64,000 bases of DNA from positions 13,082-77,081 of the IMG/VR virus record IMGVR_UViG_3300028030_000009. One strand, written 5' to 3'. The notes beneath the pieces were generated by a model. It made no database searches, was not told the DNA's origin, and saw only the letters and a list, made by a program, of their open reading frames with translations. The DNA comes from a virus. Below, one piece after another: positions 1-64,000 of this stretch. Each line of letters starts with the position of its first letter. Positions within the stretch are counted from its first letter, which is position 1. Both the position numbers and the translations under genes were made by a program.

Positions 1-610
1 ATCCAGAGCCTGCGTTCCATAGAGCTTTAATGGCTTTTTTCTTCGGAGTTCCTTTTGCGTTTGCATACCCATAAGCAAGGGCAGCGATTGCGCCAGCCTT
101 GGCTCCGTCTTTCGCTCTCTTCTTTGCATTCCCTGCGATTGTCATCTCTTCCTGAGCCTTTCTTAGTGACTCTTCCGAAGACTCTCCTCCTGCGTCCTTC
201 TCAAGGTCGGCTTTCAACCTCGCAGAAAACAGCGATGCATAACTCTCGTCCTCAGCCGTCTTCAGTAATGTTCTTCGGTGCTCACCGAAGCGCAACCCAG
301 CTGAAATGTTTGCTGCTGTTCCAAGTATGTCCTTTTTCTTGATGCTACGACCTGCTTTTCTTCCAAAATCTTTTTTTCTGACAGAGTCTCTGAGATATTG
401 GTACTTCTTGATAGCCTCTGGGCTCCTCTCTCCACTTTTTATCAGCCTTTCAAGCGCTGCTCTCATCTTGTCCGGTGACACTCCGGCTGTTTTGTCCGCG
501 TCCTGTGTTTGTTCTCTCTGAATACCGTTGTCGTCAGCTAAGGCTTGTGCCATTTTTGAAATGAGCTCTTCGCTGCCAGTAATCTTCGAGAAGTCAAATG
601 TTTTATTCAT
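1..610 (-). CDS. Partial (runs off the left edge) basic/Ala-rich probable virion protein with repeated K-x-A motifs
   Basis: Manually translated from ATG 610 with RBS AAGGA: MNKTFDFSKITGSEELISKMAQALADD...; open to position 1. Confidence 0.75.
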   Translation of the reverse strand, partial: MNKTFDFSKITGSEELISKMAQALADDNGIQREQTQDADKTAGVSPDKMRAALERLIKSGERSPEAIKKYQYLRDSVRKKDFGRKAGRSIKKKDILGTAANISAGLRFGEHRRTLLKTAEDESYASLFSARLKADLEKDAGGESSEESLRKAQEEMTIAGNAKKRAKDGAKAGAIAALAYGYANAKGTPKKKAIKALWNAGSG

Positions 611-696
611 TCTCTAATCCTTGCGCAAGTTTTATGAAAGTGTAGTATATTGGCCAATACACTTGATGGTATTATAACAAAGAAGGGTTATTTTTC

Positions 697-978
697 TTAC
701 GGAAGATTGAAGTGTGCTGGAGACATGTATTCTGTTCCCGGCTCTTCAAATAGGACAAGTTCGCCGCCAGGGAGGACAATTCCTGTTATATCCAAGTGTG
801 TGACCCCGGTTGTCTCTATCCTATTAAGTTCACTTATTGCAAGCCTTATGAACTCTGGTGAGTTCTGGTACATTCTGTCAACATGGATTGGTGGTGTCAC
901 AGCATATGGAGCATTTTTATCGTTGACTATTGTCAGGAAGATGAGCGGAGTTGGATATTGTGATGTTGTACCAGTCAT
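697..978 (-). CDS. Hypothetical protein
   Basis: ORF; likely start MTGTTSQYP overlaps the TGA of a short upstream hydrophobic ORF. Confidence 0.55.
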   Translation of the reverse strand: MTGTTSQYPTPLIFLTIVNDKNAPYAVTPPIHVDRMYQNSPEFIRLAISELNRIETTGVTHLDITGIVLPGGELVLFEEPGTEYMSPAHFNLP

Positions 979-1190
979 AGTCCAGCACCACACGACATGC
1001 AAACAACTGTAGTGGCAAATGCCATCACAGCCACACCTATGAGTATGTACGCTACTAGCATTGGGTCATCAGTAAACAAGATTGCACCTCCGGCAAAGCG
1101 TTTTTGGTATTATACAACACAAAGGTGAAGGCTTATTTTTTTACACTCTTTTGGATATAATTCGAATGAATATGCACACAAGGCGCAAAG

Positions 1191-1442
1191 ATGTCAAAAA
1201 AAACCATCAAAAAGAAAAAAAGCATTAAAAAGTGTGGGCTCGTTGTCACTGATTTAGATAGAGACATTGCCTCTGTTTCACCAGATAGCGCCCAGGTTAT
1301 TGACAAGGTCAGCGCTACTTGGAACGACATTCAGAAGAAGAAAATGAGCAGGACACAAAGGTATTTAACCTATGTCAAGAGACCGAAGAGGCCAACATCC
1401 AGGATTGGACTACCAAAGACACCAAGAGTAAAAAAGATTTAA
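1191..1442 (+). CDS. Small basic hypothetical protein
   Basis: ORF track; TATAAT at ~1156 upstream. Confidence 0.6.
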   Translation: MSKKTIKKKKSIKKCGLVVTDLDRDIASVSPDSAQVIDKVSATWNDIQKKKMSRTQRYLTYVKRPKRPTSRIGLPKTPRVKKI

Positions 1443-1445
1443 CAC

Positions 1446-1613
1446 ATGACACTATCAGAAAGCGCATACATCCCGATACTGATTTTTTTTGTGCTGATTT
1501 CGGCAGGGGTATCAATAGTAACTGCAGTAATCGGTGTCACAATATACGTAGCCTACTACCTAAAAAAAAGAGTCGCAGCCAGAAGCGACAGCAGCGACGC
1601 AGCTGGACAATAA
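1446..1613 (+). CDS. Small membrane protein (55 aa)
   Basis: Manual translation MTLSESAYIPILIFFVLISAGVSIVTAVIGVTIYVAYYLKKR...; long hydrophobic segment then a basic stretch. Confidence 0.55.
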   Translation: MTLSESAYIPILIFFVLISAGVSIVTAVIGVTIYVAYYLKKRVAARSDSSDAAGQ

Positions 1614-1917
1614 CTACCACTCCACTACACCATCAATATAGACAACAAAACATCGTGAATCCATGATTGCTTGACAATCAAATGGATATCGGTGTACAAT
1701 GACATTGCTACTTTTTATGTCAGGGCCTCACTGCCCTGTCTCTTCTTTTTTACTCCAAAAGAAAGAACTCGCTCCAACATAATTGCAGTCGCAATAATAA
1801 CTTGTTGGGGCTTTCTGTCTCACCCCAATCAAACTTGCTTTTTAATGCTGTACATCTTTATGCTAATCAAAGCAAAATACTGTACAATACGGTATTCTTA
1901 GCAAAAAGGAGTGGCTT

Positions 1918-2799
1918 ATGAGGATACCTGTGTTTTCAACTGGGGATATAACAATCGGCTCAATTGACAAAGAGTGGCTGAAGAATAACAACCCACTCAT
2001 AAAATCATCTACAGGGGAAAGTGGAGCTCGAATTCCAGCTGTCGCTGTTGCGTATAAGCCTGATATCTTATATGATGACGGGGAAATAATTGTTCCAGGT
2101 GATTCGTTCTTCTTGATGTACAGGTTTGACTTGTCGCATTTTAGGGGCGAGAAGGTGCCAATCGAAATTATCCCATATGAGCGTGATTCTGATATGGCAT
2201 GGGTTCTTGTCGAGTATACAAGATGCTTCAAGCATAGGGACAAGGTGCTCTCTGAAATTTTTGACGAAATCGTAGGCTCAAGACCGTTGTTTCTTAGTGA
2301 GTACAGGCGTGTTCGCATAGAAGAGCTTGTAAACACTATGTGGTCAGACACAGAGTCACCATTGTTTAGGAAAATCAGCCTCACTCCCGGAGACGACGGA
2401 GAAATAACATGGTCTGGAGCACACAACTCACTAAGAAAACATCTGTTCTTTGATGCGGCATCCCCGTTCGTGGAAAGATTCACATTTGAGCAGCAGGCCA
2501 AAATCCTTATCTCATCTCTTACTGTCGCCAAAAGCATTAGTGGCTTCAAGGATGTACTCTGTGCACAGCTTGGGTTTGATGCAGTCATGATTGCAATTGA
2601 AGCTGCTCTGCAAAAGGTTCGTGATGTTATGTACTTTGACGAAATATACAACTACACCAAAGAGAGTATTCTTGTTCTTGGGGAAATCGACTGGAAAGAG
2701 AAGGACAGGTATAGAGGAGTATCTGGAAGGTCTACTCTATTTGAAGACATTCGGGAACATAGCGATAGATTTCACGACAAGCACTCTTCACATTCTTGA
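1918..2799 (+). CDS. Hypothetical protein (293 aa)
   Basis: Long ORF with RBS AAGGAG; no motif recognised. Confidence 0.8.
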   Translation: MRIPVFSTGDITIGSIDKEWLKNNNPLIKSSTGESGARIPAVAVAYKPDILYDDGEIIVPGDSFFLMYRFDLSHFRGEKVPIEIIPYERDSDMAWVLVEYTRCFKHRDKVLSEIFDEIVGSRPLFLSEYRRVRIEELVNTMWSDTESPLFRKISLTPGDDGEITWSGAHNSLRKHLFFDAASPFVERFTFEQQAKILISSLTVAKSISGFKDVLCAQLGFDAVMIAIEAALQKVRDVMYFDEIYNYTKESILVLGEIDWKEKDRYRGVSGRSTLFEDIREHSDRFHDKHSSHS

Positions 2800-2807
2800 A
2801 ATAATAG

Positions 2808-2816
2808 TGCTATAAT
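2808..2816 (+). promoter_or_regulatory. Extended -10 promoter TGCTATAAT
   Basis: Perfect TGnTATAAT immediately upstream of the structured RNA. Confidence 0.6.
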
Positions 2817-2822
2817 ACTCCC

Positions 2823-2980
2823 AAGGATGGTGGACGCCCACTAGTGTTCCTATCCCAGCCACTACTCCAATGGCGGTTGAGCTGAAACCTTGACTTATAG
2901 CCTATCGGCTAGGTTAAGGTTCGGTTCAGCCGCTACGGAAAAGCGCCGCCCACCGCTTAGAAAGTGGCTATCGTAGGGGG
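2823..2980 (+). ncRNA. Putative structured ncRNA (multibranch, ~29-bp imperfect hairpin)
   Basis: Hairpin 2871-2935 with ~6 G-U pairs; closing stem AGCCACT 2857-2863/AGTGGCT 2963-2969; small hairpins 2828-2843 and 2941-2958. Confidence 0.6.
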
Positions 2981-2995
2981 TTTGCGTGTTGTACG

Positions 2996-3085
2996 ACCAC
3001 ACCCAAAAACCCCCAAAACCCCAAAACAAAACAACAACACTTCTTCTCAATACTACTATTCCTTTCCTATCTATACTCACTATAT
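2996..3085. repeat. G-free tract; A/C-only over 2996-3040 (C3-5/A4-5 runs)
   Basis: Base composition read directly. Confidence 0.85.
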
Positions 3086-3427
3086 GATTCTTTGGCTGTT
3101 AGTACTCCTTTAATGGGGTTTGGTTTGCTTTGTATGTATATGGGTTGGGGTGGCTCCATATGTCCAGAACACTTAGGCCAGAGCACCTATGTTATACGGA
3201 ACACCAAAAATCGTACTACAACCCGTAGTAAGCGTTTTTTTAGCAAAAATGAGTTTTCTACACCTTGGTGTCAAAAATATGTGTGGGCTTTTGTTGGTTA
3301 TGCTCTGCTATGTTATACCTCTATACCTATTTTGGTCCGGAGCACCTGTCTTTTTCCCTATGATAGGGCACATTGGGCTTTTCTACCAATCAATTCTCGC
3401 TTAGTGTTTGCAAGAAACAATACAGTA

Positions 3428-3689
3428 CTACGGGTTGTAGAAAGTACTTGCGTATTGTTTTTTCTACGGGTTGTAGAACGCTTCTCTTGACAACCTTTTC
3501 TACGGGTTGTAGAAAATACATACAATCCTATCTGCTCTCTTGCAGCAAAGGTGATATCTCAACTTTTTACTACGGGTTGTAGAAAACAAAAATCATACTA
3601 TTGTCTACGGGGTGTAGTAATGGTATAATTGCAATACTGACTACGGGGTGTAGAAAGCTAGCTTTTAAATACTTTACTACGGGTCGTAG
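3428..3689. repeat. Array of 7 palindromic CTAC-GGG(T/G)(T/C)-GTAG repeats with a 35-36 bp period, plus an inverted copy at 3216-3228
   Basis: Copies start at 3428, 3464, 3500, 3570, 3605, 3641 and 3677, with unique 22-23 nt spacers; the skipped slot holds CTGC-N6-GCAG at 3532-3545. Confidence 0.95.
3601..3629 (+). promoter_or_regulatory. Sigma70-like promoter embedded in the repeat array
   Basis: TTGTCT-17 nt-TATAAT with extended TG; overlapped by the repeat at 3605, with two more repeats downstream of the predicted TSS. Confidence 0.6.
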
Positions 3690-3709
3690 AAAAAAATAAG
3701 GATTGAAAA

Positions 3710-3946
3710 ATGGAAGCTCTTGTTGATGTAGATGGTAGAGAGATAAACGTTGGAGACATTGTAGAGGAAGATGGGCATCTCTTTGAGATAGTGTGGCACA
3801 ATGGAGAGTACATGGCTAAGTACTTCTATCCTGATGAGAGTAGAATCGGGAGCCTTGCTGATGTAACTTCAGAAGGTATCTGGCATAATTATGGATTGAA
3901 GGTTGTATCTTCCTGCAACGAAAACATCGATAGGATTCTCAAATGA
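3710..3946 (+). CDS. YopX-like phage protein
   Basis: LVDVDGREINVGDIV...EIVW motif typical of the YopX C-terminal part; RBS AAGGA. Confidence 0.6.
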   Translation: MEALVDVDGREINVGDIVEEDGHLFEIVWHNGEYMAKYFYPDESRIGSLADVTSEGIWHNYGLKVVSSCNENIDRILK

Positions 3947-4587
3947 CATTCTCAGAGTTGAAGAGGAAAGCATATAATGAGGGCATGACTCTTGTTCCGT
4001 TGTATATACTTGTTGAAGATTGGGGCGGGAGGCTATTCGGGAAAGAGCGGCTGTACAGAAAGAAGGATTTGATTGAAGGACCAATCCGTGTTCTGTCTTC
4101 CGATGAGATACGGTACAACTTTGCTTTCCCGAACCCATTGATTGAGCCAGCTACAGTTAAGTACTCACCTACTATTCTCAAAAGACAGATTCTTACATCA
4201 CGCTGCATCATCTTTCCAGGAAGAAAGACGTTCAATGGTGTTGCTTGGTATGCGCAGACTGACAGGAAGATTACAGTTCCACCATTCCACTCTTTTGTTG
4301 TTGACCCGAAAGGAGTTGAGCGCTCTGTGAGACTAATGCTTTGGTTTAACAGGAGAGATGTCATTGATGCAATCAATACAGAAATGCCGAAGAATGGAAT
4401 GACAATATCTTTTATGAGAGAGCTGCCTGTGCCAGTAAATGAAACACCGAACGATGTGGTCGAAGAGTTTGTGGATTTAAACAACAAGAGGATGCAGCTT
4501 CTCTCTGGTGTTGAGATGACATCGTCTAACATAAGAAAGCTTATTGAAAGATACGACAGGGCTGGGGAGGGGAATGCCCCAGCCTGA
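3943..4587 (+). CDS. Putative solitary half type I R-M specificity subunit (HsdS-like: one TRD plus helical region)
   Basis: Spacing of VPLYILVE / GPIRVLSSDEI / QILTSRCIIFPGRKT / VPPFHSFVV / LWFN / ISFMRELPVPV plus a C-terminal amphipathic helix resembles an HsdS half; ATGA-coupled to the upstream gene. Confidence 0.5.
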   Translation: MTFSELKRKAYNEGMTLVPLYILVEDWGGRLFGKERLYRKKDLIEGPIRVLSSDEIRYNFAFPNPLIEPATVKYSPTILKRQILTSRCIIFPGRKTFNGVAWYAQTDRKITVPPFHSFVVDPKGVERSVRLMLWFNRRDVIDAINTEMPKNGMTISFMRELPVPVNETPNDVVEEFVDLNNKRMQLLSGVEMTSSNIRKLIERYDRAGEGNAPA

Positions 4588-4783
4588 AAGGAGGTATGAG
4601 TGGCAAAAAAATCGTGCGACTCCGTACGGACTGCCCGGCACTTACACGCCCTTTTTAGGACGGCGGTTTTTTACCGCAAACGAATAGTAACAAAAAAATT
4701 TACATAGGTCAACATAGGAACACTATAGAACAAAGAGTTGATGTGGTATAATTTTCCAAATAAAAGTTCCACGGAGGATAACG

Positions 4784-4975
4784 ATGAGTCTCATCCTTGT
4801 AGTATGGGCAATCATTACAGTAGCGTTACTGGTTGCAATAAAATCAAGAGACGAAGAGCTTGGAGTGTATGGGGTTATCGCGGTTTGTTTTTGGCCAATG
4901 GCGCTAATAGCATATATCATTCATATTGCAACACATACACTGTTTTTTAAGCAGCAGCACACACCGGCACTATAG
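4784..4975 (+). CDS. Small two-TM membrane protein
   Basis: RBS GGAGG; two hydrophobic segments; TGGTATAAT at 4744-4752. Confidence 0.7.
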   Translation: MSLILVVWAIITVALLVAIKSRDEELGVYGVIAVCFWPMALIAYIIHIATHTLFFKQQHTPAL

Positions 4976-5077
4976 AAGCACTCGAAGCATTATCCCCAGA
5001 AAATGGGAATCTTGTTATGTTTTTAACTTTTTTAGTGTAGAATACTGTCTATAAAATACAACATTAGGACGGGGCAG

Positions 5078-5692
5078 TTGTTTAGCATACAAAATGCGTA
5101 TTCATCAGCGATATCAGCTCTCTATGGGTTAAAGAGAAAAGACCCGTGCCCTTATACTTTCAGACTGTTTGGCCCTGCGCACAACAAAAGAGTTGTATTT
5201 GGCCCAGCTCAGTGGGGAATATCTGTTTCTGAAATAGAAAATAGAATGTGGCTAAAGTCGCATGGGTTTGATATGAACGATATAGACAGGATTGAGAAAA
5301 TATTGATGCTTGGGTCAATAAGGAGCGATGACAAATTATTTTTGTCTTCTATGAACAGGCGACTAAAAGAAAAACAGCTTCCAATAGACCTTGAGACAAA
5401 AAAATGGTGTGGACTTGAACTTAAAAGAATCTCCTCAATACAAGGGCTTGATTTCGCAAAAAGCTCGAACCTCATTGGCGCTCTTACTCTATGGCACAAC
5501 ATAAAATACCGTATCGAAGAAGGCTCACAGTTTCACGATAGATGGGCTTATGTTTCTGGCAAAAAAACAGACGGTGGCGCCAGGTTTGTTGCAGAGTTTT
5601 TGCATTGGAAACTGCAGAGAGAAGTGGCCGACGAGGACATGCAAGATATTGTCAAACGCTATGGTATAATCTTAGACAGAGTAAAATTCTAA
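5078..5692 (+). CDS. Hypothetical protein
   Basis: 204-aa ORF, TTG start with AGGA upstream. Confidence 0.7.
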   Translation: MFSIQNAYSSAISALYGLKRKDPCPYTFRLFGPAHNKRVVFGPAQWGISVSEIENRMWLKSHGFDMNDIDRIEKILMLGSIRSDDKLFLSSMNRRLKEKQLPIDLETKKWCGLELKRISSIQGLDFAKSSNLIGALTLWHNIKYRIEEGSQFHDRWAYVSGKKTDGGARFVAEFLHWKLQREVADEDMQDIVKRYGIILDRVKF

Positions 5693-5706
5693 GCAGTAGG
5701 TAAACC

Positions 5707-6597
5707 ATGGCAACACAACCAGATGAACTATTATCAAAAGGACCTAGGGTCGTCCCCCATGATGCATCAGTAAGAGTTGCGACACAAGACAGTTCAGACC
5801 CAAAAACACTATATGGATTTAACGCCCTTGGGAACATGGCGTTTGGCGCAGGGTCTCTAGTTTCTCCAGTATCAAAAAAGCTTGTTGCTGGCAGAAGGCA
5901 TCCGTCGCTGTATTCCGCTGGACTGAGAACACGGAACCTTGTTCTTGGAGGACTTGCTGGAGCAGCACTATCTACTCCGTTCGACTACCTTCAGTCAAAG
6001 GCTGAAGAAAGATATAGAAATGATAAGGATTTCAACGCAAAGCACTTTGGGGCAATCCTCCTCCCAGCACTTGCAAGCGGTACGCTTGGAACCGGCGTGA
6101 TGATGAATACTATCGACACCATGAAGCTTGGCAATCGTGTTGGGACAAAGAAGATGGTTGCTGGAATCCTTTCTCCGAAAAGAAACATTAAGAGAACACG
6201 TCGTGAAATGGGAAGCATCGCAAGAGCATTTAGGGGTAAAAATATAGGTGGAGCCCTGCTGGGCGCATTGATGTTGGGCTCAAGCCTTATAGGTCCAGCA
6301 CAGTACGCATATAGGACGCTCAGAGGGAAAAAAGACGAAGAGCTTAAAAAAGAGGCGTCTGCTCGAAACACAAATGACATTCTTCGCTCGCTTAGGGCAA
6401 TTAAAAACAAGCTTGGAAAATCAGCGGCAGGCATTGACAAGAAAAAGTTTGACACTGGACTTGGGTACTTTATTCTTGCCAGTGGAGGACTTGCAGCAGG
6501 TGAAAGCTTGCGAAGAAAACTAAGAAAGCAAGAGACGGTTTATCCAGACCAAGCTGTGTCGAAAAGCATGTTTGAGGGCGTAAGAGTATATACATAA
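5707..6597 (+). CDS. Basic, Gly/Ala-zipper-rich probable virion (ejection-type) protein
   Basis: Several GGLAGAAL-type segments; KKEAS motif; TGGTATAAT at 5662-5670. Confidence 0.7.
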   Translation: MATQPDELLSKGPRVVPHDASVRVATQDSSDPKTLYGFNALGNMAFGAGSLVSPVSKKLVAGRRHPSLYSAGLRTRNLVLGGLAGAALSTPFDYLQSKAEERYRNDKDFNAKHFGAILLPALASGTLGTGVMMNTIDTMKLGNRVGTKKMVAGILSPKRNIKRTRREMGSIARAFRGKNIGGALLGALMLGSSLIGPAQYAYRTLRGKKDEELKKEASARNTNDILRSLRAIKNKLGKSAAGIDKKKFDTGLGYFILASGGLAAGESLRRKLRKQETVYPDQAVSKSMFEGVRVYT

Positions 6598-6606
6598 AGG
6601 ACGAAT

Positions 6607-7584
6607 ATGGCTGAAAATATAACTTTTGAGGATTTGAATACTTTTGCAGACGCACTAAAATATGCAGACACATTGCTTCGGACTGCTGAGAGTGGGGTAG
6701 AGCTTTCATATGATTTCATCAGGTCTTATGACTACTATGGAACAGTTAGAATGGCTATCCCAAATGGCACTCCTCTTGAGGCTCCTACAGTCGTATTGAA
6801 GAATTACGATGTGTCAAAATTTTATCAATATACTCCACAGAGCATGTCAAACTTCTTCTATCCGAAGTCTTCTGGAGCAATCCCAGGTGTTGTTGTTGAG
6901 GATGCTTCAGCAGAAACTGATATGTCACTTCTAACAAAGCAGTACATCGAATCAAACTCAATCCTTGTTGACGGACAGTTCTACGCAGACTACTGTTCGT
7001 ATTCAAGCAATGTTGCTGTTGATGAAAACAGCGACGATGCAACAGCTGCAAAACTATCCATCCTTGATACAATGTGCTACAAAGTTAATGAGACGATTCC
7101 TGTTGATTCTGACGACTGGAACGTTTCAATTAAAACATCAATGGCTATGATTTCAAAAGCCAAGGGTTCAAATGTTTTTGTGTTTAGGCTCGCATCAATC
7201 CCAAGCATAAGGGCCAGAAATATTAATGTGGCGTCATCTACGTACACAATTGACTGGCTCACAAACGGCTACATCCAGACAGATGGAATTATTGCGCAGG
7301 ACGCAGAGATAACAGAAGAAGCGTATGAGAGCTCAAACGTGGCAACAATAAAAGCACTATATGACAGCAGTCTGAAGACAGCTGGCTCAACACTTGAGCT
7401 TCACCTTGAAGCCCCAATAGGCATTGCTGCTGCAAAACAAAAAGTTAATGATTTTATGGAGATTTCTGGAGCAAACTGTGTATACGAAGGAGAGGACGCA
7501 TTCCTCACAAGAGAAGAAGGGGTTGAGCTCGCTAAGTATTTGATTAGAAAGTTAGCTGGAATCAAGCTCGGAATCCAGGTGTAA
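6607..7584 (+). CDS. Acidic hypothetical protein, possibly structural
   Basis: 325-aa ORF with RBS AAGGA. Confidence 0.8.
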   Translation: MAENITFEDLNTFADALKYADTLLRTAESGVELSYDFIRSYDYYGTVRMAIPNGTPLEAPTVVLKNYDVSKFYQYTPQSMSNFFYPKSSGAIPGVVVEDASAETDMSLLTKQYIESNSILVDGQFYADYCSYSSNVAVDENSDDATAAKLSILDTMCYKVNETIPVDSDDWNVSIKTSMAMISKAKGSNVFVFRLASIPSIRARNINVASSTYTIDWLTNGYIQTDGIIAQDAEITEEAYESSNVATIKALYDSSLKTAGSTLELHLEAPIGIAAAKQKVNDFMEISGANCVYEGEDAFLTREEGVELAKYLIRKLAGIKLGIQV

Positions 7585-7610
7585 TCTAAAAAAAAATACA
7601 GCCACAAACA

Positions 7611-7627
7611 GCGGGCGAATAGCCCGC
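7611..7627. terminator. Hairpin between convergent transcription units
   Basis: GCGGGC-GAATA-GCCCGC. Confidence 0.6.
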
Positions 7628-7636
7628 GTCAAGACG

Positions 7637-8218
7637 TTACTTTCCGAAAATCTCTTCCAGCAGTTCGTCGATGTCTTTTTTGTCTTTTTTGGCTTGTACA
7701 CCCTTGATGATGTCCACAATAATCTGCATTACAGCACCGGGAATATCATCGCTGTCGTCGTTTTCGACAACCTTTCGCTCTGAGTGCTTTTTGATTTCTT
7801 CGACCTCTTTTACTTTTTCGATGCCCTTTTGAGAAAGCTCCCCAACTCCATAGTACAGAAGAGTCGCATTCTTTGACTTATCAATGAGCTCAATAAACTG
7901 TTTGGCCTCTTCTTCTGTTTCAAAGACGAAAGATTCGGTGTCCTCTTCAAAAAAGTTTACGACTTTGACGATATGATACTGCCGCTCATATTCTTCGTCT
8001 CTGCCGATAGGTTCTCCGTTTGCCTCAACCACTGTGTATTCCTCGGCGTCCTCTTTGTTGCATGCCTTCAGTTCAGATTTGCAAATCTTGATTCCATAGG
8101 GCTTTCCGTCTTCGTTTTCGCCTACACATACATAGTGACTGTCATCAACTTTTGTCACGACAAGCTCTTCCCCGTTTTTTACTTTGAAAATTGTGCCTTT
8201 TTTGAATTCGTTTTTCAT
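7637..8218 (-). CDS. Acidic hypothetical protein
   Basis: ORF with RBS AAGGGG. Confidence 0.8.
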   Translation of the reverse strand: MKNEFKKGTIFKVKNGEELVVTKVDDSHYVCVGENEDGKPYGIKICKSELKACNKEDAEEYTVVEANGEPIGRDEEYERQYHIVKVVNFFEEDTESFVFETEEEAKQFIELIDKSKNATLLYYGVGELSQKGIEKVKEVEEIKKHSERKVVENDDSDDIPGAVMQIIVDIIKGVQAKKDKKDIDELLEEIFGK

Positions 8219-8309
8219 CTTAATCCCCTTATATTTTGTTTTCGTTTTTTATATAAGCGCATTTATGCGCACCTTTTCCTGTACCTCGAACAATAATTGT
8301 TAAGTCAGC

Positions 8310-9355
8310 TCATTTTCTCACCTCCTTGTGTTCTTTGTATTCAATTATCTTAGTGGTCATGAAGCCACGTCCATTCTTAACCCAGTTGTGGGCCTGTTTT
8401 CCGCTCCACGCCCAGAAGTCAGCCCACTCTTCATCACGAACGCCAAGAGACATATATAGCCTCTTGACGCCACCGGATATCTCTCCTTCTGGGCTTACTC
8501 CTTTGGGAATTGAGTGTAATACCCCTCGATGTCCTCCTTGATTACACTTTCTTCATCCTCTAGGTATGAATCTGGTTCAACATCAAAGCTGATTTTCATG
8601 TGCTCAATGAACTCTTCAAAATCTTCTTCGTTCAAGCCAAGCGAGACAAGCCTATTTTTTACCTGTGTCATCTTGTCACCAACATCGTCCTTTTGCAAGG
8701 CAGTATTCTCGCTGCTCTTGCTCTGAGACAAATCTTCGGTTACGTCGAAAGGGGGCTCTTCGCCGACCTCCTCATCAGTAGAAACATCTTCTTTTTCGCT
8801 CATTCCAACAGCATTCGCAACGCACGAACCAGCGTCGATGACATCTTCTTGTTCATTATGCTCCTCCTGATTTGCCATTGGCTTCTCTGGCTTAGTCAAG
8901 TGTTCCTCCTCACAAGAACTACTTTCCGACTGAGTGTCAACCTCTTTGTCTTCTTTTTTTTCGTTGGCGGCTTCGCTCTTGTTCTTTCGCTTTCTTCGAA
9001 CAGGCTTTTTGCCTTCGGCAACAATAATCTCTTTTGCATCGTCAAGTGTCATTGGAACATACTCGCTAATAGTTCCGTTCTTGATTGCTTCCTCGGCTTC
9101 AGCCTTATCGACAACGACTGGGTCTCCAAAAGCTTTGGCCAGCACAAACTTGACTTCCCCTGAAATAAGCTTGTCGTACCATTTTGGAAGGCTTTTGCAT
9201 ACCCATCCTTCTTCCATCAGGTCTTTCATTTCCATAGGCTTTTTTGACTTCTTGTTTACGACGGCACCGTTAAGTAGTACGAACTCTGATTTTCCGTGAA
9301 TAAGAATATCGCATTCTCCAGCAATAAGTTTTTCTACAGCGCTAAGCTTTGTCAT
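8310..9355 (-). CDS. Hypothetical protein, 286 aa (8495-9355), with a predicted -1 frameshift extension to 348 aa (ends 8310)
   Basis: Start MTKLSAV; C CCA AAG at 8501-8507 before TAA; the -1 frame is open for 63 codons and repeats the C-terminal domain. Confidence 0.75.
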
Positions 9356-9822
9356 CTTTTCCCCTTTTCTGTTATTTTTTTGTTTTTGTTGCAAATGCAA
9401 TCGCTAGGCTTTGCGTCTGCGCATATTTGCGCACTGCATATATATCTTACAAGCCTATTTGCAAACCTAAGAGAGCCGAAATTGTCTGACGTGTTCCACA
9501 TCATATTTTTCAGCTCGACCATATGCCTCTTGCTTGCGTTTGTCTCTTCAAACTCACACCCGTAAACTGTAAGCATTGTAAGAAGAACCACACCTACGTT
9601 TATGTTGTCAATTGCAATACCTGCTTCGGCAGATGCAAACTTGATTGCTTCTTTGGCAAAAGCAACACACTGCGTTGGCTCACCCACAGACGAATTCACC
9701 TCTTCAAGAACATCTTTTTTAAGAGCCTTGAACAGCGCCTTCTTCACTCTTTTGGCACTTCCATCTGGAGCGTTTATCGCATCAACAAGCATAAACGCAG
9801 CCGCAGACATCATGAACTTCAT
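9352..9822 (-). CDS. Hypothetical protein
   Basis: ORF; ATGA overlap with the next gene. Confidence 0.75.
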   Translation of the reverse strand: MKFMMSAAAFMLVDAINAPDGSAKRVKKALFKALKKDVLEEVNSSVGEPTQCVAFAKEAIKFASAEAGIAIDNINVGVVLLTMLTVYGCEFEETNASKRHMVELKNMMWNTSDNFGSLRFANRLVRYICSAQICADAKPSDCICNKNKKITEKGKR

Positions 9823-9824
9823 GG

Positions 9825-10283
9825 TTAAAACGGAATTTCTTCTTCGTCTATATCGATTTCTGGATACTCAGGCTCGGCTGGCTGCTGGCTCTGTTGTTGC
9901 TGCTGTGGTTGGCTGCGTCCTCCATAGCCAGAGCTGCCACCTGTGCCACCGGAAGAATCTTTGCATGAAAGCATCTTGAACTCAGACACAACAATTGTGT
10001 GCTTTGAGCGCTTTGTGCCATCGTTTGCAGTCCATTGGTCCTGATTTAGTCTACCAGAAATAAGAATCCGTGACCCCTTGCTGAGGTATTGGTTTGCTAC
10101 CTCTGCGTTTCTTCCAAAAAACGTAATGTCAATGAATGTAGTTTCCTCCTTCTGTGTACCAGTGTTGTCTTTCCACTTTCTAGTCATGGCAATTGCTGAG
10201 TTTCCGATTGCGGTTCCGCTTGGTGTGTACTTGATTTCTACATCTCTTGTTAGATTTCCCATACCTATGAATTGGTTGAACAT
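9825..10283 (-). CDS. ssb: Single-stranded DNA-binding protein
   Basis: MFNQFIGMGNLTRDVE OB fold; Gly/Gln linker; acidic tip DIDEEEIPF. Confidence 0.97.
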   Translation of the reverse strand: MFNQFIGMGNLTRDVEIKYTPSGTAIGNSAIAMTRKWKDNTGTQKEETTFIDITFFGRNAEVANQYLSKGSRILISGRLNQDQWTANDGTKRSKHTIVVSEFKMLSCKDSSGGTGGSSGYGGRSQPQQQQQSQQPAEPEYPEIDIDEEEIPF

Positions 10284-10344
10284 ATTATTTTACCTCCTTA
10301 GTTGGATTGAGAGTATACCATATTTTACCTACGATAGGCAAACT

Positions 10345-10602
10345 TTACGGCAATTTCTCAATTTTTTTCACGTCATCTTTTTCGAATTGGTTGTCCGACG
10401 TTGCAATGATTGCATCATCACCTATTTCCCCATTTGCCCATTTGGTTGCCGTATCAAAGTCCTTAAATAAGTAAAAACTAACCCCCTTATAATTGTATTC
10501 CGCTGGGCCTCCAGGCCAAATCTCTTCAACCGTAATATTTGGCCGAATATACAAAACCTTCAGCTCATCAGTCTTCGTAGAAGTCGAACAGTGTTGCATC
10601 AC
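10345..10602 (-). CDS. Hypothetical protein
   Basis: ORF track; start uncertain. Confidence 0.55.
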   Translation of the reverse strand: MMQHCSTSTKTDELKVLYIRPNITVEEIWPGGPAEYNYKGVSFYLFKDFDTATKWANGEIGDDAIIATSDNQFEKDDVKKIEKLP

Positions 10603-10966
10603 CTTCTCCTTTTTTGCATTTTGATATTACAAGCTTTGCCTCTTTACTTTTCGCCCCATGCTGCAGAACAGCAGCGTAGAACTCTCGCTGGCATTTGTCG
10701 GAAAACTTTACCGCAACTTCTCGTATTGTCTTTATGCCAACAAGCTTCTTCTCAAGGCACAATTCCTTAACGACAGGAGTCTCATTTATTGCGATATCCT
10801 CAAGGTCCTCAAGGATATCCTTTACGCTCCTGATTCCCCTTGTTACGACCATCTTAAACAAGATAGCCTTCCATTCTGGCGGGACAAGTAGTCCATTTAT
10901 GTCTGCAGCAATCCTTTGCAGTCGAAGCTGTTCGTGGTGCAGCTCCCTATTAAGATTATCTTCCAT
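10568..10966 (-). CDS. Hypothetical protein
   Basis: RBS AAGGAGG. Confidence 0.75.
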   Translation of the reverse strand: MEDNLNRELHHEQLRLQRIAADINGLLVPPEWKAILFKMVVTRGIRSVKDILEDLEDIAINETPVVKELCLEKKLVGIKTIREVAVKFSDKCQREFYAAVLQHGAKSKEAKLVISKCKKGEGDATLFDFYED

Positions 10967-10980
10967 TGTTGTTCCTCCTT

Positions 10981-12579
10981 TTACAATAATTGGTGTTTTG
11001 CCGATTGTCTCTTTATTGCATGGATTACTGCACGCTTTACAAAGCTGGAGTTTTCCATTGCAAGTAGCACGTCTCCACGAACTCCACCGATTCTGCTTCT
11101 ATCAATCCCGTGCTTGCGGGTAAACTCAAGCGTCCCTGGCATACAGTTTCCACTCTCTACGCTATCGTCTATTCCAACGAATACGTGTGAAGCTCTTCGC
11201 ATAAGCGCAGACTCTTCCTTTTTTTGCTTAGCCCGATTCTCAAGCTTCTTCTTGATTGTGTCGTAAAAGTCCTTAGGGCTTGACGAAAGTAGTTCTGCAA
11301 GCTCGAAGTGATATTCTTCATCTTCGCATTTTACCGCAAACCTCTCTGCCGACAACGTTCCAAGGACAGGCGTTCTAACTAGCGAGCATCCGTCCTCCTC
11401 TGCCAGCTTTTTGATTATCTGCAGGTGCTTATATCTTCCAAAGATAACCAAGCTTTCGTCAGTATTGTCATAAATCAGTTTTTCAACAGCGTCCCTAACG
11501 GCATCCTCTGCGTCAATTGTGTACGACTCTATATTGTCCGCTATTGCCCGTTCAAGCTCATAAGAATCTTCGAACATTTTCCGCAAGGCCAACGGAGCTC
11601 CATTTTCTGCATCAAAGGCATACCTTTCTGTCTCTCCAGCCACATCAAGAGAGTTTTTCGTGTCAATCAGAATCTCAACAGCTTTTTCTTGGGCCTTCTT
11701 GTCCTCAATGATATAGTAGATATAGATAGGGTCTTCCTCTATTTCCCTCTCCCCGTCATCGTCGTATACCCACGAGATATATACCTCTTCCATTATGACG
11801 CTAAAGCCGACATACCAGTCCTTGCCTTTTCTTGCATAAATAGCGAGTCTCTCTTCGGTGTCGATGCTTTTGATTTCATCAATCATACAGTCAACGCCGC
11901 CAAGCTGCCAGAAATCATCAAGCACGCTCTCTGTTGCATTATAGACTCTGCCATCAACATATTCGGTGAACTCGCACGATTCATTAGTAACAAGTGAGTC
12001 GCCATAGAACAGATGATAGTCTCCGTCCCACTCGTTCTTGAAATACCCTGTACATTCCGGGTCGTCATAATCAGAATCCAATACATCCAACAGGCGCATC
12101 TGATTTCCTGCGGCTGTCTCCGCAAAGTGCATTGCATCAACAATCATCTCCTGCTGGCCGTCGAAATCTGTATCATACTCTCCGAAATCAAACTCTCCGA
12201 GATACTGAGGGACGCCACGAAAAGAAATATCATACAACTTATCAATGATTTCGTAAATCTTTTCTTCTGAGTCAAACTTGCCCAAAGAAGTTTCAAAGCT
12301 GTCGTATCCAAAATCATAGCTCTTGATTTTTTCGTCTTCCTCTACTGTCATAGAAGATACATACACATCTTTTCCGAGCCTATATGATGCCAGGAATTTC
12401 TTTATTCTATCTACAGCCTCTTCAGAATAGTCGTCCTCCTTGTGGTACTCGCTTTTTACTCTGAAATATGCCGGATAGATATCCTTGGTAGCGTATAGGT
12501 CAACAGCCTTATCGTTTCCATTGTCACGAACAACAAACACCTCACCAAGATTTGAAATCTTTACCTCTCTATCAGTCAT
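10981..12579 (-). CDS. Large acidic hypothetical protein (532 aa)
   Basis: Start MTDREVK with RBS GGAGG; C-terminal DSVESGNCMPGT motif. Confidence 0.85.
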   Translation of the reverse strand: MTDREVKISNLGEVFVVRDNGNDKAVDLYATKDIYPAYFRVKSEYHKEDDYSEEAVDRIKKFLASYRLGKDVYVSSMTVEEDEKIKSYDFGYDSFETSLGKFDSEEKIYEIIDKLYDISFRGVPQYLGEFDFGEYDTDFDGQQEMIVDAMHFAETAAGNQMRLLDVLDSDYDDPECTGYFKNEWDGDYHLFYGDSLVTNESCEFTEYVDGRVYNATESVLDDFWQLGGVDCMIDEIKSIDTEERLAIYARKGKDWYVGFSVIMEEVYISWVYDDDGEREIEEDPIYIYYIIEDKKAQEKAVEILIDTKNSLDVAGETERYAFDAENGAPLALRKMFEDSYELERAIADNIESYTIDAEDAVRDAVEKLIYDNTDESLVIFGRYKHLQIIKKLAEEDGCSLVRTPVLGTLSAERFAVKCEDEEYHFELAELLSSSPKDFYDTIKKKLENRAKQKKEESALMRRASHVFVGIDDSVESGNCMPGTLEFTRKHGIDRSRIGGVRGDVLLAMENSSFVKRAVIHAIKRQSAKHQLL

Positions 12580-13042
12580 TTTCTCCTCCGCAATCAATAT
12601 CGTCAGGCAGAAGCTCTTTGGCTTCTTCACAGCTAATGCCAAATGTTTTTACTACTTTGTGTTCGACATCGATAAACCCATTTTCCTTCAGCCTCTTAAC
12701 AACCTTATCAATATGGTGTTTTGCTGCCTCTGGAAATACCAAAGAAATCTTTTGGTCGGTAAGCTTGTTGACTCCGTCCTGCTTTACAAGCTTTGCCTCT
12801 TCCATGATATAGACAAGATTGCTCTCGTCATCAACCCAATAGATATCTTCATCAAACGCATCTCTTGTAGAAAAGCTGTTTGCCAGATTTGCGATATGCT
12901 TAATACCGCTATCTCCATATCCGAATCGCCTAATGTTTACGAGTATCCCATCTTCTCCGATGTGCATCATTCCATTCAGCCATCTCCCGTAGTAGTCATA
13001 CGAATCCTCAACCAAAATATACATTACAAATCCTCCATGCAT
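12572..13042 (-). CDS. Hypothetical protein
   Basis: ORF in operon. Confidence 0.7.
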   Translation of the reverse strand: MHGGFVMYILVEDSYDYYGRWLNGMMHIGEDGILVNIRRFGYGDSGIKHIANLANSFSTRDAFDEDIYWVDDESNLVYIMEEAKLVKQDGVNKLTDQKISLVFPEAAKHHIDKVVKRLKENGFIDVEHKVVKTFGISCEEAKELLPDDIDCGGEND

Positions 13043-13518
13043 GCTTCTTCGTCAGTTATGTTCTTAAACTTTGCAGCACAATCAGTGCATAGCACCTCGC
13101 CCTTCAGTCCAGAATCTTCGATTATTTTCTCACGACCCGCTGAAATATCCGATGTTTTTACAAACGCTGATGTAATCTTTCTGCATAGGCTACATTGTGC
13201 CTCATTTGTGTTGTCATCAGCTGGATTGACAACCGGATATGTGAGGCTTGGAACATCACTCCAGTCAACAAGAGCAAGGTCTGTATACCCAACAACATTT
13301 TCAAGATGTTTCAAAAGCGAGCCATGGCAATCAATTGCCGATTTTGTTGGGATTGTCTTGTCTCTGACAAACTCCCATGACGCAGCACTATGTTGCCCGA
13401 CAAACTCATATGCCGTGATAAAGCTAGAGCTTTCGTCATATTTGTCGTCAACAAAAATCGCCATAACATCACCCTTCAGCGGCTCCTCAATGTTTCTCAC
13501 AAATAGCACACGTGTCAT
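13024..13518 (-). CDS. Hypothetical protein with a C-terminal CxxC...CxxC zinc finger
   Basis: CSLC...CTDC; RBS AAGGAG. Confidence 0.75.
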   Translation of the reverse strand: MTRVLFVRNIEEPLKGDVMAIFVDDKYDESSSFITAYEFVGQHSAASWEFVRDKTIPTKSAIDCHGSLLKHLENVVGYTDLALVDWSDVPSLTYPVVNPADDNTNEAQCSLCRKITSAFVKTSDISAGREKIIEDSGLKGEVLCTDCAAKFKNITDEEACMEDL

Positions 13519-14366
13519 TCTTTCTCCTTGTTTTTCAGTTTGTATGTTTTTCTGATTACCTCTTTGCCTTTTCCCTTCCAGTAAGGGTCTATCCATTTCG
13601 GCTTATGTATGCCTTCTTTGGAATACCACTGGTTTCTCCAGTGTCCTCGCACAATCCACGCCTTCGAATAATTTTTGGATTGCCCTTCTATAATTTCCGT
13701 ATTTTCCGTATGTGCTTCCATAGAGAGGGTAATGATTCTCTCTACATGCTTTGGTATTGCACGCTTTTTAGACGCCTTAACTCTTCGTGTCTTCTCGACG
13801 ATTCGGCTCCTGTCGTTTTTGAACAGTGAGATGTACATGATTGCCGATAGGACTTTGTAGTACAATGCGTTCATTTCAGGATTTTTTACATTGGCTGTTG
13901 CATCGCCAAATGTCTTTGCTTCATAACTCGTATAGATAGTGTGGAGGCCGTCTTGCTCTTTCACGCACACAACGATGCCGTCATTAGGAATAACACCTTC
14001 TCTCTTCGCCTCTTCTGCCCAGTCTCCACGAAAGTCTCTAAGACGACCAACGAGCACTGTCTTGTTGTCTATGCTCATACTGAACGCTCTAAACGGCAGC
14101 TTAATGTCAGATGGCTTTAGCTTCTCGATTGTTTTTGCTGAGATGTCGCTACCCCAGTCTTCCTCATTTGCAATAACAAGTACATTCCCGCTCTTCTCAA
14201 TAAGCGTTATTAGCTTTGCTGCTACAATGAGTGAGAAAATGTAGGCGGCTGAATCACCAAGCATGCTTTCGGCTACCGCGCTCATATCAGACACCGCCAT
14301 TTCCTCGTCCATGCGGAACACGTTAAGCAAGGGAGCCGGTACGATTTTGTACATCGGATTAGCCAT
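13515..14366 (-). CDS. Conserved phage protein with a VRGHWRNQWY...WIDPYWKG C-terminal motif
   Basis: Motif common in phage hypothetical proteins. Confidence 0.8.
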   Translation of the reverse strand: MANPMYKIVPAPLLNVFRMDEEMAVSDMSAVAESMLGDSAAYIFSLIVAAKLITLIEKSGNVLVIANEEDWGSDISAKTIEKLKPSDIKLPFRAFSMSIDNKTVLVGRLRDFRGDWAEEAKREGVIPNDGIVVCVKEQDGLHTIYTSYEAKTFGDATANVKNPEMNALYYKVLSAIMYISLFKNDRSRIVEKTRRVKASKKRAIPKHVERIITLSMEAHTENTEIIEGQSKNYSKAWIVRGHWRNQWYSKEGIHKPKWIDPYWKGKGKEVIRKTYKLKNKEKE

Positions 14367-14622
14367 CGCCGCCTACCTTTACGCGCTCAAGCATGCCATC
14401 CGTTTCTTTGTTGACAAACTCAATCAGCTCCTCGCGAGATGCGAACAGAAGGCTCTCTTTTCTTTCGTAACCCATATCGTCGTCATCCACGACATAGTAA
14501 CTTATGCTTGGGCGACCATCCTTGATGTTTATGTTCACGGATTCCACTCTTACCACATCATACCCATAGGCGGTAATTGTGATAACAACATCGCCTGTGT
14601 TGTATTTTGTTTCTATTTTCAT
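14359..14622 (-). CDS. Hypothetical protein (IETKYNxGDxV family)
   Basis: Overlapping start/stop in operon. Confidence 0.75.
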   Translation of the reverse strand: MKIETKYNTGDVVITITAYGYDVVRVESVNINIKDGRPSISYYVVDDDDMGYERKESLLFASREELIEFVNKETDGMLERVKVGGDG

Positions 14623-15095
14623 TACTTTCCCCCTATTCTTGAAAGTCGAATGTCCTCGGCTACACGCCTCGTGACACCTAACACATAATTAAGGTCTGCC
14701 GGGTTGATTTGAATGTCTTCTATCATCCCTCGAAACTCATTAAAGTACCGATGCCGCCGACCGGAATCACTGCCAAGCCAATTCGCGAACATAATAGCAG
14801 AGTCCATAAGAAGATTTTCAAGCCCATGCTTATCTATGAATGCGTTGACAGAGCCTCCTCCATGATGAACCCAGTAATGTTCCTTGGAGCTAATGCAGCA
14901 CACGAAATAGTCATTATGCCTAATTCTGCTCTTTGGTAGCCAGTGATGAACCTCCTCTCCTCCGTTAAACGGCATCCACTCATTATGAAGCCAAGCAATG
15001 TAGTCTTTTATTATCAAGGTGCCCTTCTTCATCTCCTTGTTTTTTATTCTTTTTTCTTTTGCTCTTTCGAGCCTTAGCCTAATATCATTGTCCAT
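14622..15095 (-). CDS. Possible HNH-like (His-Me finger) protein
   Basis: EVHHW...NDYFVCC...EHYWVH pattern. Confidence 0.45.
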   Translation of the reverse strand: MDNDIRLRLERAKEKRIKNKEMKKGTLIIKDYIAWLHNEWMPFNGGEEVHHWLPKSRIRHNDYFVCCISSKEHYWVHHGGGSVNAFIDKHGLENLLMDSAIMFANWLGSDSGRRHRYFNEFRGMIEDIQINPADLNYVLGVTRRVAEDIRLSRIGGK

Positions 15096-15483
15096 CTGCC
15101 GTCCTAATCCATATAAGTGTGTTGACTCTCTCTATAACTGAGCGCACAAAATCTGCATGTTGGTTCTTTATCGGTCTTCCGTCAACCTTTCTTCCAACAT
15201 CTGTCGATGCTTCAGTTTCATAGTACATAGAGAGGGCAGCACGGATAACTCTCAGCTCTTCAACTCCGACATCGAGAGTATTCTTCCCAAAAACATCAGA
15301 GTGCACAGTTGCCTCAATCTCTCTTGCAAGGCTGTCTCCAACAACTTTTGCAATATCTATTGACGATGCAGTCGCCTCCTGTTGACTGATAGCCCTTTCT
15401 GCCTTAACACAATAAGAGGCGGATACTATATCGAACACGCCGTCTTTTTTGTGATGCAGAACTACTTTATCACGCACAGACAT
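15085..15483 (-). CDS. Hypothetical protein
   Basis: ORF in operon. Confidence 0.7.
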   Translation of the reverse strand: MSVRDKVVLHHKKDGVFDIVSASYCVKAERAISQQEATASSIDIAKVVGDSLAREIEATVHSDVFGKNTLDVGVEELRVIRAALSMYYETEASTDVGRKVDGRPIKNQHADFVRSVIERVNTLIWIRTADGQ

Positions 15484-15694
15484 CTTTCGCATCCTCAAAC
15501 TTTTTCTTTAGCCACGCGTATTGGCTAGAATCATAGTCTTCGCAGCTAATCTCTCCGCTATCGACAAGGTCTACTGGCTCCTCTTCTTCGTACAGGACTG
15601 GCCCTGAGCATTCGTCATCTGCACCTTCTTCAACCTCAACAATTCTATATACCCTATAAACTCTTTCTTCCCACGAAACAACAACCTTTTTCAT
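15470..15694 (-). CDS. Small acidic hypothetical protein
   Basis: RBS GGAGG; ATGA overlap. Confidence 0.7.
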   Translation of the reverse strand: MKKVVVSWEERVYRVYRIVEVEEGADDECSGPVLYEEEEPVDLVDSGEISCEDYDSSQYAWLKKKFEDAKDVCA

Positions 15695-15990
15695 TGAAAA
15701 CCTCCAGAATAACGCTCTTCAATTTCCTCAAGCAACCTGTCGTCGCTATACCCAATAGTCACCCTATCTGCCCCCCAGTACCCTCTCACAAAATCTTTAT
15801 CAACAAAGATGTTTGGCCCTCCAAATGAGCACAGGACCTCAAAGTCAACAACATCTCCATAAGAGGGCGAGAAACATACCTTTTCCACAGAAAGTTGCTG
15901 GTCTAACCATTCCTGGATATCGGTCTCTTCGTTTTCTAGCTCATCAGCGATTGACTCACACATTCGCTTTAATTCCTCTTTTGTGTCCAT
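15691..15990 (-). CDS. Conserved phage protein (FGGPNI...GYWG)
   Basis: Motif plus RBS AAGGAGG. Confidence 0.75.
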   Translation of the reverse strand: MDTKEELKRMCESIADELENEETDIQEWLDQQLSVEKVCFSPSYGDVVDFEVLCSFGGPNIFVDKDFVRGYWGADRVTIGYSDDRLLEEIEERYSGGFQ

Positions 15991-16003
15991 TATGTCGTCC
16001 TCC

Positions 16004-16198
16004 TTAGGCATCAAAATATTCTTGGCAAGACTGGACGAGCTCCTCGTCACCGCTTTCTGTATTGTATATGTCTACTGACACACCAATGTCGTTGTGTTTT
16101 ACGACAATCCGAATATTCCCAGAAGAGATAAGAATTGAATCGTCCTCTTCTGTGGAAACGTCAAGCACGCAAAGTTCCTTGTCTTCTTTTACAACCAT
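16004..16198 (-). CDS. Small hypothetical protein
   Basis: RBS AAGGAG. Confidence 0.7.
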   Translation of the reverse strand: MVVKEDKELCVLDVSTEEDDSILISSGNIRIVVKHNDIGVSVDIYNTESGDEELVQSCQEYFDA

Positions 16199-16209
16199 TT
16201 CATTCTCCT

Positions 16210-16476
16210 TTATTCAATTACATGATTAAAAGTAAACACACAGCCGTCCTCATCTGTTGTCAACAAGCACATGTGCAAACTATCAAATCCTAGCCTTCCA
16301 ACATCAATTTCTGTTTTGATGTATTTCAGGCACTCTTCACATATGTCCTCAATGACTGTCCAGGAGCCAATCTCATCGCGTATATACTGTGATGCTTTCT
16401 CGGATACACTAAAGATTGCTCCGTCAGTCTCATCTCTTCCACACTCATCCATATCGCATACCCTAATACAACTCAT
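16210..16476 (-). CDS. Small Cys-containing hypothetical protein
   Basis: RBS AAGGA. Confidence 0.7.
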   Translation of the reverse strand: MSCIRVCDMDECGRDETDGAIFSVSEKASQYIRDEIGSWTVIEDICEECLKYIKTEIDVGRLGFDSLHMCLLTTDEDGCVFTFNHVIE

Positions 16477-16496
16477 GCTTTATCCTTTCCGCATTA

Positions 16497-16764
16497 TCAA
16501 TCTTCGCAATACATGATTACGTAGTCAAGAGGTGTTGGGTCTCCTTTTAGGTTCAGGCTATTCCAAACCTCAACCATATTCTCAACATCCTCCACCGCAA
16601 AAATAAGTTCCTCTCCATAATCCTCGCCGTCATCACCAATCTTAATGTATGATGAGTATGGGCCCTTTTTTTGACGACAAGAACTCCTTCAATTCGTTCC
16701 ACTCAAGTCCTGTAAGGCTATAATCAACAAACTCCACAAGACTTCCTATTTTTTTATCACTCAT
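16497..16764 (-). pseudogene. Small acidic gene split by a 1-nt frameshift in an A7 run
   Basis: MSDKKIGSL...SSKK frame stops at 16642; removing one A at 16666-16672 gives a continuous ...KGPYSSYIKIGDDGEDYGEEL...YCED*. Confidence 0.5.
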
Positions 16765-16816
16765 GACTTCTGCCGTTGTGTTTTTGTTTGTTATAATTCT
16801 AAAAAAAAGGATATTT

Positions 16817-17818
16817 ATGCGACATATCGAAAAAAGGGCCTCAGGGTTGCTGATGTCTGGTCTCGCCGCAGGGCTTGTCCATGGTACACAAAATGCCGCC
16901 CTCCTAAGAAAGCTGCATAACAACACGCTTCACGAAACGGTGCTAAAGACGCTAAGGAATAGAGCCTCTGGCGCAAATGCAAATGTCCTTGATGGAGTAA
17001 AAAACTCGCTGATTCCAGAAATCGGTGTACTTGCCGACCACACATATTCAGAGGGTAATCGCATTAGAAATATGAGAAACAGGGACAGAGTTATTGCAGT
17101 CAACATGCTAAAAGGGAACCTCTCAAGAGTTCTTGGTAGTAAAAATATTAGAAAAAGGGCTATCGGGCTGCTAAAACAAAACCCAAAAACAAAAGACTAT
17201 GCAGATATGGTTTCAAGCCTTGAGCGGCTCGGGCTGCTTGACGATAAGAAATCACTGCATGCGCTTGAAAAACTATACAAAAGCGACCCACTCACAAGAA
17301 ACATTGCAAAGCTTACTGATGCAGTAAGTGGAAAACACATTCAAACACTAGCAAAAGGGTCTCCGACAACAAAAAAAGAGGGAGCTGGCGAGATAGCTGG
17401 AAACCTATTGTTTGCAGCCGCCGAACCTGTTGCTGCTGGCATGAATGTTACCAAAAGACTAATTGCCGACCATGAATCTGGAAAAAGTTTCGGCCCTGCA
17501 ATATACAACCTTCTGAACAAAGCGCGCGAAGGAAGCAATTCTATCTTCATTAAGAAGCCAGTTAAAAAATCGTTTCTCGCAGGCTTAGGTGGCAAATACC
17601 AAAAGGGAGCAGTTGCAAAGAACAACGCATTAAAAATTAGCGGCAACGCCATCCTTGCCTCTGGCGCTGATTTTGCAGGTAAAGTCGGGCGGCTCGCAAG
17701 AGAAGAGGCCGCAAGAATAGGTGGAGCCAGCGGCCTAAAAGCAGTTGATGTTGCCGCAGCAGCTGCAGAGGCTGCTGAAAAGAAAAAGAAACGTTCGCTT
17801 TTCAAAAGAAAGTCGTAA
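16817..17818 (+). CDS. Basic Ala/Gly-rich probable virion protein; solitary + strand gene
   Basis: TGTTATAAT 16789-16797; RBS AAGGA; MRHIEKRASGLL... Confidence 0.8.
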   Translation: MRHIEKRASGLLMSGLAAGLVHGTQNAALLRKLHNNTLHETVLKTLRNRASGANANVLDGVKNSLIPEIGVLADHTYSEGNRIRNMRNRDRVIAVNMLKGNLSRVLGSKNIRKRAIGLLKQNPKTKDYADMVSSLERLGLLDDKKSLHALEKLYKSDPLTRNIAKLTDAVSGKHIQTLAKGSPTTKKEGAGEIAGNLLFAAAEPVAAGMNVTKRLIADHESGKSFGPAIYNLLNKAREGSNSIFIKKPVKKSFLAGLGGKYQKGAVAKNNALKISGNAILASGADFAGKVGRLAREEAARIGGASGLKAVDVAAAAAEAAEKKKKRSLFKRKS

Positions 17819-18184
17819 TTAAACATTCTCAACAACAAAAGATGCGCCTTTAAAAAGGTCCCTGAATTTTGAGTCAAGCTTTAGCTTCTCAATCACTTTG
17901 TCAACGAGTGCCTTCATCCACGGCCTCGTGGCATCAACACTTTCTGCACTAAGTGTTAGGACGCCATTGTTGTCATTAACCTTCACCCCTTTTATGACGA
18001 CTTCGTCACTTTTTGTTTCTCCGTTAAGAGTTAAATCAATAGTCATATCTGACACTACGCCATTCTTCTTTCCAAGTTTCACACTGTTAATCGTAACAAT
18101 GTCTCCGTATGCGCCGTTGACATACTCTCGAATAAAGCCTTCCACAAATCTGTCTTTAACTCCACCAAGAATTTTATTTAGCAT
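17819..18184 (-). CDS. Hypothetical protein
   Basis: Start MLNKILGG, RBS AAGGAGG. Confidence 0.75.
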   Translation of the reverse strand: MLNKILGGVKDRFVEGFIREYVNGAYGDIVTINSVKLGKKNGVVSDMTIDLTLNGETKSDEVVIKGVKVNDNNGVLTLSAESVDATRPWMKALVDKVIEKLKLDSKFRDLFKGASFVVENV

Positions 18185-18794
18185 TTTTGGCCTCCTTAAG
18201 TTTGTTTTCAATTGCAATTGCAGCCTCCGCCGCTAAGTTTACTTGTTCTACATCAAAGTCTGCCAACCAAATCCATGTACCGTCGCGCTGCTTTCTGTAC
18301 AAGCCAATCATGTCTGCCTCTGCAATTCCTGCTTCTTCAAACTCCTCCTCTCCATCGCCTGAATATACTTTTTTTACAGGTCTAAACTGAACATGTTCAA
18401 GTGAATTGAGCTTATCGGCATGATTGTCGTAGTCATGAATTCTGATAAGTTTTTTTACCTCATCGGCAGACGGAAATGCAATTGATATAGACAGCACATC
18501 GTTTTTGTACACACCGAAACTATCGCAATTTGAGCCAACCCGCTCTTCTGTTTTTACAAGCGACACCTCATCAGCATATGGAATCATTTTTTCAGCATAA
18601 ATGCATTCTTCTCCTTCCTTGCTTTTGATTGAGTCAATGTTGGCAATATATTCTCCGTCTTCGATATCCCCAATAACCGTTACATTTGCTTCGGCGCCAT
18701 CGTATGTTGCGATTGCATTTCCGTTATCAACGCTGATGATTGCTACGACGCCAGTGTCGTAAAGGTTTTTTGTTGAAATTGTCTTTGTTTCCAT
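18174..18794 (-). CDS. Hypothetical protein
   Basis: RBS AAGGA. Confidence 0.8.
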   Translation of the reverse strand: METKTISTKNLYDTGVVAIISVDNGNAIATYDGAEANVTVIGDIEDGEYIANIDSIKSKEGEECIYAEKMIPYADEVSLVKTEERVGSNCDSFGVYKNDVLSISIAFPSADEVKKLIRIHDYDNHADKLNSLEHVQFRPVKKVYSGDGEEEFEEAGIAEADMIGLYRKQRDGTWIWLADFDVEQVNLAAEAAIAIENKLKEAKNAK

Positions 18795-18822
18795 AGTGTT
18801 CCTTATATTTGTTTGTTTTTTA

Positions 18823-19386
18823 TTACGACTTGCATGTTCCGAGTGTAAGTTCTGTTAATGTGTCAAAGTCTATTTTGCCTGACAAGAATGTCTCAAAAAC
18901 TTTACACGGAATGTCGGGAGAGTACAGCCCACCACCCATGGCTTTTCTGAGCTCGTCTTTTACTATAGCTATAGCAAATTTATCAAGCTTTTCATCGGAA
19001 AGCTTGACGAGCTTGGAGTAGTGATGAATCAGGGATACTGACTCTGGATAACAATATCCGTCCTCACAATAACCGGAAACATCAAACGAGAATCCGATGG
19101 TATTTTTTGGATTTGACCTCATATAGTCAACTGCCTCAAAAAGTTCATCGATTTCGTACTTATCAAGCATAACGCCTTGCGCAGACGGAAATGATGCAAC
19201 CTCACTCTCGGCACGGTCTATGAGCATCGTTTTGATTCTTTTTTTTCTGTCATCTTCCTCTTTTCTGATATTGCTTAGGACATTGTTCAAAACTCCATCT
19301 TTTTCAGCTTGAGCAAGCGATGCATGCACCTCTGCGATTTCTTTTTTTGCTTCTTCAATCTTTTTAAGCACCTCTTTGTTAGTCAT
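18823..19386 (-). CDS. Hypothetical coiled-coil protein
   Basis: RBS AAGGAGG. Confidence 0.8.
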   Translation of the reverse strand: MTNKEVLKKIEEAKKEIAEVHASLAQAEKDGVLNNVLSNIRKEEDDRKKRIKTMLIDRAESEVASFPSAQGVMLDKYEIDELFEAVDYMRSNPKNTIGFSFDVSGYCEDGYCYPESVSLIHHYSKLVKLSDEKLDKFAIAIVKDELRKAMGGGLYSPDIPCKVFETFLSGKIDFDTLTELTLGTCKS

Positions 19387-19400
19387 GTCAATCCTCCTTT

Positions 19401-20132
19401 TTATACATATTGTTCTAGTGTGTACCTCAGGTCTTCACTCATGTCGCTGATATTCTCAAGCATCCATTGCAAATACCCTGGGTTTTCAGAAGCAACATCG
19501 CTTATGCGTTGCCCTTTGTATTTTCCAAACGGAAACTCTTTTACCTTAACTGGCTGTTTTGTCAACCTTAGAAGTGTAGCCACATGCCCGTCAACCTTGT
19601 CAAGCAAGTGCATCGCTAACAAATATAGCATCATTGTGTCATACATTGCATTATGGGCGCCAAGACAAGAAGTGTCTATTTTTAGCTTGCTTGCTAGGTC
19701 ATCCATTTTTCTGTTGAGCCCATATTGGTAATATAGCACGCCAAGAGAATAGCCCTCTGCATCTTCAAGCAAGTGCTTTGAGCACCTTAGGGTGTCTACT
19801 ACTGGGTATTCTGGAGACGCTCCATTTCTGCTGAGCATCTTGATATCAAAATCTGCGTTATGCGCAAAGCCGACACACCTTGTCATGCCTCTCTTTTTGA
19901 ATCGACTCACCATCTCAATAGAGTCTGAGAGCATAGGCTTGTCGGCAAGATATTCGTTTGTTAATCCATGAATTGCCATTGCCTTAAACCCAACTGGCTT
20001 CGACGGCTTGAATTCTTTCACGAACGGAGTTAGCTTTTCTCCAGCCATATCAATATACGCAAGCTGGACCACCTCATCGTCTTCATCAAAACCTGTAGTC
20101 TCTGTGTCAAAAAAAGTGAACCTCATCCTCAT
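19401..20132 (-). CDS. DEDDh 3'-5' exonuclease (ExoX/DnaQ-like) with a C-terminal FPFGKYKG domain
   Basis: FFDTETTG, AHNADFD and AHNAMYD motifs; FPFGKYKG...YLQW. Confidence 0.92.
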   Translation of the reverse strand: MRMRFTFFDTETTGFDEDDEVVQLAYIDMAGEKLTPFVKEFKPSKPVGFKAMAIHGLTNEYLADKPMLSDSIEMVSRFKKRGMTRCVGFAHNADFDIKMLSRNGASPEYPVVDTLRCSKHLLEDAEGYSLGVLYYQYGLNRKMDDLASKLKIDTSCLGAHNAMYDTMMLYLLAMHLLDKVDGHVATLLRLTKQPVKVKEFPFGKYKGQRISDVASENPGYLQWMLENISDMSEDLRYTLEQYV

Positions 20133-20553
20133 CCTTCATTGAAAATTTCGCTATCCACTCTGGCCCCCAAGACTCAAAATCGTCATCTAGGCTTACCTTG
20201 TCATACATTTCACAGTACCATTTATCACACTCACCACCTATCTCGAACTTTAGAGCAATTTCTCTTGTTCTTTTCATTAGAAAAACGTACAGCTCAGCAG
20301 TCCCATCTGGAGCAATATTTGTTTTTGTCCTAGTGATGGAACATGCCATGCGCTCATGAGCAATTCTATGCTTTGCCACTTGCTTGCCTTTGGCTGATAG
20401 AGCACATGTAAAGTGCTTACAGTTGTCAATTTCGACCGAAAGAGAATATTGCTCGCCGCCAATTTTTACCTCAAATGTAGCACTTTTATCTGAAGCATTT
20501 GCGATGACTGCATGTGTCGCCATGCAATCTCTCATTGGAATCTCGTATCGCAT
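20107..20553 (-). CDS. Hypothetical protein, tandem paralog A
   Basis: Colinear similarity to 20597-20995. Confidence 0.75.
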   Translation of the reverse strand: MRYEIPMRDCMATHAVIANASDKSATFEVKIGGEQYSLSVEIDNCKHFTCALSAKGKQVAKHRIAHERMACSITRTKTNIAPDGTAELYVFLMKRTREIALKFEIGGECDKWYCEMYDKVSLDDDFESWGPEWIAKFSMKDEDEVHFF

Positions 20554-20596
20554 TTTAAAAATCCTTTCTTTGCAAGAAAATACCGTTTCTTTGCAT

Positions 20597-20995
20597 TTAG
20601 GCTAGTCTGAACTGATGCTCGCTGGAAAGTTTCCACGCCTCGAAATCGTCATTTTCTTCAGCATGGTAAACGCTGCAGTATCCAATCACACCGTGACCTC
20701 CGACCTCAAACCTTACAACAATCTTGTTTTTCTTCTTCAGGAGATGAATATACATAAACACTTCTCCATCATCCTCGTGTACGACCGCATCGGTTATCTT
20801 GCATGCTACAGACTCGTGGAGCACCCTATTTTCAAGTACTTTTTTTTCGCAGCACCTGAATTCATACACAAACGAGTTACAGTTTTCAACATCGATAGTT
20901 AGTGAATACTTGTTGCCAGAAAGCTCAAAATTGAATACAGCATGCTTATCTGAACACAGTACAACCTCCGCATTAGATGCGCTATAATTGTCCAT
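20597..20995 (-). CDS. Hypothetical protein, tandem paralog B
   Basis: SDKxAxF...YSLxxxxxNC...HE...FExGG...YC...DDFExW shared with paralog A. Confidence 0.75.
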   Translation of the reverse strand: MDNYSASNAEVVLCSDKHAVFNFELSGNKYSLTIDVENCNSFVYEFRCCEKKVLENRVLHESVACKITDAVVHEDDGEVFMYIHLLKKKNKIVVRFEVGGHGVIGYCSVYHAEENDDFEAWKLSSEHQFRLA

Positions 20996-20997
20996 GT

Positions 20998-21594
20998 CTA
21001 CTCCTCATCATCATACGGTTCGTACCAAGGCGACTCTGAATACTCGCCTTCGTATTCGCTGATAATTTCTCCATTTTCAGCCTCAACCTTTCTGTAATAG
21101 AACATCCCTGAGTCTCCATCTTCAAATACACCAGAGAGCCCATACTCCTTCACTATCGTCACAAACCACTCATAAGGCCCATTCCATGGCGACATAAACG
21201 AGAAGAACGCCCAGCATTCGTCTTTGTTGTGGCTGCACGAAATATCGTGCGCCAAGTCGTCTTTGTCGATGTTCCATTTTGTTCCCCAGTTTTTTAGAGC
21301 CCAATCATACCAGTCGTTAGCCCCGCACCTGTTTACGACAGAGTCTTTTATCTTTGAAAGACCGAATCTGCACGGGCTGTTTTCATTGTCTTTTTTGTAC
21401 TTTCTGCACTCTTTGGCATACTCTCTCCACTCTTCTTTCGACACAACATCACAAGGAGCAGTGTACACTTTTAGTGGGGCTGGCATTTTTGTTTTTCCCC
21501 AGTCATAGCCATGCTCTACTGTGTTTTCATACACCTCCTTGACCGCATCTTTTTTCCCACGAATTTCAATGTTTACGTCTGCCCAATTTGGCAT
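20998..21594 (-). CDS. DUF1281/YubB-like ferredoxin-fold phage protein
   Basis: MPNW...DWYDWALKNWGTKWN...FxSPW motif. Confidence 0.75.
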   Translation of the reverse strand: MPNWADVNIEIRGKKDAVKEVYENTVEHGYDWGKTKMPAPLKVYTAPCDVVSKEEWREYAKECRKYKKDNENSPCRFGLSKIKDSVVNRCGANDWYDWALKNWGTKWNIDKDDLAHDISCSHNKDECWAFFSFMSPWNGPYEWFVTIVKEYGLSGVFEDGDSGMFYYRKVEAENGEIISEYEGEYSESPWYEPYDDEE

Positions 21595-21607
21595 GTCTCA
21601 CCCCCTA

Positions 21608-21811
21608 TTATTTAGAAAAAATTTTCTCATCATCACTGTTGTAGATGTCAATTACATCGGCCTCGAAATTTACCCACACAATGTCGTCTTCTTTGCTTAC
21701 AGACACCACTGGGCCAGAAATAAAGTGCCTATCGCCAACAGATTTGCACAGAACATCGTCGTCTAGCTCAAAGTTGTCTAGCATAAAAAGCACAAGCTCT
21801 TTTACTGTCAC
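21608..21811 (-). CDS. Small hypothetical protein
   Basis: GTG start with RBS AAGGAGG. Confidence 0.65.
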   Translation of the reverse strand: MTVKELVLFMLDNFELDDDVLCKSVGDRHFISGPVVSVSKEDDIVWVNFEADVIDIYNSDDEKIFSK

Positions 21812-21853
21812 GTTTTCCTCCTTTTTGCCATAACTGCAAAATAGCAGCAAGAA

Positions 21854-22075
21854 CTATTCTGCGCTATCTGTATTGCAGAGCTGCTCTTCGTCAAAGAAGA
21901 AATCGATATCTTCATCGTTTTCTCCACCAGCGCACCCAGCAGGGATATAGGAGTCCCCGTCTATTTTTCCGTTGTTCCTGATTGCTTCAAGAACCTTTTT
22001 GCCATCATCAATCATGTCTTTATCAATCTCGAAACTTACTCCAAGACGAATCCATGCTTTTACCTTTTTACTCAT
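21854..22075 (-). CDS. Small hypothetical protein (WxRLGV...GDSYIP)
   Basis: ORF in operon. Confidence 0.7.
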   Translation of the reverse strand: MSKKVKAWIRLGVSFEIDKDMIDDGKKVLEAIRNNGKIDGDSYIPAGCAGGENDEDIDFFFDEEQLCNTDSAE

Positions 22076-22646
22076 CCTCGCACGCTCCTTCTTCTTCAAT
22101 GTCATCAAACTCAAACTCAAGCTCGCCAACTTCTTTCATATCTGAGGCTGTACACTCGTCAGCAATTTTGATTGCCTCATCTTCGCTATTTGCGCATACC
22201 TCGACAACAAAAGTCTCTGTTTGCTTGTAATACACTCGGTATTTTTTCATTTTCCCCTCCTTGTTTTCTGTTTTTAGTTCTACCTTCTTTTCGAAAATTG
22301 CATAGTCTTTCTCTGCGTCAACGTTGTATACAACAACACTGAATGTTTTAGAGTTTTTATCAAAAACACCTGTGACTGTATGTATATCGCCGCCACTCTC
22401 AAAGACACCTTTGTTTATGATTTTTGTTCCACTGTCATCATCGTCTGCTACGGCACGCAGTACTTTCTTAAACCCTTTTGGCACTTCGATGTTTTCATCA
22501 AACAAGACGCTGTTGTTCTTAACCAACGACAAATACACGAAAGCATCGTTTTGCCATCCAAAATAGAATTTATACTCATCTGCGCCATCCGTAAAAACAA
22601 ACTTGGCATACCTGTCTTTTATCTCAGACCCAAAAAAACTAATCAC
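22068..22646 (-). CDS. Two-domain ORF with an in-frame internal start at 22250; C-terminal DpnD/PcfM-like domain
   Basis: Internal AAGGAGGGG-AAA-ATG; MKKYRVYY...EVCANSEDEAIK. Confidence 0.7.
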   Translation of the reverse strand: MISFFGSEIKDRYAKFVFTDGADEYKFYFGWQNDAFVYLSLVKNNSVLFDENIEVPKGFKKVLRAVADDDDSGTKIINKGVFESGGDIHTVTGVFDKNSKTFSVVVYNVDAEKDYAIFEKKVELKTENKEGKMKKYRVYYKQTETFVVEVCANSEDEAIKIADECTASDMKEVGELEFEFDDIEEEGACEDE

Positions 22647-22698
22647 ACCGCTAACCTCCTATTTGTCTATGTGTTATAATTATGAAAAAAGGACATAT

Positions 22699-22998
22699 AT
22701 GACACTGCTATCAAAAATGGCCTCAGGTCAGAATCCGTATTCGCCTAAATCTTTGAAGTTTGGAGTAACGCTGAAGAAAAAAATCCACAAGCAGAGCACG
22801 CGCTCAAAACTTGCAGAGAAGTTTGGCAACAAGGCTTTCTTGATGCCTCAAGAGAAAAAATTTCCGATAATCAACCCAAACACTGGAAAAGTTAGCTGCA
22901 AGCTCCTAAAAGCAGCCAAAATTCGTGCATCACAGCATGGGTATTCCGATGTTATTAGCAAGGCAGATAAGCTTCTACAAGAGCACGGCTGCATGTAG
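22699..22998 (+). CDS. Small basic protein; solitary + strand gene
   Basis: TGTTATAAT 22672-22680; RBS AAGGA; MTLLSKMASG...AFLMPQEKKFPI. Confidence 0.8.
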   Translation: MTLLSKMASGQNPYSPKSLKFGVTLKKKIHKQSTRSKLAEKFGNKAFLMPQEKKFPIINPNTGKVSCKLLKAAKIRASQHGYSDVISKADKLLQEHGCM

Positions 22999-23000
22999 GA

Positions 23001-23378
23001 TTACCCGAACTCCTCCCATGCAACAATCTTTGCTCCCAGAGAATTGAGTGGCTCTGGAAGAGAGAAGTTTTGGATTGTAAAAAAACCATCCTCAACAATC
23101 TCTCCTATATCAGGGTCATCTTGCTCTGTGTATGAATAAGAGATTCCTAGGTCGTACCCGGTCTTGTTTAGGAAGCACTCTGCAAGCTCAATCCATGCAT
23201 CACGAATCGGCTTTGACTCAGGCATATCTTCATAGTCTACAACATATTCTCGTAGCGAAACTCCCTTGTCTTCTAAGGCCGTGATAAACCTATCATACTG
23301 CTCTTTACACATTTTCTCTACACTATCAGATGGAATGTAAACATCCCATGCACCATAAGACATCATCCCCATTTTCAA
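23001..23378 (-). CDS. Hypothetical protein
   Basis: ORF in operon. Confidence 0.7.
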   Translation of the reverse strand: MKMGMMSYGAWDVYIPSDSVEKMCKEQYDRFITALEDKGVSLREYVVDYEDMPESKPIRDAWIELAECFLNKTGYDLGISYSYTEQDDPDIGEIVEDGFFTIQNFSLPEPLNSLGAKIVAWEEFG

Positions 23379-23590
23379 TCCTTACAAAATTTATCCAACA
23401 GAGCAATCAACGTAATACCAAATAAAAAAGACACTGATGACATCGTTGCCCCTCGCAGCACTACCCAATCAGTACCATCAACAACAATTCTTACGATACA
23501 AAAAATTGAAAGCAGGCCGGACAGGACAAAGAAGCCAAGCATAAACCCAAAGACTATCTGACACAGAACTTCTCTTGCATTTTTGCTCAT
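23375..23590 (-). CDS. Two-TM membrane protein
   Basis: Two hydrophobic segments. Confidence 0.7.
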   Translation of the reverse strand: MSKNAREVLCQIVFGFMLGFFVLSGLLSIFCIVRIVVDGTDWVVLRGATMSSVSFLFGITLIALLDKFCKD

Positions 23591-23820
23591 TTTTTGTCCT
23601 TACACTCGTAAACCCCAGTAAGCGTTTCCTCTGTTGTCTCTGACGTATCAATAATAGATTCGTCAACAACCACGAATTCAGCAAATACTTCCCCGATGCC
23701 GTCGTTCATTGCACTCTCTACTTTTTTGATAGCCTCCTCTTTGTTGTCTGCTTCAATTTCGATTGTGTATTCATTGACAGCCGTTTCAACACACTCTATT
23801 GTCGCGCAATATTTCGCCAT
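23587..23820 (-). CDS. DpnD/PcfM-like small protein
   Basis: KY...IEIEADNKEEAIKKV. Confidence 0.65.
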   Translation of the reverse strand: MAKYCATIECVETAVNEYTIEIEADNKEEAIKKVESAMNDGIGEVFAEFVVVDESIIDTSETTEETLTGVYECKDKK

Positions 23821-23823
23821 AGT

Positions 23824-24066
23824 TTACCCCTTGTAGTTTGTTTGATTGATTTTTTCAATGATTCTGTCAAATAAAAACTTCTCATCACGAGCAACGATGA
23901 ACATCAACGGATTCTTTTTGAAGTGCTCAAACTTCTCCATCAGATACCCCTCGTCCTCATAGACATCCTGCATCAACTCTTTGAATATGTCAAAATTAAC
24001 ACGATTCCATGTGTATTTTGCAAACAGTCTTGCACACTCATATAACTCATCTTTGTTCTCAAGCAT
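23824..24066 (-). CDS. Hypothetical protein
   Basis: RBS AAGGAGG. Confidence 0.7.
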   Translation of the reverse strand: MLENKDELYECARLFAKYTWNRVNFDIFKELMQDVYEDEGYLMEKFEHFKKNPLMFIVARDEKFLFDRIIEKINQTNYKG

Positions 24067-24251
24067 GTTACCTCCTTTTGCTATCACCTACAATACCGCT
24101 TCCGTCAACATAGTCAACAATTTGCATGTCGCTTCTTCTTACAATAGCTGATTCGCCATATTTGTTGACAACCTCATCAAAATGTTCTCTTGAGAAGAAC
24201 GAGCCGCTAGTGCCTCTTATCATCCTACGCCTTGAGAACCTTTTGTGCATC

Positions 24252-24581
24252 TCAGCAACCCCCAATGTGCGGGATGACGTTGACTCTTTCCCCGCACCCA
24301 TCACATTCAATGACTGTGCAACCTTCTCCATAAACGTAGTCACTAATTTCACAAGCTCCCTCATTTGCTACCTCCTGCCTCTCTATATCAAATCCTAGCG
24401 CCTCACCAGCTTTTTTTCTGATGTTTTCGTCGTAAATGTAGACACAGTCATCAACACCAAGTTCTTTTGCAATATCGTCATCGCAGATTTCGAATCCGTT
24501 ATGGTGACATTTCGAGCAATCCCAACTACGACTAACAATCATTGCTTCAGAACCGCACTTTCCACACACTATTTTTTCCAT
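24252..24581 (-). CDS. Zinc-ribbon protein
   Basis: CGKC, CSKC, CDGC. Confidence 0.7.
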   Translation of the reverse strand: MEKIVCGKCGSEAMIVSRSWDCSKCHHNGFEICDDDIAKELGVDDCVYIYDENIRKKAGEALGFDIERQEVANEGACEISDYVYGEGCTVIECDGCGERVNVIPHIGGC

Positions 24582-24584
24582 TTC

Positions 24585-25466
24585 TTACCCCCAAACAAGC
24601 TTTATAGCTGAGCCGTCGCTAACAAATTGAAACTTATCTGGCGCCTTGGCAGTTCCATTCATAATGTCGTCTGTTGTAATGATAATTGCAGGGTCTCTCA
24701 TTTTTTCACCAAATATTGTCAAAATTGGCAAGCTGTCCCCCTTCTTAAGGGCTCTCGCAATGGTTCTTCTTGGTGTGAGCGAGCAATAGCACATTCTGTT
24801 GAATGCGTCTGCGTCTTGAAATTTTTTTTCAATCACAGCATAGTATTCCTCCACTACTCCTGGCAGCTTGTCGGTACTTCTCTTTACTGGCTTTTTACAC
24901 CGTCCGTCAATGAGAAGCTCTTCCATATCCTCAACAGATGAACTCTCCAGCAGTTTTACAACCTCTTCATACTCCTCTTTCGTTGCCTTGTCTAGAAAAA
25001 CAGGAGACATTTCTCTTAGGACGTTTTCGGATATGACATTTTTTTTGCGAGAAAAAATCTCATCGTCAGATACATCTGTGCTACGCTTATTGTTCAATTT
25101 TTTATCAATAGAAAGACTCATATATCCGTCTCTCGAATAGAACATCGACGCAGCATGTACATCTTCAGTGACAACGATAACAGCCCCGCCACCCACAGAG
25201 CCAAACACACTTGATATTTTTAATCTGACAGCGCTTATCTTCGCCGTCCCCTTTCCAACAGTGTAGTTCTTTCCTATAAAAAAGAACTCAGTTGCATCCT
25301 CCTCTAGTAGCAGCTCCGTGGCAACCTGTCCCCTTACAGCCGCTGCCTGCTCCCAGCTTTTCCCGTGTAGCATTTTATTTATTTTGTTACCGCATTTTGA
25401 ACAGAACTTGATAATCTCATCATCAGAGAATTCAACATAGTTTCCGCAGTTGCACTTTACTTTCAT
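24585..25466 (-). CDS. Hypothetical protein with an N-terminal zinc ribbon
   Basis: CNCG...CSKCG; RBS GGAGG. Confidence 0.8.
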   Translation of the reverse strand: MKVKCNCGNYVEFSDDEIIKFCSKCGNKINKMLHGKSWEQAAAVRGQVATELLLEEDATEFFFIGKNYTVGKGTAKISAVRLKISSVFGSVGGGAVIVVTEDVHAASMFYSRDGYMSLSIDKKLNNKRSTDVSDDEIFSRKKNVISENVLREMSPVFLDKATKEEYEEVVKLLESSSVEDMEELLIDGRCKKPVKRSTDKLPGVVEEYYAVIEKKFQDADAFNRMCYCSLTPRRTIARALKKGDSLPILTIFGEKMRDPAIIITTDDIMNGTAKAPDKFQFVSDGSAIKLVWG

Positions 25467-25468
25467 TG

Positions 25469-25984
25469 TTACCTCCCAAAAGTCATTGTCCTTCCAACCA
25501 CACCAATCAGCTCATACTCAGCGAAAACGTTTTCATAGAATTCGATAAGTGAGTCGTCATGATATGACGCCGTCAGGAATACAGAAAACCCATCCGTTTG
25601 GGTCTCCAGCCATCTCAACATCATTGTCCCATATCCCTTTCCGCGAAACTGCGGCTCAATTTCTATTGACTGAAGATATATATCGCCTGGGCAAAACACA
25701 TCAACAAGCGAGTTTTCTGCAGCCTCTAGAGCCTCAATGTCGCATGAAAACATGTCTATCAGTTCAGAGCGGCTCCTTTCCTCGTCTTCAATCCTGTAAG
25801 ACATTGTTCCTATTTTTATATTTTCACATCCAGATGATAAAAACAATGTTGATTCTTTGATATCTAGCTGACCGTCATCAACGCATGTTGTTGACATAAT
25901 ATGGTCTTCATCTATTTTTTCAACACGAAACACTTTGGCAATCCTTATTTGGTTTTTTGGGCCAATTCTACCAAAGCATTTCAA
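25469..25984 (-). CDS. GNAT-family acetyltransferase
   Basis: IEIEPQFRGKGYGT acetyl-CoA motif A; LIEFYE. Confidence 0.85.
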   Translation of the reverse strand: MKCFGRIGPKNQIRIAKVFRVEKIDEDHIMSTTCVDDGQLDIKESTLFLSSGCENIKIGTMSYRIEDEERSRSELIDMFSCDIEALEAAENSLVDVFCPGDIYLQSIEIEPQFRGKGYGTMMLRWLETQTDGFSVFLTASYHDDSLIEFYENVFAEYELIGVVGRTMTFGR

Positions 25985-25993
25985 TTACTCAAA

Positions 25994-26446
25994 CTATTTG
26001 CTTTCGTCCTCCTGTCCAGAGCCAACGATTTCATTCATAACAAAATCAATTGTCTCCTTAATCTCTTCGGTTGTCAAATCATCATTGTCAACGATACTCT
26101 TCTTTCCTGCAAGCCTGATTTCATCGTCGATTTCGGGCATTGTAACAAGCGCCATCATTAGAAAGTTATCATAATCTTCTTCTGGCAGCACATTGGCATG
26201 CCCCTCGCCAGTATATACCTTTCCGTACTTTATCTTTGCAATAGGGTATTTTCCAAGGACAATGGTGCCAGTATCGTCAAACTCCTTGTTCTCTTCATCA
26301 AGACCTACATCAAATTTGTACTTGCTGTATTTTTCAACTGCATCCTTGAATCCGTCAGCCGACATAAGCATTGGCATCAATTCTGCTCCATCTCTTGGTC
26401 TAACCTCAATAACAACACCGAAATCAAGATTGATATTTTTATTCAT
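25994..26446 (-). CDS. Acidic hypothetical protein
   Basis: RBS AAGGAG. Confidence 0.75.
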   Translation of the reverse strand: MNKNINLDFGVVIEVRPRDGAELMPMLMSADGFKDAVEKYSKYKFDVGLDEENKEFDDTGTIVLGKYPIAKIKYGKVYTGEGHANVLPEEDYDNFLMMALVTMPEIDDEIRLAGKKSIVDNDDLTTEEIKETIDFVMNEIVGSGQEDESK

Positions 26447-26459
26447 AGTTTTCTCCTTT

Positions 26460-26708
26460 TTATGCGTCAAATGTCATTGCATCAACTTCTTCTTCAGAAT
26501 AGCCTTCTGTATCAACATAGAAACCATACTCTGCGCCTATTGCTTTCTCTACCGTCTCAAGTCGTCCGTCAAAATCAAACCCGCCACAAGAAATACATGA
26601 CTCATTCTCGTACCAATTGATTCTTCCGCACTTTTCACACACCTTGAAATCTGTCGGCTTCATTAGAACCTGGTCAAATCTGAATTCCATCTTACTCATC
26701 CTCCTCAA
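26460..26708 (-). CDS. Zinc-ribbon protein
   Basis: CEKCGRINWYENESCISCG. Confidence 0.7.
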   Translation of the reverse strand: MRRMSKMEFRFDQVLMKPTDFKVCEKCGRINWYENESCISCGGFDFDGRLETVEKAIGAEYGFYVDTEGYSEEEVDAMTFDA

Positions 26709-27240
26709 AGAAAAATTTTTTATAGTTTGAATATCCGCCTGTCTCTTGCTGTACCCGCATCCTAATCAGCGCATTTTCTTCATATTCGCTGAGGTTTTCA
26801 ATCCTCTGCGCTCGCACTGGCGATTTGCCATCGATGATATAGTACGCCAATTCAATAGCATCGTCTAGGTATGCTCCGTTTTTTGCTTCCGCTATCACAG
26901 AACAATTAAGTTCTGCGATGTAAATTATAGATATGCCTCTTGCATGCCTAAGAACCGCGGCAACCTCGTCTTTCCCAACATCTTTTTTTTGCAGAATATG
27001 CACAAGATTGCTTTTTGGCCTAAATCTATTGAATAGATTCTCCGAAGCTGTTGTGTCGGTATACTCTTCGATTGCGTCAAGAACATGCTCATAGTTGTAT
27101 CTATTCTTCTCATACCACTCAACAAAGTCCTCGGAGGACTCTACAATTTCAGCGGCAGAGCAGAACACCTCAAGCGACCTATTAACATAGTGGCACCCAT
27201 GTTGCTTCGCAAAGAATGGGTATGTAATGGTATACGCCAT
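26692..27240 (-). CDS. Hypothetical protein
   Basis: RBS AAGGAGG. Confidence 0.75.
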   Translation of the reverse strand: MAYTITYPFFAKQHGCHYVNRSLEVFCSAAEIVESSEDFVEWYEKNRYNYEHVLDAIEEYTDTTASENLFNRFRPKSNLVHILQKKDVGKDEVAAVLRHARGISIIYIAELNCSVIAEAKNGAYLDDAIELAYYIIDGKSPVRAQRIENLSEYEENALIRMRVQQETGGYSNYKKFFFEEDE

Positions 27241-27252
27241 TGCTTCTCCTCC

Positions 27253-28395
27253 TTATTTTTTTGGTATGCTGATTTTCATATATTTTGTCATGTCAGACAG
27301 AACATCAATGCTAAGTTCCACATCGTCTCCGTCATCTTTTGCATAAATATAAATGTCCTCAGAGTCAGTCATAAAGTTTGCTTTTTTCTGGGCTGAGTCA
27401 GAGTCATACAGGTCGGCTGTACCGTCAGTTGGCACGAACACAATATCTGTTTCTTCATCAACATCAACTCTAGTCACACGGATGCCTGAGTCTTCACACA
27501 TTGGTACAGAATACGCCCTGATTCTGAACGGCTCAACCATATTCGCTTTTACTTTTGTTGCCCATATCTCTATTGCATTATCAGCGACATGAGATGTCAA
27601 TGGGCCTTTTTTCTTTATTTCGTATGGCGTAGGTGCTGACCACTCATCCTGCTTCACATAGATTTTGATTCCGTTTATGCAGTCCGGGTCGTCATATTTG
27701 TTCTCACACTCAACAAGAAGATATTCCGTAACCTGCCATGTCTTTGTTATGACATCTATGATGTTTTGGACATCTTTATATTTGAAATCAAGCTCTTCTG
27801 TGAACGGCCTTCCAAATGGAACCCATCCGAAACTCTCTGGGTCGCCGACAAGCATTGCAACCTTTTCGGTGTTTGAAGCATTCTCATAGTAATCATGCTC
27901 GTTTCCTTTGATTGGAATGATTTCTCCATCCAAGTAAAACCATGACGGCCTCCACCACACTGAACTTGCCTGTGTTCTGTATGCCTTGCCGTCACTCGCA
28001 ATAATCCACTCGTCATGCCATTCAGGGTTGTATCCCATATTCTCAAGTAGTTCAAAAAAGCAATTTCCTGTCATGTTCCAATTTCCGAGTAGCACAAGCC
28101 CTTCTTCATGGTATCCAGGCTCTCCGTACTCTTCTGCATAGTCATATACAAATTGATTATCTGTGCTTCCTTGAACACTGTCCATGATTAGCTTATATAC
28201 TGAGTCTTCGAGAGACCAATTTTTTCCAACAGCTTCGATAGCCTTGTCAACAGACAGTTCCTCATCCTCAACAAGCATGTCAATCTTGACTCCGAACATG
28301 CTTTCGATGACGTGTTTTGCCTCATCAATTTCCCCGCGTCCATTCACGCAGTCGAAAAACTCTGATACCCTCTCTTTGTCTGCTTTATTCATCAT
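27253..28395 (-). CDS. Acidic hypothetical protein (YAEEYGEPGY...GNWN)
   Basis: 380-aa ORF. Confidence 0.85.
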   Translation of the reverse strand: MMNKADKERVSEFFDCVNGRGEIDEAKHVIESMFGVKIDMLVEDEELSVDKAIEAVGKNWSLEDSVYKLIMDSVQGSTDNQFVYDYAEEYGEPGYHEEGLVLLGNWNMTGNCFFELLENMGYNPEWHDEWIIASDGKAYRTQASSVWWRPSWFYLDGEIIPIKGNEHDYYENASNTEKVAMLVGDPESFGWVPFGRPFTEELDFKYKDVQNIIDVITKTWQVTEYLLVECENKYDDPDCINGIKIYVKQDEWSAPTPYEIKKKGPLTSHVADNAIEIWATKVKANMVEPFRIRAYSVPMCEDSGIRVTRVDVDEETDIVFVPTDGTADLYDSDSAQKKANFMTDSEDIYIYAKDDGDDVELSIDVLSDMTKYMKISIPKK

Positions 28396-28939
28396 ACGCT
28401 CCGTTTCTTGCTTCTATTGCTTCTTCAAGCGCAACTTCACCGATTACCATTTCTGCTATTTCTTTGTCTTTTTCTGAGATACAATCTGCTTCTGCAAGAT
28501 ATGTCTCTACAATATACGGGTCCCAGTATTCGACATTGTCATATCTTTCGAGAATATCATTGGTTAGAACTTCTGACAGTCCTCCTTCGCTATTTTCGCA
28601 AACTCCAACAAGGTCGCACATGTCAACCTCACCATCTTCGACGGCAACATCAAGTAGCTTGTCAGAATATTCAGTAAGTAGCATTCCTATGTTTTCGATG
28701 CACTGCTCCTCCTCTATTTCTTGCGCACTAGCACCTTTCAGGTACAAGAACTCTACATCATAATCAATGTCTGTGTACGGAACAGCTCCAGCAAAGTCAT
28801 CATCATAATGTGCAATCGAGCCAGTAATAATAGCGCGCGTCGCACAGGACGGCATGATATGTTTATTTAGTTCATAAGAAACTGATTCTGCACATTCTCC
28901 TGTTACCGTGATAGTAAATGTCCCACTTTTTACACTCAT
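28385..28939 (-). CDS. Acidic hypothetical protein
   Basis: RBS AGGAGG. Confidence 0.8.
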   Translation of the reverse strand: MSVKSGTFTITVTGECAESVSYELNKHIMPSCATRAIITGSIAHYDDDFAGAVPYTDIDYDVEFLYLKGASAQEIEEEQCIENIGMLLTEYSDKLLDVAVEDGEVDMCDLVGVCENSEGGLSEVLTNDILERYDNVEYWDPYIVETYLAEADCISEKDKEIAEMVIGEVALEEAIEARNGAYDE

Positions 28940-28950
28940 GCTATCCTCCT

Positions 28951-29277
28951 CTACCAGTTAAATTTTTCTAAAAACGACACCTCGTCTGCACAGCCCCTAA
29001 TCACGAGCCATCTAACCCCCATATCAAAGAACGCATACCGGCACAGCTTGATAAAGGCATCACTCATTCCTATCTTAGGAGCATTTTCCAGTATAAGCTC
29101 CATGTCGTTATATAGGATGAAACCTGTATCAATCATGCTGAGCACAGGAAGCCTAAAATCCATTCCAGTAGCATCAAGCTCTAGTTTATTTGCGTCCTGC
29201 TCTGTTATATGGGCAGTGCTTACATCTAGAAATGTATTTATTGCGCTCACGGCTAATCCTCCTCGTACATCAAGCAT
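28951..29277 (-). CDS. Conserved phage protein (LDVSTAHIT motif)
   Basis: LDxSTAH motif; true start may be the GTG at 29250. Confidence 0.7.
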   Translation of the reverse strand: MLDVRGGLAVSAINTFLDVSTAHITEQDANKLELDATGMDFRLPVLSMIDTGFILYNDMELILENAPKIGMSDAFIKLCRYAFFDMGVRWLVIRGCADEVSFLEKFNW

Positions 29278-29582
29278 ATACTTCCATCTCCCTCAAGAAC
29301 AGACACATAAAACCTATTGTCATCGAGTTCTTCGCTGGCAATGTCGGAAAGTTTGTCCATAAGCTCATTGACCATTATGTCCTTGCCTTCAAAATCCAGG
29401 CTCCTGAACTCTTCAAGCTTTTCATGGAAGTATTCCTCAACAAAAATTTCATCCATATACACGCCATGATGCGAATCAACGAGCGTATCAACCACAATCG
29501 GCATTCCATCGACATACCACTTCTCGTTTTTAACGTCGTTTATTGTCTTGAAATACCTATCTTTATTTTGAATGAAAAACAT
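29253..29582 (-). CDS. Hypothetical protein (DSHHGVY)
   Basis: RBS AAGGA. Confidence 0.7.
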   Translation of the reverse strand: MFFIQNKDRYFKTINDVKNEKWYVDGMPIVVDTLVDSHHGVYMDEIFVEEYFHEKLEEFRSLDFEGKDIMVNELMDKLSDIASEELDDNRFYVSVLEGDGSICLMYEED

Positions 29583-29601
29583 TCTTTGCCATCCTTTCTT
29601 T

Positions 29602-29793
29602 TTAGTCTATTGCCAGGAAGTTGTTGTGACCATTTCTTGTGCATGCCGTTGATTTTACATAATCAACGTTTTTTGACGCAGCTTTTTTGTCACCAACCTC
29701 AGCAAGTCTCTCTTTGTGCTTTTTGTACCGCAGGCATGTGTCTTTGATAGAGCATCTATAGCCAGTACAGTACACAAACTTAACAATCTCCAT
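29602..29793 (-). CDS. Small Cys-rich protein, paralog of 61556-61777
   Basis: CxGxxCxxxxxCxRY...CxRNG. Confidence 0.7.
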   Translation of the reverse strand: MEIVKFVYCTGYRCSIKDTCLRYKKHKERLAEVGDKKAASKNVDYVKSTACTRNGHNNFLAID

Positions 29794-30139
29794 CGGCTCC
29801 TCCTGTTGCAGCAAAATATTCGTCAAGCCCATGCTTTTCTAGCACAGAGCTGCATGCGTCCATTAAGTCCTTTATGACATCTTCTGTCTTAATTCCCTTC
29901 TTCTTCGCATCAGCATCCATTTCTGAAAGCAGCTCCTCGTTGAAATCCCTTGCATTCACAAGTGTACTCAACTTATAGCTGTCAACATCAACCATCTGCT
30001 TCTCAAGCATCTTTGCGATTTCTGATTTCGCTTTCTCCTTTTTTGCTGATGTGGCAACATAATATGGAAGAAACATCCAATACACAGGTGAATCTCCATA
30101 TAGGCTATAACTGTCCTTTAATCTCTTCTTCGGATTCAT
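29780..30139 (-). CDS. Hypothetical protein
   Basis: ORF in operon. Confidence 0.7.
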   Translation of the reverse strand: MNPKKRLKDSYSLYGDSPVYWMFLPYYVATSAKKEKAKSEIAKMLEKQMVDVDSYKLSTLVNARDFNEELLSEMDADAKKKGIKTEDVIKDLMDACSSVLEKHGLDEYFAATGGADGDC

Positions 30140-30819
30140 TATCGCGCCTTTTCTTCCTCTACGTACTTGTTGTACTCTCTATACTTTTCTTCTAGTGCCT
30201 TGTACAGGTCGTCTTCGAATGTCTGAGAAATTTCAAGATTCGCTGCCGCCTCCTGTGCATATACATTGTCCTCTTTGCCAAACCACAACTTGGAATAGAA
30301 TCCCTCCTTGTAGCCATTCTTCTGGCGAAACTCATTGAGTACATTTTTTGCAAAATATGCTTTATACACATCCTCGTATGACATGCCAAGCATTTTTGCG
30401 AGCGCCATAACTTTCAAATAGATATCAACTGTTTGTGCGTCAGATGTTTTTCCTGCCGTAAATGTCATCAGGATGATTTCGTCAATAGTATCCTCAATCT
30501 TCTCAACGAGGATATCATCAGAGTATGGATACTCCTGGCGCATAGCATCACGAACTCTTTCGTCAATCCAATCCCACATGAAATACTCTTCCTGGAGCAG
30601 AATCGACATTGCAAAGTGGACCATGTCAACAGCCTCAACTCGAAGGTTTTCTTTGTCAAGCTCTCCACTCTTCCACCACTTCCATGGAGTTGAATCCATT
30701 GCTTCTGATGCTTCTTGGCGAAGCGCTCGTCTAAAATTTAGCCCCTTGTTTTTCCATCCTTTAACTGTGAGCTCGTTCAGATTGTCCTGCTTTTCTGCAA
30801 TTTTCTTTGTGAGGTTCAT
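30139..30819 (-). CDS. dut: Dimeric all-alpha dUTPase (Campylobacter-type)
   Basis: QDNLN, EASEAMDSTPWKWWK, VEAVDMVHF and KNVLNEFRQKNGYKEG motifs. Confidence 0.93.
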   Translation of the reverse strand: MNLTKKIAEKQDNLNELTVKGWKNKGLNFRRALRQEASEAMDSTPWKWWKSGELDKENLRVEAVDMVHFAMSILLQEEYFMWDWIDERVRDAMRQEYPYSDDILVEKIEDTIDEIILMTFTAGKTSDAQTVDIYLKVMALAKMLGMSYEDVYKAYFAKNVLNEFRQKNGYKEGFYSKLWFGKEDNVYAQEAAANLEISQTFEDDLYKALEEKYREYNKYVEEEKAR

Positions 30820-31051
30820 AGTTGTTCCTTTTTTGTGTTTTTGTATTTAATAGTGTAAAGATTGTCTCTATCGATTTCGACAAATCTCGTCACTTGCCAT
30901 TGCATCGATTACTTTTCTCTCAAACCATACTATCGCATCAGAGTAAGAAGAGAACTCTCTTGACTCATTAGCGACAACAGCTATCCACCCGTGTCCGTCA
31001 TCATGTATTACAAGCTTCAACTCCGCAACAACACCGTTTATGATGATGTGC

Positions 31052-31309
31052 TTAACTGTTTCCATCTTCTCCTCCAAGGTATTTGCCAAGCATAGGGTAC
31101 TTTTCATCAGTTGCTACAACCCACCCATATGCTACTGCGTTTTCAAATCCGACTACACTTTTTTCTCCGCAACATGAGCATTGATAATTTACAGCATCGG
31201 GCTCACACGGACCTTCCTCTATATGCCCACACTCAATACAGTACCCCATTGAGTGCTCAAGATACTTGTCAACAAGTTTCCTGTTTACCATTACACCATC
31301 TACTACCAT
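31052..31309 (-). CDS. Zinc-finger phage protein
   Basis: GYCIECG...CEPDA...CSCCG. Confidence 0.75.
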   Translation of the reverse strand: MVVDGVMVNRKLVDKYLEHSMGYCIECGHIEEGPCEPDAVNYQCSCCGEKSVVGFENAVAYGWVVATDEKYPMLGKYLGGEDGNS

Positions 31310-31632
31310 CAGAGCTCCTCAATTCCCAAAATTTCCATCGCCTGCTTCATATGCTCATCTGTAAGCTCGATATCCTCAGGGATGCCATATAGCCACTCTT
31401 CAAGCTGTTTCATTTCTTTGTCACCAAACCACTCTGCCGTATCAATTTCAATTTCATCGTCAGTATAGTCGTCAATACCATATATCGTGCTAGGGATATC
31501 GCCGGACATGGTGATTGTGTTCCACAGCAGCTCGAAGACCTCTTCGTCGTCAGCGATAAGCTCGCATTCGTTTACATATCCAAGGTGGGGCTCACCTGGA
31601 ATAGTCATATACTTTTCGCACTTAAGATACAT
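31309..31632 (-). CDS. Acidic hypothetical protein
   Basis: ORF in operon. Confidence 0.7.
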   Translation of the reverse strand: MYLKCEKYMTIPGEPHLGYVNECELIADDEEVFELLWNTITMSGDIPSTIYGIDDYTDDEIEIDTAEWFGDKEMKQLEEWLYGIPEDIELTDEHMKQAMEILGIEEL

Positions 31633-31921
31633 TCTCTTTCCTTTTTTTATTTTCAGAAATTGCAGCAGCGTATAGCTTCAATTGGCGTTGCAGCTCTTTG
31701 TGCTTGTCCATTATTCGCTGAAGCATTCGCTCTGTGTCGTATACAAATTCCACAGACTTCATTACTTCTTTTGCGTCATTACTCTGAACCCATCCGGCAA
31801 CACCATCAACATACAGGTCTCCATTTATGTCAAACCAGAAGCAATCTCCTTCTTGTATTGTCCCACAGTCGCTGCCTTTAAGCGCTATTTTTGGCGCCGA
31901 CATTAGGCTTACTGCGTTCAT
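31622..31921 (-). CDS. Hypothetical protein
   Basis: ATGA overlap. Confidence 0.7.
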   Translation of the reverse strand: MNAVSLMSAPKIALKGSDCGTIQEGDCFWFDINGDLYVDGVAGWVQSNDAKEVMKSVEFVYDTERMLQRIMDKHKELQRQLKLYAAAISENKKRKENVS

Positions 31922-32199
31922 TTTGACCCCCTAAGGAAATAGTCTGAGATTTCCGGCCTAGGAATATGTGGAGTTGATGTTACAAGATGTGACATTGGCA
32001 TTGCAACAACCACCGAGCAAAGTTCGACATCATCAAGGCTTCTGCCGGAAAATACCTCAGAGTCATATACATACTCTCCGGTATCCTCGTCCTCATAAAT
32101 CGCATGAACTTCGCTGTCAACATAAGGAGTGTCCTTTATAAGAACAACATAGCCCATGTCAAAATACAGCTCAAGGGCCTTTGCTTCTTTTCTTGTCAT
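31918..32199 (-). CDS. Hypothetical protein
   Basis: RBS AAGGAG. Confidence 0.7.
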   Translation of the reverse strand: MTRKEAKALELYFDMGYVVLIKDTPYVDSEVHAIYEDEDTGEYVYDSEVFSGRSLDDVELCSVVVAMPMSHLVTSTPHIPRPEISDYFLRGSK

Positions 32200-32208
32200 A
32201 CTCTCTCC

Positions 32209-32679
32209 TTACCAACTTGAATGATATTCCCACTCTGCGTAGAACCCGTCTGGTACACTATCAGCCCATTCGAACTCCTCCTCAAGTTTTTTCTTAGTGT
32301 ATTCAAGGTCATCCCAATAGTATTCATCGTACTCAGTGTCTCCAAAAAAGAATCCGGCTTGGGTTGGAAGCAACTCTTCAGCAGTTTCTTCCGAGCGACT
32401 CTCAAGAACCTTTTTAACTGTTTTGTATAGCTCCTCAAGCGCCTCCCTAGGCACATAATATGTTCCACAATTGTCCTCTCCGTCCTGAATGTTATCGACG
32501 AACCACTTGTGGATTTGATTCGATTTTCTCCAGTAGATTCCCTCGATTACAACATATGACACATTGTTGCACTCAAATTCGTTGCCGTCAATTTTAAACT
32601 TGCACCCGCCTTCTACACCTCTATGGTCGTACTGCTGTCCTACAAACACCTTCCTATTCAAAAACATATCAAGTCCCAT
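32209..32679 (-). CDS. Conserved phage protein (MGLDM...YWRKxNxIHxWF...GFFFG...SSW)
   Basis: Well-conserved motif set. Confidence 0.85.
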   Translation of the reverse strand: MGLDMFLNRKVFVGQQYDHRGVEGGCKFKIDGNEFECNNVSYVVIEGIYWRKSNQIHKWFVDNIQDGEDNCGTYYVPREALEELYKTVKKVLESRSEETAEELLPTQAGFFFGDTEYDEYYWDDLEYTKKKLEEEFEWADSVPDGFYAEWEYHSSW

Positions 32680-33142
32680 TTTCATCTCCTTCTATTTTGT
32701 TGTATTTTCTGCCAGAAATACTTTGTATAGGCCTTCTGCATCTGCAAAGGCAACTCCACCATGTTCACATTCAAGCTGGGCACAAATGCGATTTCCATCA
32801 CACTCATACACAGCTGTTACTGTCATTTTTTCTCCAGAAAGCAAGTCATAGAAGCTTTCACACGTTATTGTGTCAGCAATCTCTATCAGCTTGTTCATCT
32901 TTCTTTCTCTCGCAAGCGCTCTCCATGCGTAGCAATTTTAACCACATCAATCATTTCTCGCTCAATAAGCTCTTTTGTTGCCTCCATGGTGTCAGCAAGC
33001 TCATCGTATCCTACGTCTTCTAATGGCTCCCAGACGATTGTTTTTTCAGGCTCATTCATGAAGTCATCGTATGTTCCATCGCTCAGGTAGCAGCCTGCTG
33101 CAAGTCTTTTTGCTTTTTCTTTGATTATGTATTTCAAGTCGT

Positions 33143-34522
33143 TCATTGCTTACCTCCTTCATATTTTACATTCGCAGAAACAAGTGCCTTGGCAACCTGA
33201 GGAACAACACTGTTTCCACACATCCGAACTTGTGCGCTTCTCGTGAGCTTTCTCCCGCGAGGGTTTCCAGTCTTTGAATCATACACATTATCTATCGCAT
33301 ACGAATCAGGGAAACCTTGCGCCCTAAATAGTTCCCTAGGTGTGAACATCCTCATGCACACATCTGTAATAACGTAATCGTCACCATTTACATTTACCAC
33401 TCCGAACCGCTCTTTTGTTGTAACTGTGTGCAATGGAGAATCAACTGGATGGGACGTTCCGTTCCCATAATATTTCATCAGGAATGTTCTAACCTCTCCA
33501 TGATGAGAGCCGCTGCTTGTAATTGTGTGCATTGGCTCATCCATCTTTGAGCCATAGTTGTTGTTTCTCATTTTCACAACATGGCTTAGTACAAGTTGTT
33601 GCTGGCTTCCAGTCCTGGTTACTGTTGACATTGGCGTGTCAACCGCCCTGCCGACATTTCCAAGGTTGTGCTGCGCAACAAACAATGCAGCCTTGTCAAC
33701 ATGCATAGAATTGCATTCAACCGGTGCTACAAATGGCTTATCATTATCAATTACAAATTTTCTTATCCCTGTTGCTATTCTGTGCATTGTCTTCTCTGCG
33801 AGCGGTCGCTTGACACCGTACTGCTTTCCCTCTTCCTTGCTCAGAAAAATTGAGTATGCTGGTGTGTCCCAATCAATGCAGTCAGCAGCAGTTTTCCATG
33901 GAAGTCTATCTGGATATTTTCTTGGGTCTCCATGCGTCGGCTCTGGCCAAACGATTGGCTTTCCATCACATCTGGCCACCATGAATAATCGCTTTCTTGT
34001 AGTTGGCGCGCCATAGTCCGACGCTACGAGCTCTTTCCATTCGACCTTGTACCCTATATGCTCAAGCTCTTTTACAAAAATATTGAACGTCATGCCAGCC
34101 TTGTCTTTGATTGGCATTCCGTTATCGTCAAGAGGCCCCCATGTCTGGAACTCTTCGACGTTTTCAAGGATAATCACATCTGGCCTAACATCGTTAGCCC
34201 ACCTTACTGCAACCCATGCAAGGCTTCTTATATTGCAGTCTAGAGGCTTCCCGCCTTTTGCTTTTGAGAAATGCTTACAATCCGGCGAGAGCCATAGCAA
34301 TGCTACACCATGTCTAACAGCACCGCATACCTTCTTTGGGTCAACGTCAAATACATCCTCTTTGTAGTGAATCGTGTTCCTGTGGTTAGCAGCATGCATA
34401 GCAATTGCTTCATCGTCATGGTTGACCGCAATATCTGGAGACACTCCAAGAGCCCACTCTATCCCAAGGCTTGCGCCACCTCCTCCAGCAAATAGGTCAA
34501 CTATTAATTTACCGTTAAACAC
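33143..34522 (-). CDS. dcm: DNA (cytosine-5)-methyltransferase
   Basis: DLFAGGGG (motif I), SPDC (IV), ENV (VI), RKRLF (VIII), RAQGF, GNSV; repeated PxxTVT TRD units. Confidence 0.96.
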   Translation of the reverse strand: MFNGKLIVDLFAGGGGASLGIEWALGVSPDIAVNHDDEAIAMHAANHRNTIHYKEDVFDVDPKKVCGAVRHGVALLWLSPDCKHFSKAKGGKPLDCNIRSLAWVAVRWANDVRPDVIILENVEEFQTWGPLDDNGMPIKDKAGMTFNIFVKELEHIGYKVEWKELVASDYGAPTTRKRLFMVARCDGKPIVWPEPTHGDPRKYPDRLPWKTAADCIDWDTPAYSIFLSKEEGKQYGVKRPLAEKTMHRIATGIRKFVIDNDKPFVAPVECNSMHVDKAALFVAQHNLGNVGRAVDTPMSTVTRTGSQQQLVLSHVVKMRNNNYGSKMDEPMHTITSSGSHHGEVRTFLMKYYGNGTSHPVDSPLHTVTTKERFGVVNVNGDDYVITDVCMRMFTPRELFRAQGFPDSYAIDNVYDSKTGNPRGRKLTRSAQVRMCGNSVVPQVAKALVSANVKYEGGKQ

Positions 34523-34531
34523 GCTTCCTCC

Positions 34532-35659
34532 TTACCATCCGACACCAAAAGGCCCTGACTTTGCAAGTTCTGCCAATCCTTTGATGTCGTCATCTATTGA
34601 TTTTTCGAGGTCACTAATAGACCCTGCATCTCCTGCTTCCGAGCTTTTAGGCTCACCTGTTTTGTAGAATGGGTCAAACTTGATAACCTTTAAGCCCAAA
34701 TCTTTTGCAGCATCCATCACAGCTTTTCTTACATCGTCAAGCGGCAACGAATGGCATCCGATTTTCAGCTTTCTGCTGCTAAAGCCTCCGTATACATACC
34801 CTCCAATATTGGCGCCTGGCTTAATCTTTCCGAGGCCTATTGCGTTGTATGCCATTACAGCTGTATCTGCCTTGACATAAAGTCCGCTCGTTGCCTCTAT
34901 CTTCCCATTCCTGTATCTTACACGCTTCTCTTCCATGACATCGGTATAGAGTTTTACGTCTTCTCCATTGAGCCATTTCTGAAGATATTTCTTGTTGTGC
35001 TCACGCTTCTTTTTGCTTGATGTGCTTGCTGCAAGATATCTATCTTCTGGAAATTGAGACTTTATTTTTTCTATGAATTCTTTTGATGCCTCTGTTATGC
35101 TTGTTCCCATCTCTTTCTTGAAGAAAGACTTGAACCGCCTGCATTCTTTATGCCTTCCAAGCTTGAAATATTTAAAATAGTATGCGCTCTCAAGCAGCGT
35201 GTCTTCTGCTAGTCTTTTCCAGCGTGTAAAAGAACTGTTTTTCCTTGCACGCAACGCCTTCAGAGCATATTTGTTGTATTTTTTCTTGAACCACTCAATA
35301 TTCTTGCAATGCGTACTTAGCGGCCAGTCATCATCGTGGAAGTCTAGCTCAATGACATGCATTACTGGCAGGTGTGACGCAGCAGACTCAACAGCCCATT
35401 TGTGTTTCTTTGTAGTGTTTGAGTAGTCAATATCGGTTATGAAAACGGCTGGTCCGTGTTTCTTCTTCATGGGCTCCATCATTACCGCAATCGGTGTGTT
35501 GTATGAGCTCACATAATTTCCAGTTACGCTCATTCTGCCTCCAGCAGTTGACCTGAACCCATAATTGTAAATCCACCAGTGCGCTAGCCCACTGTAGTCA
35601 TACGAGCCGACTCCTATGTTTTTGTTTTCTCTTTCTTTTATGCTCATGCATTGCTCCAT
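34532..35659 (-). CDS. Basic hypothetical protein (SYNTPIA...YSNTTKKH...IGCH)
   Basis: 375-aa ORF. Confidence 0.8.
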   Translation of the reverse strand: MEQCMSIKERENKNIGVGSYDYSGLAHWWIYNYGFRSTAGGRMSVTGNYVSSYNTPIAVMMEPMKKKHGPAVFITDIDYSNTTKKHKWAVESAASHLPVMHVIELDFHDDDWPLSTHCKNIEWFKKKYNKYALKALRARKNSSFTRWKRLAEDTLLESAYYFKYFKLGRHKECRRFKSFFKKEMGTSITEASKEFIEKIKSQFPEDRYLAASTSSKKKREHNKKYLQKWLNGEDVKLYTDVMEEKRVRYRNGKIEATSGLYVKADTAVMAYNAIGLGKIKPGANIGGYVYGGFSSRKLKIGCHSLPLDDVRKAVMDAAKDLGLKVIKFDPFYKTGEPKSSEAGDAGSISDLEKSIDDDIKGLAELAKSGPFGVGW

Positions 35660-35884
35660 TTAGTTGATTTCAACATAGTCAATATCTGCAGACTTTAACT
35701 GCTCCATAGTCTTGACATCTTCTTCGTCCCCGTATACCTTAACCATGGCTTCTAGCCCATTGTCAACAACGAACTGCGCTCCATAATCAGACGGGTTTAC
35801 CATTGATGGCTCAAGCTCTTCGGCAATCTTTTCTTTTAGTCGCTGTGAAAATGGCGGTTCATATGCAACTTTGAAAATTGTCAT
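35660..35884 (-). CDS. Small hypothetical protein
   Basis: RBS AGGAGG. Confidence 0.7.
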   Translation of the reverse strand: MTIFKVAYEPPFSQRLKEKIAEELEPSMVNPSDYGAQFVVDNGLEAMVKVYGDEEDVKTMEQLKSADIDYVEIN

Positions 35885-35885
35885 G

Positions 35886-36527
35886 TCACCCTCCTATTTT
35901 TTTTAGTTCGCTGATAATGTCTTTCCCCGTTCTTCTTCTGCAAACAAGTCGTGCATAGTTTGCGAGGTCGAGCCATGTATCAGTGTTTGCTGTGCTGGTG
36001 TCCGTGACACTTCTTGTAACCTTAAGCATAAGTATTGTGTATTCAGTAACCTGCTTGCTGGTGAGACCAACACCGTGAGTCTTCGTCTTAAGCTCATCCA
36101 GCACGTCAACAATTGCAGAAATTGCATCAACCTGGTCCTCAAATTTTCCATAGATTTTCTCTTTATTTTCAATCAAATCATCAATTTTGTTCTCGTCATC
36201 ATCCTCAGCCTCGTAGCATTCTGTTGCAACAATGTCCAGCTTTTTTCGCTCGCGCTCCTCCACCATTTCAAGGCTAAGCCCATCTCTGTCAACTACATAT
36301 TTTCCAAATACTCCTGGTTCATCTGCCAGGTATACAACAATCAAAGCCGAATCATTTCCGGCTCCGCTTTCGTTAAACTCCCCGGCCTCAACAGCAACCA
36401 TTTCTTTGAACTCGTTTTTTGCCCTTGCTGCAGCCATGTCACACGAGCAGGCAGATACAAATGTCTCGTAATACAAAGGTGTGCCGTTGATTCCCATTGC
36501 GACAAAAAATGTCTTTTCACTCATCAT
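35886..36527 (-). CDS. Protein with a C-terminal DUF6378-like all-alpha nucleotide-metabolism domain
   Basis: EKIYGKF...MLKVTR...DTWLDLANYARL. Confidence 0.7.
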   Translation of the reverse strand: MMSEKTFFVAMGINGTPLYYETFVSACSCDMAAARAKNEFKEMVAVEAGEFNESGAGNDSALIVVYLADEPGVFGKYVVDRDGLSLEMVEERERKKLDIVATECYEAEDDDENKIDDLIENKEKIYGKFEDQVDAISAIVDVLDELKTKTHGVGLTSKQVTEYTILMLKVTRSVTDTSTANTDTWLDLANYARLVCRRRTGKDIISELKKIGG

Positions 36528-36687
36528 CTTCCTCCTCAACGCTTAGTGCGCATGTGCTTATGTTCATAGAAACAATATCTTCTGCCTCAACCTCTGCTTC
36601 ATCTTTGTTCTCTGCTATAACCTCTACAGGAACAACGAACGACGCATCTCTAAATCTGATTTCAACATCAACGTTAAACGTTTTCAC
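36517..36687 (-). CDS. DpnD/PcfM-like small protein
   Basis: VEVIAENKDEAE. Confidence 0.6.
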   Translation of the reverse strand: MKTFNVDVEIRFRDASFVVPVEVIAENKDEAEVEAEDIVSMNISTCALSVEEEDDE

Positions 36688-36865
36688 TCTTATACTCCCA
36701 TCTTCCAACTTTTTTTGCACTACTAGGCCTAACCCTGATATTCTTCTTTACAAGCTTCTTTGCAAGCTTCTTTGCTTCTTCCTCACTCTCAGCAGCAATA
36801 TCAACAATTACAACCATCAAGTTAGTCTCAGTAGAGACAACCACATCAACCTTGTACTGATTCAT
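36674..36865 (-). CDS. DpnD/PcfM-like small protein
   Basis: YKV...DIAAESEEEAKK. Confidence 0.65.
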   Translation of the reverse strand: MNQYKVDVVVSTETNLMVVIVDIAAESEEEAKKLAKKLVKKNIRVRPSSAKKVGRWEYKSENV

Positions 36866-37092
36866 TGATTTTCCTCCTTGAACTCTTCATTGTAATGTTC
36901 CATATAGAGATTTTGTGCAGCGGAAAGTATTTCGTCCTTTCCGTCTTCGTCAATATTTCCAAATATGTCAAGCACAATGTCTGCTGCAGTTGTTTCATCA
37001 TGTATTTTTCTTACTTCATCTGCAGCCGCCTCAAGCAAATCTGTCCACGGTAACGAGACCATTATTGTTAGCAGTTTTTCTGACTTACTCAT
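36862..37092 (-). CDS. Hypothetical protein
   Basis: RBS AAGGAG. Confidence 0.7.
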   Translation of the reverse strand: MSKSEKLLTIMVSLPWTDLLEAAADEVRKIHDETTAADIVLDIFGNIDEDGKDEILSAAQNLYMEHYNEEFKEENQ

Positions 37093-37580
37093 CACTTCTC
37101 CTTTAAGATATTTGACATACACCACGCGCACACAAATGATTCCGACAGTGGGTCCATTTTTTCTTTGGCTTTTCCGCTGCCTATAAGCTCAAGCTCGTCA
37201 ATCCTATCTTGTGTGAGCTTTCTGTCTGAAATGGCACCACAGTTTGAGCATACAACACCAACGATGCCACCATCTCTATAAGCAATTCTTGCCGTATAGC
37301 TTGTTGCATTTGCGGCTCCATAGTCCCTTGAAGAGAACAAGTCGCTCTTCATACCTCTTTTTATCGCCATCTTTTTTATAAACATTAAGTGGCGAAGGAA
37401 GTCTTTCGGCTCAATATCTCTTATGCTAACTGGTTCACCACTCACATCAGTTGGGAAGTCTGGGTCTATTTTTTTCACATAAGAGCTGAACTCTTTTTGC
37501 TTTACCCACGGGTATTGCTCGGTTCTTATCTCTTCTAGAAGCTTCCTGTAGAATTTGTTTTGCTTTTCAGTTATCTTCAC
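37092..37580 (-). CDS. Hypothetical protein with a C-terminal zinc finger
   Basis: CSNC...CAWC. Confidence 0.7.
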   Translation of the reverse strand: MKITEKQNKFYRKLLEEIRTEQYPWVKQKEFSSYVKKIDPDFPTDVSGEPVSIRDIEPKDFLRHLMFIKKMAIKRGMKSDLFSSRDYGAANATSYTARIAYRDGGIVGVVCSNCGAISDRKLTQDRIDELELIGSGKAKEKMDPLSESFVCAWCMSNILKEK

Positions 37581-38281
37581 TGCACATCTACCTCCTCTTC
37601 AACAACAATTTTCACAGAGTAGTTGTTTGCGAGCTTCAGTACCCCGATTCTTTTTAGTTCACTAACAATAGCTTCACCAACCTCCATATCGCTTGCTTCT
37701 ATCACGAATCTCTTTTTTTCTGTTGTGTTTTCATCAATAATCTTCTTGATGACAACCTCAATTGGTTCTTCAACCAACTCTTTTACGATAAGGTTGCCGT
37801 TGTGCGCAATAATCACACCGACGTCATCGGGGTCTTCCCCGTGCCAGACGATGTTGCCATCAACAAGCTTCCCGCCATATTTTTCAATGATTTTTTTAAT
37901 GTAAAACATCCATTCTACATAGTTGTAGAACTTTTCACCTCCTGTCCATGAAATGTATGCAACCTTGTCGTCATAGTCGTCTGGCTGCAATTGCCAATCA
38001 AGCCACAAGCTTGGCTGTGTGCTTGGCGGGCTGTTGTAGTCCACGACACTTTCGTCTGTTGTTTGGCCGAAGTTGTCCAAATCGTCTTCGTTGAAGTAGA
38101 ATTCGCCTTCAACTCCATATTCATCAATTGGCTTGTCAAGCCTATCTTTGATTCTTGCAAGATTCCTTTTCACTCTACGCGTCTGCGATAGTCCGTTTAT
38201 AATCCTTACGGCCTCGTCTCTTCCACTTTTGTCTTTAAATACGACTTCGATTTCGCCGCTAAAATCAGTAGTGTAGCCCAT
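37577..38281 (-). CDS. Conserved phage protein (MGYTTDFSG...QPSLW...EKFYNYVEW)
   Basis: Motifs plus RBS AAGGAG. Confidence 0.85.
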   Translation of the reverse strand: MGYTTDFSGEIEVVFKDKSGRDEAVRIINGLSQTRRVKRNLARIKDRLDKPIDEYGVEGEFYFNEDDLDNFGQTTDESVVDYNSPPSTQPSLWLDWQLQPDDYDDKVAYISWTGGEKFYNYVEWMFYIKKIIEKYGGKLVDGNIVWHGEDPDDVGVIIAHNGNLIVKELVEEPIEVVIKKIIDENTTEKKRFVIEASDMEVGEAIVSELKRIGVLKLANNYSVKIVVEEEVDVQ

Positions 38282-38282
38282 G

Positions 38283-38504
38283 TCATTCTCCTTTTTTTGG
38301 TTCATAAACAAGTTTTGCAGAATTATCCAAAAGAAGCCCGTCTTTATCTTGGCTTTCTGGCCATTCGTACAAAACATAGTCTCCGTCTTCATCTGGAATA
38401 GCCCAGGTTGAGTTTGGTGCGTCCATAATGAAAATTGCACCATCTTCATCCATAATATCTTGGCTGTCAGGCCATTGAAGAACAGTGTATCTTTCTCCTG
38501 TCAT
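38283..38504 (-). CDS. Small protein with an internal WPxSQD repeat
   Basis: YTVLQWPDSQD / YVLYEWPESQD. Confidence 0.7.
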   Translation of the reverse strand: MTGERYTVLQWPDSQDIMDEDGAIFIMDAPNSTWAIPDEDGDYVLYEWPESQDKDGLLLDNSAKLVYEPKKGE

Positions 38505-38619
38505 CGCTTAACTTCCTTTCTATTGTTATGTGCGGCGCCTTTTTTAGGCGCCTTTCATGTTATTTGAAATTATTTGTAGCTGAGGTGTGCTGTTGAGGTA
38601 TTTGCTATAGAAGGTACTA

Positions 38620-38640
38620 CTGTGCCCATCACGGGCACAG
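38620..38640. terminator. Hairpin after thyX
   Basis: CTGTGCCC-ATCAC-GGGCACAG; second hairpin GGCGCC-N-GGCGCC at ~38534-38552. Confidence 0.55.
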
Positions 38641-38642
38641 CG

Positions 38643-39518
38643 TCACAAGTGCTTATCTGTTAGTGTTTTCATAGCTTTCGCAATCTCACGTATTTCATCC
38701 TGAGCTTTCGACTCAGTCCTTAATGAATAGAAATTGCTTAGCGACTCAAGGTTCCTTGCCGACCAGACTTCTGTCTTTAACCCAATCGGAAGCACCCTTC
38801 TTGCGTCCTGAGCCTTTACTCCATTCTTAAGCAGCTCGTTGTACATTTCGATTGAAATATCAACTACATCTTGAGCGCTTAGCTCTCTGTCTCCTACCAC
38901 AATCTTTGCGCCTGAGTGCTCAATGCTGGAGTCCAGATATACTTCTACCGGGACTTTTTTCCCTGTGGTATATCTGCGCGACAATTCCTGCCACGAGTCG
39001 CGGTGCCTCATATACTGACGAGCAGTTGCTATATCAAGCTTATGTTTCGTCACAACGAAATTCTTCCTGATGATGCTTTGCTCTGTGCTTGTTTTATTGA
39101 ATGCACCGTTTATCCACTTTTCTTTATCTGCGCCTGACATTTCAATGTCATACAGAAGCGCACGATAGTTTGTCAGGATATATTCATCCTGTCCATCCTT
39201 GATTAGCGTCCCGTACTTCATGAAATGAGGAATTGCACCCTCACTGACAAGTTCGTCAAAGGGGCACAGCTCTGAGTTGAGTTTCAATAAAACCGGTACG
39301 AACTCAAAAGAGCTAGAAGGGAGCCCTATTGATTCAGCAGCAAGTTTGTTGTACAGCTTGTCGCTGCCTATTGCCTTGTTGCTACCGAAGCATATCGATG
39401 CAACTGCTGTGACGGCCTCAACTCTTGCTTCATGTGACTCATTTGCCCTTGAGAAGTCCCATAGCTCAACATAGCCTCCTGGCGTGTCTGCTCTTTCGAT
39501 AAGCTTAATCACATTCAT
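38643..39518 (-). CDS. thyX: FAD-dependent thymidylate synthase
   Basis: RQYMRHR...QELSRRY motif; ARRVLP; LRTESKAQDEIR. Confidence 0.93.
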   Translation of the reverse strand: MNVIKLIERADTPGGYVELWDFSRANESHEARVEAVTAVASICFGSNKAIGSDKLYNKLAAESIGLPSSSFEFVPVLLKLNSELCPFDELVSEGAIPHFMKYGTLIKDGQDEYILTNYRALLYDIEMSGADKEKWINGAFNKTSTEQSIIRKNFVVTKHKLDIATARQYMRHRDSWQELSRRYTTGKKVPVEVYLDSSIEHSGAKIVVGDRELSAQDVVDISIEMYNELLKNGVKAQDARRVLPIGLKTEVWSARNLESLSNFYSLRTESKAQDEIREIAKAMKTLTDKHL

Positions 39519-39936
39519 CTTGTTTGTCCTTGTCGTCATAGCCAAGCTCTTCGCGGAAGAATCGCAATGCACTCTCTTCGCTTACTCCGCAATTCATGAA
39601 CTCATTGAACCATTTGTCATCAAAAAAGCTATCTAGATAGTTTGTATAGATGTCTGGCGAATAGCTAAAAATCTCGCCTTCTATATCAATGCCTTTGACG
39701 TCCGCAATGGCAGCAAGCTTCTCTTTGATGTCGGCCTCGATAATACTAAAAGCAGAATGCACGTATGAATTGAAGTCGAGATATACTTCTGGGCTATCTT
39801 CTTTACTTCCGCACGAGCTCTCAATCTCGTCAATGACATCATCTGGTAAAATGTCATTATCCTTCATGAGATTAGCCAGGAACTCGTAGTCCATAGAACC
39901 ACATCCTGTAATTAGCTGAAAAAACTCACTTCCCAT
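39505..39936 (-). CDS. Acidic hypothetical protein
   Basis: RBS AAGGAGG. Confidence 0.75.
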   Translation of the reverse strand: MGSEFFQLITGCGSMDYEFLANLMKDNDILPDDVIDEIESSCGSKEDSPEVYLDFNSYVHSAFSIIEADIKEKLAAIADVKGIDIEGEIFSYSPDIYTNYLDSFFDDKWFNEFMNCGVSEESALRFFREELGYDDKDKQDECD

Positions 39937-40058
39937 ATTTCCTCCTTGATTGCAGCACCTGCGCTGCCTTTTTTACATCTACAGAATTTTTTTCAGCACA
40001 CTTGAAATACCTCTTTGCAATCTCAACAGCAAGTGTGGTTGCAAAGACAATTGCTACC

Positions 40059-40280
40059 TCAGCTACTTCCTTCTTCATCTTTAAGCACCTCCCTAACAAC
40101 AGTACATGCCCTTCCGACATATACTGTTCCATATTTTTCTTCGTCGCTTCTTAGCGCGACAGTTTTTCCATCTTTTTCAACCTTTACGGTTATTCCGTCG
40201 TTGTCTGCAGCCATAATCACAACAGCGTACCCTTTGTGTACAAGCGCAACAATTGAATCCATGCAACTGTTTGGTGTCAT
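40059..40280 (-). CDS. Small hypothetical protein
   Basis: ATGA overlap with the primase stop. Confidence 0.65.
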   Translation of the reverse strand: MTPNSCMDSIVALVHKGYAVVIMAADNDGITVKVEKDGKTVALRSDEEKYGTVYVGRACTVVREVLKDEEGSS

Positions 40281-41884
40281 GCATCTCCTTTCATTTTCTG
40301 CTTCATCTCGTCTATTTTGACCTGAGCCTCTCTTGTTTTCCTGACCTTTTCCTCAAAGCTCATTGTCTTGCTGCTTCTTACAGCTGCTATGTACCTAGTA
40401 AGGCAGGCTATTTTGATTGACATCAGGTCATGCACAAAATCCTTCGACCTACCGATTGTCTCATCTAGATAAATTTCTGTCAAAGATTCGTCATCTAGTT
40501 CCTCCTTTGCAAGTTTTTCGATTTCTTCTTTTAGCCTAAAGCACTTTCGTGCTTCATACAGAAGCGCTCTTTTCTCCTCAGAGTCCATTGCTGCCTTGAT
40601 TAGCTCTTTCTCTCTGAGCAGAATGCTGCCTGAGTGACGTCCTCTGTCTTTGCTTTTTGACTCAACCTTTCTTACAACACCAAGAATTTTTGTTGCATAT
40701 TCAAGCATTGATTGCCTGACTACAGCATGCATCCTTGATGCTTCTTTCAGGATTGCGTCGTAAGCTTTTTGTTTTTGGAATGGGTCAGATGTGTCGTACT
40801 CAGAAGCAATTGAATTTACACAAAACTCAACAGCTGGCACGCCCATCCCTAGCTTGGTCCTTAGTTCGTCTATTCTGCCTTCTGCAATTATGTCCGCTGG
40901 GTCTTCTCCATAATCAAACGTGACAATCTTTGTGCTGATTGCCCGCTCGCTGAACATGCATGCTGCCTTTAGTGCAGCTCTAACGCCTGCACTGTCTCCA
41001 TCGTATGCTATTGTCCCGGAGATTGCATGCCGTCCTATTAGCTTCACATGCTCTTCAGTAAGCGATGTGCCCATGCTGGCGAAAGCGTTCTCAAAACCAG
41101 CCTGATGCATCAATACAACATCCATCTGTCCTTCACACAGCAAAAAAGACTTTGTTTTTGCAACGTTGGTTTTTGCTATGTTGAAGCCGTAAAGAAGTTT
41201 GGATTTTTTGAAAATCGGCGTGTCTGGAGTATTTACATACTTAGCAGGATGGTTTGAAAATGTTCTTCCGCTAAAGCCGCAGAGCTTGCCTGTATGGTCA
41301 CGGACAGGGAACATTATCCTGTCAATAAACCTGGCGTAAAGCCCTCTACTTCCCTCGTCAATAATTCCTAGGACTTTGGCTTCCTCCGCATTAAGGTTTT
41401 CTAATACAAATCTGACAGTCTCTCTGCTTGCTGGAGCAAAACCTATTTCAAATTTCTCTATTGAGCTGCGACTTACTCCCCTATCCGTCAGATACGCTAT
41501 AACGTCTTTTCTTTTTTTTAGGTTTAGGATGCACCACTCATTGTACTCTTCAAGTGCCGATGAAGAATATTTCTTTTGCGATTGGTAGTTTTTTTCATAT
41601 TCTACCTCTATGCCGAACATCTCACAGAGCTTCTCAACTGCCTCAGCAAAAGACAGGCGCTCCATGTCCATCACAAGCTTTATCGCATCTCCACCAACAC
41701 CAGCGCTGAAATCGTGCCAGATATTTTTTTGTTCAGAGACAACAAAACTAGGAGTCTTCTCTTCGTTGAACGGAGAGAAACCCTTGTATACGGACCCTGC
41801 TTTTTTCAGGTCTCTTACATACAGCTCTGCGACATCTAGTACCGGCAGCGACCTTACGGATTCGAGTGTTCGTTCTGAGAACAT
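40277..41884 (-). CDS. dnaG: DNA primase
   Basis: ZBD-like EKTPSF; RIMFPV...GFSGR; KYVNT; TOPRIM EGQMD, MGT, YDGDSAG, DPAD. Confidence 0.97.
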   Translation of the reverse strand: MFSERTLESVRSLPVLDVAELYVRDLKKAGSVYKGFSPFNEEKTPSFVVSEQKNIWHDFSAGVGGDAIKLVMDMERLSFAEAVEKLCEMFGIEVEYEKNYQSQKKYSSSALEEYNEWCILNLKKRKDVIAYLTDRGVSRSSIEKFEIGFAPASRETVRFVLENLNAEEAKVLGIIDEGSRGLYARFIDRIMFPVRDHTGKLCGFSGRTFSNHPAKYVNTPDTPIFKKSKLLYGFNIAKTNVAKTKSFLLCEGQMDVVLMHQAGFENAFASMGTSLTEEHVKLIGRHAISGTIAYDGDSAGVRAALKAACMFSERAISTKIVTFDYGEDPADIIAEGRIDELRTKLGMGVPAVEFCVNSIASEYDTSDPFQKQKAYDAILKEASRMHAVVRQSMLEYATKILGVVRKVESKSKDRGRHSGSILLREKELIKAAMDSEEKRALLYEARKCFRLKEEIEKLAKEELDDESLTEIYLDETIGRSKDFVHDLMSIKIACLTRYIAAVRSSKTMSFEEKVRKTREAQVKIDEMKQKMKGDA

Positions 41885-42081
41885 GCGTCTTCTCCTTCCG
41901 GCAGAACACTCTCTATCTCTTCACCAAGCTCGGCTACATCAGTAACCTCAACTATATTGGATTCGAGAACGTCACCAGAAAGCGCCTTGGCCACAGCTTC
42001 TTCTGAGTTTGACGCCAAAACTATGACCTCCTCGATTGATAGAGTCAGCATGTTTCTGGCGACAACAACTTTGTATCTCAT
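41854..42081 (-). CDS. DpnD/PcfM-like small protein
   Basis: YKV...VLASNSEEAVAKA. Confidence 0.6.
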   Translation of the reverse strand: MRYKVVVARNMLTLSIEEVIVLASNSEEAVAKALSGDVLESNIVEVTDVAELGEEIESVLPEGEDACSQNEHSNP

Positions 42082-42109
42082 GTTGCCCTCCTACAACTGG
42101 AGGCTATGG

Positions 42110-42481
42110 TTAGAACTTTCTTCTAAATCCGTCGGCTACGACTGTCTTGCCTCCACTTTTAATCTGGTTTGCGACAGCCACGACGTCTTTCCTCGTGTTA
42201 TTTAGTGCGTTTAGCACCTGAGCTGATACGACATATAGTGTGTTTTTCTCTGGAGCAGGAAGCCCAAAAACATCACCGTATGTGTCACGGAATATGTTGA
42301 ATTCACCAAAAGACTCTACATCTTTTCCTGTCTTCTCAACCCTCGCAACAATCCCACTTTGTGGAATCCTGACTGTCTTTGGGATATCGCCGGATGTTAA
42401 CACATATATGTCATGGTTACATAGGTTTACAACCTTCTTACCGTTCGATTCGTACGCTTTGACATCAACGTCCATAATCAT
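42110..42481 (-). CDS. Phage protein of the NLxxH / PxxxxxxLYVVS family
   Basis: Paralog of 53684-54115. Confidence 0.75.
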   Translation of the reverse strand: MIMDVDVKAYESNGKKVVNLCNHDIYVLTSGDIPKTVRIPQSGIVARVEKTGKDVESFGEFNIFRDTYGDVFGLPAPEKNTLYVVSAQVLNALNNTRKDVVAVANQIKSGGKTVVADGFRRKF

Positions 42482-42849
42482 ACCTCCGTAACAACTCGCT
42501 CGATATCGTCCCGCTCCTCAACAATCTTTATATTCTCTGGTGTTGGTTTCATTGAAATAATGACACCGTCACCATTTTTTTTGATTGCAAAAATCTTGCC
42601 TTCTTTCCTTGTGGCTTCGAAGTTATCTTTTAGCCACTTTGAGTACACCTCCTTATATGCCTCTTCGTTGATTATATCCCGAAGTGCATCCATCCCAATT
42701 TCCTCTGCAGCTTTTCTTGATGTTTCGGTAACAAGCTCAACAACAAGCTCGTCGCCGTCAACTCTAAAGCTACCACATTTCCTGTTTTTATATCTGATGT
42801 CTCCGCTGTAATTTTCGACATCAACATTTGCAACTGTAAAATCACTCAT
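42478..42849 (-). CDS. Hypothetical protein
   Basis: Start MSDFT, RBS AAGGGGG. Confidence 0.7.
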   Translation of the reverse strand: MSDFTVANVDVENYSGDIRYKNRKCGSFRVDGDELVVELVTETSRKAAEEIGMDALRDIINEEAYKEVYSKWLKDNFEATRKEGKIFAIKKNGDGVIISMKPTPENIKIVEERDDIERVVTEV

Positions 42850-42879
42850 GTATACCCCCTTTGTTTTTGTGTGTGTTTT

Positions 42880-42903
42880 GCGGCACAAAACGGTATGTGC
42901 CGC
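42880..42903. terminator. Hairpin after nrdB
   Basis: GCGGCACA-N8-TGTGCCGC. Confidence 0.55.
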
Positions 42904-42915
42904 CAAGTAAATATC

Positions 42916-43965
42916 CTACAGATACCCCTCTGTTGACAGTGTTGTGTGAGAGTAAGCCTTCGGCCTATCTTCAAAAAAGTTTGTCCGCGTGTCGTTTGGC
43001 TTGTCGTACTTCTTCTCATACGCAAGCAGTGGACTAACTGGCTTGTTATACATTGGCTCAAACCCAAGCCCTACAAGCATCTCATCACCCTTCCCGCAAA
43101 TATACCGACCAACTGTTTCTCGATTGATTTCAGGGAACTCTTCTCCAGTGACAGCGAGAGCCCATTCAATCTCAAGGTTTACAGCACCATCAATCAGCTC
43201 TCTTGCCATCTGTTCGACAACCTTGATGTCGATGCCAGGATAAGCTTTTAGCGTGCTGGTGAGCATTTGGCGAAACAGTAGTACGTGAGTGCGCTCGTCA
43301 CGTGCAATGTATGAAATCATGCTTGCGGAGCCCTTCATCTTGTGGCCAAGCCACCAGAAGAAGATGAATCCTCCATAGAACATAATGTTCTCAAGAACAT
43401 TGTTTGCAAGCATAGCCTTTACGATTGCTCTCATTGGAACGCCTTCATCGTTATATCTCAACTCTGAATACATTTTGTCAAGAAACGCGTCTCGCTCTCT
43501 AAGCATGGCATCTGTTTTGTATAGGTCATAAATCTTGTCTCTATTCGGAGAAACATCTTTGACCATTACGTCATAGCTCTTGCTGTGCAGAGCCTCCTCG
43601 TATGTTTGCCTTGCAAGACACGCCTTGATTGCACCGTCTGTAATCCACGGCATCATATTTGACGCTAGGTTCGACGTTTGCGCTGAATCATTGAAGATAA
43701 GGCCAGCCAGAACTCGGTCATATGCAGAACGCTCGATATCTGATAGCTCCATATACACTTTTCTGTCGCCAGTCATATCAACATCTTCTGGGAACCATGT
43801 GTTCCCAAGCATCACGTTAAACAGCCTGTCTGCCCACTGGTATGGACTACCAGTAAAGTCGATGATTCCATCTACATCGCTTCCGACTGGCGCCGCATTT
43901 GTCCTGTGCACCTCTGGCTCAGGATTGAACAACTTTGCTGGTTTTACAATCGAATCCAAATTCAT
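42916..43965 (-). CDS. nrdB: Ribonucleotide reductase class I beta subunit
   Basis: WFPEDV, DSAQ, EALHSKSY (radical Tyr), LENIMFYGGF, RDERTH, NFFE. Confidence 0.96.
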   Translation of the reverse strand: MNLDSIVKPAKLFNPEPEVHRTNAAPVGSDVDGIIDFTGSPYQWADRLFNVMLGNTWFPEDVDMTGDRKVYMELSDIERSAYDRVLAGLIFNDSAQTSNLASNMMPWITDGAIKACLARQTYEEALHSKSYDVMVKDVSPNRDKIYDLYKTDAMLRERDAFLDKMYSELRYNDEGVPMRAIVKAMLANNVLENIMFYGGFIFFWWLGHKMKGSASMISYIARDERTHVLLFRQMLTSTLKAYPGIDIKVVEQMARELIDGAVNLEIEWALAVTGEEFPEINRETVGRYICGKGDEMLVGLGFEPMYNKPVSPLLAYEKKYDKPNDTRTNFFEDRPKAYSHTTLSTEGYL

Positions 43966-43982
43966 ACGCCATCCTCCTTTTC

Positions 43983-46400
43983 TTATTGGCATCCGCTACA
44001 TTCGAACGAGCGGTCAATTGTTGTCTCGTCCGGTGCTTGAGACCGTACATAATAGACAGACTTAAGCCCATTCATCCAAGCAGACCTATACAGGTTTGCG
44101 AGTTGTGATACATGCGTAACCTTGGTTGGGTCTATAAACAGGTTGAAAGAAATTCCTTGGTCTATGTATTTAGACCTAAGGCCATTCATCCTTACGGAAT
44201 CCTCTTGGTCAACGCCATAAGCAGTAACATAGTATTTGTAGTTTTCCACATCAATCTTTGGAGCCGTTACTGGGATTGAGCCTCCAGCGTTCTCCTCATT
44301 CCACTTGCGCTTATACACAGGCTCTATCGTCGATGTTGTCCCTGTAATCAAAGCAATGGATGATGTAGGAGCAATCGCATTGATATACGCATTGCGCATT
44401 GGCTTTTCCCATTCCGACCCATTGTACTCTGGATATGCGCCTTTTTCCTCTGCAAGAAGTTGAGACGCCTTTACAGATGCGTCTCTAAATTTTGAGTACA
44501 CCTCATTAATGTAGTCCTCATGCTCCTTTGAGCCAAACATGATATGCCTTGTTGCAATGTCCTCTGCTTCTCCCATTACTCCAAGGCCTATTGCCCTTGT
44601 AAGCTTTGCCGTCCTTTCGACCTTTTTGAGAGGATACAAATTGCAATCAATTACGTTATCAAGCATTCTGATTGCAGTATATACAACATCGTAAAACTCG
44701 TCATCTGTAAGCCGCGTAACTTTAGGTAGGTTAATGGACGCAAGGTTGCATATAGCAGTCCTACCTTCTTTTCTGTACGATTCTATTCTCGTAACCTTCT
44801 TGCCGTCTACGACATCGCCAAGCTCGACGTATTTAGACATCTTTTTGCCAGAATCGGTTTCAATGTATTCGAACTCGCTTAACTGAATCTGCGGGTCTTC
44901 TTTGTCATCTAGATAGATGTCCACCATATTTCTATCTGGCTCAGTTGTTTGGAAAATCTCTGTGCACAAATTGCTTGAGCGGATTACGCCTGTATGCTTG
45001 TTCTTGTTCTCCCTGTTTGCTGTATCCTTAAATCCAACAAACGGCACTCCATGTCGTGCTGCATATATCATCATCTGAGAGAAGATTTCTCTTGCTCTCA
45101 CTCTAGACTTTCTTATGGATGGGTCTTTTTCTGCCTTAATATACGCTTCTGTAAATTCGTCGCCATAAAGCTCATTGAGATGAGGGACATCATATGGGTC
45201 AAATAGCGTCCACATCTCGTCATTAGCTTCTCGGCGCATGAACTCGTCTGAAACCCAGATTGCAGGGAAGATATCGAATGCCTTGTTTCTCTCTTCTCCT
45301 CCAGCGTCTCTGGTTTGCAGAAATTTTGAGATATCAAGGTGCCAATCCTGAATATAATCAGCGAACGCGCCTTTCCGTGTGCCTAGCTGGTCCACGGCTA
45401 GCGCTGTATCGTTATCAATCTTTATGAATGGCACAACACCTCTAGCCACATCCTTGTATCTGTCAATTGATGAGCCAGTAGCTCGGACCTGTGACCAGTC
45501 CCACCCTACGCCGCCTCCAAATTTTGACAAGAAGGCTTTCTCTTTGTATCCATCGAAAATTCCTTCAAGCGAGTCATCATTTGAGCCAACAAAACAGCTT
45601 GACAGTTGATGCCTCTTGGTTCTTGCATTCGACAATGTTGGTGTGGCTGCCATTACGTAGAATTTTGACAGCATTTCATAGAACTTCAGCGCCCACTTCA
45701 TTTTGTCATGCTCTTTGTGCGCAAGGAACATTGCAACAGCCATGAACATATGCTGTGGAAGCTCTACGATTTTATTGTCGCTTGAGCGAAGAAGGTATCT
45801 GTCCTCAAGCATTTTTATTCCAAGATACGTAAATTGATTGTCTCTCTCTGGTGCAATATGCTTATCGATTTCGTCGATGTCATAGTCTTTCCAGAAATCG
45901 TGAAACTTCCCTGTAGATTCAGCCATTTCTACGTATTGACGGAACGAAGGGTATTTCTGGCCCTTCTTGTTCATATACAGCTTTCCAACATTGTGATACA
46001 GTTCCATTAACTCCAATCGCGCAGCCACAAATGTCCAGTTGGGTGCCACCACATCGATTTTGTCCTCTGCCGCCTTCTTCATTGTGGCATGGACAGCAGT
46101 GGTTGGCATCCCGTTTGTCCATGAGATTTTAGAATCGAGAATCAGCTCATACGGATTTACATTGTCTATGCCATCGCATGCATCCTTTGCTTTTTCGAGT
46201 GCCTTCTCAACGAGCATAGGCTCTTTGTTACCATCCCTTTTTGTAACAGACAGTTCACCACCGCTATACTCTTTCCTTCCAGCCGCGACAGCAATGTAGT
46301 CCATAATGAACTCATTTGCTGCCTTGTAGTCACCTAACTCTCTTCGAATATACTCTCCAACCTTTATTGCTTTTTCAACCAAATCAACATTTTTGCTCAT
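43983..46400 (-). CDS. nrdA: Ribonucleotide reductase class I alpha subunit with ATP-cone
   Basis: VTKRDG ATP-cone, ATPTLSN, SSCF, SNLCTEI, CNLASINL, APTSS, YYVR, C-terminal CxxC. Confidence 0.98.
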   Translation of the reverse strand: MSKNVDLVEKAIKVGEYIRRELGDYKAANEFIMDYIAVAAGRKEYSGGELSVTKRDGNKEPMLVEKALEKAKDACDGIDNVNPYELILDSKISWTNGMPTTAVHATMKKAAEDKIDVVAPNWTFVAARLELMELYHNVGKLYMNKKGQKYPSFRQYVEMAESTGKFHDFWKDYDIDEIDKHIAPERDNQFTYLGIKMLEDRYLLRSSDNKIVELPQHMFMAVAMFLAHKEHDKMKWALKFYEMLSKFYVMAATPTLSNARTKRHQLSSCFVGSNDDSLEGIFDGYKEKAFLSKFGGGVGWDWSQVRATGSSIDRYKDVARGVVPFIKIDNDTALAVDQLGTRKGAFADYIQDWHLDISKFLQTRDAGGEERNKAFDIFPAIWVSDEFMRREANDEMWTLFDPYDVPHLNELYGDEFTEAYIKAEKDPSIRKSRVRAREIFSQMMIYAARHGVPFVGFKDTANRENKNKHTGVIRSSNLCTEIFQTTEPDRNMVDIYLDDKEDPQIQLSEFEYIETDSGKKMSKYVELGDVVDGKKVTRIESYRKEGRTAICNLASINLPKVTRLTDDEFYDVVYTAIRMLDNVIDCNLYPLKKVERTAKLTRAIGLGVMGEAEDIATRHIMFGSKEHEDYINEVYSKFRDASVKASQLLAEEKGAYPEYNGSEWEKPMRNAYINAIAPTSSIALITGTTSTIEPVYKRKWNEENAGGSIPVTAPKIDVENYKYYVTAYGVDQEDSVRMNGLRSKYIDQGISFNLFIDPTKVTHVSQLANLYRSAWMNGLKSVYYVRSQAPDETTIDRSFECSGCQ

Positions 46401-46840
46401 CGATGTTTCTCCTTTTTGCCTTTTCTAGGCATTTTAAGCTTGACGAACGGAATTATATCATCATTGGAATAATTCCCCTCTGTAATCTCGCCCATAATTG
46501 ATGATGCAAACTGGTCATTAACAACGCTTCCGTAATGCTCCTTGAATAGGTCATTTACCATTGCTGTAGCCTCAGTCATCGTGTCTTTGGAGTACTCCAT
46601 AGCATCCATATAATCACGTGCTGAGGTAACGCTGTCAGGGTACATGTTTTTGCCAACTGCCGCCTTCTGGTACAACATTGACATCATGCAGTAGAGTTCG
46701 AGCATCTTCTCCAGGTCCTCTCTGGCTGTTGTTGAATACAACTCCTTCATATAGTCAGACATTCTTTTTACAATGTCGTCAGGAGATATGGCTTGGAACT
46801 CTACTCCTGATACGGCTACTCTTGAATAGTAATTTTTCAT
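46397..46840 (-). CDS. Hypothetical protein
   Basis: ATGA overlap with nrdA. Confidence 0.75.
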   Translation of the reverse strand: MKNYYSRVAVSGVEFQAISPDDIVKRMSDYMKELYSTTAREDLEKMLELYCMMSMLYQKAAVGKNMYPDSVTSARDYMDAMEYSKDTMTEATAMVNDLFKEHYGSVVNDQFASSIMGEITEGNYSNDDIIPFVKLKMPRKGKKEKHR

Positions 46841-46914
46841 CTTCTTTTCCTTTTGTAGGGTTTTTTTTGATATAATGACGCTGCTTGACGCAAAATCTAA
46901 ACAAGGAGTTAAAT

Positions 46915-47175
46915 ATGAGTCAGCAGCTTATCACAGAGGTTCAGAGCAAACTTGGATGCTCAAAGACTGAAGCGGCAAAGGCCGTAAAAGCAGTCACAGA
47001 TTCCATCAAAGAGATTGCATCAAAGAAAGGCTCCGTGACAATCGTCAATTTTGGAAGCTTTACAGTGAAGCCATTCAACAGAACAAGCAAACTGCATGGC
47101 AAAGAGTACAAAGTCTCAAAAAACATTGTCCGCTTCAAGCCTGGTAAAGGTTTTGACGAGCTTATCAACAGCTAA
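46915..47175 (+). CDS. hup: HU/IHF-family DNA-binding protein; solitary + strand gene
   Basis: SKTEAAKAV, VTIVNFGSF, VRFKPGKGF; TGATATAAT 46868-46876; RBS AAGGAG. Confidence 0.92.
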   Translation: MSQQLITEVQSKLGCSKTEAAKAVKAVTDSIKEIASKKGSVTIVNFGSFTVKPFNRTSKLHGKEYKVSKNIVRFKPGKGFDELINS

Positions 47176-47416
47176 ACGCATTGGGCGTCACAATGACGCT
47201 CATGCCATCAACCTTCTTCAACTCGCCACCTTTCTTTTTAATTCTACTGCTGTCAAATGTCGATATTGTTTCTGCCTGCTCCTCTGTTACAACAAGATAA
47301 TCAGGCTTCTTGCCTGTTTTTTCCGTTACAAGTTTCATGTTTCTGCCAATCACGGAATGCAGCTCCGCAAGAGACTCAATTTCGCAGTTTTCGATAGAAA
47401 CTCCATTTATTTTCAT
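47165..47416 (-). CDS. Hypothetical protein
   Basis: ATGA overlap. Confidence 0.65.
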   Translation of the reverse strand: MKINGVSIENCEIESLAELHSVIGRNMKLVTEKTGKKPDYLVVTEEQAETISTFDSSRIKKKGGELKKVDGMSVIVTPNAFSC

Positions 47417-47850
47417 TCTCTTCCTTTCATGTGCTTTCTGTTTAGAAACGACAGGAACTCTAATGCAATATCTCCGTTTTTAAATACGGCCTTCTTGCAT
47501 CCAACGCACCCAATCGCTTCGACTACATACACTGTCTCTCCGTTTTTGTTTCTCGCAATATACCAGGCGAGTTCGGTTGATTCGTAAAAAGACTGTAAAT
47601 CGAATTTTTTAGAGAACACATTCTTAAACGCTTCTCTCTTTTTTTCCTCCCTATCTACTTCATTTGTTTCCTCCTTTCTTGGTTCTGCTTCGTCTTTGTT
47701 TTTGTTGTGGTCTTCATTCTCTCCGTACATAAATACGGAGGCCGCTTTTTCTATGTCGTCAGCAAACTCCTTATGATTGCTGAGCCACTCTTTGAATTCG
47801 TTAACCTTGTATAGCGGCACATACAATTCATACTGAACCATCAGAAGCAC
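47413..47850 (-). CDS. Hypothetical protein
   Basis: ORF following dnaB. Confidence 0.7.
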   Translation of the reverse strand: MLLMVQYELYVPLYKVNEFKEWLSNHKEFADDIEKAASVFMYGENEDHNKNKDEAEPRKEETNEVDREEKKREAFKNVFSKKFDLQSFYESTELAWYIARNKNGETVYVVEAIGCVGCKKAVFKNGDIALEFLSFLNRKHMKGRE

Positions 47851-49185
47851 CTATACAACAGGCATGTCAATCATGACATCATCAAGAGTATCCTCTGTGT
47901 ACGTCACAACATCAACTGGGTATGACGATGCTGGCCTATCTGTGAACTTGACGCTAGGCGACACAAAATGTGTATGAGCTGTCCCGGTCATACCGTCCCT
48001 GTTTTTCAACACGATAAGCTCTGCGTCATTCACTGGCGGCTCTTTTTCGCCGGTTTCCCTTGATTTGTAATACGATGGCCTGTAGAGGCCAATTACAACA
48101 TCGGCATCCTCTTCTATCGCCCCAGACTCCCTGAGGTCAGATAGCTGAGGTCTTTTATTCGGCCTACTCTCTATTGAGCGGCTCAGCTGAGACAGTAGCC
48201 ATACTTTGACGTCAAGTTCCTTTGCCAGTCGCTTGAGAGTCTTTGTGACGCCGCTAACCCACAAATGCATATTCTTGTCTGCAGTTGAACTCTTCTTGAT
48301 GTATGTCAAGTGGTCAACAAAAATGTTTTTAACACTTGGGTGCTCACGCTTTATCGCCATGGATAGGTTGAAGATGTCAGTCTCAGTAACACTGCTGTCA
48401 ACGATAAAATAGTTGCTGGCATTCGCTATCTTATCCCTTGCCCGCTTATAGGCATCAAAGTCGCTTATTTCGCCTCTTTTTATTTCTGATACTGGGATTT
48501 CTGCCTCGTTAGCTATCAATCTTGTCATGATTGCTTCAGATGGCATTTCAAGCGAGAAGAACAATGAGCCCTCTCTTTTTTTAAGAAGGTGCCATTGGAC
48601 TGTGGCAATGAATCCCGTCTTCCCCATAGATGGCCTTGCAGCAACCACAATTAGTGAGCCTGGCGCTATGTTAACCATATTGTCAAGTTCGGCTATTCCT
48701 GTGCCGTGGTCAATGATTGGATTTTGTATCATCTTCTCCATTCTCTCCACAATCTCCATGTTGGATTCTATTGGAGTTTTTGTGGATATATCTGGAACCT
48801 TCAGTTCGTCTGCTGTTACGTCTTCGCCGTTCATGAGCTTTTGCTTGACTTCATCCAGACGCTTTATTGCTTCGCGCCTTCCGAACGACTCTATCACGAC
48901 CTCTGCAGCAGACACCATCGCATCCCTTGATAGCGGCGGGTTGTTTGCGGTTATGTCAAGAACAACTGCCTCTGGCAGCCCGCTTTTTGCTACTGCTACA
49001 AGCTCGTTGAACGGTTGTTTTGAGGCATACGCTGTGATTGCCTCCTCATATATTTTTCTACAGTTATCATCGAAAAAGTGATTTGGCATCAACTTTCCCA
49101 TGACATCTGCCACTCGTCTGACATCGAACATTACGGTAGACGCAATTGAATGTTCAATTGCTGTCGGTGCCAGCTTGCCACTCAT
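47851..49185 (-). CDS. dnaB: Replicative DNA helicase
   Basis: AARPSMGKT, FSLEM, FVDHL, LSQLSR, DLRESGAIEEDAD, KNRDG. Confidence 0.98.
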   Translation of the reverse strand: MSGKLAPTAIEHSIASTVMFDVRRVADVMGKLMPNHFFDDNCRKIYEEAITAYASKQPFNELVAVAKSGLPEAVVLDITANNPPLSRDAMVSAAEVVIESFGRREAIKRLDEVKQKLMNGEDVTADELKVPDISTKTPIESNMEIVERMEKMIQNPIIDHGTGIAELDNMVNIAPGSLIVVAARPSMGKTGFIATVQWHLLKKREGSLFFSLEMPSEAIMTRLIANEAEIPVSEIKRGEISDFDAYKRARDKIANASNYFIVDSSVTETDIFNLSMAIKREHPSVKNIFVDHLTYIKKSSTADKNMHLWVSGVTKTLKRLAKELDVKVWLLSQLSRSIESRPNKRPQLSDLRESGAIEEDADVVIGLYRPSYYKSRETGEKEPPVNDAELIVLKNRDGMTGTAHTHFVSPSVKFTDRPASSYPVDVVTYTEDTLDDVMIDMPVV

Positions 49186-49559
49186 ATCTTATTCACCATT
49201 GCGCACTTTGTAAGAGTAGCAGTAACAAGTGCATCGACGAGCCGCTGGATGTTTCTAGTAGCATCCTTGCCTATTTTGACAACCATACTTTTTGAGTCGT
49301 CTGACAAGATTACGTTTGCTCCCTCGACGATTGATACGTTTGCCTTTGCTTTCTCAAGCTCCACATCTCCACCCCTGGACGATGCAATTAGTGTTGATAT
49401 TGTCATGATGTCATTCTGGCTCAAATAGAACTTTACGCCATCATACTCAAGCAGGTACGCATCAAGAGCCTGTGCCGCCTTTACAGATATGATTCCTGTA
49501 ATAACAAGATGCTTTCCATTTGATGCAGGAATCCTTATTGAGGGACCTTTTATTGCCAT
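49182..49559 (-). CDS. Hypothetical protein
   Basis: Coupled ORF between the initiator and the helicase. Confidence 0.7.
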   Translation of the reverse strand: MAIKGPSIRIPASNGKHLVITGIISVKAAQALDAYLLEYDGVKFYLSQNDIMTISTLIASSRGGDVELEKAKANVSIVEGANVILSDDSKSMVVKIGKDATRNIQRLVDALVTATLTKCAMVNKI

Positions 49560-49888
49560 TATGCTTCCTCCTTTCCGCAGTTAACAAAAACTTTCTCGAT
49601 TGAAGCCCACGTTCCACTGTCAAACTCAACGAATGTGGTGCAGTCAACACTGCTTGGTCTTAGGATTATATCAGCAATCTCTTTCTCTGCTGTACTCCTA
49701 ACAACCTCGTCTTCATCAGAGAAAAATTTACACCTTTCTCCATCAATGTATACATGCCCTATAGTGACGCTTTCCTCGTTCTCAATGGCGTGCTCGATGA
49801 TTTCGCTAGCAGCATCGCGTGCCGAGTCTTTTACAATGTGGCTATGTATCCCGTTTCTATAGGAAAAGAACATTGACACCTTTTTCAT
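49559..49888 (-). CDS. Hypothetical protein
   Basis: ATGA overlap with the initiator. Confidence 0.7.
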   Translation of the reverse strand: MKKVSMFFSYRNGIHSHIVKDSARDAASEIIEHAIENEESVTIGHVYIDGERCKFFSDEDEVVRSTAEKEIADIILRPSSVDCTTFVEFDSGTWASIEKVFVNCGKEEA

Positions 49889-50910
49889 ATAAGCCTTTCT
49901 GTTCTTGCCTTGATTAGCATTTGCCATACTATCTTTGCCTCCTTTCCGTCTATCTTGTTTCCTCTCTCGTAATCATACAGTAGCGGTGGCTCTCCATGTA
50001 GACATAGAGACACGACCTCGCCAGTGTTTTTTCTTTTGTACCTAAAGAATGGTTGGTCTTTTCCATACTTGTGCAACAGAAAGTCAACCATTTCGCTTCT
50101 TGTAGGCTCCTCAGAACGCTTCATCTCCTCCCATAGCCTTGGGAAATGTTGCCGCAGCTTTTTGCCGCTTTGTATGTTTGGCCTCCAGAACATCCCTGCT
50201 GGGTTTGTAAAAATCCACTCAAGGATTCTGTTTACGTCATCTGGAGATACGCCGTCAATTCTGATTAGTCGCTCTATTTCTACAACCCATTTTAAAAATG
50301 ATGCCTCTGATGGTTTTCTGTGTCTTTCTAGACTTGTCTCTATATACTCTCTCAGCTTTTCAGCTAATGCAAGAGCATCTTTATATTTTTCATCAGAGTA
50401 CACCTTTTCTTTTAGACTTCCTCTTTCCTCCTCTCCTGCTTGCGTTGGCCCAGAAGGGTCAACACTATTTGTACTTTTATTATATATATTACTTTTATGT
50501 GTGCCGTTAGGCGATATCGCCTTTTGGCACATCGGGTCTGAACCCGTTTGCTCGTTTTGGCACATCGGGTCTTCGCAAGTGTCATCAGGAAACTGCAGGC
50601 TCAAGCTATCCCGTAGATGATACTCATACCAAAGATTCTGCTGTTCTGCGGTTCTTTGGAGTTTCACCTTTTTAACATACCCTGCCTCAATCAACTCATC
50701 AAGTGCAGAGTTTACAGATTTTTTACCTCCTTTTGTTCCTTTAACGAGACCTTCGATTGTTATGTATCCGTTATCTATATTAGATAGCATCCAGATACGC
50801 AAAAACAATCCGCGAGCCTTGTCAGTGATTGAGTTGTCCCTGATGATGTCGTTGTGAACCATTGTGAAGTTTGCCGTATAAGGCGACTTCACAAACCTAA
50901 CCTGTGCCAT
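49885..50910 (-). CDS. Phage replication initiator (N-terminal wHTH, lambda-O-like C-terminal domain)
   Basis: NFTMVHNDII...KARGL...LDELIEAGYV; FWRPNIQSGKKLRQHF; internal iterons; upstream of dnaB. Confidence 0.85.
   Translation of the reverse strand: MAQVRFVKSPYTANFTMVHNDIIRDNSITDKARGLFLRIWMLSNIDNGYITIEGLVKGTKGGKKSVNSALDELIEAGYVKKVKLQRTAEQQNLWYEYHLRDSLSLQFPDDTCEDPMCQNEQTGSDPMCQKAISPNGTHKSNIYNKSTNSVDPSGPTQAGEEERGSLKEKVYSDEKYKDALALAEKLREYIETSLERHRKPSEASFLKWVVEIERLIRIDGVSPDDVNRILEWIFTNPAGMFWRPNIQSGKKLRQHFPRLWEEMKRSEEPTRSEMVDFLLHKYGKDQPFFRYKRKNTGEVVSLCLHGEPPLLYDYERGNKIDGKEAKIVWQMLIKARTERLI
50472..50572. promoter_or_regulatory. Putative replication origin inside the initiator gene
   Basis: TTTTGGCACATCGGGTCT x2 (50522, 50555), palindrome GGCGATATCGCC 50510-50521, AT-rich tract 50472-50498. 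Confidence 0.65.
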
Positions 50911-52079
50911 TATTTCCCCTTTTTGTCCCAGTTGACAATTAGCGAGATGTTGGTTGTTGTCTCAACGGTCTTCCCTTCGATTATCCATTTCTTGTCGTCT
51001 GGAAGCTTTGAGTTAATCAACTTCGCTAACTCTTTTTTGTTTGGCATAACGTATGAAGGGTTTAGGCGTGCTAACTCAAGAAGCTCTTGGTCAGTATACT
51101 TGCTTGTGTCAACCTCTACCTTCTTATTGCCACCACGAAGCGTGACTGTAACGCCTTTCTTTTTAGCCTTCGATACGCCAGATTTTAGCATAAATTTTTT
51201 AACATCTTCTCCGAGTTTCTTGGCGTTCTTCTCAATATCCTTGAATTCTCGGTACTCTACGGCCTCTTCAGCAATGTCATCAGGAAGCTCTTTCACCTCC
51301 CCTTTCCCAAGGCAATTAAATGCCCACGGACACACTGAGCAGATGTTCCCGACATTGCGTGGGACGTCGTTCACGCTGAATTCCATCGAGTCTTTCTCTC
51401 CGTTCTGCCACTGAATGTAATCCTCGACGACATTCACGAGCGCAAGAGCATCCTCTTCTGCAAGCATAGCTTCTGCCTCGCTGTACTCGATATCGAAGAC
51501 TTTATTTCCTCCGTCGTTCAGCTCAAGCGCCAGCACTTTTGCGTCAATTTCTTCAGGCTGCACTCCCTTTTCTGCAGCGATATATTTAGTCTGTAGACAC
51601 ACCTGCCGCACCCAATAGTCATGTGGCACTTTTGGAATGGCGTTGGTTGTTTTTATCTCGATGAGAATAAACTTCTTGCCACTCTTTTTTGCGCTTTCAA
51701 TAAGCTCAACGGCTTCTGGAAGTGGGTCTTTTCTAGTAAACGGAGCATTAACTTCTATCAAAATATCTGGGTGAACCAATATGAAATTCATTATCGTTTC
51801 GCCTAAATATTCTCCCTGTCTTTCAAAGTTGATTCCAGCAATCTCAAATCGAGACTCAACAACACCCTCAGCCACATTGCCCTTGCGCATACGTATGAAA
51901 TTTTCCAATGTTGGCTCCGGCTCTCCATACAAGATGTTGTATGCAGTTTTTCTAGCGCAACCGGCTACATCAGATGCTCCGATGCGCGCTGTATGACCAT
52001 CAAAAGTCATACGGTCAGATTTTGTTTCTTTCTGCTCCTTCAAAAAAGCTGCTTGCATCAAATCTTGAATCCGACTCAT
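50910..52079 (-). CDS. PD-(D/E)XK exonuclease (Cas4/YqaJ-like recombination nuclease)
   Basis: GASDVAGCARK, HPD...EIKT, WVRQV, CSVCPWAFNC. Confidence 0.8.
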   Translation of the reverse strand: MSRIQDLMQAAFLKEQKETKSDRMTFDGHTARIGASDVAGCARKTAYNILYGEPEPTLENFIRMRKGNVAEGVVESRFEIAGINFERQGEYLGETIMNFILVHPDILIEVNAPFTRKDPLPEAVELIESAKKSGKKFILIEIKTTNAIPKVPHDYWVRQVCLQTKYIAAEKGVQPEEIDAKVLALELNDGGNKVFDIEYSEAEAMLAEEDALALVNVVEDYIQWQNGEKDSMEFSVNDVPRNVGNICSVCPWAFNCLGKGEVKELPDDIAEEAVEYREFKDIEKNAKKLGEDVKKFMLKSGVSKAKKKGVTVTLRGGNKKVEVDTSKYTDQELLELARLNPSYVMPNKKELAKLINSKLPDDKKWIIEGKTVETTTNISLIVNWDKKGK

Positions 52080-52094
52080 ACCTGTTCTCCTTTT

Positions 52095-52331
52095 TTACAA
52101 ATCATAGAAATATACAGAATCGATATCTGCTCCAAGATAGTCAATCTCGTGAGATTTTTCAATTCTATCAACAATGCCGTCACCCTCACTCATCCACGGA
52201 TTTCCATCGTATACGTCATGTATGTATTTTCCGATTGACGCATATCCAGCTCCATGTAAAGCATCTTTGTCATAGTAAATGTTGTATGAGTTGACCATGT
52301 TGTCTACTACAGAAAAAGATGACTTTTCCAT
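52095..52331 (-). CDS. Small hypothetical protein
   Basis: RBS AAGGAGG. Confidence 0.65.
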   Translation of the reverse strand: MEKSSFSVVDNMVNSYNIYYDKDALHGAGYASIGKYIHDVYDGNPWMSEGDGIVDRIEKSHEIDYLGADIDSVYFYDL

Positions 52332-52913
52332 CTATTCCTCCTTAATCCATTTTCCATCTTGGCACACGAAGCCCTTTCTCTTTAGCACATCTGCAGTTTT
52401 CTTTCCAACAGATTCTGCATCGACAATAAATGAGCCAGAATCAACCACATATTGCAGCTTTAGCCTCCTAAGCGTGTCCTCGGTGTCCTCCTCTTTTATT
52501 CTCATTTTTGATGGCTTCTTTGCTTTGGCAGCGGCAACTATTTTTTCACGGTGGCTAATCTCGTCCTTTGTTGCGATTGAGCCATTAAGACCGATTCCTA
52601 GCGCTCCGAGAGCACGTCCTCTTGCAGATGTCTCTGCAGTTTCAAAGTAGTTCCACTTGTTGAACTCTGATGCATCATCCCTCTCCTCTGCAAATCCATT
52701 GCACACGAAGTGTTCGGCACCATCGCTATCTCTTTTGAAAACCTGCGCCTCAAATACTACGCCTCTCACCACCCCGCCTGCCGTCTCAATAGAGAAATGG
52801 CTAGGGATGGTCTTCATGAAGTATCCCTGCGGCATCCATTTCTCGACAAATTCCTTTAGCCTCTCGGCAACAGTAACATATGACTCATTATAGTTATCGT
52901 ACTCCAAGCTCAT
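52332..52913 (-). CDS. Putative ssDNA-annealing/recombination protein
   Basis: YVTVAERL...ETAETSARGRALGALGIG motif; near the exonuclease. Confidence 0.65.
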   Translation of the reverse strand: MSLEYDNYNESYVTVAERLKEFVEKWMPQGYFMKTIPSHFSIETAGGVVRGVVFEAQVFKRDSDGAEHFVCNGFAEERDDASEFNKWNYFETAETSARGRALGALGIGLNGSIATKDEISHREKIVAAAKAKKPSKMRIKEEDTEDTLRRLKLQYVVDSGSFIVDAESVGKKTADVLKRKGFVCQDGKWIKEE

Positions 52914-53085
52914 TTGCACACTCCTCTACTCCTTTAAAATTTCTTATGTCTATGCCATCACAATTTGCATTCATCTTTGTTACATTTATATCAAAGCTCT
53001 TTACGGCTTCTAGCTGTGCGTTTGCTATCAGCGCAGCAACAACAATTGCAAATGTGATTAGAATCATAATCGCTTTGTCGCTCAC
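52894..53085 (-). CDS. Small membrane/secreted protein
   Basis: N-terminal hydrophobic segment; GTG start. Confidence 0.6.
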   Translation of the reverse strand: MSDKAIMILITFAIVVAALIANAQLEAVKSFDINVTKMNANCDGIDIRNFKGVEECANELGVR

Positions 53086-53569
53086 TTTTTCCTCCTCTTC
53101 CTGCTCTTCCTTTTTCCGAACAGATAAATGTCCGGGCTGATGTAATTCTCTATGGGGGCAGCCTCTAGCAACGCATCAGCACGAAGGTAGAGGCTCTCAG
53201 ATGGGCCTTTCTCATCAAGCTCACGATTCAGCGCAGCGAGCTCCATGAGAAATTTGTCAACAGAGAGTTTTTTTCTGCCCCCACTTTTCAGTTTTTTACT
53301 ACTGCAACATCGAACTTCTTTCTAGTTTTGAGTGTTTTTTTAACCACATCCTTGATTGATTGGTCAATCAGGTCGTTCTCATCGATATCAAGGAATTTCT
53401 CCTCTCCGTCAACTACTACAGCAGTTGTTCCATCAAAGCTGACGATGCTACTCGCCGGGATATCCCTGCCTATTTTATCGCTCAGTACCTCCTGCAATGA
53501 TGCAGATAAAAGGTCCGTCGGATTCACTTTTACCTTTTTCTCTTTTCCAAATACAACCTTCACTTTCAT
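53082..53569 (-). CDS. Hypothetical protein, 93 aa (53288-53569), with a predicted -1 frameshift extension to 162 aa (ends 53082)
   Basis: A AAA AAC at 53291-53297 immediately before TGA; the -1 frame is open to 53082 and overlaps the next GTG start. Confidence 0.7.
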
Positions 53570-53683
53570 TCACAACCTCCTTTATTTTCTTCTCAAGTTC
53601 GTGTTTTTCTGCCATCTTTTCCATATCAAAATATGTAACGACAAACACAGGTGACATCATTATAAAAGCAGCAATAAAATATC

Positions 53684-54115
53684 TCATTGTTTGCTCACTT
53701 TCGCAAGGGTCTCGAAGCCATGGCACCCCTTTACCTTCTTGATTTTGTGCGTTACAGGATTCCCTTTTGAATCCTTAACGATTTCACCATACCCATCAAA
53801 CATTACACTATCTTCATTTTGATGTTCGATATTTGTTGGGTATACAAAATCATCTCTATCAGAATACTCATGCGACCTTGCAATGTATTCCGCTACTTTT
53901 TTTGAAACGATATAGTAAACACCGTCTTTCTTTGGAGGAATATTTCCAACAAGTTCCTCCACAGGCTCATAAATGTACGAGTCCATCACCTTTTTTACTG
54001 GCCTGCTAGCACGCTGTAGACGCAACACGTCTTCATATCTAGCAGGACCTGCAACAAAACCACTATCTAGGTCTCTGACCTCGTGGCACGTCAAGTTTAC
54101 AAGCATTTCTGTCAT
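53684..54115 (-). CDS. Phage protein of the NLxxH family
   Basis: VNLTCHEV...PPKKDGVYYIVS...RDDFVYP. Confidence 0.75.
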   Translation of the reverse strand: MTEMLVNLTCHEVRDLDSGFVAGPARYEDVLRLQRASRPVKKVMDSYIYEPVEELVGNIPPKKDGVYYIVSKKVAEYIARSHEYSDRDDFVYPTNIEHQNEDSVMFDGYGEIVKDSKGNPVTHKIKKVKGCHGFETLAKVSKQ

Positions 54116-54632
54116 TTTTCATCTCCCTTAAAATTTGTTCAACGATTCGAACTTTTTTTGCTATAACCTTAACATAATTAGAATTAGGGCCTGCGGCAAA
54201 CCCTCCATTATATGAGGCAACCATGTGCTTCCATACATTTTTTTGTTTCAGCCTTACCCTCCAGTAGTTTTGCCAATACTTAAGCTCCATGAGGGCTGCT
54301 GACACCGAAAAATCGAGGTCACTAATTAGCCTCTCACAAAGCCTGCTCCTATTCCATGCGTTGTTCTTTAACGGTAGCCGCCTGATTAAGGATGATGGCA
54401 TTACGTGAAACACTCCACAGCTTGGGTCTGAAAGGTTAATTGGATGTGCGCCAAGTTGAGATTCCTGCCACGCTATAGCAGCAAGAGTAAGTCCAAGGTC
54501 AAACTTTTTGCCTGCTTCGTAGATATGTAGCATTGTGCTTTTTTGAGCATCTGTTAGTTTTTCGACACTGTAATCTGACGCGCTTAAAATAGAGGCAACG
54601 AGCGCAATTAGAACAAGGACTTTTTTAATCAT
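54063..54632 (-). CDS. SLT-domain lytic transglycosylase with a signal peptide
   Basis: AAIAWQES catalytic Glu, GVFHV, ASYNGG. Confidence 0.85.
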   Translation of the reverse strand: MIKKVLVLIALVASILSASDYSVEKLTDAQKSTMLHIYEAGKKFDLGLTLAAIAWQESQLGAHPINLSDPSCGVFHVMPSSLIRRLPLKNNAWNRSRLCERLISDLDFSVSAALMELKYWQNYWRVRLKQKNVWKHMVASYNGGFAAGPNSNYVKVIAKKVRIVEQILREMKNDRNACKLDVPRGQRPR

Positions 54633-54892
54633 GGCGTACACTCGTTTTTCGATGTATGCATAATAGCTTCAAAAATAGCTGCGCCAGACTCGTGAACTTG
54701 CTGTAGCCTCTCGTCAAGTTCTTTTGCATCAGCCTCAACAAGTAACTTTTGAGTGATTTCTATTGAATTTGCACAGTCGTTAAGGTTTTCGTACATGATT
54801 ATGTTGCCTGTGTCTCTGAATGATTTTGCAAGAGATTTTAGGTAACGAGCCTCATTTATCAAATCTTCGTATAGTCTGCCTTTTTCTGTCAT
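54629..54892 (-). CDS. Hypothetical protein
   Basis: ORF in operon. Confidence 0.7.
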   Translation of the reverse strand: MTEKGRLYEDLINEARYLKSLAKSFRDTGNIIMYENLNDCANSIEITQKLLVEADAKELDERLQQVHESGAAIFEAIMHTSKNECTP

Positions 54893-54896
54893 CTTC

Positions 54897-55400
54897 TCAT
54901 CCTTTTATGTATTTATTTTTTACATCATCAATGCTTTTTCCGGCAAAGCTCCATACACCGTTGTACCTAGCGAAAATTCCATCTGTTCCATAACAAATTA
55001 CAATCTTCTCAGTGAAATCAATTTTTTCGACTTCACAAATAGCCTCGATAGCGTTTGTTACAGAAGGGCATTCCTCGCAATCGTCCTTGTCGTAAATGAT
55101 AACAATATCATTATCGAGCCACTCAATGTTATAAGATGGCATCATTCTGTATGGGTATTGCATGAATAGGTTGCTTTTATAGTCTCTCTGTCCATGCTCA
55201 AAGTGTCTATGCAGACACACTGGTCCCACTCCTGCCTCAACAGAGACAGGGTCTGTTAATGGCTTACCGCAGTACGCACACTTAGCAGATGCTTTTTTGG
55301 TCCTCTTTTTCTTGTTGTTGCAACTTTCTGAAACATCATCAACTACATAATCATCCATTAGTGGCAGCAAGTTATCTTGTACCGACTTTTTATTCATCAA
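54897..55400 (-). CDS. DUF6011-like zinc-finger protein
   Basis: CAYCGKPLTDPVSVEAGVGPVC. Confidence 0.8.
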   Translation of the reverse strand: MMNKKSVQDNLLPLMDDYVVDDVSESCNNKKKRTKKASAKCAYCGKPLTDPVSVEAGVGPVCLHRHFEHGQRDYKSNLFMQYPYRMMPSYNIEWLDNDIVIIYDKDDCEECPSVTNAIEAICEVEKIDFTEKIVICYGTDGIFARYNGVWSFAGKSIDDVKNKYIKG

Positions 55401-55499
55401 ATCCCCCTTATTCTACGGGCAAGCTTTGCAACAGCATTTGCTGCTGGCCTATTTATTTTTGCCAAATTCATGGCAACTAAATATACTGTATCAGCTATT

Positions 55500-55970
55500 T
55501 TATTTTTCATTTTCAACCTCCATGCACTCTTGAAGGATTTTATCAACCCTTTCAAGGTCGTATTTCGCCTGCTCATACATTCTTTTAAAGTGGTCAACCT
55601 TTTGGTTGATGAGCTCCCTTTGTATTTTGTAAAAATGCATTCTTGCAAGCTCTTTGCTTAGGAAATATCTGCCCTCAACAAAGTCCCAAAGGCCATCTTC
55701 ATATTCACAGTCAGTCAATAAGTCTGAGTAGAACAGTTTTCCAAACTTGTCTGAAGACAAAAGAACCTCAACTTTTCTGCATGCCCCAACATCATGCTTT
55801 GACTTCGCCTGAAATGATACCCCATGCTCTGTCGTGATTACTGCTGTAACAGTAAACTCAATTATGTCGATTGAGCATGGGTGATATAGCGTATCACCGA
55901 CAGTAATAGACGAAATTTCTTCGCCACCGTTTATCCTCCCTAATGACTTGATATATGTTTCTGGGCTCAT
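55500..55970 (-). CDS. Hypothetical protein
   Basis: RBS AGGAGG. Confidence 0.75.
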   Translation of the reverse strand: MSPETYIKSLGRINGGEEISSITVGDTLYHPCSIDIIEFTVTAVITTEHGVSFQAKSKHDVGACRKVEVLLSSDKFGKLFYSDLLTDCEYEDGLWDFVEGRYFLSKELARMHFYKIQRELINQKVDHFKRMYEQAKYDLERVDKILQECMEVENEK

Positions 55971-55971
55971 T

Positions 55972-56337
55972 TCAGTCCTCCTTTTTCACACGAATGACAT
56001 CAGTTGTTTTTGCTCCATTTTCGAGCTCAACATACAGCTCTACATCCCATCCAGCAAGCCTCCTGCCAGCGTAGACAGGAGTAATTCTGGACACATACGC
56101 ACTTGAAATTCCGCACTCGTCACACTCAACGGTGATAGGAGCGGTCATGTTTACAAGTTCTGCATCACATTTTGCAAGGAGCTTTTCGCTCCAGATTGCA
56201 CTGAACTTTCCTGTGTCGATGAACATAATATGTACCTCCAGTCTTCTTACATAAGGCCATTTGTTCGGCGCCTCATCTACCCTAAAAAAACAACCTACAA
56301 CACCCTTCCCGTATCGCACAAAGCAAACAATCGACAA
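55972..56337 (-). CDS. Hypothetical protein
   Basis: ORF; start uncertain (possibly MFIDTG). Confidence 0.6.
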   Translation of the reverse strand: MSIVCFVRYGKGVVGCFFRVDEAPNKWPYVRRLEVHIMFIDTGKFSAIWSEKLLAKCDAELVNMTAPITVECDECGISSAYVSRITPVYAGRRLAGWDVELYVELENGAKTTDVIRVKKED

Positions 56338-56415
56338 AATCGACTGCTTGCCTGTGTAACACAGGAAGGGTGCAGTGAAACCAGTTATTTTGCGCCTGCT
56401 GGCCAGGCGTGAGCT

Positions 56416-56592
56416 CTATTCGGCAATGAGCCTTTTGAGCTCTTCTTTTGCGGCGGCTGTCTTCAAGTTGACTGTGTTGTTCTCCTTATCGACGAACAGC
56501 TTATGTCCACTGTCAGACATCATTCTAATCAAAACCCAGGCGCGGTTGCCACCGATTTCAGCTACCTTGGCGTTTTTATATATAAAGCTCAT
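56416..56592 (-). CDS. Small hypothetical protein (58 aa)
   Basis: Manual translation MSFIYKNAKVAEIGG...; strong RBS AAGGAGGAGG. Confidence 0.7.
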   Translation of the reverse strand: MSFIYKNAKVAEIGGNRAWVLIRMMSDSGHKLFVDKENNTVNLKTAAAKEELKRLIAE

Positions 56593-56617
56593 GTTCCCTC
56601 CTCCTTATAGTGGGCGA

Positions 56618-56962
56618 CTACATGAGGCAGTCATCCAGAAACTTGCTCATCTCTTTCTTGTTGTCGAAGAGATAAAGTTTCTCAGGCCTTTTGAGCCCGC
56701 TATAATTGCCTCTGTTTATGAGGCCAGCGTTTGAGTATGTAGAGAGAGCCCATCCGCTGCGCGTCTTCTCGAAGCGGTTAAGGCAATATATTGGGTGCTT
56801 AGTTGCGACTGAAAAATCGCCGTTGTCGAGTTTCCAAGCACCAACTACTTCCTGATAGCCACTTCCTCCATTATGGAGGTCGCGGATTTCAAATCCACGT
56901 GCTTTCGCTGCCTCCTTTATTGCATTCTCAATACCTACTTTTTTCACGTCGATTTCCAGCAT
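56618..56962 (-). CDS. Hypothetical early protein
   Basis: ORF downstream of the structured leader. Confidence 0.75.
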   Translation of the reverse strand: MLEIDVKKVGIENAIKEAAKARGFEIRDLHNGGSGYQEVVGAWKLDNGDFSVATKHPIYCLNRFEKTRSGWALSTYSNAGLINRGNYSGLKRPEKLYLFDNKKEMSKFLDDCLM

Positions 56963-56964
56963 TT

Positions 56965-57165
56965 TCAGCCTTTCCCCTGTCTGAGCCGGGAATGCTCCTC
57001 TCTTCCAACGCGCCCATAGAGCAGGACGGCCTTTAGCGTTGGCGCAGGCACCGTTGATTCAGTGTGCCTACAAGAGCTCCGCAGAGACCTTGTAGCCACA
57101 GCCTCACAAGAGGCGTGCCATGCAGCGTATTTATTTGCGCCCGCTGCTGGCGCAACTCATTAGTC
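56965..57165 (-). ncRNA. GC-rich multi-hairpin intergenic RNA in the early leader
   Basis: Consecutive inverted repeats at 57005-57042, 57047-57068, 57068-57095, 57101-57114 and 57135-57155. Confidence 0.45.
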
Positions 57166-57169
57166 GAGA

Positions 57170-57286
57170 TTAGTCGAGCCCGAGGATGGCGCGGGAGGCC
57201 TCGATAGCCTCCTCTCTACTGCCGTGGACAAAGCCGTCAATGTCCGTCCAGAGGATTTTTGTTCCGACTGTAATCGCTTTTGCCAT
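57170..57286 (-). CDS. First gene of the leftward arm; 38-aa peptide
   Basis: TAAGGAGGTG RBS; MAKAITVGTKILWTDIDGFVHGSREEAIEASRAILGLD. Confidence 0.7.
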   Translation of the reverse strand: MAKAITVGTKILWTDIDGFVHGSREEAIEASRAILGLD

Positions 57287-57388
57287 GGTTCACCTCCTTA
57301 GGTGTAGCTCCACTGCTCTGGCGTACAGTGGAGAAGGGAAGCCGCTTTCGCGGCAACTCACCAAGGCTCTTCATTCAACGCCCTGGTG

Positions 57389-57523
57389 GAGGCTATTATT
57401 TAGCCTCATATATATATGCCACGTTTTTTGCGATTTTTATCACCGCAATATTACGCAGCATACATACATGAGGCTAATTTCAGCCTCGTATATATATGCC
57501 GCATTTTTGTTAATTTTTATCAC
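57389..57523 (-). promoter_or_regulatory. Tandem ~55-bp duplicated element with GAGGCT-N-AGCCTC palindromes (candidate early promoters/operators)
   Basis: GAGGCTATTATTTAGCCTCATATATATATGCC...ATTTTTATCAC and GAGGCTAATTTCAGCCTCGTATATATATGCC...ATTTTTATCAC. Confidence 0.6.
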
Positions 57524-57610
57524 TAAATTTAAACTGTTTTTGTTGATAGTAATTTCTGGTAAAATGATGCCGTAGTTGTATGCAGTCAAAATATACACCA
57601 GGAGCAAGCA

Positions 57611-58066
57611 ATGACACAAAAAACTGCAGCATTTTTTAATGGCGACTATGCAGCTGACCCGCTTTCGGAGGCTGAAATTGACGCTATGTATTCAACAAAA
57701 AAAGACAGGACCAAGAGAGCTAGAGAACTCATTAATCATAATGCGTCTCTTCCTGAGCATTCAGCTTTGGTGTCAGCAGCAAAAGGTGGATTGCTAGGTG
57801 GTGGATTGGGTGGGCTGGCTGCTCTTGCTGCAACAAGAGACCCAATAGCTGCGGCTGCTATTGGAGGACTTGGTGCGCTTGTGTCAGGAGCGCTAGCAGG
57901 TGGCGCCAGGTCGTTAAGCAACACAGAGATACGCAAAGCTAAACAGTTGAAAAATGTTGACGACTCAACACTTGAGAGAATGGTTCTAGAGCGGGCATTA
58001 CAAGACAAGCTTAATAGGGAACATACTAGGCATGCTAGCCTTGTTGCAGCAGTTAGCAGGCAATAA
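57611..58066 (+). CDS. Glycine-zipper membrane/virion protein
   Basis: GGLLGGGLGGLAALAA...AAIGGLGALVSGALAGG; N-terminal QKTAA; TGGTAAAAT 57557-57565. Confidence 0.8.
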   Translation: MTQKTAAFFNGDYAADPLSEAEIDAMYSTKKDRTKRARELINHNASLPEHSALVSAAKGGLLGGGLGGLAALAATRDPIAAAAIGGLGALVSGALAGGARSLSNTEIRKAKQLKNVDDSTLERMVLERALQDKLNREHTRHASLVAAVSRQ

Positions 58067-58089
58067 ATCACAAAGAAAGGAAAAGATAG

Positions 58090-58641
58090 ATGAAAAAAAT
58101 AGCACTTGTAGTCGGACATAGACCATCTGCACCTGGAGCATATGGCGACATGGGCATCCCAGAGTTTAAATTTTGGAATGAGCTCGCACCTATTCTTAAA
58201 AACAGGATGGAAGCAACAGGAAGAGTTCAGTGTAGAATTTTTCACAGGCCAGAGATTCCAGGTGGATATGGCGCAAAGATGAAGGCTCTGCATAAAGAAA
58301 TTGACGAGTGGGGTGCAGATATAAGTATTTCTCTTCATTTTAACGCAGCAAGCAGCCCAATGGCTAATGGCCATGAGGTTCTGTATTGCGCATTTTCCAA
58401 TGGAGGAATGCTGTATGCAAAAATAATGGAGGATATTTTTACAAAAAGACTCCCGAATAAGCCTAGAGGCACAAAACCAAAGACCAAAAAAGAAAGAGGT
58501 GGTGGATTTTTGTGTAGAGGAAAGTCAAAGTGCATTCTAGTCGAGCCGTTCTTTGCATCAAACCAACACGACTATGTTGAAGGCGGTGCGCACAGAGAAG
58601 ACCTAATTTCCTGCTTCGAGGATTTTGCACAACTATGCTAG
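58090..58641 (+). CDS. N-acetylmuramoyl-L-alanine amidase (Amidase_3; probable endolysin)
   Basis: VVGH, E, ISLHFNA, GHEVL and ILVEPFF Zn/catalytic motifs. Confidence 0.92.
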   Translation: MKKIALVVGHRPSAPGAYGDMGIPEFKFWNELAPILKNRMEATGRVQCRIFHRPEIPGGYGAKMKALHKEIDEWGADISISLHFNAASSPMANGHEVLYCAFSNGGMLYAKIMEDIFTKRLPNKPRGTKPKTKKERGGGFLCRGKSKCILVEPFFASNQHDYVEGGAHREDLISCFEDFAQLC

Positions 58642-58664
58642 CCAGCTAAATAGCTTGCATAGGC

Positions 58665-58961
58665 TCAAGAGTCGCAAATGCGGCTCTTCATGTGAGAAAT
58701 CAGCATCATGAAATTATCAAAGTCGTATCGTGTGCACTTTTCTCTGGTTGAACGTTTAAAGTTCGTATGGAAGTCTATGTGGCATTTGCTACACAAACAC
58801 ACGCCATTGCTTGCATCAAACCTCTGCTCCTTGAAATAAGAGGCATGATTTATATGATGAGCAACTCTTCCTTTTATTGAATTGCACACAACACATCTTT
58901 TGTCCCTTCTTATTACGGCAGCCCTCCAAATTCTATATTCTCTTGTTTTTCTCCAGTCCAT
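58665..58961 (-). CDS. HNH endonuclease
   Basis: WRAAVIRRD..CVVC..AHHI..NGVCLCSKCHIDFH. Confidence 0.9.
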   Translation of the reverse strand: MDWRKTREYRIWRAAVIRRDKRCVVCNSIKGRVAHHINHASYFKEQRFDASNGVCLCSKCHIDFHTNFKRSTREKCTRYDFDNFMMLISHMKSRICDS

Positions 58962-59044
58962 TTTTTGTCCTTTACAGCTTGACTTTTATTTTTTTTCTGG
59001 TAAAATTCTCCGTGTTAGCTTGCTGTCTGTGCTATGCACAGAGC

Positions 59045-59121
59045 GTGGGTATAGCGCAGTCTGGTAGCGCACCTGGTTTGGGACCAGGTGGTCGCAGGTT
59101 CGAATCCTGCTGCCCGCACCA
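59045..59121 (+). tRNA. tRNA-Pro(TGG)
   Basis: Cloverleaf, CCTGG-TTTGGGA-CCAGG, CCA end. Confidence 0.95.
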
Positions 59122-59142
59122 TTCTAACAAAAAAAACACGAA

Positions 59143-59230
59143 AGCAGGTTGGCTGAGTGGTCGAAAGCGGCGGTCTTGAAAACCGTTGAGGGTAACACCT
59201 CCGTGGGTTCGAATCCCACACCTGCTGCCA
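59143..59230 (+). tRNA. tRNA-Ser(TGA)
   Basis: Long variable arm, anticodon loop CTTGAAA, GCCA end. Confidence 0.95.
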
Positions 59231-59248
59231 TTATGGACATAATCAAAG

Positions 59249-59512
59249 ATGATTGACAAAAAAGAAGTCGGCGAACTGATAGCATCATCAATATATGACT
59301 CTGACGATATAGACACAGCTCTTTTTCAACTTGAGACATCAACACCAGAAGAAAGAAAAAGACTAATTCCTGTTGTTGTTGAATTGATTCTTGAAGAAGC
59401 TCTGTTTGGAATACTTTCTGGGATATCAACCAAAGTAACCGATGAAGAGTTTGAAGAAATAAGACAGATGGTGCTTAAGTCTGTCGAGGATTCAATCGGT
59501 AATTTTTCATAG
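59249..59512 (+). CDS. Acidic hypothetical protein between tRNAs
   Basis: ORF track. Confidence 0.65.
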   Translation: MIDKKEVGELIASSIYDSDDIDTALFQLETSTPEERKRLIPVVVELILEEALFGILSGISTKVTDEEFEEIRQMVLKSVEDSIGNFS

Positions 59513-59515
59513 AAT

Positions 59516-59600
59516 GCGGAAGTGGTGGAATTGGTAGACACGCCAGCCTTAGGAGCTGGTGCACTAGTGCGTGAGAGTTCGAGTCTCTCCTTCCGCACCA
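59516..59600 (+). tRNA. tRNA-Leu(TAG)
   Basis: CCAGC-CTTAGGA-GCTGG, variable arm, ACCA end. Confidence 0.95.
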
Positions 59601-59753
59601 TTCATTAAGCGAGAACAAATGGTTGAAACAATAATGGTTTCACTACTGTTTGTGTCATTCCTTGCCGGATACATTGTTGGATGCGCTTCATGCAACAACT
59701 CCTCAAAAGAAAAACACGACGGCAAATACTGCGACACAACACCATACTTTTAG

Positions 59754-59830
59754 GCAGCCGTAGTTCAGATGGTTAGAACGCCTGCCTGTCACGCAGGAGG
59801 CCGTGGGTTCGAGTCCCATCGGCTGCGCCA
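59754..59830 (+). tRNA. tRNA-Asp(GTC)
   Basis: CCTGC-CTGTCAC-GCAGG, GCCA end. Confidence 0.95.
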
Positions 59831-59983
59831 TATAAAAAAGATAGAAGGAAATACAGATGGAATTCAATACTATGCTTTTGATGGTTAACATTGCTGGACT
59901 CCTCCTATTCTACGACACAAATTCAGATAATTGCTAATTTTTTAAGTATCACGTAAAGTTCTGTTTGGTATAGTTCAAGTTAT

Positions 59984-60060
59984 GCGCCCGTAGCTCAGCA
60001 GGATAGAGCATTCGCCTTCTAAGCGAACGGTCCCAAGTTCGAATCTTGGCGGGCGTACCA
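59984..60060 (+). tRNA. tRNA-Arg(TCT)
   Basis: TTCGC-CTTCTAA-GCGAA, ACCA end. Confidence 0.95.
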
Positions 60061-60061
60061 T

Positions 60062-60138
60062 GCCGGTGTAGCTCAGTTGGCCAGAGCAGCTGATTTGTAA
60101 TCAGCAGGTCGTCAGTTCGAATCTGACCATCGGCTCCA
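60062..60138 (+). tRNA. tRNA-Thr(TGT)
   Basis: GCTGA-TTTGTAA-TCAGC, CCA end. Confidence 0.95.
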
Positions 60139-60356
60139 TCTCAAAAAAGTCGTACAATACGCCAAAACCCCTTGCAAAACAAAAAAATATTCGCTACAAT
60201 TCAAACTGTCAGAGATGACATCGCTTTATGTCTTCCTATCATTTTATACTGATAGGCCACATATTGCGAGGCTACGAGGGGGAGAGCCGTTCTGGAGATA
60301 AGCGCCCAGAATCCGCCATGCTCATGGAGGCCCGCCTCAACAGCCGAATAATAAGC

Positions 60357-60431
60357 TGGGGTGTCGCCAAGCGGTAAGGCCGCAGGTTTTGGTCCTGCTA
60401 TTCGGGGGTTCGAGTCCCTCCACCCCATCCA
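60357..60431 (+). tRNA. tRNA-Gln(TTG)
   Basis: U1-A72, GCAGG-TTTTGGT-CCTGC, CCA end. Confidence 0.93.
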
Positions 60432-60432
60432 T

Positions 60433-60508
60433 TCCGGTGTAGCTCAGCTGGTAGAGCGAGCGGCTGTTAACCGCTATGTCGCAGGTTCGAGTCCTGCCAC
60501 CGGAGCCA
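60433..60508 (+). tRNA. tRNA-Asn(GTT)
   Basis: AGCGG-CTGTTAA-CCGCT, GCCA end. Confidence 0.95.
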
Positions 60509-60533
60509 CAAATACTTCAAAAAAGGGGAAATC

Positions 60534-60728
60534 ATGAAAAAAAAGTTCAAATCTCTGTGGAAAATTGATATTAGCTATGATGACGATAGTGGAGATACGG
60601 CATCAGCAACATTTATGGTAGTGGCGAGAACAATCGATAAGGCAATCAGCATTGCTAGGAAGAATTTTGGAAATGTGGATGTGGAGATTGTTTCCGTAGA
60701 AAAAACAAACTGCAACCTTTTGTACTGA
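60534..60728 (+). CDS. Small protein (VVARTIDKAI, DpnD-like)
   Basis: RBS AAGGGG. Confidence 0.65.
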   Translation: MKKKFKSLWKIDISYDDDSGDTASATFMVVARTIDKAISIARKNFGNVDVEIVSVEKTNCNLLY

Positions 60729-60736
60729 GCATAGAC

Positions 60737-60997
60737 ATGGAAAATTGCGAAATTGAGCAAGCAATTTTTAGGGAGATAGAAAAAGAGGTTGTCCGCATAA
60801 TCAGAGAGAAGCATATGGACTACATTGAGAAGGTAGTTGACGATAACATTGAGTATATCGTTGATGAGTTCTTTAGGAGTGCAAGAGAATACGGTCATGA
60901 GCAGATAGACGAGGTAATCGTTGACGCCATGAGAGAAAAAGTCAGCCAATATATGAAAGATGTTGAGCTGACAAAAAAATCAAGCAAGGTGAAGTGA
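60737..60997 (+). CDS. Hypothetical helical protein
   Basis: ORF track. Confidence 0.65.
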   Translation: MENCEIEQAIFREIEKEVVRIIREKHMDYIEKVVDDNIEYIVDEFFRSAREYGHEQIDEVIVDAMREKVSQYMKDVELTKKSSKVK

Positions 60998-61269
60998 TGA
61001 GATATATCGTTGCTGAAAAAATCCCAACAGAGGTTAAGATGCTCAGCGTAACAAAAAAGGAGCTTGAGGATATGCGAAACAAGTTTAGGTGCATATCCGT
61101 TTCCTTGCAAGACGAAAAGTGGCTGGCATCAGAAGAAGACGATGCACACGTTGGCTATCTTGCCGGAGAAATAGGAAGAATGCACCAAGACCAATATGCT
61201 GATGTTTGGTTTGTAAACAAAAACTATTTCAACAAAAACTATAGAATTGTAAAGGAGGAAGAAAAATGA
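60994..61269 (+). CDS. Hypothetical protein (DVWFVNKNYFNKNY)
   Basis: Coupled to the DUF2829 gene. Confidence 0.7.
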   Translation: MMRYIVAEKIPTEVKMLSVTKKELEDMRNKFRCISVSLQDEKWLASEEDDAHVGYLAGEIGRMHQDQYADVWFVNKNYFNKNYRIVKEEEK

Positions 61270-61556
61270 GTGCAGGAACTTTTGTAGGAGAAGGGTCTTT
61301 CGGATGGGCTCTCAAAATGCTTGAAAACGGCGAGAAGGTAGCAAGAGATGGGTGGAACGGGAAAGATATGTTTCTGTTTCTTGTTCCAGGTAGCAAATTT
61401 AAGGTAAACCGTCCACCGCTTCTAGGAATCTATCCAGAAGGAACGGAGATTGAGTATCATGCTCATATCGACATGAAGACAGCGCAAGGATATGTTGTTC
61501 CGTGGCTAGCGTCACAAGCAGATATTCTAGCAAAAGACTGGAAGGTGGTTAAGTAA
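61266..61556 (+). CDS. DUF2829 / Thoeris anti-defence Tad2-like protein
   Basis: FGWALKMLENGEKVARDGWNGKDMFLFLV...PWLASQADILAKDW. Confidence 0.85.
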   Translation: MSAGTFVGEGSFGWALKMLENGEKVARDGWNGKDMFLFLVPGSKFKVNRPPLLGIYPEGTEIEYHAHIDMKTAQGYVVPWLASQADILAKDWKVVK

Positions 61557-61777
61557 TGCACGGCATGTTCATGTTTGACATGAGCAGGTGTCATGGCATT
61601 GGGTGCGACAAATCAACAGAATGTGCACGCTATCTTGCTGTTGAGTTTGACAAAAAACACAAAGATGAGCTTCCAAATTATATGTCATACATCCAAGAAG
61701 CAAGCTGCATTCGAAACGGGTTCTCAGGTTTTGTAAAAGCAACAAAGCAAGAAAAAAAACTTGCTATGCAAGGATAA
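61556..61777 (+). CDS. Small Cys-rich protein, paralog of 29602-29793
   Basis: CHGIGCDKSTECARY...CIRNG. Confidence 0.7.
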   Translation: MHGMFMFDMSRCHGIGCDKSTECARYLAVEFDKKHKDELPNYMSYIQEASCIRNGFSGFVKATKQEKKLAMQG

Positions 61778-61815
61778 AAAAGCTTTGTATAAGGTACAAT
61801 TTTGTACCATTCTTT

Positions 61816-61883
61816 CTGCCAGTCGTCTAGCGGCCAAGGACACCTCAAACGAGGAAACGCATGTTCAAATCATGCCTGGCAAA
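61816..61883 (+). ncRNA. tRNA-Glu-like element with a truncated anticodon arm
   Basis: TGCCAG/CTGGCA acceptor, GTCTAGCGGCCAAGGAC D-arm, CCTC-AAAC-GAGG, GCATG-TTCAAAT-CATGC T-arm; no CCA. Confidence 0.65.
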
Positions 61884-61957
61884 ATCAGGGAAAGATTAGG
61901 CAGCAGGTGTTTCTAGAGCACCTATACAGCTGAACAGGTTCAACCCCTGCCTGATTA
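61883..61957 (+). ncRNA. Degenerate tRNA-like element with a CUA anticodon-type loop
   Basis: AATCAGG/CCTGATT stem; AGGTGT-TTCTAGA-GCACCT; CAGG-TTCAACC-CCTG; poor D-arm. Confidence 0.5.
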
Positions 61958-62077
61958 AAACTCCTGCAGAAGTGCAGGTCGCTCAAGGCAAGTCTAATAG
62001 GCGCTTGAGCCTTGAGAGTAGCACCGCTGCCTCTGTCTACCGAGCAATGAGCTCAGGTAGTCACGCACGGAATATTC

Positions 62078-62155
62078 GGGCACTTAGCTCAGTTGGTAGA
62101 GCTCCCCGCTCATAACGGGGCGGTCGGTTGGGTTCGAGTCCCCCAGTGCCCACCA
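62078..62155 (+). tRNA. tRNA-CAT (Ile2 or elongator Met); 2-nt bulge in the T-stem
   Basis: CCCCG-CTCATAA-CGGGG, ACCA end. Confidence 0.88.
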
Positions 62156-62160
62156 TATAT

Positions 62161-62236
62161 GGGGTTGTAGCTCAGTTGGGAGAGCGCTTGCCTTGCACGC
62201 ACGAGGTCACGGGTTCGAGCCCCGTCAACTCCACCA
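62161..62236 (+). tRNA. tRNA-Ala(TGC)
   Basis: G3:U70, loop CTTGCAC, ACCA end; one mismatch in the anticodon stem. Confidence 0.93.
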
Positions 62237-62356
62237 CTTACTCCTTCTTCTCTACTATATGAAACATCAACTACTTATGGTAAAATTTTCAAGACACAAA
62301 GTTATAGGCTCTAGTTGCGAGTCAACTTTTGTCTAAAACACAACAAAAGGACAAGT

Positions 62357-64000
62357 ATGGCCAGCTATACAGTTGATAATGGCGATACTCTCACTCTTGA
62401 TACTTCATTAAACGGACAAACGGTAGATAGCATCACTGTAAATGACGGTGTTTGTAACGTCGTAAACGACACAGATGATGGTCTTGTTCTGCAGATGGCA
62501 TCAGGCGGGACAATAACAGTGTCTTCGTTTGGTCAGTTTAATGTGCGTGGAAAGATGATTGAAATCGCTACGTCTGACGGCACAAGAGGTTTGTCGATTC
62601 AGCATTGGCAGACAGAGCATCCTGTGAATATCGTATGGGTTGAAACTGGAGAGAGTACAAACATATTCAAACCTTGGTACTGCATCAATCCCGGTGGCTC
62701 AACAACACTAGACTTCAATATGTTTGCTGACGACGAAAGAGTCGGCAGAGTGTTTAAATGGTCAGACGGGGCAATCCAATTCTCTCCTAATCAGGGTGAA
62801 GCATGCGTGCCTGCAAATGGTGCAAGAATAAAAGTTCCTAATATCATTTTCTCAACAGAAGCTCCCTTCACATCAACAGTTACCGCAAAGTTTGCATCTG
62901 GAAAAGGCGGATATCTGTCGATGAAAAATGTTTACTTCTCTGACTTTTCAGCATCATTGAGCGGGTTTGGACATATTGATACAGAGGGTGTCGGCTTCCA
63001 CGGGGCTGCGTATATCCTGTATTGCAACGACTTTAATCTTGTAGACACACACTCAGCGCTGAAAGATATGTATAGCTCGTCATTTGGACTAAACTATTCA
63101 TCAAATGGCCAGATGAGAAACTGTAGCGCAGCGTCAGCAAAGTCGTTTGGAATGTCACTAAGCTACCTAAGAAATGTTGATGTAGACGGCATTGACGGAT
63201 ATGTAATGAAAAGGGATGGGATTTATGACTACGCAGTCTATCTAAACACAGTCACCAATTCAAATATACAAAATGTAAAAAGCGTTGGTGGGTCTCTGGC
63301 TCTAAAGAACACTAGCAACTCACGCATCAGATTTGTTGAGTGTATAGACCATCCAAATATGGTCGAAGATACAGCTGTTGCTGTTCCAAACATCTTGATT
63401 GATAGTTCGTCTGATAACACTATTAGAGATATCACCATCCCCGATGGCGGTGGAGCTGCTGTTGCATACATCAAAATCCAGAACTCACCTGGAATCGATA
63501 TTGTTAAAGCTGACATTGAAAGCTCACATGGAAACAATGTTATAGCAGCAGATGTTTCGTTTGGAGTAAGATATTCAGAAATCAATTATGCTGGATACAG
63601 AGGTAGCGTGCCGTTCTTTATGCCCGCAAAGAACAACGGTGTCGTTATGCAACATATCACGACTCAAAACAGAACAGAGCTTAATATGGACGCACCTAAC
63701 CTTGTAATCAAAGGTGCTGATGCAACAGGAGTGTCTGTTGGTTCTGGAGCAGAAGGTTCTGGATTTGCACAAATCTACACCTCTGACACAGAAGGTAAGC
63801 TCGTGTTTGTCGCACAAAAGAACTCAGTAGAGTCTGGAATCTTCGACTCCATTGAGGGGACTGTAAAGTTCTCGTATGACGGAAGGGTGTATTTTAATTC
63901 CCTTGGTGACAGCGCAGTTCTTAAGACGCCATACAGAATCAAGGGTGTTACATTCAAAGATGTGCAGCCTGAAATATCTGGCTACGGCACCAGCGTGCTT
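62357..64000 (+). CDS. Partial large right-handed beta-helix protein (tail spike/fibre-like)
   Basis: Manual translation MASYTVDNGDTLTLD...CVPANGARIKVPNI..., beta-helix-like periodicity, open to the window end; RBS AAGGA; TGGTAAAAT 62278-62286. Confidence 0.8.
   Translation, partial: MASYTVDNGDTLTLDTSLNGQTVDSITVNDGVCNVVNDTDDGLVLQMASGGTITVSSFGQFNVRGKMIEIATSDGTRGLSIQHWQTEHPVNIVWVETGESTNIFKPWYCINPGGSTTLDFNMFADDERVGRVFKWSDGAIQFSPNQGEACVPANGARIKVPNIIFSTEAPFTSTVTAKFASGKGGYLSMKNVYFSDFSASLSGFGHIDTEGVGFHGAAYILYCNDFNLVDTHSALKDMYSSSFGLNYSSNGQMRNCSAASAKSFGMSLSYLRNVDVDGIDGYVMKRDGIYDYAVYLNTVTNSNIQNVKSVGGSLALKNTSNSRIRFVECIDHPNMVEDTAVAVPNILIDSSSDNTIRDITIPDGGGAAVAYIKIQNSPGIDIVKADIESSHGNNVIAADVSFGVRYSEINYAGYRGSVPFFMPAKNNGVVMQHITTQNRTELNMDAPNLVIKGADATGVSVGSGAEGSGFAQIYTSDTEGKLVFVAQKNSVESGIFDSIEGTVKFSYDGRVYFNSLGDSAVLKTPYRIKGVTFKDVQPEISGYGTSVL

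Follow-up and report, generated by a model that had tools for sequence, protein, structure and literature searches.

A periodic palindrome array at the promoter of a solitary half-HsdS-like gene in a hydrothermal vent phage: candidate operator sites for a possible self-repressor

Half-HsdS proteins that stand alone are often annotated, but no function is known for them; the one solved example is Esub1 (SpyM3_0890) of Streptococcus pyogenes (PDB 8VSQ/8VSR), which has an insertion helix with an Rx(hydrophobic)xR motif. This protein is a homodimer whose function is also not known, but which its authors regard as a likely transcription factor or repressor, a homodimer with identical heads being characteristic of such proteins; no convincing binding to HsdM was seen, and Prx, a phage protein that is small and acidic, plugs the DNA cleft (Muna et al., NAR 2024, PMC11754733). 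Among type I restriction-modification (R-M) enzymes, a truncated form of EcoR124I reads GAA(N7)TTC, which leaves 7 bp between the target adenines as in EcoR124I itself, and spacings of 6-9 bp have been tabulated for the type I families (PMC12707154). Plasmid-borne orphan HsdS subunits of Lactococcus work with chromosomal HsdM/HsdR (cited in PMC11318856). Finally, Ronin (ronA-hsdS-hsdM) of E. coli ECOR55 is a decoy system that serves in host defence (bioRxiv 10.1101/2023.04.06.535777).

The locus described here belongs to an uncultured and deeply divergent phage from a hydrothermal vent. The window, meaning the whole 64-kb stretch of DNA that was analysed, lies inside a record of 77,081 bp that is only 41% complete, so that the phage genome is estimated at about 190 kb (77 kb at 41% completeness) and 59% of it lies outside the sequenced record. 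Positions 2800-4800 had no DNA match in the phage collection. The neighbouring gene at 6607-7584 and the DnaB gene had no relatives in IMG/VR, and the best matches of DnaB in isolate phages were about 33% identical.

The palindrome CTACNNNNNGTAG occurs eight times in the window, at 3216, 3428, 3464, 3500, 3570, 3605, 3641 and 3677, against a chance expectation of 0.28, and eight copies were reached in 0 of 100 shuffles. All eight fall within 3216-3689, and a count of CTACN5GTAG across the phage, which the earlier note had suggested, found none elsewhere in the 77-kb record; likewise, the stricter form CTACGGGNNGTAG has no copy outside this intergenic region in the whole 77,081 bp. A search with the 19-mer TTTCTACGGGTTGTAGAAA, allowing up to 3 mismatches, returned the same eight places, where 0.01 were expected. 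The seven copies of CTACGGG(T/G)(T/C)GTAG and the inverted copy at 3216 that the earlier note had described were therefore all recovered, and the spacers between them are unique. The consensus extends over about 19 bp, TTT(T/A)CTACGGG(T/G)(T/C)GTAGAAA, with a conserved unit of 13-19 bp, spacers of 17-23 bp and a centre, GGG(T/G)(T/C), that is both conserved and asymmetric. All seven copies in the array have one orientation (P ~0.016 under the null of a symmetric reader).

The seven direct copies are 35-36 bp apart with one slot empty, the start-to-start spacings being 36, 36, 70, 35, 36 and 36 bp. The first cluster (3425-3515, + strand) has three repeats 36 bp apart, with cores at 3428-3440, 3464-3476 and 3500-3512 that all read CTACGGGTTGTAG; repeats 2 and 3 have a TTGACA between them (3487-3492). 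The second cluster (3567-3692, + strand) has four repeats 35-36 bp apart, with cores at 3570-3582 (centre GGGTT), 3605-3617 (GGGGT), 3641-3653 (GGGGT) and 3677-3689 (GGGTC). In the empty slot, the CTGC-N6-GCAG element reported earlier as a variant of the repeat is indeed present (CTGCTCTCTTGCAG, 3532-3545, no strand assigned), a small palindrome in which the two arms are altered and the centre is N6, but its kinship to the repeats is uncertain; it lies 4 bp off register, differs in its loop and has a post-hoc chance of roughly 0.04. Because 36 bp corresponds to 3.4 helical turns, adjacent sites lie on different faces of the helix.

In strain X2, 95% identical and obtained in another study, the array is kept with no indel. 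When two units of CTACGGGNNGTAG were sought in IMG/VR none were found, and a looser search for three units of CTACN5GTAG returned nine contigs, eight of which were unrelated coding tandem repeats. The ninth (L011), from an unrelated phage, carries an operator array that is analogous but unrelated, with four palindromes (CTACA-N3-TGTAG) that recur every 34 bp immediately before a small ORF whose sequence reads like a Cro/CI-type regulator. Other classes of element did not fit the repeats: they are too short for a CRISPR or mini-CRISPR array, in which repeats of about 23-50 bp alternate with spacers of like size and cas genes or a leader are usually present, and they match no Rfam CRISPR repeat family, the array copies are followed by an A-run and no T-run as would be required of intrinsic terminators, and attachment or arm-type recombination sites are not consistent with palindromic, regularly spaced sites. 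Among the known boxes of host regulators (LexA, NrdR, CodY), none appears to fit.

The arms of the repeat are invariant, and the eight true copies show no compensatory variation. As RNA, the repeats would form weak and unequal hairpins (-2.5 to -6.8 kcal/mol) with an invariant stem of 4 bp. Weak hairpins together with arms that never vary fit a readout of sequence better than one of structure, and the repeats are probably sites at which a protein binds DNA.

A promoter lies inside the array on the + strand (3601-3629). It consists of a -35-like TTGTCT (3601-3606), a 17-bp spacer and the extended -10 element TGGTATAAT (3621-3629), with TG ahead of the -10 and 10 of 12 matches, so that the promoter scan recovered the TTGTCT-17-TATAAT promoter of the earlier note, which is credible. 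The -10 element belongs to a motif, TGNTATAAT, with an enrichment of about 4-fold across the window, whose copies mostly stand directly upstream of an ORF on the same strand; the next extended -10 motif is at 4744. From the promoter motif, transcription would start near 3636. The repeats flank and overlap the promoter, and relative to this predicted start the sites of the second cluster would fall at about -66/-54, -31/-19, +6/+18 and +42/+54, the last three of them on the core promoter or in the early transcribed region; repeats 1-3 are 120-210 bp upstream of the promoter. Two ORFs follow on the + strand, just as had been described, ORF78 (3710-3946, 78 aa) and ORF214 (3943-4587, 214 aa). They form a compact unit, overlapping by ATGA, and ORF78 has a ribosome-binding site, AAGGA, about 8 nt upstream.

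ORF78 encodes an acidic protein (pI 4.4; 16 D/E versus 6 K/R). The proposal that it is YopX-like found some resemblance, with a TM of 0.71 to YopX clusters and a feature score of 0.89 in the ESM Atlas and an E of 0.043 to phrog_98, which makes it a lead only.

The product of ORF214 is basic (pI 9.4) and has one target recognition domain (TRD) head followed by a 41-residue C-terminal helix (170-210). Its AlphaFold (AF2) monomer model has a pLDDT of 86.7 and a pTM of 0.80. In an exhaustive comparison of this model with 48,161 PDB chains, the top 17 were all R-M specificity domains, and no unrelated chain exceeded Z 2.3. The best solved match was Esub1 (8VSQ_A; Z 13.7, rmsd 5.0 A, 187 of 196 residues aligned; Foldseek E 1.3e-6), with an identity of about 11% in the structural alignment, and Z values of 9-13 were obtained with the S subunits of PacII, EcoKI, M. 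jannaschii and EcoR124I, and also with BsaXI S. The ESM Atlas agreed independently (feature score 0.96, TM 0.65 to Methylase_S clusters). The structure search of 3943-4587 therefore recovered a TRD fold, and the half-HsdS architecture that the earlier note had proposed from motif spacing is borne out. The HsdS layout of two TRDs and two helical regions is absent from ORF214. What ORF214 has in common with Esub1 is the single TRD head, the C-terminal helix, a length of about 200 aa and the lack of R-M genes nearby.

The expected match to the Methylase_S family model did not materialize. ORF214 had no Pfam match with E up to 10 allowed and did not reach Methylase_S (PF01420), the PF01420 profile found nothing over the 77-kb record, and phmmer and hmmsearch gave no match between ORF214 and the S-like chains of the PDB. 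At the level of sequence, the apparent link to HsdS is transitive only: a relative, P0008, matches 'Specificity_I' of PADLOC (E 1.2e-5) and is linked to ORF214 through the cluster representative P0003 (phmmer E 4.7e-6). A homologue 53% identical to ORF214 was found (P0002). All members of the family have 207-219 aa, and longer fused forms were sought and none found, which is weak evidence. ORF214 and most full-length relatives have a pI of about 8.2-9.9, the exception being P0008 with a pI of 6.0, and the five-sequence family alignment is too divergent for pattern scans. None of ORF214, P0005, P0008, P0009 and P0010 was found in IMG/VR, JGI metagenome contigs, GTDB genomes or INPHARED phages, apart from one marginal match of P0008 in INPHARED, to Escherichia phage EJP2 (E 0.02, 47% of the query).

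Following these analyses, the reading that we consider most likely, and put forward tentatively, is that ORF214 acts as a dimer to repress the operon that encodes it. The array would be a set of operators that cover and flank the host-type promoter from which the two genes, ORF78 and ORF214, are transcribed, and its reader would be ORF214, the product of the same operon. By analogy with Esub1, two ORF214 chains would pair so that their identical heads sit about one helical turn from each other and each reads one arm of TTTCTAC...GTAGAAA. With the sites at about -31/-19, +6/+18 and +42/+54 occupied, RNA polymerase would be blocked, and the operon would thus be self-repressed. Cooperative or looped binding that involves the sites farther upstream and the distal inverted copy would strengthen the repression. 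Perhaps ORF78 is a partner or antagonist of ORF214, as Prx is for Esub1, but this is speculation. The proposal is supported by an array that is real, region-specific and strictly periodic and that is kept in X2 with no indel, and the confident fold of the R-M specificity type and the basic pI support ORF214 as the reader.

Several observations count against this proposal. Neither the conserved asymmetric centre nor the single orientation is predicted for a symmetric dimer indifferent to the spacer, and neighbouring sites lie on different faces of the helix. Repeats 1-3 are farther upstream than simple occlusion requires. The failure of the Pfam Methylase_S model and the low identity to Esub1 also weigh against it. 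Moreover, a 4-N5-4 palindrome of 13 bp would equally fit a helix-turn-helix (HTH) or ribbon-helix-helix (RHH) protein, or any dimer, and the one thing that ties the gene to the array is adjacency. That ORF214 is the binder of the repeats at all is for these purposes a plausible assignment with less than even chances.

The site geometry is generic among dimeric regulators, and the repeats could be DNA operator or iteron sites for another dimeric protein, either a phage regulator encoded in the 59% of the genome outside the record or a host factor, with ORF214 only one of the genes under its control. This is a real possibility, if an unlikely one. It is favoured by the array in L011, ahead of a putative Cro/CI-type regulator ORF, by the incompleteness of the record and by the conserved asymmetric centre, which fits a reader that touches all 19 bp. 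However, no DNA-binding domain was found in the neighbouring ORFs with Pfam or PHROGs, and ORF214 is the sole nearby protein with a DNA-recognition fold.

The inverted copy (3213-3231, - strand) suggests a different kind of explanation. Its core, CTACAACCCGTAG at 3216-3228, is an exact reverse complement; on the + strand AGCG and then seven T (3234-3240) come next, the hairpin has -5.2 kcal/mol, and the copy could also serve as a terminator of transcription from upstream. The upstream unit (2787-3240, + strand) begins with a promoter, TTCACA-18-TATAAT with TG (2787-2816; 11 of 12 matches), followed by a strongly structured, putatively transcribed non-coding stretch (MFE -137 kcal/mol, z -4.2), which extends as far as the inverted repeat with its T-run. 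The 3216 copy is complementary to the repeats over 16 nt perfectly and over 23 nt at 87%. The repeats might then work as RNA, either as weak leader hairpins with a GGGUU loop for an RNA-binding protein, or as targets of the 3216 anti-repeat, which would lie at the 3' end of a promoter-driven structured RNA, in the manner of the antisense RNAs that govern immunity in P4 (CI RNA) and P1 (C4 RNA). Such a model explains why the loop is conserved, why the copies share one orientation and where the single inverted copy stands, which is downstream of a strong promoter; the slot element alters both arms yet keeps their pairing. On the other hand, the hairpins are marginal and the true copies lack compensatory changes, the GGGGU and GGGUC loops would mismatch the AACCC loop and not wobble, five of the seven repeats are upstream of the only good promoter, RNA pairing needs no strict period of 35-36 bp, and a search of 2500-5200 matched no Rfam family. 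We consider a role as RNA unlikely.

It is more doubtful still that the array is a centromere or an origin, with iterons for a partition complex or for replication initiation that double as operators of the operon. The models in this case are parC/ParR, the pSM19035 omega heptads and the lambda ori iterons. Seven to eight regular sites stand before a small operon, arranged as 3+4 around a gap, their non-integral helical phasing would yield a superhelical protein coat, and the phage is large. However, the operon has no gene for a Walker, actin-like or tubulin-like NTPase, and no NTPase of the ParA, ParM or TubZ type was detected in ORF78, ORF214 or their neighbours by Pfam, PHROG, NCBIfam or PADLOC. 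The genes for DnaB, DnaG and an HTH_36 protein are 36-48 kb from the array, the GC skew merely follows gene orientation, and nothing stands out as an AT-rich unwinding element.

The weakest reading is the one in which the ORF214 homodimer is a genuine specificity subunit that docks on the eight sites and recruits the host's HsdM, alone or together with HsdR, so that the host type I complex methylates, is retargeted or is titrated, the array being a methylation switch, sink or decoy and ORF78 a modulator; we regard it as highly improbable. The half-S architecture speaks for it, as does the spacing arithmetic of the earlier note, which is right: 7 bp separate the candidate target adenines of CTAC(N5)GTAG, as in EcoR124I and its truncated form (PMC12707154), and the Lactococcus plasmids offer a precedent (cited in PMC11318856). 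Against it, hsdM and hsdR, said to be missing from the window, are missing from the 77-kb record (41% complete) as well, in which no match to N6_Mtase, Eco57I, N6_N4_Mtase or Methylase_S and so no adenine methylase gene was found, ORF214 has no detectable likeness to the conserved regions of Methylase_S, and its closest structure, Esub1, showed no convincing HsdM binding (PMC11754733). Type I recognition features neither a conserved spacer nor a site orientation, and a motif confined to one intergenic region would protect or retarget nothing else. The suggested hijack of host HsdM/HsdR and the anti-restriction decoy array found no support.

The locus pairs a half-HsdS-like protein with an obvious candidate target, one that is statistically beyond doubt, at the promoter of the protein's own operon. 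If ORF214 regulates, then a specificity module of a restriction enzyme has found a second use as a gene regulator in its own right, which would add a new DNA-binding fold to those of phage repressors and provide a model for DNA recognition by a TRD in the absence of a methylase. If ORF214 is not the reader, the array still marks something out of the ordinary in a deeply divergent vent phage, be it a regulatory or an RNA element.

Of the known systems, Esub1 is the best structural match and, like ORF214, is encoded apart from type I R-M genes. The differences are that Esub1 is a host gene and ORF214 a phage gene with no detectable sequence match to it, and that ORF78 is YopX-like and not a relative of Prx. 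No array has been described for Esub1, since its DNA target is not known. HsdS shares with ORF214 the TRD fold and the long coiled-coil helix, and half-size HsdS proteins (truncated EcoR124I, and truncated EcoDXXI with TCA(N8)TGA) dimerise and read symmetric bipartite sites. However, HsdS ignores the spacer, whereas the centre of the repeat is conserved here, and its targets are scattered over genomes, whereas here the sites are arrayed on one promoter; it also has hsdM/hsdR partners and a Pfam Methylase_S match, and within the record ORF214 has neither. Ronin resembles ORF78-ORF214 in having a small partner gene and in the use, here putative, of R-M parts beyond restriction, but it always comes with hsdM and a 61-aa membrane toxin, in contrast to a phage element with no hsdM and a soluble acidic partner. 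Arrays of operators or iterons that autoregulate small operons include the lambda-type operators, parC/ParR and pSM19035 omega. Their binders are HTH or RHH proteins whereas the presumed binder here has a TRD fold, and compared with systems of the parC/ParR type the 36-bp period is not helically phased and there is no NTPase partner. What they share with this locus is its overall design, regular short sites over the promoter of the presumed binder's operon, with a proximal cluster and a distal site.

The palindrome CTACNNNNNGTAG occurs eight times in the 64 kb against 0.28 expected, all within 3216-3689, and is absent from the rest of the 77-kb record, so that the array described in an earlier note is borne out far beyond chance. 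Alignment of the copies gave an extended consensus, TTT(T/A)CTACGGG(T/G)(T/C)GTAGAAA, which with up to three mismatches finds only the identical eight places (0.01 expected). The seven array copies (3428-3689) are spaced 36, 36, 70, 35, 36 and 36 bp from start to start with no sequence common to the spacers, and the copy at 3216 is the reverse complement of the array repeat. Two features had been understated: the centre is constrained, with GGG invariant in all eight copies and variation at the last two centre positions only, and orientation is identical in all seven array copies (P about 0.016 were orientation irrelevant). The CTGC-N6-GCAG element reported from the empty slot is present, but it lies 4 bp out of register, has a different loop and would arise by chance with a probability roughly estimated at 0.04, and whether it belongs to the array is uncertain. 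The same non-coding region also holds two exact copies of CCRGAGCACCTRT (3178-3190 and 3337-3349), 159 bp apart on either side of the inverted repeat, with a degenerate third copy just upstream near 3164; these may be a second, putative type of binding site.

A promoter scan found TTGTCT-17-TATAAT with TG on the plus strand at 3601-3629, the promoter previously placed inside the array. The extended -10 word TGNTATAAT is present ten times in the window (671, 2808, 3621, 4744, 5662, 16789, 22672, 46452, 46868 and 49665) versus 2.4 expected, an enrichment of about 4-fold that none of 100 shuffles attained, and most copies, including those at 2808, 3621, 4744 and 5662, have a same-strand ORF just downstream. 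Because of this enrichment and placement, TGNTATAAT is very probably the usual host-type promoter of this phage, and therefore the array-internal copy is credible. This suggests that host sigma-70-type promoters here depend on the extended -10. From a transcription start that we infer near 3636, the repeats fall at about -208, -172, -136, -66, -31, +6 and +42, and the ATG of ORF78 (3710-3946, plus strand, 78 aa; ribosome-binding site AAGGA) at +75. Since the repeats flank the promoter, the stop of ORF78 overlaps the start of ORF214 (3943-4587, plus strand, 214 aa) as ATGA, and the next promoter motif comes only at 4744, the array, promoter and two ORFs form a compact, promoter-centred unit. 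Directly 3' of ORF214 is a 20-codon ORF (MSGKKIVRLRTDCPALTRPF, 4597-4659) with a near-perfect Shine-Dalgarno sequence, AAAGGAGG, 4 nt ahead of its ATG; the ORF lies within a long, imperfect hairpin, which may double as the operon terminator.

ORF214 had no sequence match in Pfam, PHROG, NCBIfam, PADLOC or PDB. A search of 1.8 billion representative proteins gave just four relatives, of which one shares 53% identity and the other three are clusters sharing 21-29% (E 4.7e-6 to 7.6e-4); all full-length family members are 207-219 aa. Scans of IMG/VR, JGI contigs, GTDB and INPHARED gave no usable relatives of the family, and IMG/VR gave none of the neighbouring gene at 6607-7584 or of the DnaB gene. 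The AlphaFold2 model, built from a five-sequence alignment, is confident (pLDDT 86.7, pTM 0.80). In it, a mixed alpha/beta head stands between a short helix at the N terminus and one of 41 residues at the C terminus. Foldseek against PDB placed Esub1 (SpyM3_0890 of Streptococcus pyogenes; 8VSQ/8VSR, E 1.3e-6) first, with specificity domains of HsdS and of type IIB/IIG enzymes ranking next. When the model was aligned exhaustively to 48,161 representative chains, each of the 17 best matches was a restriction-modification target-recognition domain (TRD), among them Esub1 (Z 13.7 over 187 aligned residues), PacII S (12.7), BsaXI S (11.1), CamA (10.8) and EcoKI HsdS (10.7), whereas unrelated chains did not exceed Z 2.3. 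The ESM Atlas independently agrees, with matches to Methylase_S clusters (feature score 0.96, TM 0.65). The protein is therefore half-HsdS-like, as the earlier note had it, at the level of fold, and does not match the Methylase_S sequence definition. Because one family member matches the PADLOC type I specificity model across head and helix (E 1.2e-5), common descent with HsdS beyond the shared fold is likely from sequence. ORF214 is basic (pI 9.4) and has one TRD versus two in full HsdS; the lack of hsdM noticed in the window extends to the absence of any methylase partner across the 77-kb record, where the sole DNA methylase detected is a C5 cytosine enzyme (33143-34522; Pfam DNA_methylase, E 3.9e-34). 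Judged by its model, ORF214 is genuinely a lone, Esub1-type TRD protein. For ORF78, the Atlas match to YopX (TM 0.71) is a lead only. Whole-sequence phmmer of ORF78 against PDB returned WD40 and designed propeller proteins (E down to 1.8e-11) with no single stretch passing alone; composition or a blade-like beta motif is a more probable cause than homology.

The period is strict, the arms do not vary, RNA hairpins of the repeats would be weak and of unequal stability (-2.5 to -6.8 kcal/mol), and the array lies across a credible promoter. These features argue that the repeats are probably protein-binding sites on DNA. The most economical reader would be ORF214, the operon's own basic, TRD-fold and presumably dimeric product, and the most economical function would be autorepression, array-bound ORF214 repressing its own operon. 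This is the best single hypothesis, held tentatively, and what links gene and array is their adjacency. The 7 bp that the earlier note counted between the candidate adenines of CTAC-N5-GTAG are a spacing in the range of type I systems (PMC12707154, Table 1), but this is weak support because a 13-bp palindrome suits any dimeric binder. However, a symmetric dimer that ignores the spacer would not explain the conserved asymmetric centre and common orientation, and since 36 bp is 3.4 helical turns, adjacent sites lie on different helix faces.

Perhaps the array is read by another protein, a rather doubtful possibility for which an unrelated GC-rich phage contig (IMGVR_UViG_3300004249_000023), known from a loose pattern search, offers an analogous palindrome array before a small regulator-like gene. 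There, four CTACA-N3-TGTAG palindromes with a 34-bp period, the last following at 19 bp, lie at 7799-7898 immediately 5' of a small ORF whose product reads as a putative Cro/CI-type regulator.

Action through RNA would account for the uniform orientation and conserved loop, and the inverted copy, with 16-23 nt of complementarity to the repeats, closes a putatively promoter-driven stretch at 2787-3240. That stretch has a strong promoter-like TTCACA-18-TATAAT with TG (11 of 12 matches) at its upstream end and is non-coding and highly structured downstream of it (MFE -137 kcal/mol, z -4.2), with a long hairpin (about 2857-2970), a second one of the form GGGGG...CCCCC (about 2977-3015) and a tract rich in C and A, and it extends as far as the inverted repeat and the T7 run after it. 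It represents a candidate ncRNA, some 415 nt long, to which no Rfam family corresponds. The antisense RNA systems P4 CI and P1 C4 would be parallels. However, an RNA mechanism is unlikely: the stems are marginal, no true copy carries a compensatory change, both variants of the loop would give mismatches instead of wobble pairs, and the sole good promoter has five of the repeats upstream of it. A centromere or origin would suit the number and regularity of the sites, but we consider it improbable, given the absence of an NTPase gene and the distance to the replication genes. The earlier suggestion that ORF214 hijacks host HsdM/HsdR, or that the array is a decoy, draws on the TRD fold and nothing further, runs against the Esub1 precedent and the conserved spacer, and is very unlikely.

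The virus is a single IMG/VR entry of 77,081 bp (CheckV completeness 41%), of which the window covers bases 13082-77081; searches of isolate phages and IMG/VR gave no close relative. The window encodes DnaB, DnaG, a class I ribonucleotide reductase and the C5 cytosine methylase, and a plus-strand cluster of ten tRNAs (Pro, Ser, Leu, Asp, Arg, Thr, Gln, Asn, Met, Ala; 59045-62236) is consistent with a large phage. The stretch 1800-7700 is present in a hydrothermal-vent metagenome run, probably the source of the phage DNA. A run from a second study (2025) gave an 80-kb contig with 95% identity over this stretch, 291 substitutions and three indels, none of the latter inside the array. Fragments were also found in a third run, part of them below 90% identity.

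The module would be an operator array whose presumed reader is unusual. Esub1 is a 23-kDa protein that forms a homodimer in crystal and solution through its C-terminal helices (PMC11754733), which gives it a pair of identical TRD-like heads. Its binding to HsdM was not convincing and its gene lies apart from restriction-modification genes. Its authors consider it probably not an S subunit and see in its configuration a transcription factor or a repressor, for which they name no DNA target (PMC11754733). Prx, a small acidic phage protein, occupies its DNA cleft (PMC11754733). ORF78, translationally coupled to ORF214, is acidic (pI 4.4) like Prx, yet YopX-like in the Atlas, and a Prx-like role for it is pure speculation. 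Esub1 and Prx set precedents for DNA binding by a dimer of a lone TRD protein and for a small acidic modulator.

Follow-up and report, generated by a model that had tools for sequence, protein, structure and literature searches.

A candidate programmed −1 ribosomal frameshift that may add a second four-helix domain to a replication-arm protein of a hydrothermal-vent phage

We identified a candidate programmed −1 ribosomal frameshift site in the replication arm of an uncultured hydrothermal-vent phage, in which a slippery heptamer, C_CCA_AAG, precedes a stop codon by a single codon and is followed, six nucleotides further on, by an exceptionally stable predicted RNA structure. Slippage at this site would add to the encoded protein a second copy of its C-terminal four-helix domain. 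On the sequence and the predicted structure, we lean towards programmed frameshifting as the explanation; the site would then represent, as seems fairly probable to us, a canonical mechanism operating in an unusual class of gene. The window, by which we mean the whole 64,000-nt stretch of DNA analysed here, is part of a 77,081-bp IMG/VR contig with a CheckV completeness of 41%. The same reading had been proposed in a first-pass annotation; the heptamer class, the 6-nt spacer, the exceptional structure and the genuine domain copy all speak for it, whereas conservation in distant homologues does not.

The gene carrying the site (0 frame; minus strand, 8495..9355; 286 aa plus TAA, identical to gene call P0001) starts at ATG 9355, with AAAAGGGGAAAAG 5′ of the ATG, and its 3′ end reads ...TAC ACT CAA TTC CCA AAG GAG TAA, the stop codon occupying 8497-8495. 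In the AF2 model made with the family alignment (pLDDT above 90 in both domains), a beta-rich domain occupies the N-terminus (residues 1-110) and is joined through a disordered basic/acidic linker to a C-terminal domain of four helices (residues 228-282). The four helices of the latter were modelled at residues 228-238, 243-257, 261-265 and 269-282, with helix 1 running straight into L239-G240. The stop codon lies 6 residues past the YY motif, in a family whose members end 2-7 residues after the F/Y-Y motif. The gene stands two places after ssb, as the first-pass annotation had stated: the SSB gene (10283..9825; Pfam SSB, 1.6e-32) is followed by a 156-aa ORF and then by the frameshift candidate. 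Besides SSB, the surrounding minus-strand arm encodes DnaG primase, DnaB helicase, ribonucleotide reductase and a cytosine methylase.

Reading the minus strand bore out the coordinates of the annotation throughout. CCCAAAG (8501..8507, read from 8507 to 8501) lies in X_XXY_YYZ register with the frame of ATG 9355, which places CCA in the P site and AAG in the A site, and the 6-nt spacer GAGUAA (8495..8500, minus strand; GAGTAA in the DNA) contains the 0-frame stop UAA. In-frame CCCAAAG occurs three times in approximately 23,600 codons, and heptamers of the XXXAAAG class occur 22 times. Within the 19-codon overlap, the stretch where a −1 shift can join both frames, the chance of finding a heptamer of the XXXAAAG class is approximately 0.018, and that of finding any heptamer approximately 0.11. 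Heptamers at most two codons from a stop were found in six genes of the genome; such positions are not rare here, for the most part because the purine-rich RBS motifs of the next gene sit there. A second heptamer at a stop, G_GGA_AAG at 14622, was accordingly dropped as a shift site, being an RBS with a TAATG stop/start overlap. Transcriptional slippage was rejected because the nucleotide runs are just 3 nt long. In E. coli, ribosomes are reported to shift very readily on C_CCA_AAG (Atkins et al. 2016, PMC5009743), a behaviour that may not carry over to the phage's own host. The phage encodes tRNA-Pro(UGG), and no tRNA-Lys was found in the same genome. Furthermore, an SD-like GAGGGG is present 14 nt 5′ of the heptamer (8522..8527, minus strand); by analogy with dnaX, it is a possible stimulator, and we infer this role from its position.

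The annotation had described a perfect 9-bp stem 6 nt after the heptamer with a 67-nt loop, and this stem is both legible in the sequence and part of the minimum free energy (MFE) fold. GCCCAGAAG (8494-8486) is fully complementary to CTTCTGGGC (8418-8410), with 67 nt between them; in the −1 frame, the 5′ arm (8486..8494, minus strand) encodes the linker residues S-P-E, and the 3′ arm, CUUCUGGGC (8410..8418, minus strand), encodes D-F-W-A of the domain core. An inner 12-bp hairpin (8440..8470, minus strand), with arms GCGUCAAGAGGC (8470-8459) and GUCUCUUGGCGU (8451-8440) and the loop UAUAUAU (8458-8452), buries an SD-like AAGAGG (8465-8460) and the G of an internal ATG (8453-8451). Folding was begun at 8494, which corresponds to the mRNA left free by a ribosome paused on the heptamer. 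The resulting MFE fold combines the 9-bp stem, an intermediate helix and the 12-bp hairpin at −38.6 kcal/mol (z = −4.18); 200 dinucleotide shuffles gave no fold as stable. Of 10,266 90-nt windows scanned on the two strands of the 77-kb genome, just 24 matched this stability after GC correction. Moreover, when the 147 in-frame XXXYYYZ heptamers of 124 ORFs were ranked by the structure 5-9 nt downstream, this site came first.

The −1 extension (8313..8501, minus strand; 63 codons, stop TGA at 8312-8310) reads GVSPEGEISGGVKRLYMSLGVRDEEWADFW... from the GGA at 8501, in a frame that is open from 15 codons before the CCC of the heptamer; the trans-frame product would comprise 285 + 63 = 348 aa. AF2 modelled the extension with a pLDDT of 86 as a disordered linker (residues 1-7) followed by helices at 10-18, 23-32, 37-43 and 45-62. 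We built a domain profile from the domains of 34 homologues, which had been collected with the 0-frame protein alone, the −1 ORF being left out of the query, and from which the window's two copies were excluded. This profile scored 33.5 bits against the 0-frame C-terminus and 28.0 bits against the −1 extension. In a six-frame scan of the genome covering 2,192 stop-to-stop segments, the same two regions were the only significant matches (4.3e-8 for the 0-frame C-terminus and 4e-7 for the −1 segment). By phmmer, the extension matched the C-terminal domains of 13 of the 34 homologues at E < 0.01. Directly compared, the extension and the preceding 0-frame domain gave no BLASTP match, and the Smith-Waterman alignment VKNRLVSLGLNEEDFEEF / VKRLYMSLGVRDEEWADF scored 39 against 21.4 ± 3.8 for shuffles (p ~0.0015). 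The earlier claim of a duplicated domain thus holds, since both copies match the profile and phmmer reaches the C-terminal domains of the homologues; the resemblance between the two copies is real but pairwise short. Judged by these sequence matches, the −1 extension genuinely belongs to the C-terminal four-helix domain type of the family. We distinguish an A-type domain, the first or sole copy in homologues, from a B-type domain, the second copy; the extension is A-type, with a score of 22.7 bits for the A-type profile compared with −1.5 bits for the B-type one. A 38-aa GTG ORF in the 0 frame (8473..8357) was rejected, as it lies wholly inside the frame of the homologous domain and is without relatives.

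In the mechanism that we propose, ribosomes would arrive at C_CCA_AAG with tRNA-Pro on CCA and tRNA-Lys on AAG, while the mRNA entry site meets the long irregular hairpin 6 nt ahead, with its GC-rich 9-bp stem and a predicted energy of about −38.6 kcal/mol. With the ribosome held by the hairpin, both tRNAs would slip together, from CCA to CCC and from AAG to AAA. The shifted fraction would read GGA GUA AGC... through the hairpin, yielding the 348-aa product, in which a 7-9-residue linker leads into the second four-helix domain and the junction peptide would be ...YYTQFPKGVSPEGE... Unshifted ribosomes would read GAG and stop at UAA, producing the 286-aa form, whose C-terminus is at the position usual in the family. 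A modular protein would thus be made in one-domain and two-domain forms at a fixed ratio; the slippage itself and its efficiency are what we infer from these features.

The family to which the protein belongs was delineated by phmmer with the 0-frame protein against 1.84 billion representatives, which returned 34 distant homologues (E 1.8e-30 to 2e-5). All are unnamed proteins, some of them encoded on phage contigs of 165-187 kb; the nearest (P0003) shares 47% identity and comes from a 1,326-nt contig. The family is modular: a conserved N-terminal domain of approximately 110 aa is followed by a linker, first lysine-rich and then acidic, and by C-terminal domains, one or two in number, that bear the signature (K/R)-x-Y-F-x-S-L-G-L-x4-W-x2-F. 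In the homologue alignment, the N-terminal domain is marked by conserved W51/W59 and a VNKRSKK-LDMK motif, which are present in the 0-frame protein. Eight homologues have two C-terminal domains (P0006, P0007, P0009, P0010, P0017, P0020, P0021 and P0025), in the order A then B in all eight. In the three relatives with available DNA, L002, L003 and L004 (= L005), a single frame encodes both the A and the B domain and the next gene downstream is unrelated, so frameshifting is not a conserved family trait and would be specific to the lineage of this phage. No synteny with SSB was found in L002-L004.

Two public runs from different studies contain the stretch. The best match, X1, recorded as a hydrothermal vent metagenome, is identical save for one base near a contig end and is probably the run from which the window derives, and X2 contains a single 80,294-nt contig that spans 7600-9900 at 96.9% identity, with 72 substitutions and no gaps. 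Since neither assembly contains an indel, an assembly error was rejected as the source of the split frame. Of the 72 substitutions in X2, 40 were listed, apparently in positional order up to 8754. Among those listed, four fall within 8310-8507, two of them synonymous: 8315 (K to E, in the last codon of the −1 ORF), 8338 (Y to F in the −1 frame), 8364 (GGC to GGT in the −1 frame) and 8459 (CTA to TTA, synonymous in the −1 frame and upstream of the ATG, changing the closing C-G pair of the hairpin to U-G). Again among the substitutions listed, divergence amounted to 4/191 (2.1%) in the ORF region versus 8/91 (8.8%) in the adjacent intergenic sequence (Fisher p = 0.022), and the heptamer and both arms of the 9-bp stem were unchanged. 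No compensatory change in the 9-bp stem was seen in X2, a single strain at 3% divergence. As for the conservation of heptamer and stem raised by the annotation, it extends to this 96.9%-identical strain, but both elements are absent in the three distant relatives with DNA. Searches of cultured phages with blastn and tblastn gave no relatives; a word-indexed protein search with either ORF returned nothing but the query itself; and scans of IMG/VR with the protein, the neighbouring gene and two subfamily alignments yielded no close relative. A degenerate DNA pattern for EEWADFWAW had no match, the bacterial genomes searched held no relative, and a metagenome scan retrieved nothing beyond the contig of L004, so that relatives of intermediate distance were missing from the collections searched. 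Among public sequencing runs, no RNA data containing the stretch were found.

We consider it unlikely that the stop codon simply separates two genes, the second being a 47-aa ORF (8310..8453, minus strand) translated from ATG 8453 via AAGAGG, with the hairpin acting as a translational regulator and the heptamer coincidental. Gene finders do call this ORF (P0002), and AAGAGG lies 6 nt upstream of its ATG with a duplex energy of −5.8 kcal/mol, inside the range of the genome; stop-adjacent heptamers are common here through RBS overlap, as at 14622, and the 0.11 chance of any heptamer in the overlap also suits a coincidence. However, the 47-aa product would be without helix 1 of the four-helix domain. 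Met17 of the extension, encoded by ATG 8453, falls near the end of this helix as modelled by AF2, and the profile and phmmer alignments open at extension residues 12-13, upstream of Met17. Just upstream of the ATG, and in frame, likewise lie the codons for an aromatic residue that all instances conserve (position −3 from LG) and for basic residues at positions −5 and −6. The 16 residues upstream of the ATG add 3.8 bits to the profile score (null p = 0.03-0.06), a gain that is suggestive, though not decisive, of a domain start before the ATG. As a start of its own, the ATG looks poor: the MFE of its start region (−35..+20), −22.0 kcal/mol, is lower than that of any of the 124 gene-start regions of the genome (mean −6.9, sd 4.1, minimum −17.1), with AAGAGG fully paired in the 12-bp hairpin, and the strength of this SD is below the median, equalled or bettered in 80 of the 124 genes. 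ATG 8453 begins 41 nt past the 0-frame stop, behind the hairpin, and a ribosome terminating at 8495 would unwind the outer stem but halt short of the hairpin at 8470-8440. From its upstream stop to ATG 8453, the −1 frame contains no ATG, GTG or TTG, and initiation at ATA 8480 was rejected because the SD spacing would be 2 nt. Among 5.8 billion sequences searched with a profile at word-index sensitivity, no stand-alone protein of 27-111 aa with the domain was found apart from the contig's own call. Translation solely from the internal ATG, which the annotation had set against its own reading, is therefore disfavoured by a helix 1 that starts upstream of the ATG and by the burial of both ATG and SD, and so is an independent 47-aa gene.

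Quite unlikely, in our estimate, is a frameshift lesion, in which a single base, such as an A of CCCAAAAGG, would have been deleted from an ancestral tandem-domain ORF, leaving the second domain untranslated or subject to low, unselected rescue through chance slippage on that run (a 'saviour indel'). Adding back one A yields exactly the trans-frame FPKGVSPEG, relatives with two domains in a single frame exist, and indels would be expected to favour homopolymer runs, which resemble slippery sites; translational correction of indels is also listed as a recognised category in PMC5009743. Nevertheless, the 0-frame stop is located at the family's usual C-terminus, and since the extra domain is A-type, whereas the second position is B-type in 8/8 homologues with two domains, simply breaking an ancestral A-B order does not account for the split. 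A lesion would also leave the exceptional hairpin at its proper distance unexplained, and the split has been kept in the 3%-diverged lineage of X2 with an intact ORF and, among the substitutions listed, two synonymous changes of four and a divergence below that of the adjacent intergenic DNA (p = 0.022). A structure that serves another purpose, such as RNase III processing or mRNA stability between cistrons, with the domain reached by other means such as reinitiation, appears very unlikely to us. As T7 illustrates, processing sites can take the form of long irregular hairpins that separate early phage genes, and a search of 8250-8600 against Rfam matched no family. Against this, the structure lies wholly inside sequence encoding the homologous domain, a start codon for reinitiation upstream of helix 1 is absent, the internal ATG stands behind the hairpin at its 41-nt distance from the stop, and no terminator-like U run follows 3′ of the structure on the minus strand.

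Programmed frameshifting, the reading that we favour, finds its closest counterparts in a few known systems. Like the phage site, E. coli dnaX (tau/gamma) has a heptamer of the X_XXA_AAG type with tRNA-Lys in the A site, a stem-loop approximately 6 nt downstream and an SD-like element upstream; it is also replication-associated and yields two products with a common N-terminus in a set ratio, which for the phage gene is a prediction. The SD of dnaX stands 10 nt upstream of its heptamer, compared with 14 nt for the phage GAGGGG. On dnaX, the shifted ribosome stops almost immediately and the frameshift product is the shorter one, whereas the phage shift is predicted to add a 63-aa folded domain, and the phage proteins are unrelated in sequence to DnaX. 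The heptamers differ as well, that of dnaX being A_AAA_AAG (PMC6787027, PMC5009743).

The tail chaperone G/GT of lambda-like phages resembles the candidate site in that the −1 slip falls right where the upstream ORF ends, that G_GGA_AAG and C_CCA_AAG are among the heptamers used, and that the minor product is extended at its C-terminus. This tail assembly chaperone frameshift was reportedly characterised in lambda-like phages by Xu, Hendrix and Duda in 2004. It is the dominant annotated phage frameshift, accounting for 2,397 of 2,476 joined genes in SEA-PHAGES (PMC10885494). Unlike G/GT, the present gene lies beside SSB, DnaG, DnaB and RNR in a replication and nucleotide-metabolism arm, its ORFs have no PHROG or Pfam match, chaperone families included, and its extension repeats a domain already in the protein, where G/GT adds a different one. 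T7 10A/10B is similar in that a −1 shift near the upstream stop attaches a C-terminal extension of approximately 50 aa in a fraction of the molecules; its shift site is another one, its protein is unrelated, and the 10B signal needs distant 3′ sequence. Other T7 fusions, 0.6B and 5.5-5.7, illustrate that early non-structural phage genes can be frameshifted too. The single-frame two-domain homologues (the eight proteins named above; loci L002-L004) have in common with the phage protein the N-terminal domain, the linker, the four-helix domain type and two C-terminal copies; in contrast to the phage gene, they carry A then B in one frame, with no heptamer or stop between. We know of no described case in which −1 frameshifting adjusts the valency of an early, non-structural phage protein through a duplicated domain. 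If the reading is right, a site in the replication arm would widen the range of genes worth checking for recoding. It would also supply a criterion, namely that a 'small orphan ORF' after a heptamer is a truncated copy of a domain found in frame in homologues, which could be applied systematically to metagenomic phages.

With regard to function, neither ORF matched Pfam or PHROG, and a PDB fold search with both models gave no match. The N-terminal domain, which had no Pfam match up to E = 10, has a structural neighbour in the Atlas related to Tad2-like / DUF2829 (PF11195) proteins at a TM of 0.44, and its top BFVD Foldseek match, which follows the same lead, had E = 0.024 and a probability of 0.99; by predicted fold alone, the domain is weakly Tad2-like, and we treat this as a lead only. 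The four-helix domains are probably protein-binding modules of a replication-associated adaptor. A more specific picture, which we regard as decidedly doubtful, is that of a modular replication/anti-defence adaptor with a possible Tad2-like N-terminal domain, one or two binding modules and, in some members, an SSB-tail mimic, the frameshift setting the proportions in which the monovalent and the bivalent form are made. In twelve homologues, the C-terminal residues are (D/E)EIPF, a tip identical to that of the phage's SSB, and the window's own family member is without an EIPF tip in either frame. These tips hint, by their sequence, at competition for the binding partners of the SSB tail. Together with the phage protein, the homologues make up, at the level of sequence, a family of 35 proteins that had not been named before, and the SSB-like C-terminal tip is present in several of them.

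The N-terminal domain of the 286-aa protein (residues 1-110; window positions 9026-9355, minus strand) may weakly resemble the Thoeris anti-defence Tad2-like (DUF2829) proteins at the level of modelled fold, a likeness reached by two routes, namely the Atlas comparison (TM 0.44) and a Foldseek search of BFVD (E 0.024, probability 0.99). At the sequence level, no Pfam match was obtained for these residues.

At the opposite terminus, 12 of the 34 family homologues (P0011, P0012, P0014, P0015, P0018, P0019, P0022, P0024, P0026, P0028, P0031 and P0033) end in (D/E)EIPF. The phage's own SSB (9825-10283, minus strand) ends in …EEEIPF, and this common tip suggests that the 12 homologues mimic the partner-recruiting tail of SSB. 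The window's family member lacks the tip in the 0 frame and the -1 frame alike. No gene 3′ of the one encoding it corresponds to the small conserved gene of approximately 110 aa (plus strand; L002, 5090-5400; L003, 5080-5400; L004, 5230-5560) that comes after the family gene in all three distant relatives and whose product carries the motifs …VWW-PD…VFV-P…TVEEG…AYD-F….

In the stretch 14618-14628 (minus strand), another heptamer, G_GGA_AAG, lies immediately 5′ of the stop of gene 15095..14622, and the following gene is in the -1 frame. It was rejected as a frameshift candidate given the RBS and the TAATG stop/start overlap, and illustrates the chance origin of such heptamers in this genome. 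Near the candidate site, a 38-aa GTG ORF in the 0 frame (8357-8473, minus strand) is probably spurious; its good GGAG, 9 nt 5′, is outweighed by its containment entirely within the domain-coding -1 ORF.

Elsewhere, the genome's most stable 90-nt RNA folds, at 56291-56380 and 57326-57535 (minus strand) and 2850-2954 (plus strand), yielded no Rfam matches at the gathering threshold and reached -53.3 kcal/mol, with GC-corrected z down to -7.3. tRNA-Lys is not among the 10 tRNA genes clustered at 59045-62236 (plus strand), which comprise Pro-UGG, Ser-UGA, Leu-UAG, Asp, Arg-UCU, Thr-UGU, Gln-UUG, Asn, Met and Ala-UGC.

Follow-up and report, generated by a model that had tools for sequence, protein, structure and literature searches.

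A probable programmed -1 ribosomal frameshift at an A_AAA_AAC site in a phage of hydrothermal-vent Campylobacterota

A gene on the minus strand of the window, by which we mean the whole 64,000-nucleotide stretch of phage DNA analysed here (IMG/VR record IMGVR_UViG_3300028030_000009, positions 13,082 to 77,081 of a 77,081-nt viral contig that probably stems from a hydrothermal-vent metagenome), is very probably subject to programmed -1 ribosomal frameshifting, which would give products of 93 and 162 amino acids from one start codon. The case is built on the recoding signals, on a predicted RNA structure, on conservation of the -1 protein in a distant relative (contig L001) in which it has no start codon of its own, and on the absence of an indel; it is from this sequence evidence that we infer the slip itself. 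As in canonical -1 cassettes, the slippery heptamer lies in phase, the start-less -1 peptide is conserved, and the arrangement is kept in L001. The efficiency of the slip, a stimulatory role of the downstream junction and of the stop codon, and any function of the two products are likewise points that we infer. The reading frames and signals at the locus are as follows.

53288..53569, minus strand: 0-frame gene, 93 aa plus TGA stop, with a strong Shine-Dalgarno sequence (SD) AAGGAGG 7 nt 5′ of its ATG
53291..53297, minus strand: slippery heptamer A_AAA_AAC, in the X_XXY_YYZ phase of the 93-aa gene and abutting its stop codon
53288..53290, minus strand: 0-frame stop TGA, directly 3′ of the heptamer and forming the first half of the spacer TGAAAA (53290-53285)
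53082..53297, minus strand: -1 frame after the putative slip, adding 69 residues after Asn93 (LKSGGRKKLSVDKFLMELAAL...GKRKSRKRRKK) to give 162 aa
53244..53246, minus strand: ATG at which gene callers start a 54-aa ORF (P0003), the sole canonical start in the -1 frame
52894..53085, minus strand: next gene, a 63-aa hydrophobic protein with a GTG start, whose SD GAGGAGG is contained in the sequence for the basic tail of the -1 product

Putative slip site and predicted downstream RNA structure

In the 0 frame, the 93-aa ORF ends in GTA AAA AAC TGA on the minus strand. All the elements that an earlier note on this DNA had read there, namely AAAAAAC, the adjoining TGA, the spacer TGAAAA and a 10-bp stem, were recovered at the positions it gave, the spacer between heptamer and stem being 6 nt long. 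The -1 frame has 79 open codons, from 53321 to 53082, and, as that note had also described, it ends in GKRKSRKRRKK and runs into the start of the next gene, its stop TGA (53084-53082) overlapping the GTG within the sequence GTGA. Read from the heptamer, the -1 peptide is KKLKSGGRKKLSVDKFLMELAALNRELDEKGPSESLYLRADALLEAAPIENYISPDIYLFGKRKSRKRRKK. Part of the basic tail is accounted for by the purine-rich SD that serves the next gene, the product of which is probably a membrane protein.

Within the window AAAAAAC occurs 39 times, and seven times in phase among the 50 confident genes; in-phase copies are not avoided in the genes of this phage. Generally, many genes here have an in-phase heptamer close to their end with a long -1 frame beyond it, a consequence of the frequent 4-nt overlaps between adjoining genes. 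A heptamer followed by an open frame is by itself insufficient evidence for frameshifting. According to PMC4066793, A_AAA_AAC slips with low efficiency in E. coli, is the proven -1 site of IS1 and is found in other IS elements. No GGAGG-like sequence that could act as an upstream SD-like stimulator was seen in the 20 nt before the heptamer. A second A_AAA_AAC at 53267-53273 (minus strand) lies in the 0-frame phase beyond the TGA; for ribosomes already in the -1 frame, the A7 run at 53267-53273 is an in-phase A_AAA_AAA, located in the unpaired strand between helices P1 and P2 (see below). Bypassing of the T4 gene-60 type from the AAC codon was considered and rejected: the sole downstream AAC landing site opens into a short frame.

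Ten tRNA genes are encoded on the plus strand at 59045-62236 (Pro, Ser, Leu, Asp, Arg, Thr, Gln, Asn, Met and Ala; no tRNA-Lys), and the tRNA-Asn(GTT) at 60433-60508 decodes the A-site AAC of the slip site.

Two other places in the window resemble slip sites. What is presumably the other frameshift candidate lies at 8300-8507 on the minus strand, with an in-phase C_CCA_AAG (8507-8501), GAGTAA and a stem GCCCAGAAG/CUUCUGGGC (fold z -3.1). Its -1 ORF of 63 codons has an ATG inside (8446) with the SD AAGAGG 6 nt upstream, and no homologue of the 301-aa gene was found in the L001 genome. The recurrent recoding strategy that the earlier note suggested for this phage is therefore not supported. A G_GGA_AAG that immediately precedes the TAA of a 157-aa ORF (14622-14631, minus strand) was considered as a slip site of the lambda tail-chaperone type and rejected, this sequence being the SD for the gene that follows, which starts at an ATG overlapping the stop codon (TAATG).

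Downstream of the heptamer, the RNA is predicted to fold into the following helices.

53275..53284, minus strand: P1 5′ arm, GTGGGGGCAG (= GUGGGGGCAG), encoding S-G-G-R in the -1 frame
53152..53161, minus strand: P1 3′ arm, CTGCCCCCAT (= CUGCCCCCAU), encoding A-A-P-I
53194..53267, minus strand: P2 arm, with an 8-pair lower helix (53267-53258 / 53203-53194) and a 16-pair upper hairpin (53252-53236 / 53224-53208)
53162..53193, minus strand: P3 hairpin of 10 pairs (53193-53181 / 53174-53162)

The 113 nt between the arms of the 10-bp P1, which the earlier note had drawn as one giant loop, instead form two further helices, and the whole is a three-way junction of 133 nt. The minimum free energy fold includes the long-range stem P1, and the P1 pairs reach probabilities of 0.92-1.0 when folded in a 401-nt context. 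From the heptamer to the P1 3′ arm (53297-53152) the folding energy is -61.2 kcal/mol (z -6.72), a value reached by none of the dinucleotide shuffles. When this strand of the whole 77-kb genome was scanned, the fold window 53300-53141 ranked 15th of 3847, which makes it the fourth most structured locus. Those that rank above it, at 57261-57600 and 56221-56460 (both minus-strand folds) and 6800-6980 bases before the window start, have residual z values of -8.7, -6.6 and -5.8 and probably hold long inverted repeats where gene orientation switches.

The 5′ arm of P1 uses the rarest Gly codon of the phage (GGG, 16%) and the 3′ arm its rarest Ala (GCC, 12%) and Pro (CCC, 5%) codons, which fits selection for pairing on top of the coding sequence. 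Enrichment of GC at third positions of the structured part was dropped as an argument, as the value of 0.49 is not unusual against 0.44 +/- 0.08. A scan against Rfam gave no match save a chance snoRNA hit (E 1.1), and the promoter and terminator scan returned none inside the gap.

Coding character of the -1 frame and its counterpart in L001

An indel or assembly error, which the earlier note had set against its own proposal, was not found at the locus. Logan contigs of the source run match it exactly. A run from another study (X2) contains an 80-kb contig that is 3.2% divergent over 51000-55500 and has no indel in 53082-53569; given this independent assembly, a homopolymer miscount is very unlikely. 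The slip site of L001 has no homopolymer run of more than 3 bases. The sole two gaps against X2 within 51000-55500 lie at 53068 and 53074, in the next gene. Within codons 4-6 of the 63-aa gene (GTG 53085), X2 has lost one nucleotide and gained another 6 nt away; the two changes make up a compensated frameshift, with two or three residues altered. Among the matches listed, X2 and the window appear identical over ~700 nt (52113-52808) while the flanks differ by 2-4%; recent recombination may have produced this tract.

Both its lack of stops and its codon usage indicate that the -1 frame is coding. It was free of stops in 2.1% of dinucleotide shuffles (P = 0.021), and its codon-usage score of +13.1 was reached by 1.2% of the stop-free shuffles (true genes score 21.9 +/- 6.6).

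The strongest comparison comes from L001 (JALVAK010000064.1), a phage-like contig binned in a Nautiliaceae MAG that was found solely by a GTDB genome scan with alignment A2. L001 and the window share about 10 genes at 27-49% amino acid identity. Its homologue of the 93-aa protein, 99 aa long and 42% identical, is preceded by RecT and NYN genes and ends in CCG GGA AAG TAA, such that an in-phase G_GGA_AAG (4291-4297) directly abuts the TAA stop. The -1 frame of L001 is open for 78 codons, and no ATG, GTG or TTG occurs in it until TTG 4375, 28 codons past the heptamer. Its peptide, GKVKFSSIEEFLHKVALLNSDLRKYGPSLMLYKQALALYHSKPIEWEPDLEIYLKGGANEKNKR, aligns with the -1 peptide of the window over 58 gapless residues at 40% identity (E 2e-11). 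The long products are predicted to have very similar lengths, 162 aa in the window and 161 aa in L001. The earlier proposal of a programmed -1 frameshift with 93-aa and 162-aa products is thus backed by an in-phase G_GGA_AAG and a start-less, conserved -1 peptide in a second phage.

On its own, the part of the L001 peptide that lies upstream of any start codon shares 45% identity with the window (E 9e-7). The first, second and third codon positions have DNA identities of 0.48/0.64/0.26, and stops abound in the two remaining frames; both observations point to constraint on the protein rather than on the RNA. At the DNA level the comparison comprises two sequences, the window and L001, to which the protein C-termini of other homologues can be added.

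The downstream structure is a point on which the two phages differ. A stable structure 5-9 nt 3′ of the heptamer, as is canonical for -1 sites, is present in the window and absent from L001, where the sequence after the heptamer has z -0.2 over 182 nt and, at a distance of 7 nt, no more than a weak hairpin of 6 bp (z -0.9). Because the long-range junction is not conserved in L001, it receives no covariation support from this comparison. G_GGA_AAG is a much stronger heptamer than A_AAA_AAC. An attractive reading of these two sequences is a trade-off, in which a strong G_GGA_AAG may act without a structure in L001, whereas the weak A_AAA_AAC of the window may be helped by the junction. L001 also contains an in-phase A_AAA_AAC at 4261-4267, 30 nt upstream of its G_GGA_AAG and at a position not homologous to the site of the window. 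Slippage at this upstream site would likewise lead into the open -1 frame, and the product would lack the domain's last beta-strand; this heptamer is probably coincidental.

Among the alternatives to frameshifting, the one that survives best, though we regard it as improbable, is a separate 54-aa gene that starts at ATG 53246, by weak initiation or by re-initiation 42 nt after the UGA at 53290-53288, with the RNA structure serving as a coupling device that keeps the ATG masked before translation of the upstream gene. The ATG is present, and gene callers do start P0003 from it; in L001 the -1 frame has its TTG, from which a 35-aa protein (P0024) is called. Moreover, the ATG (53246-53244) is sequestered in the 16-pair upper hairpin of P2, as is seen with coupled starts. 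An independent start at this position, which the earlier note had named as an outcome that would count against recoding, nevertheless fits the data poorly. The ATG has no SD, its duplex with the anti-SD amounting to +0.7 kcal/mol, whereas phage genes have strong ones, with a median of -7 and with -8 to -12 for the neighbours. Homology with L001 begins at SVDKFL / SIEEFL, six residues before the Met of the window, and covers 22 of the 28 L001 codons that lie upstream of any start codon. The Met itself corresponds to His in L001, and the candidate starts of the two phages are not at homologous positions. Finally, a start at ATG 53246 would truncate the first predicted helix of the extension (residues 13-30). 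We consider this ATG to be probably an internal Met codon of the frameshift product, although some 54-aa protein may also be made from it by independent initiation or re-initiation.

Transcriptional slippage, in which RNA polymerase would add one A in the A6 run and thereby bring the two ORFs in frame, appears very improbable. Examples of such slippage exist among bacteria and IS elements (PMC5009743), the site is indeed a run of six A, and an mRNA with seven A would encode the same fusion bar one junction residue. Six A are, however, fewer than the runs usually needed, and L001 keeps the layout with G_GGA_AAG, without a long homopolymer. A stop codon next to the heptamer and a strong stem at a spacing of 6 nt also fit a ribosomal mechanism.

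Least probable of all is a broken fusion gene of ~160 aa (a 1-nt deletion) or a non-coding structured RNA, such as a processing or stability element, with a chance open frame: the structure is very strong (z -6.7), the family members are all <= 113 aa, and Rfam and terminator scans speak neither for nor against an RNA element, but two lineages with saturated third positions (0.26) have kept the -1 frame open and conserved as protein after an in-phase slip site, the independent assembly has no indel, the codon score and open frame are jointly improbable for non-coding sequence, and a decaying frame is disfavoured because a dead frame would have gained stops.

Protein family and gene context

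An exhaustive HMMER search of 1.84 billion representatives returned 18 homologues of the 93-aa protein, 81-113 aa in length, and no family member of ~160 aa with the two parts fused in frame. Ten of the 18 homologues end in GK and five in KK, the preceding residues differing in number and kind. GK and KK are the dipeptides specified by G_GGA_AAG and A_AAA_AAG, respectively, when these stand directly before a stop codon. At the level of protein C-termini, the 15 GK or KK ends suggest a slip site that may always abut the stop codon in this family. One homologue, P0027 (in the cluster of P0016), continues for seven residues past the usual GK end (…VGKMKMKNYR), while its mates in the 90%-identity cluster end at GK.

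Relatives outside this set proved scarce. By blastn and tblastn, no close relatives of the two ORFs were found in GenBank phages. Scans of IMG/VR with the 93-aa, 54-aa, 195-aa, 143-aa and 389-aa proteins, with P0012 and P0022, and with alignment A2 gave no relative, nor did scans of JGI metagenomes or scans of GTDB genomes with the single proteins P0012, P0010, P0011 and P0020. Word-based protein searches returned nothing beyond the proteins of the window itself and the 35-aa piece of L001. No further homologue turned up in samples drawn from the class, order and family to which the L001 genome belongs; matches of E ~1e-4 inside 729-aa proteins in these samples were judged spurious.

The 93-aa gene is flanked in the window by genes for a RecE-like exonuclease and a transglycosylase-like protein and by small ORFs, and it lies close to recombination genes in both phages (RecE-like in the window, RecT in L001). 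Neither ORF has a match in Pfam or PHROGs, including chaperone families. The AF2 model of the 93-aa protein (pLDDT 85) shows a duplicated module of a beta-hairpin, two helices and a strand. Foldseek found no match for it in the PDB at E <= 0.001, and ESM Atlas scores of <= 0.82 are at chance level. For the -1 extension, AF2 gives a helix at residues 13-30 (pLDDT about >= 90, in 10-residue blocks) and another at 34-45, followed by a low-confidence basic tail. In the model, the extension of the 162-aa form would be a helical hairpin with a basic tail.

Proposed mechanism, related systems and meaning

We propose that ribosomes translating the 93-aa gene arrive at GTA AAA AAC with UGA as the next codon, at which point P1, the G5:C5-rich base of the junction 6 nt downstream, would resist unwinding at the mRNA entrance. 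A fraction of the ribosomes would then slip by -1, tRNA-Lys and tRNA-Asn re-pairing on AAA AAA; alternatively, the P-site tRNA might shift with the A site occupied by the stop codon. Slipped ribosomes would read CUG AAA AGU and so on for 69 more codons in all, up to the UGA that shares bases with the next gene's GUG. The outcome would be two proteins with a common N-terminal domain, of which the 93-aa form would probably be the majority. A bolder combined scheme, to which we assign little likelihood, holds that the whole ~100-aa family is recoded with the slip site always at the stop codon, that heptamer strength is traded for structure, and that the phage tRNA-Asn(GUU) times the ratio of short to long product.

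In E. coli dnaX (tau/gamma), frameshifting takes place at A_AAA_AAG, with an upstream SD and a stem-loop 6 nt downstream. Its heptamer is of the same class as that of the window, and the stable stem has the same spacing of 6 nt. In dnaX, however, the shift yields the shorter product and an upstream SD helps, whereas the shift proposed here would yield the longer product and has no upstream SD. The lambda tail assembly chaperone gpG/gpGT is made by a -1 frameshift at G_GGA_AAG, a heptamer identical to that of L001. As proposed here, one start gives rise to a short form and a longer one, with the slip near the 3′ end. Unlike the lambda gene, the gene of the window is not beside a tape measure gene but in an early/recombination region. 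With RecE-like neighbours and no chaperone match in Pfam or PHROGs, it does not have the marks of a tail assembly chaperone of the G/GT type. Tail chaperones account for 2397 of the 2476 annotated frameshifts in SEA-PHAGES genomes (PMC10885494).

Insertion sequences offer further parallels in signal. In IS1, the insA / B′-insB shift is a -1 shift at A_AAA_AAC (A6C), as reported by Escoubas et al. (1991) and relayed in PMC4066793. To the extent that this source describes it, IS1 is like the window in its identical heptamer, in its bacterial setting, in a short upstream ORF that is fused near its end to a start-less downstream ORF, and in low efficiency; it is there without an established stimulatory structure, whereas the window has a stable three-way junction 6 nt downstream and a stop codon that abuts the heptamer. 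The gene of the window encodes a phage protein and not, as in IS1, a transposase.

In IS911 orfA-orfB, a three-way junction stimulates -1 frameshifting at A_AAA_AAG (PMC5009743). IS911 and the window have in common an A-rich heptamer followed by a multi-branched putative stimulator rather than a simple hairpin or pseudoknot. They differ in that IS911 has AAG as the last codon and an upstream SD-like stimulator, while the window has no such upstream element and a larger junction (133 nt). Given that the upstream stimulator is lacking and the gene is not a transposase, the likeness to the IS911/IS3-type signal is one of junction shape alone.

Collectively, the locus represents a well-supported frameshift in a non-structural gene that lies beside recombination genes and outside the tail module, in a gene family that was previously unrecognised. 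Current annotation splits members of this family into one gene and a spurious or truncated small ORF, for which the re-annotation rule would be to join the two ORFs at the heptamer. The window and L001 form a natural pair for the compensation between heptamer strength and downstream structure in bacteria, and they provide an example from the little-studied phages of hydrothermal-vent Campylobacterota.
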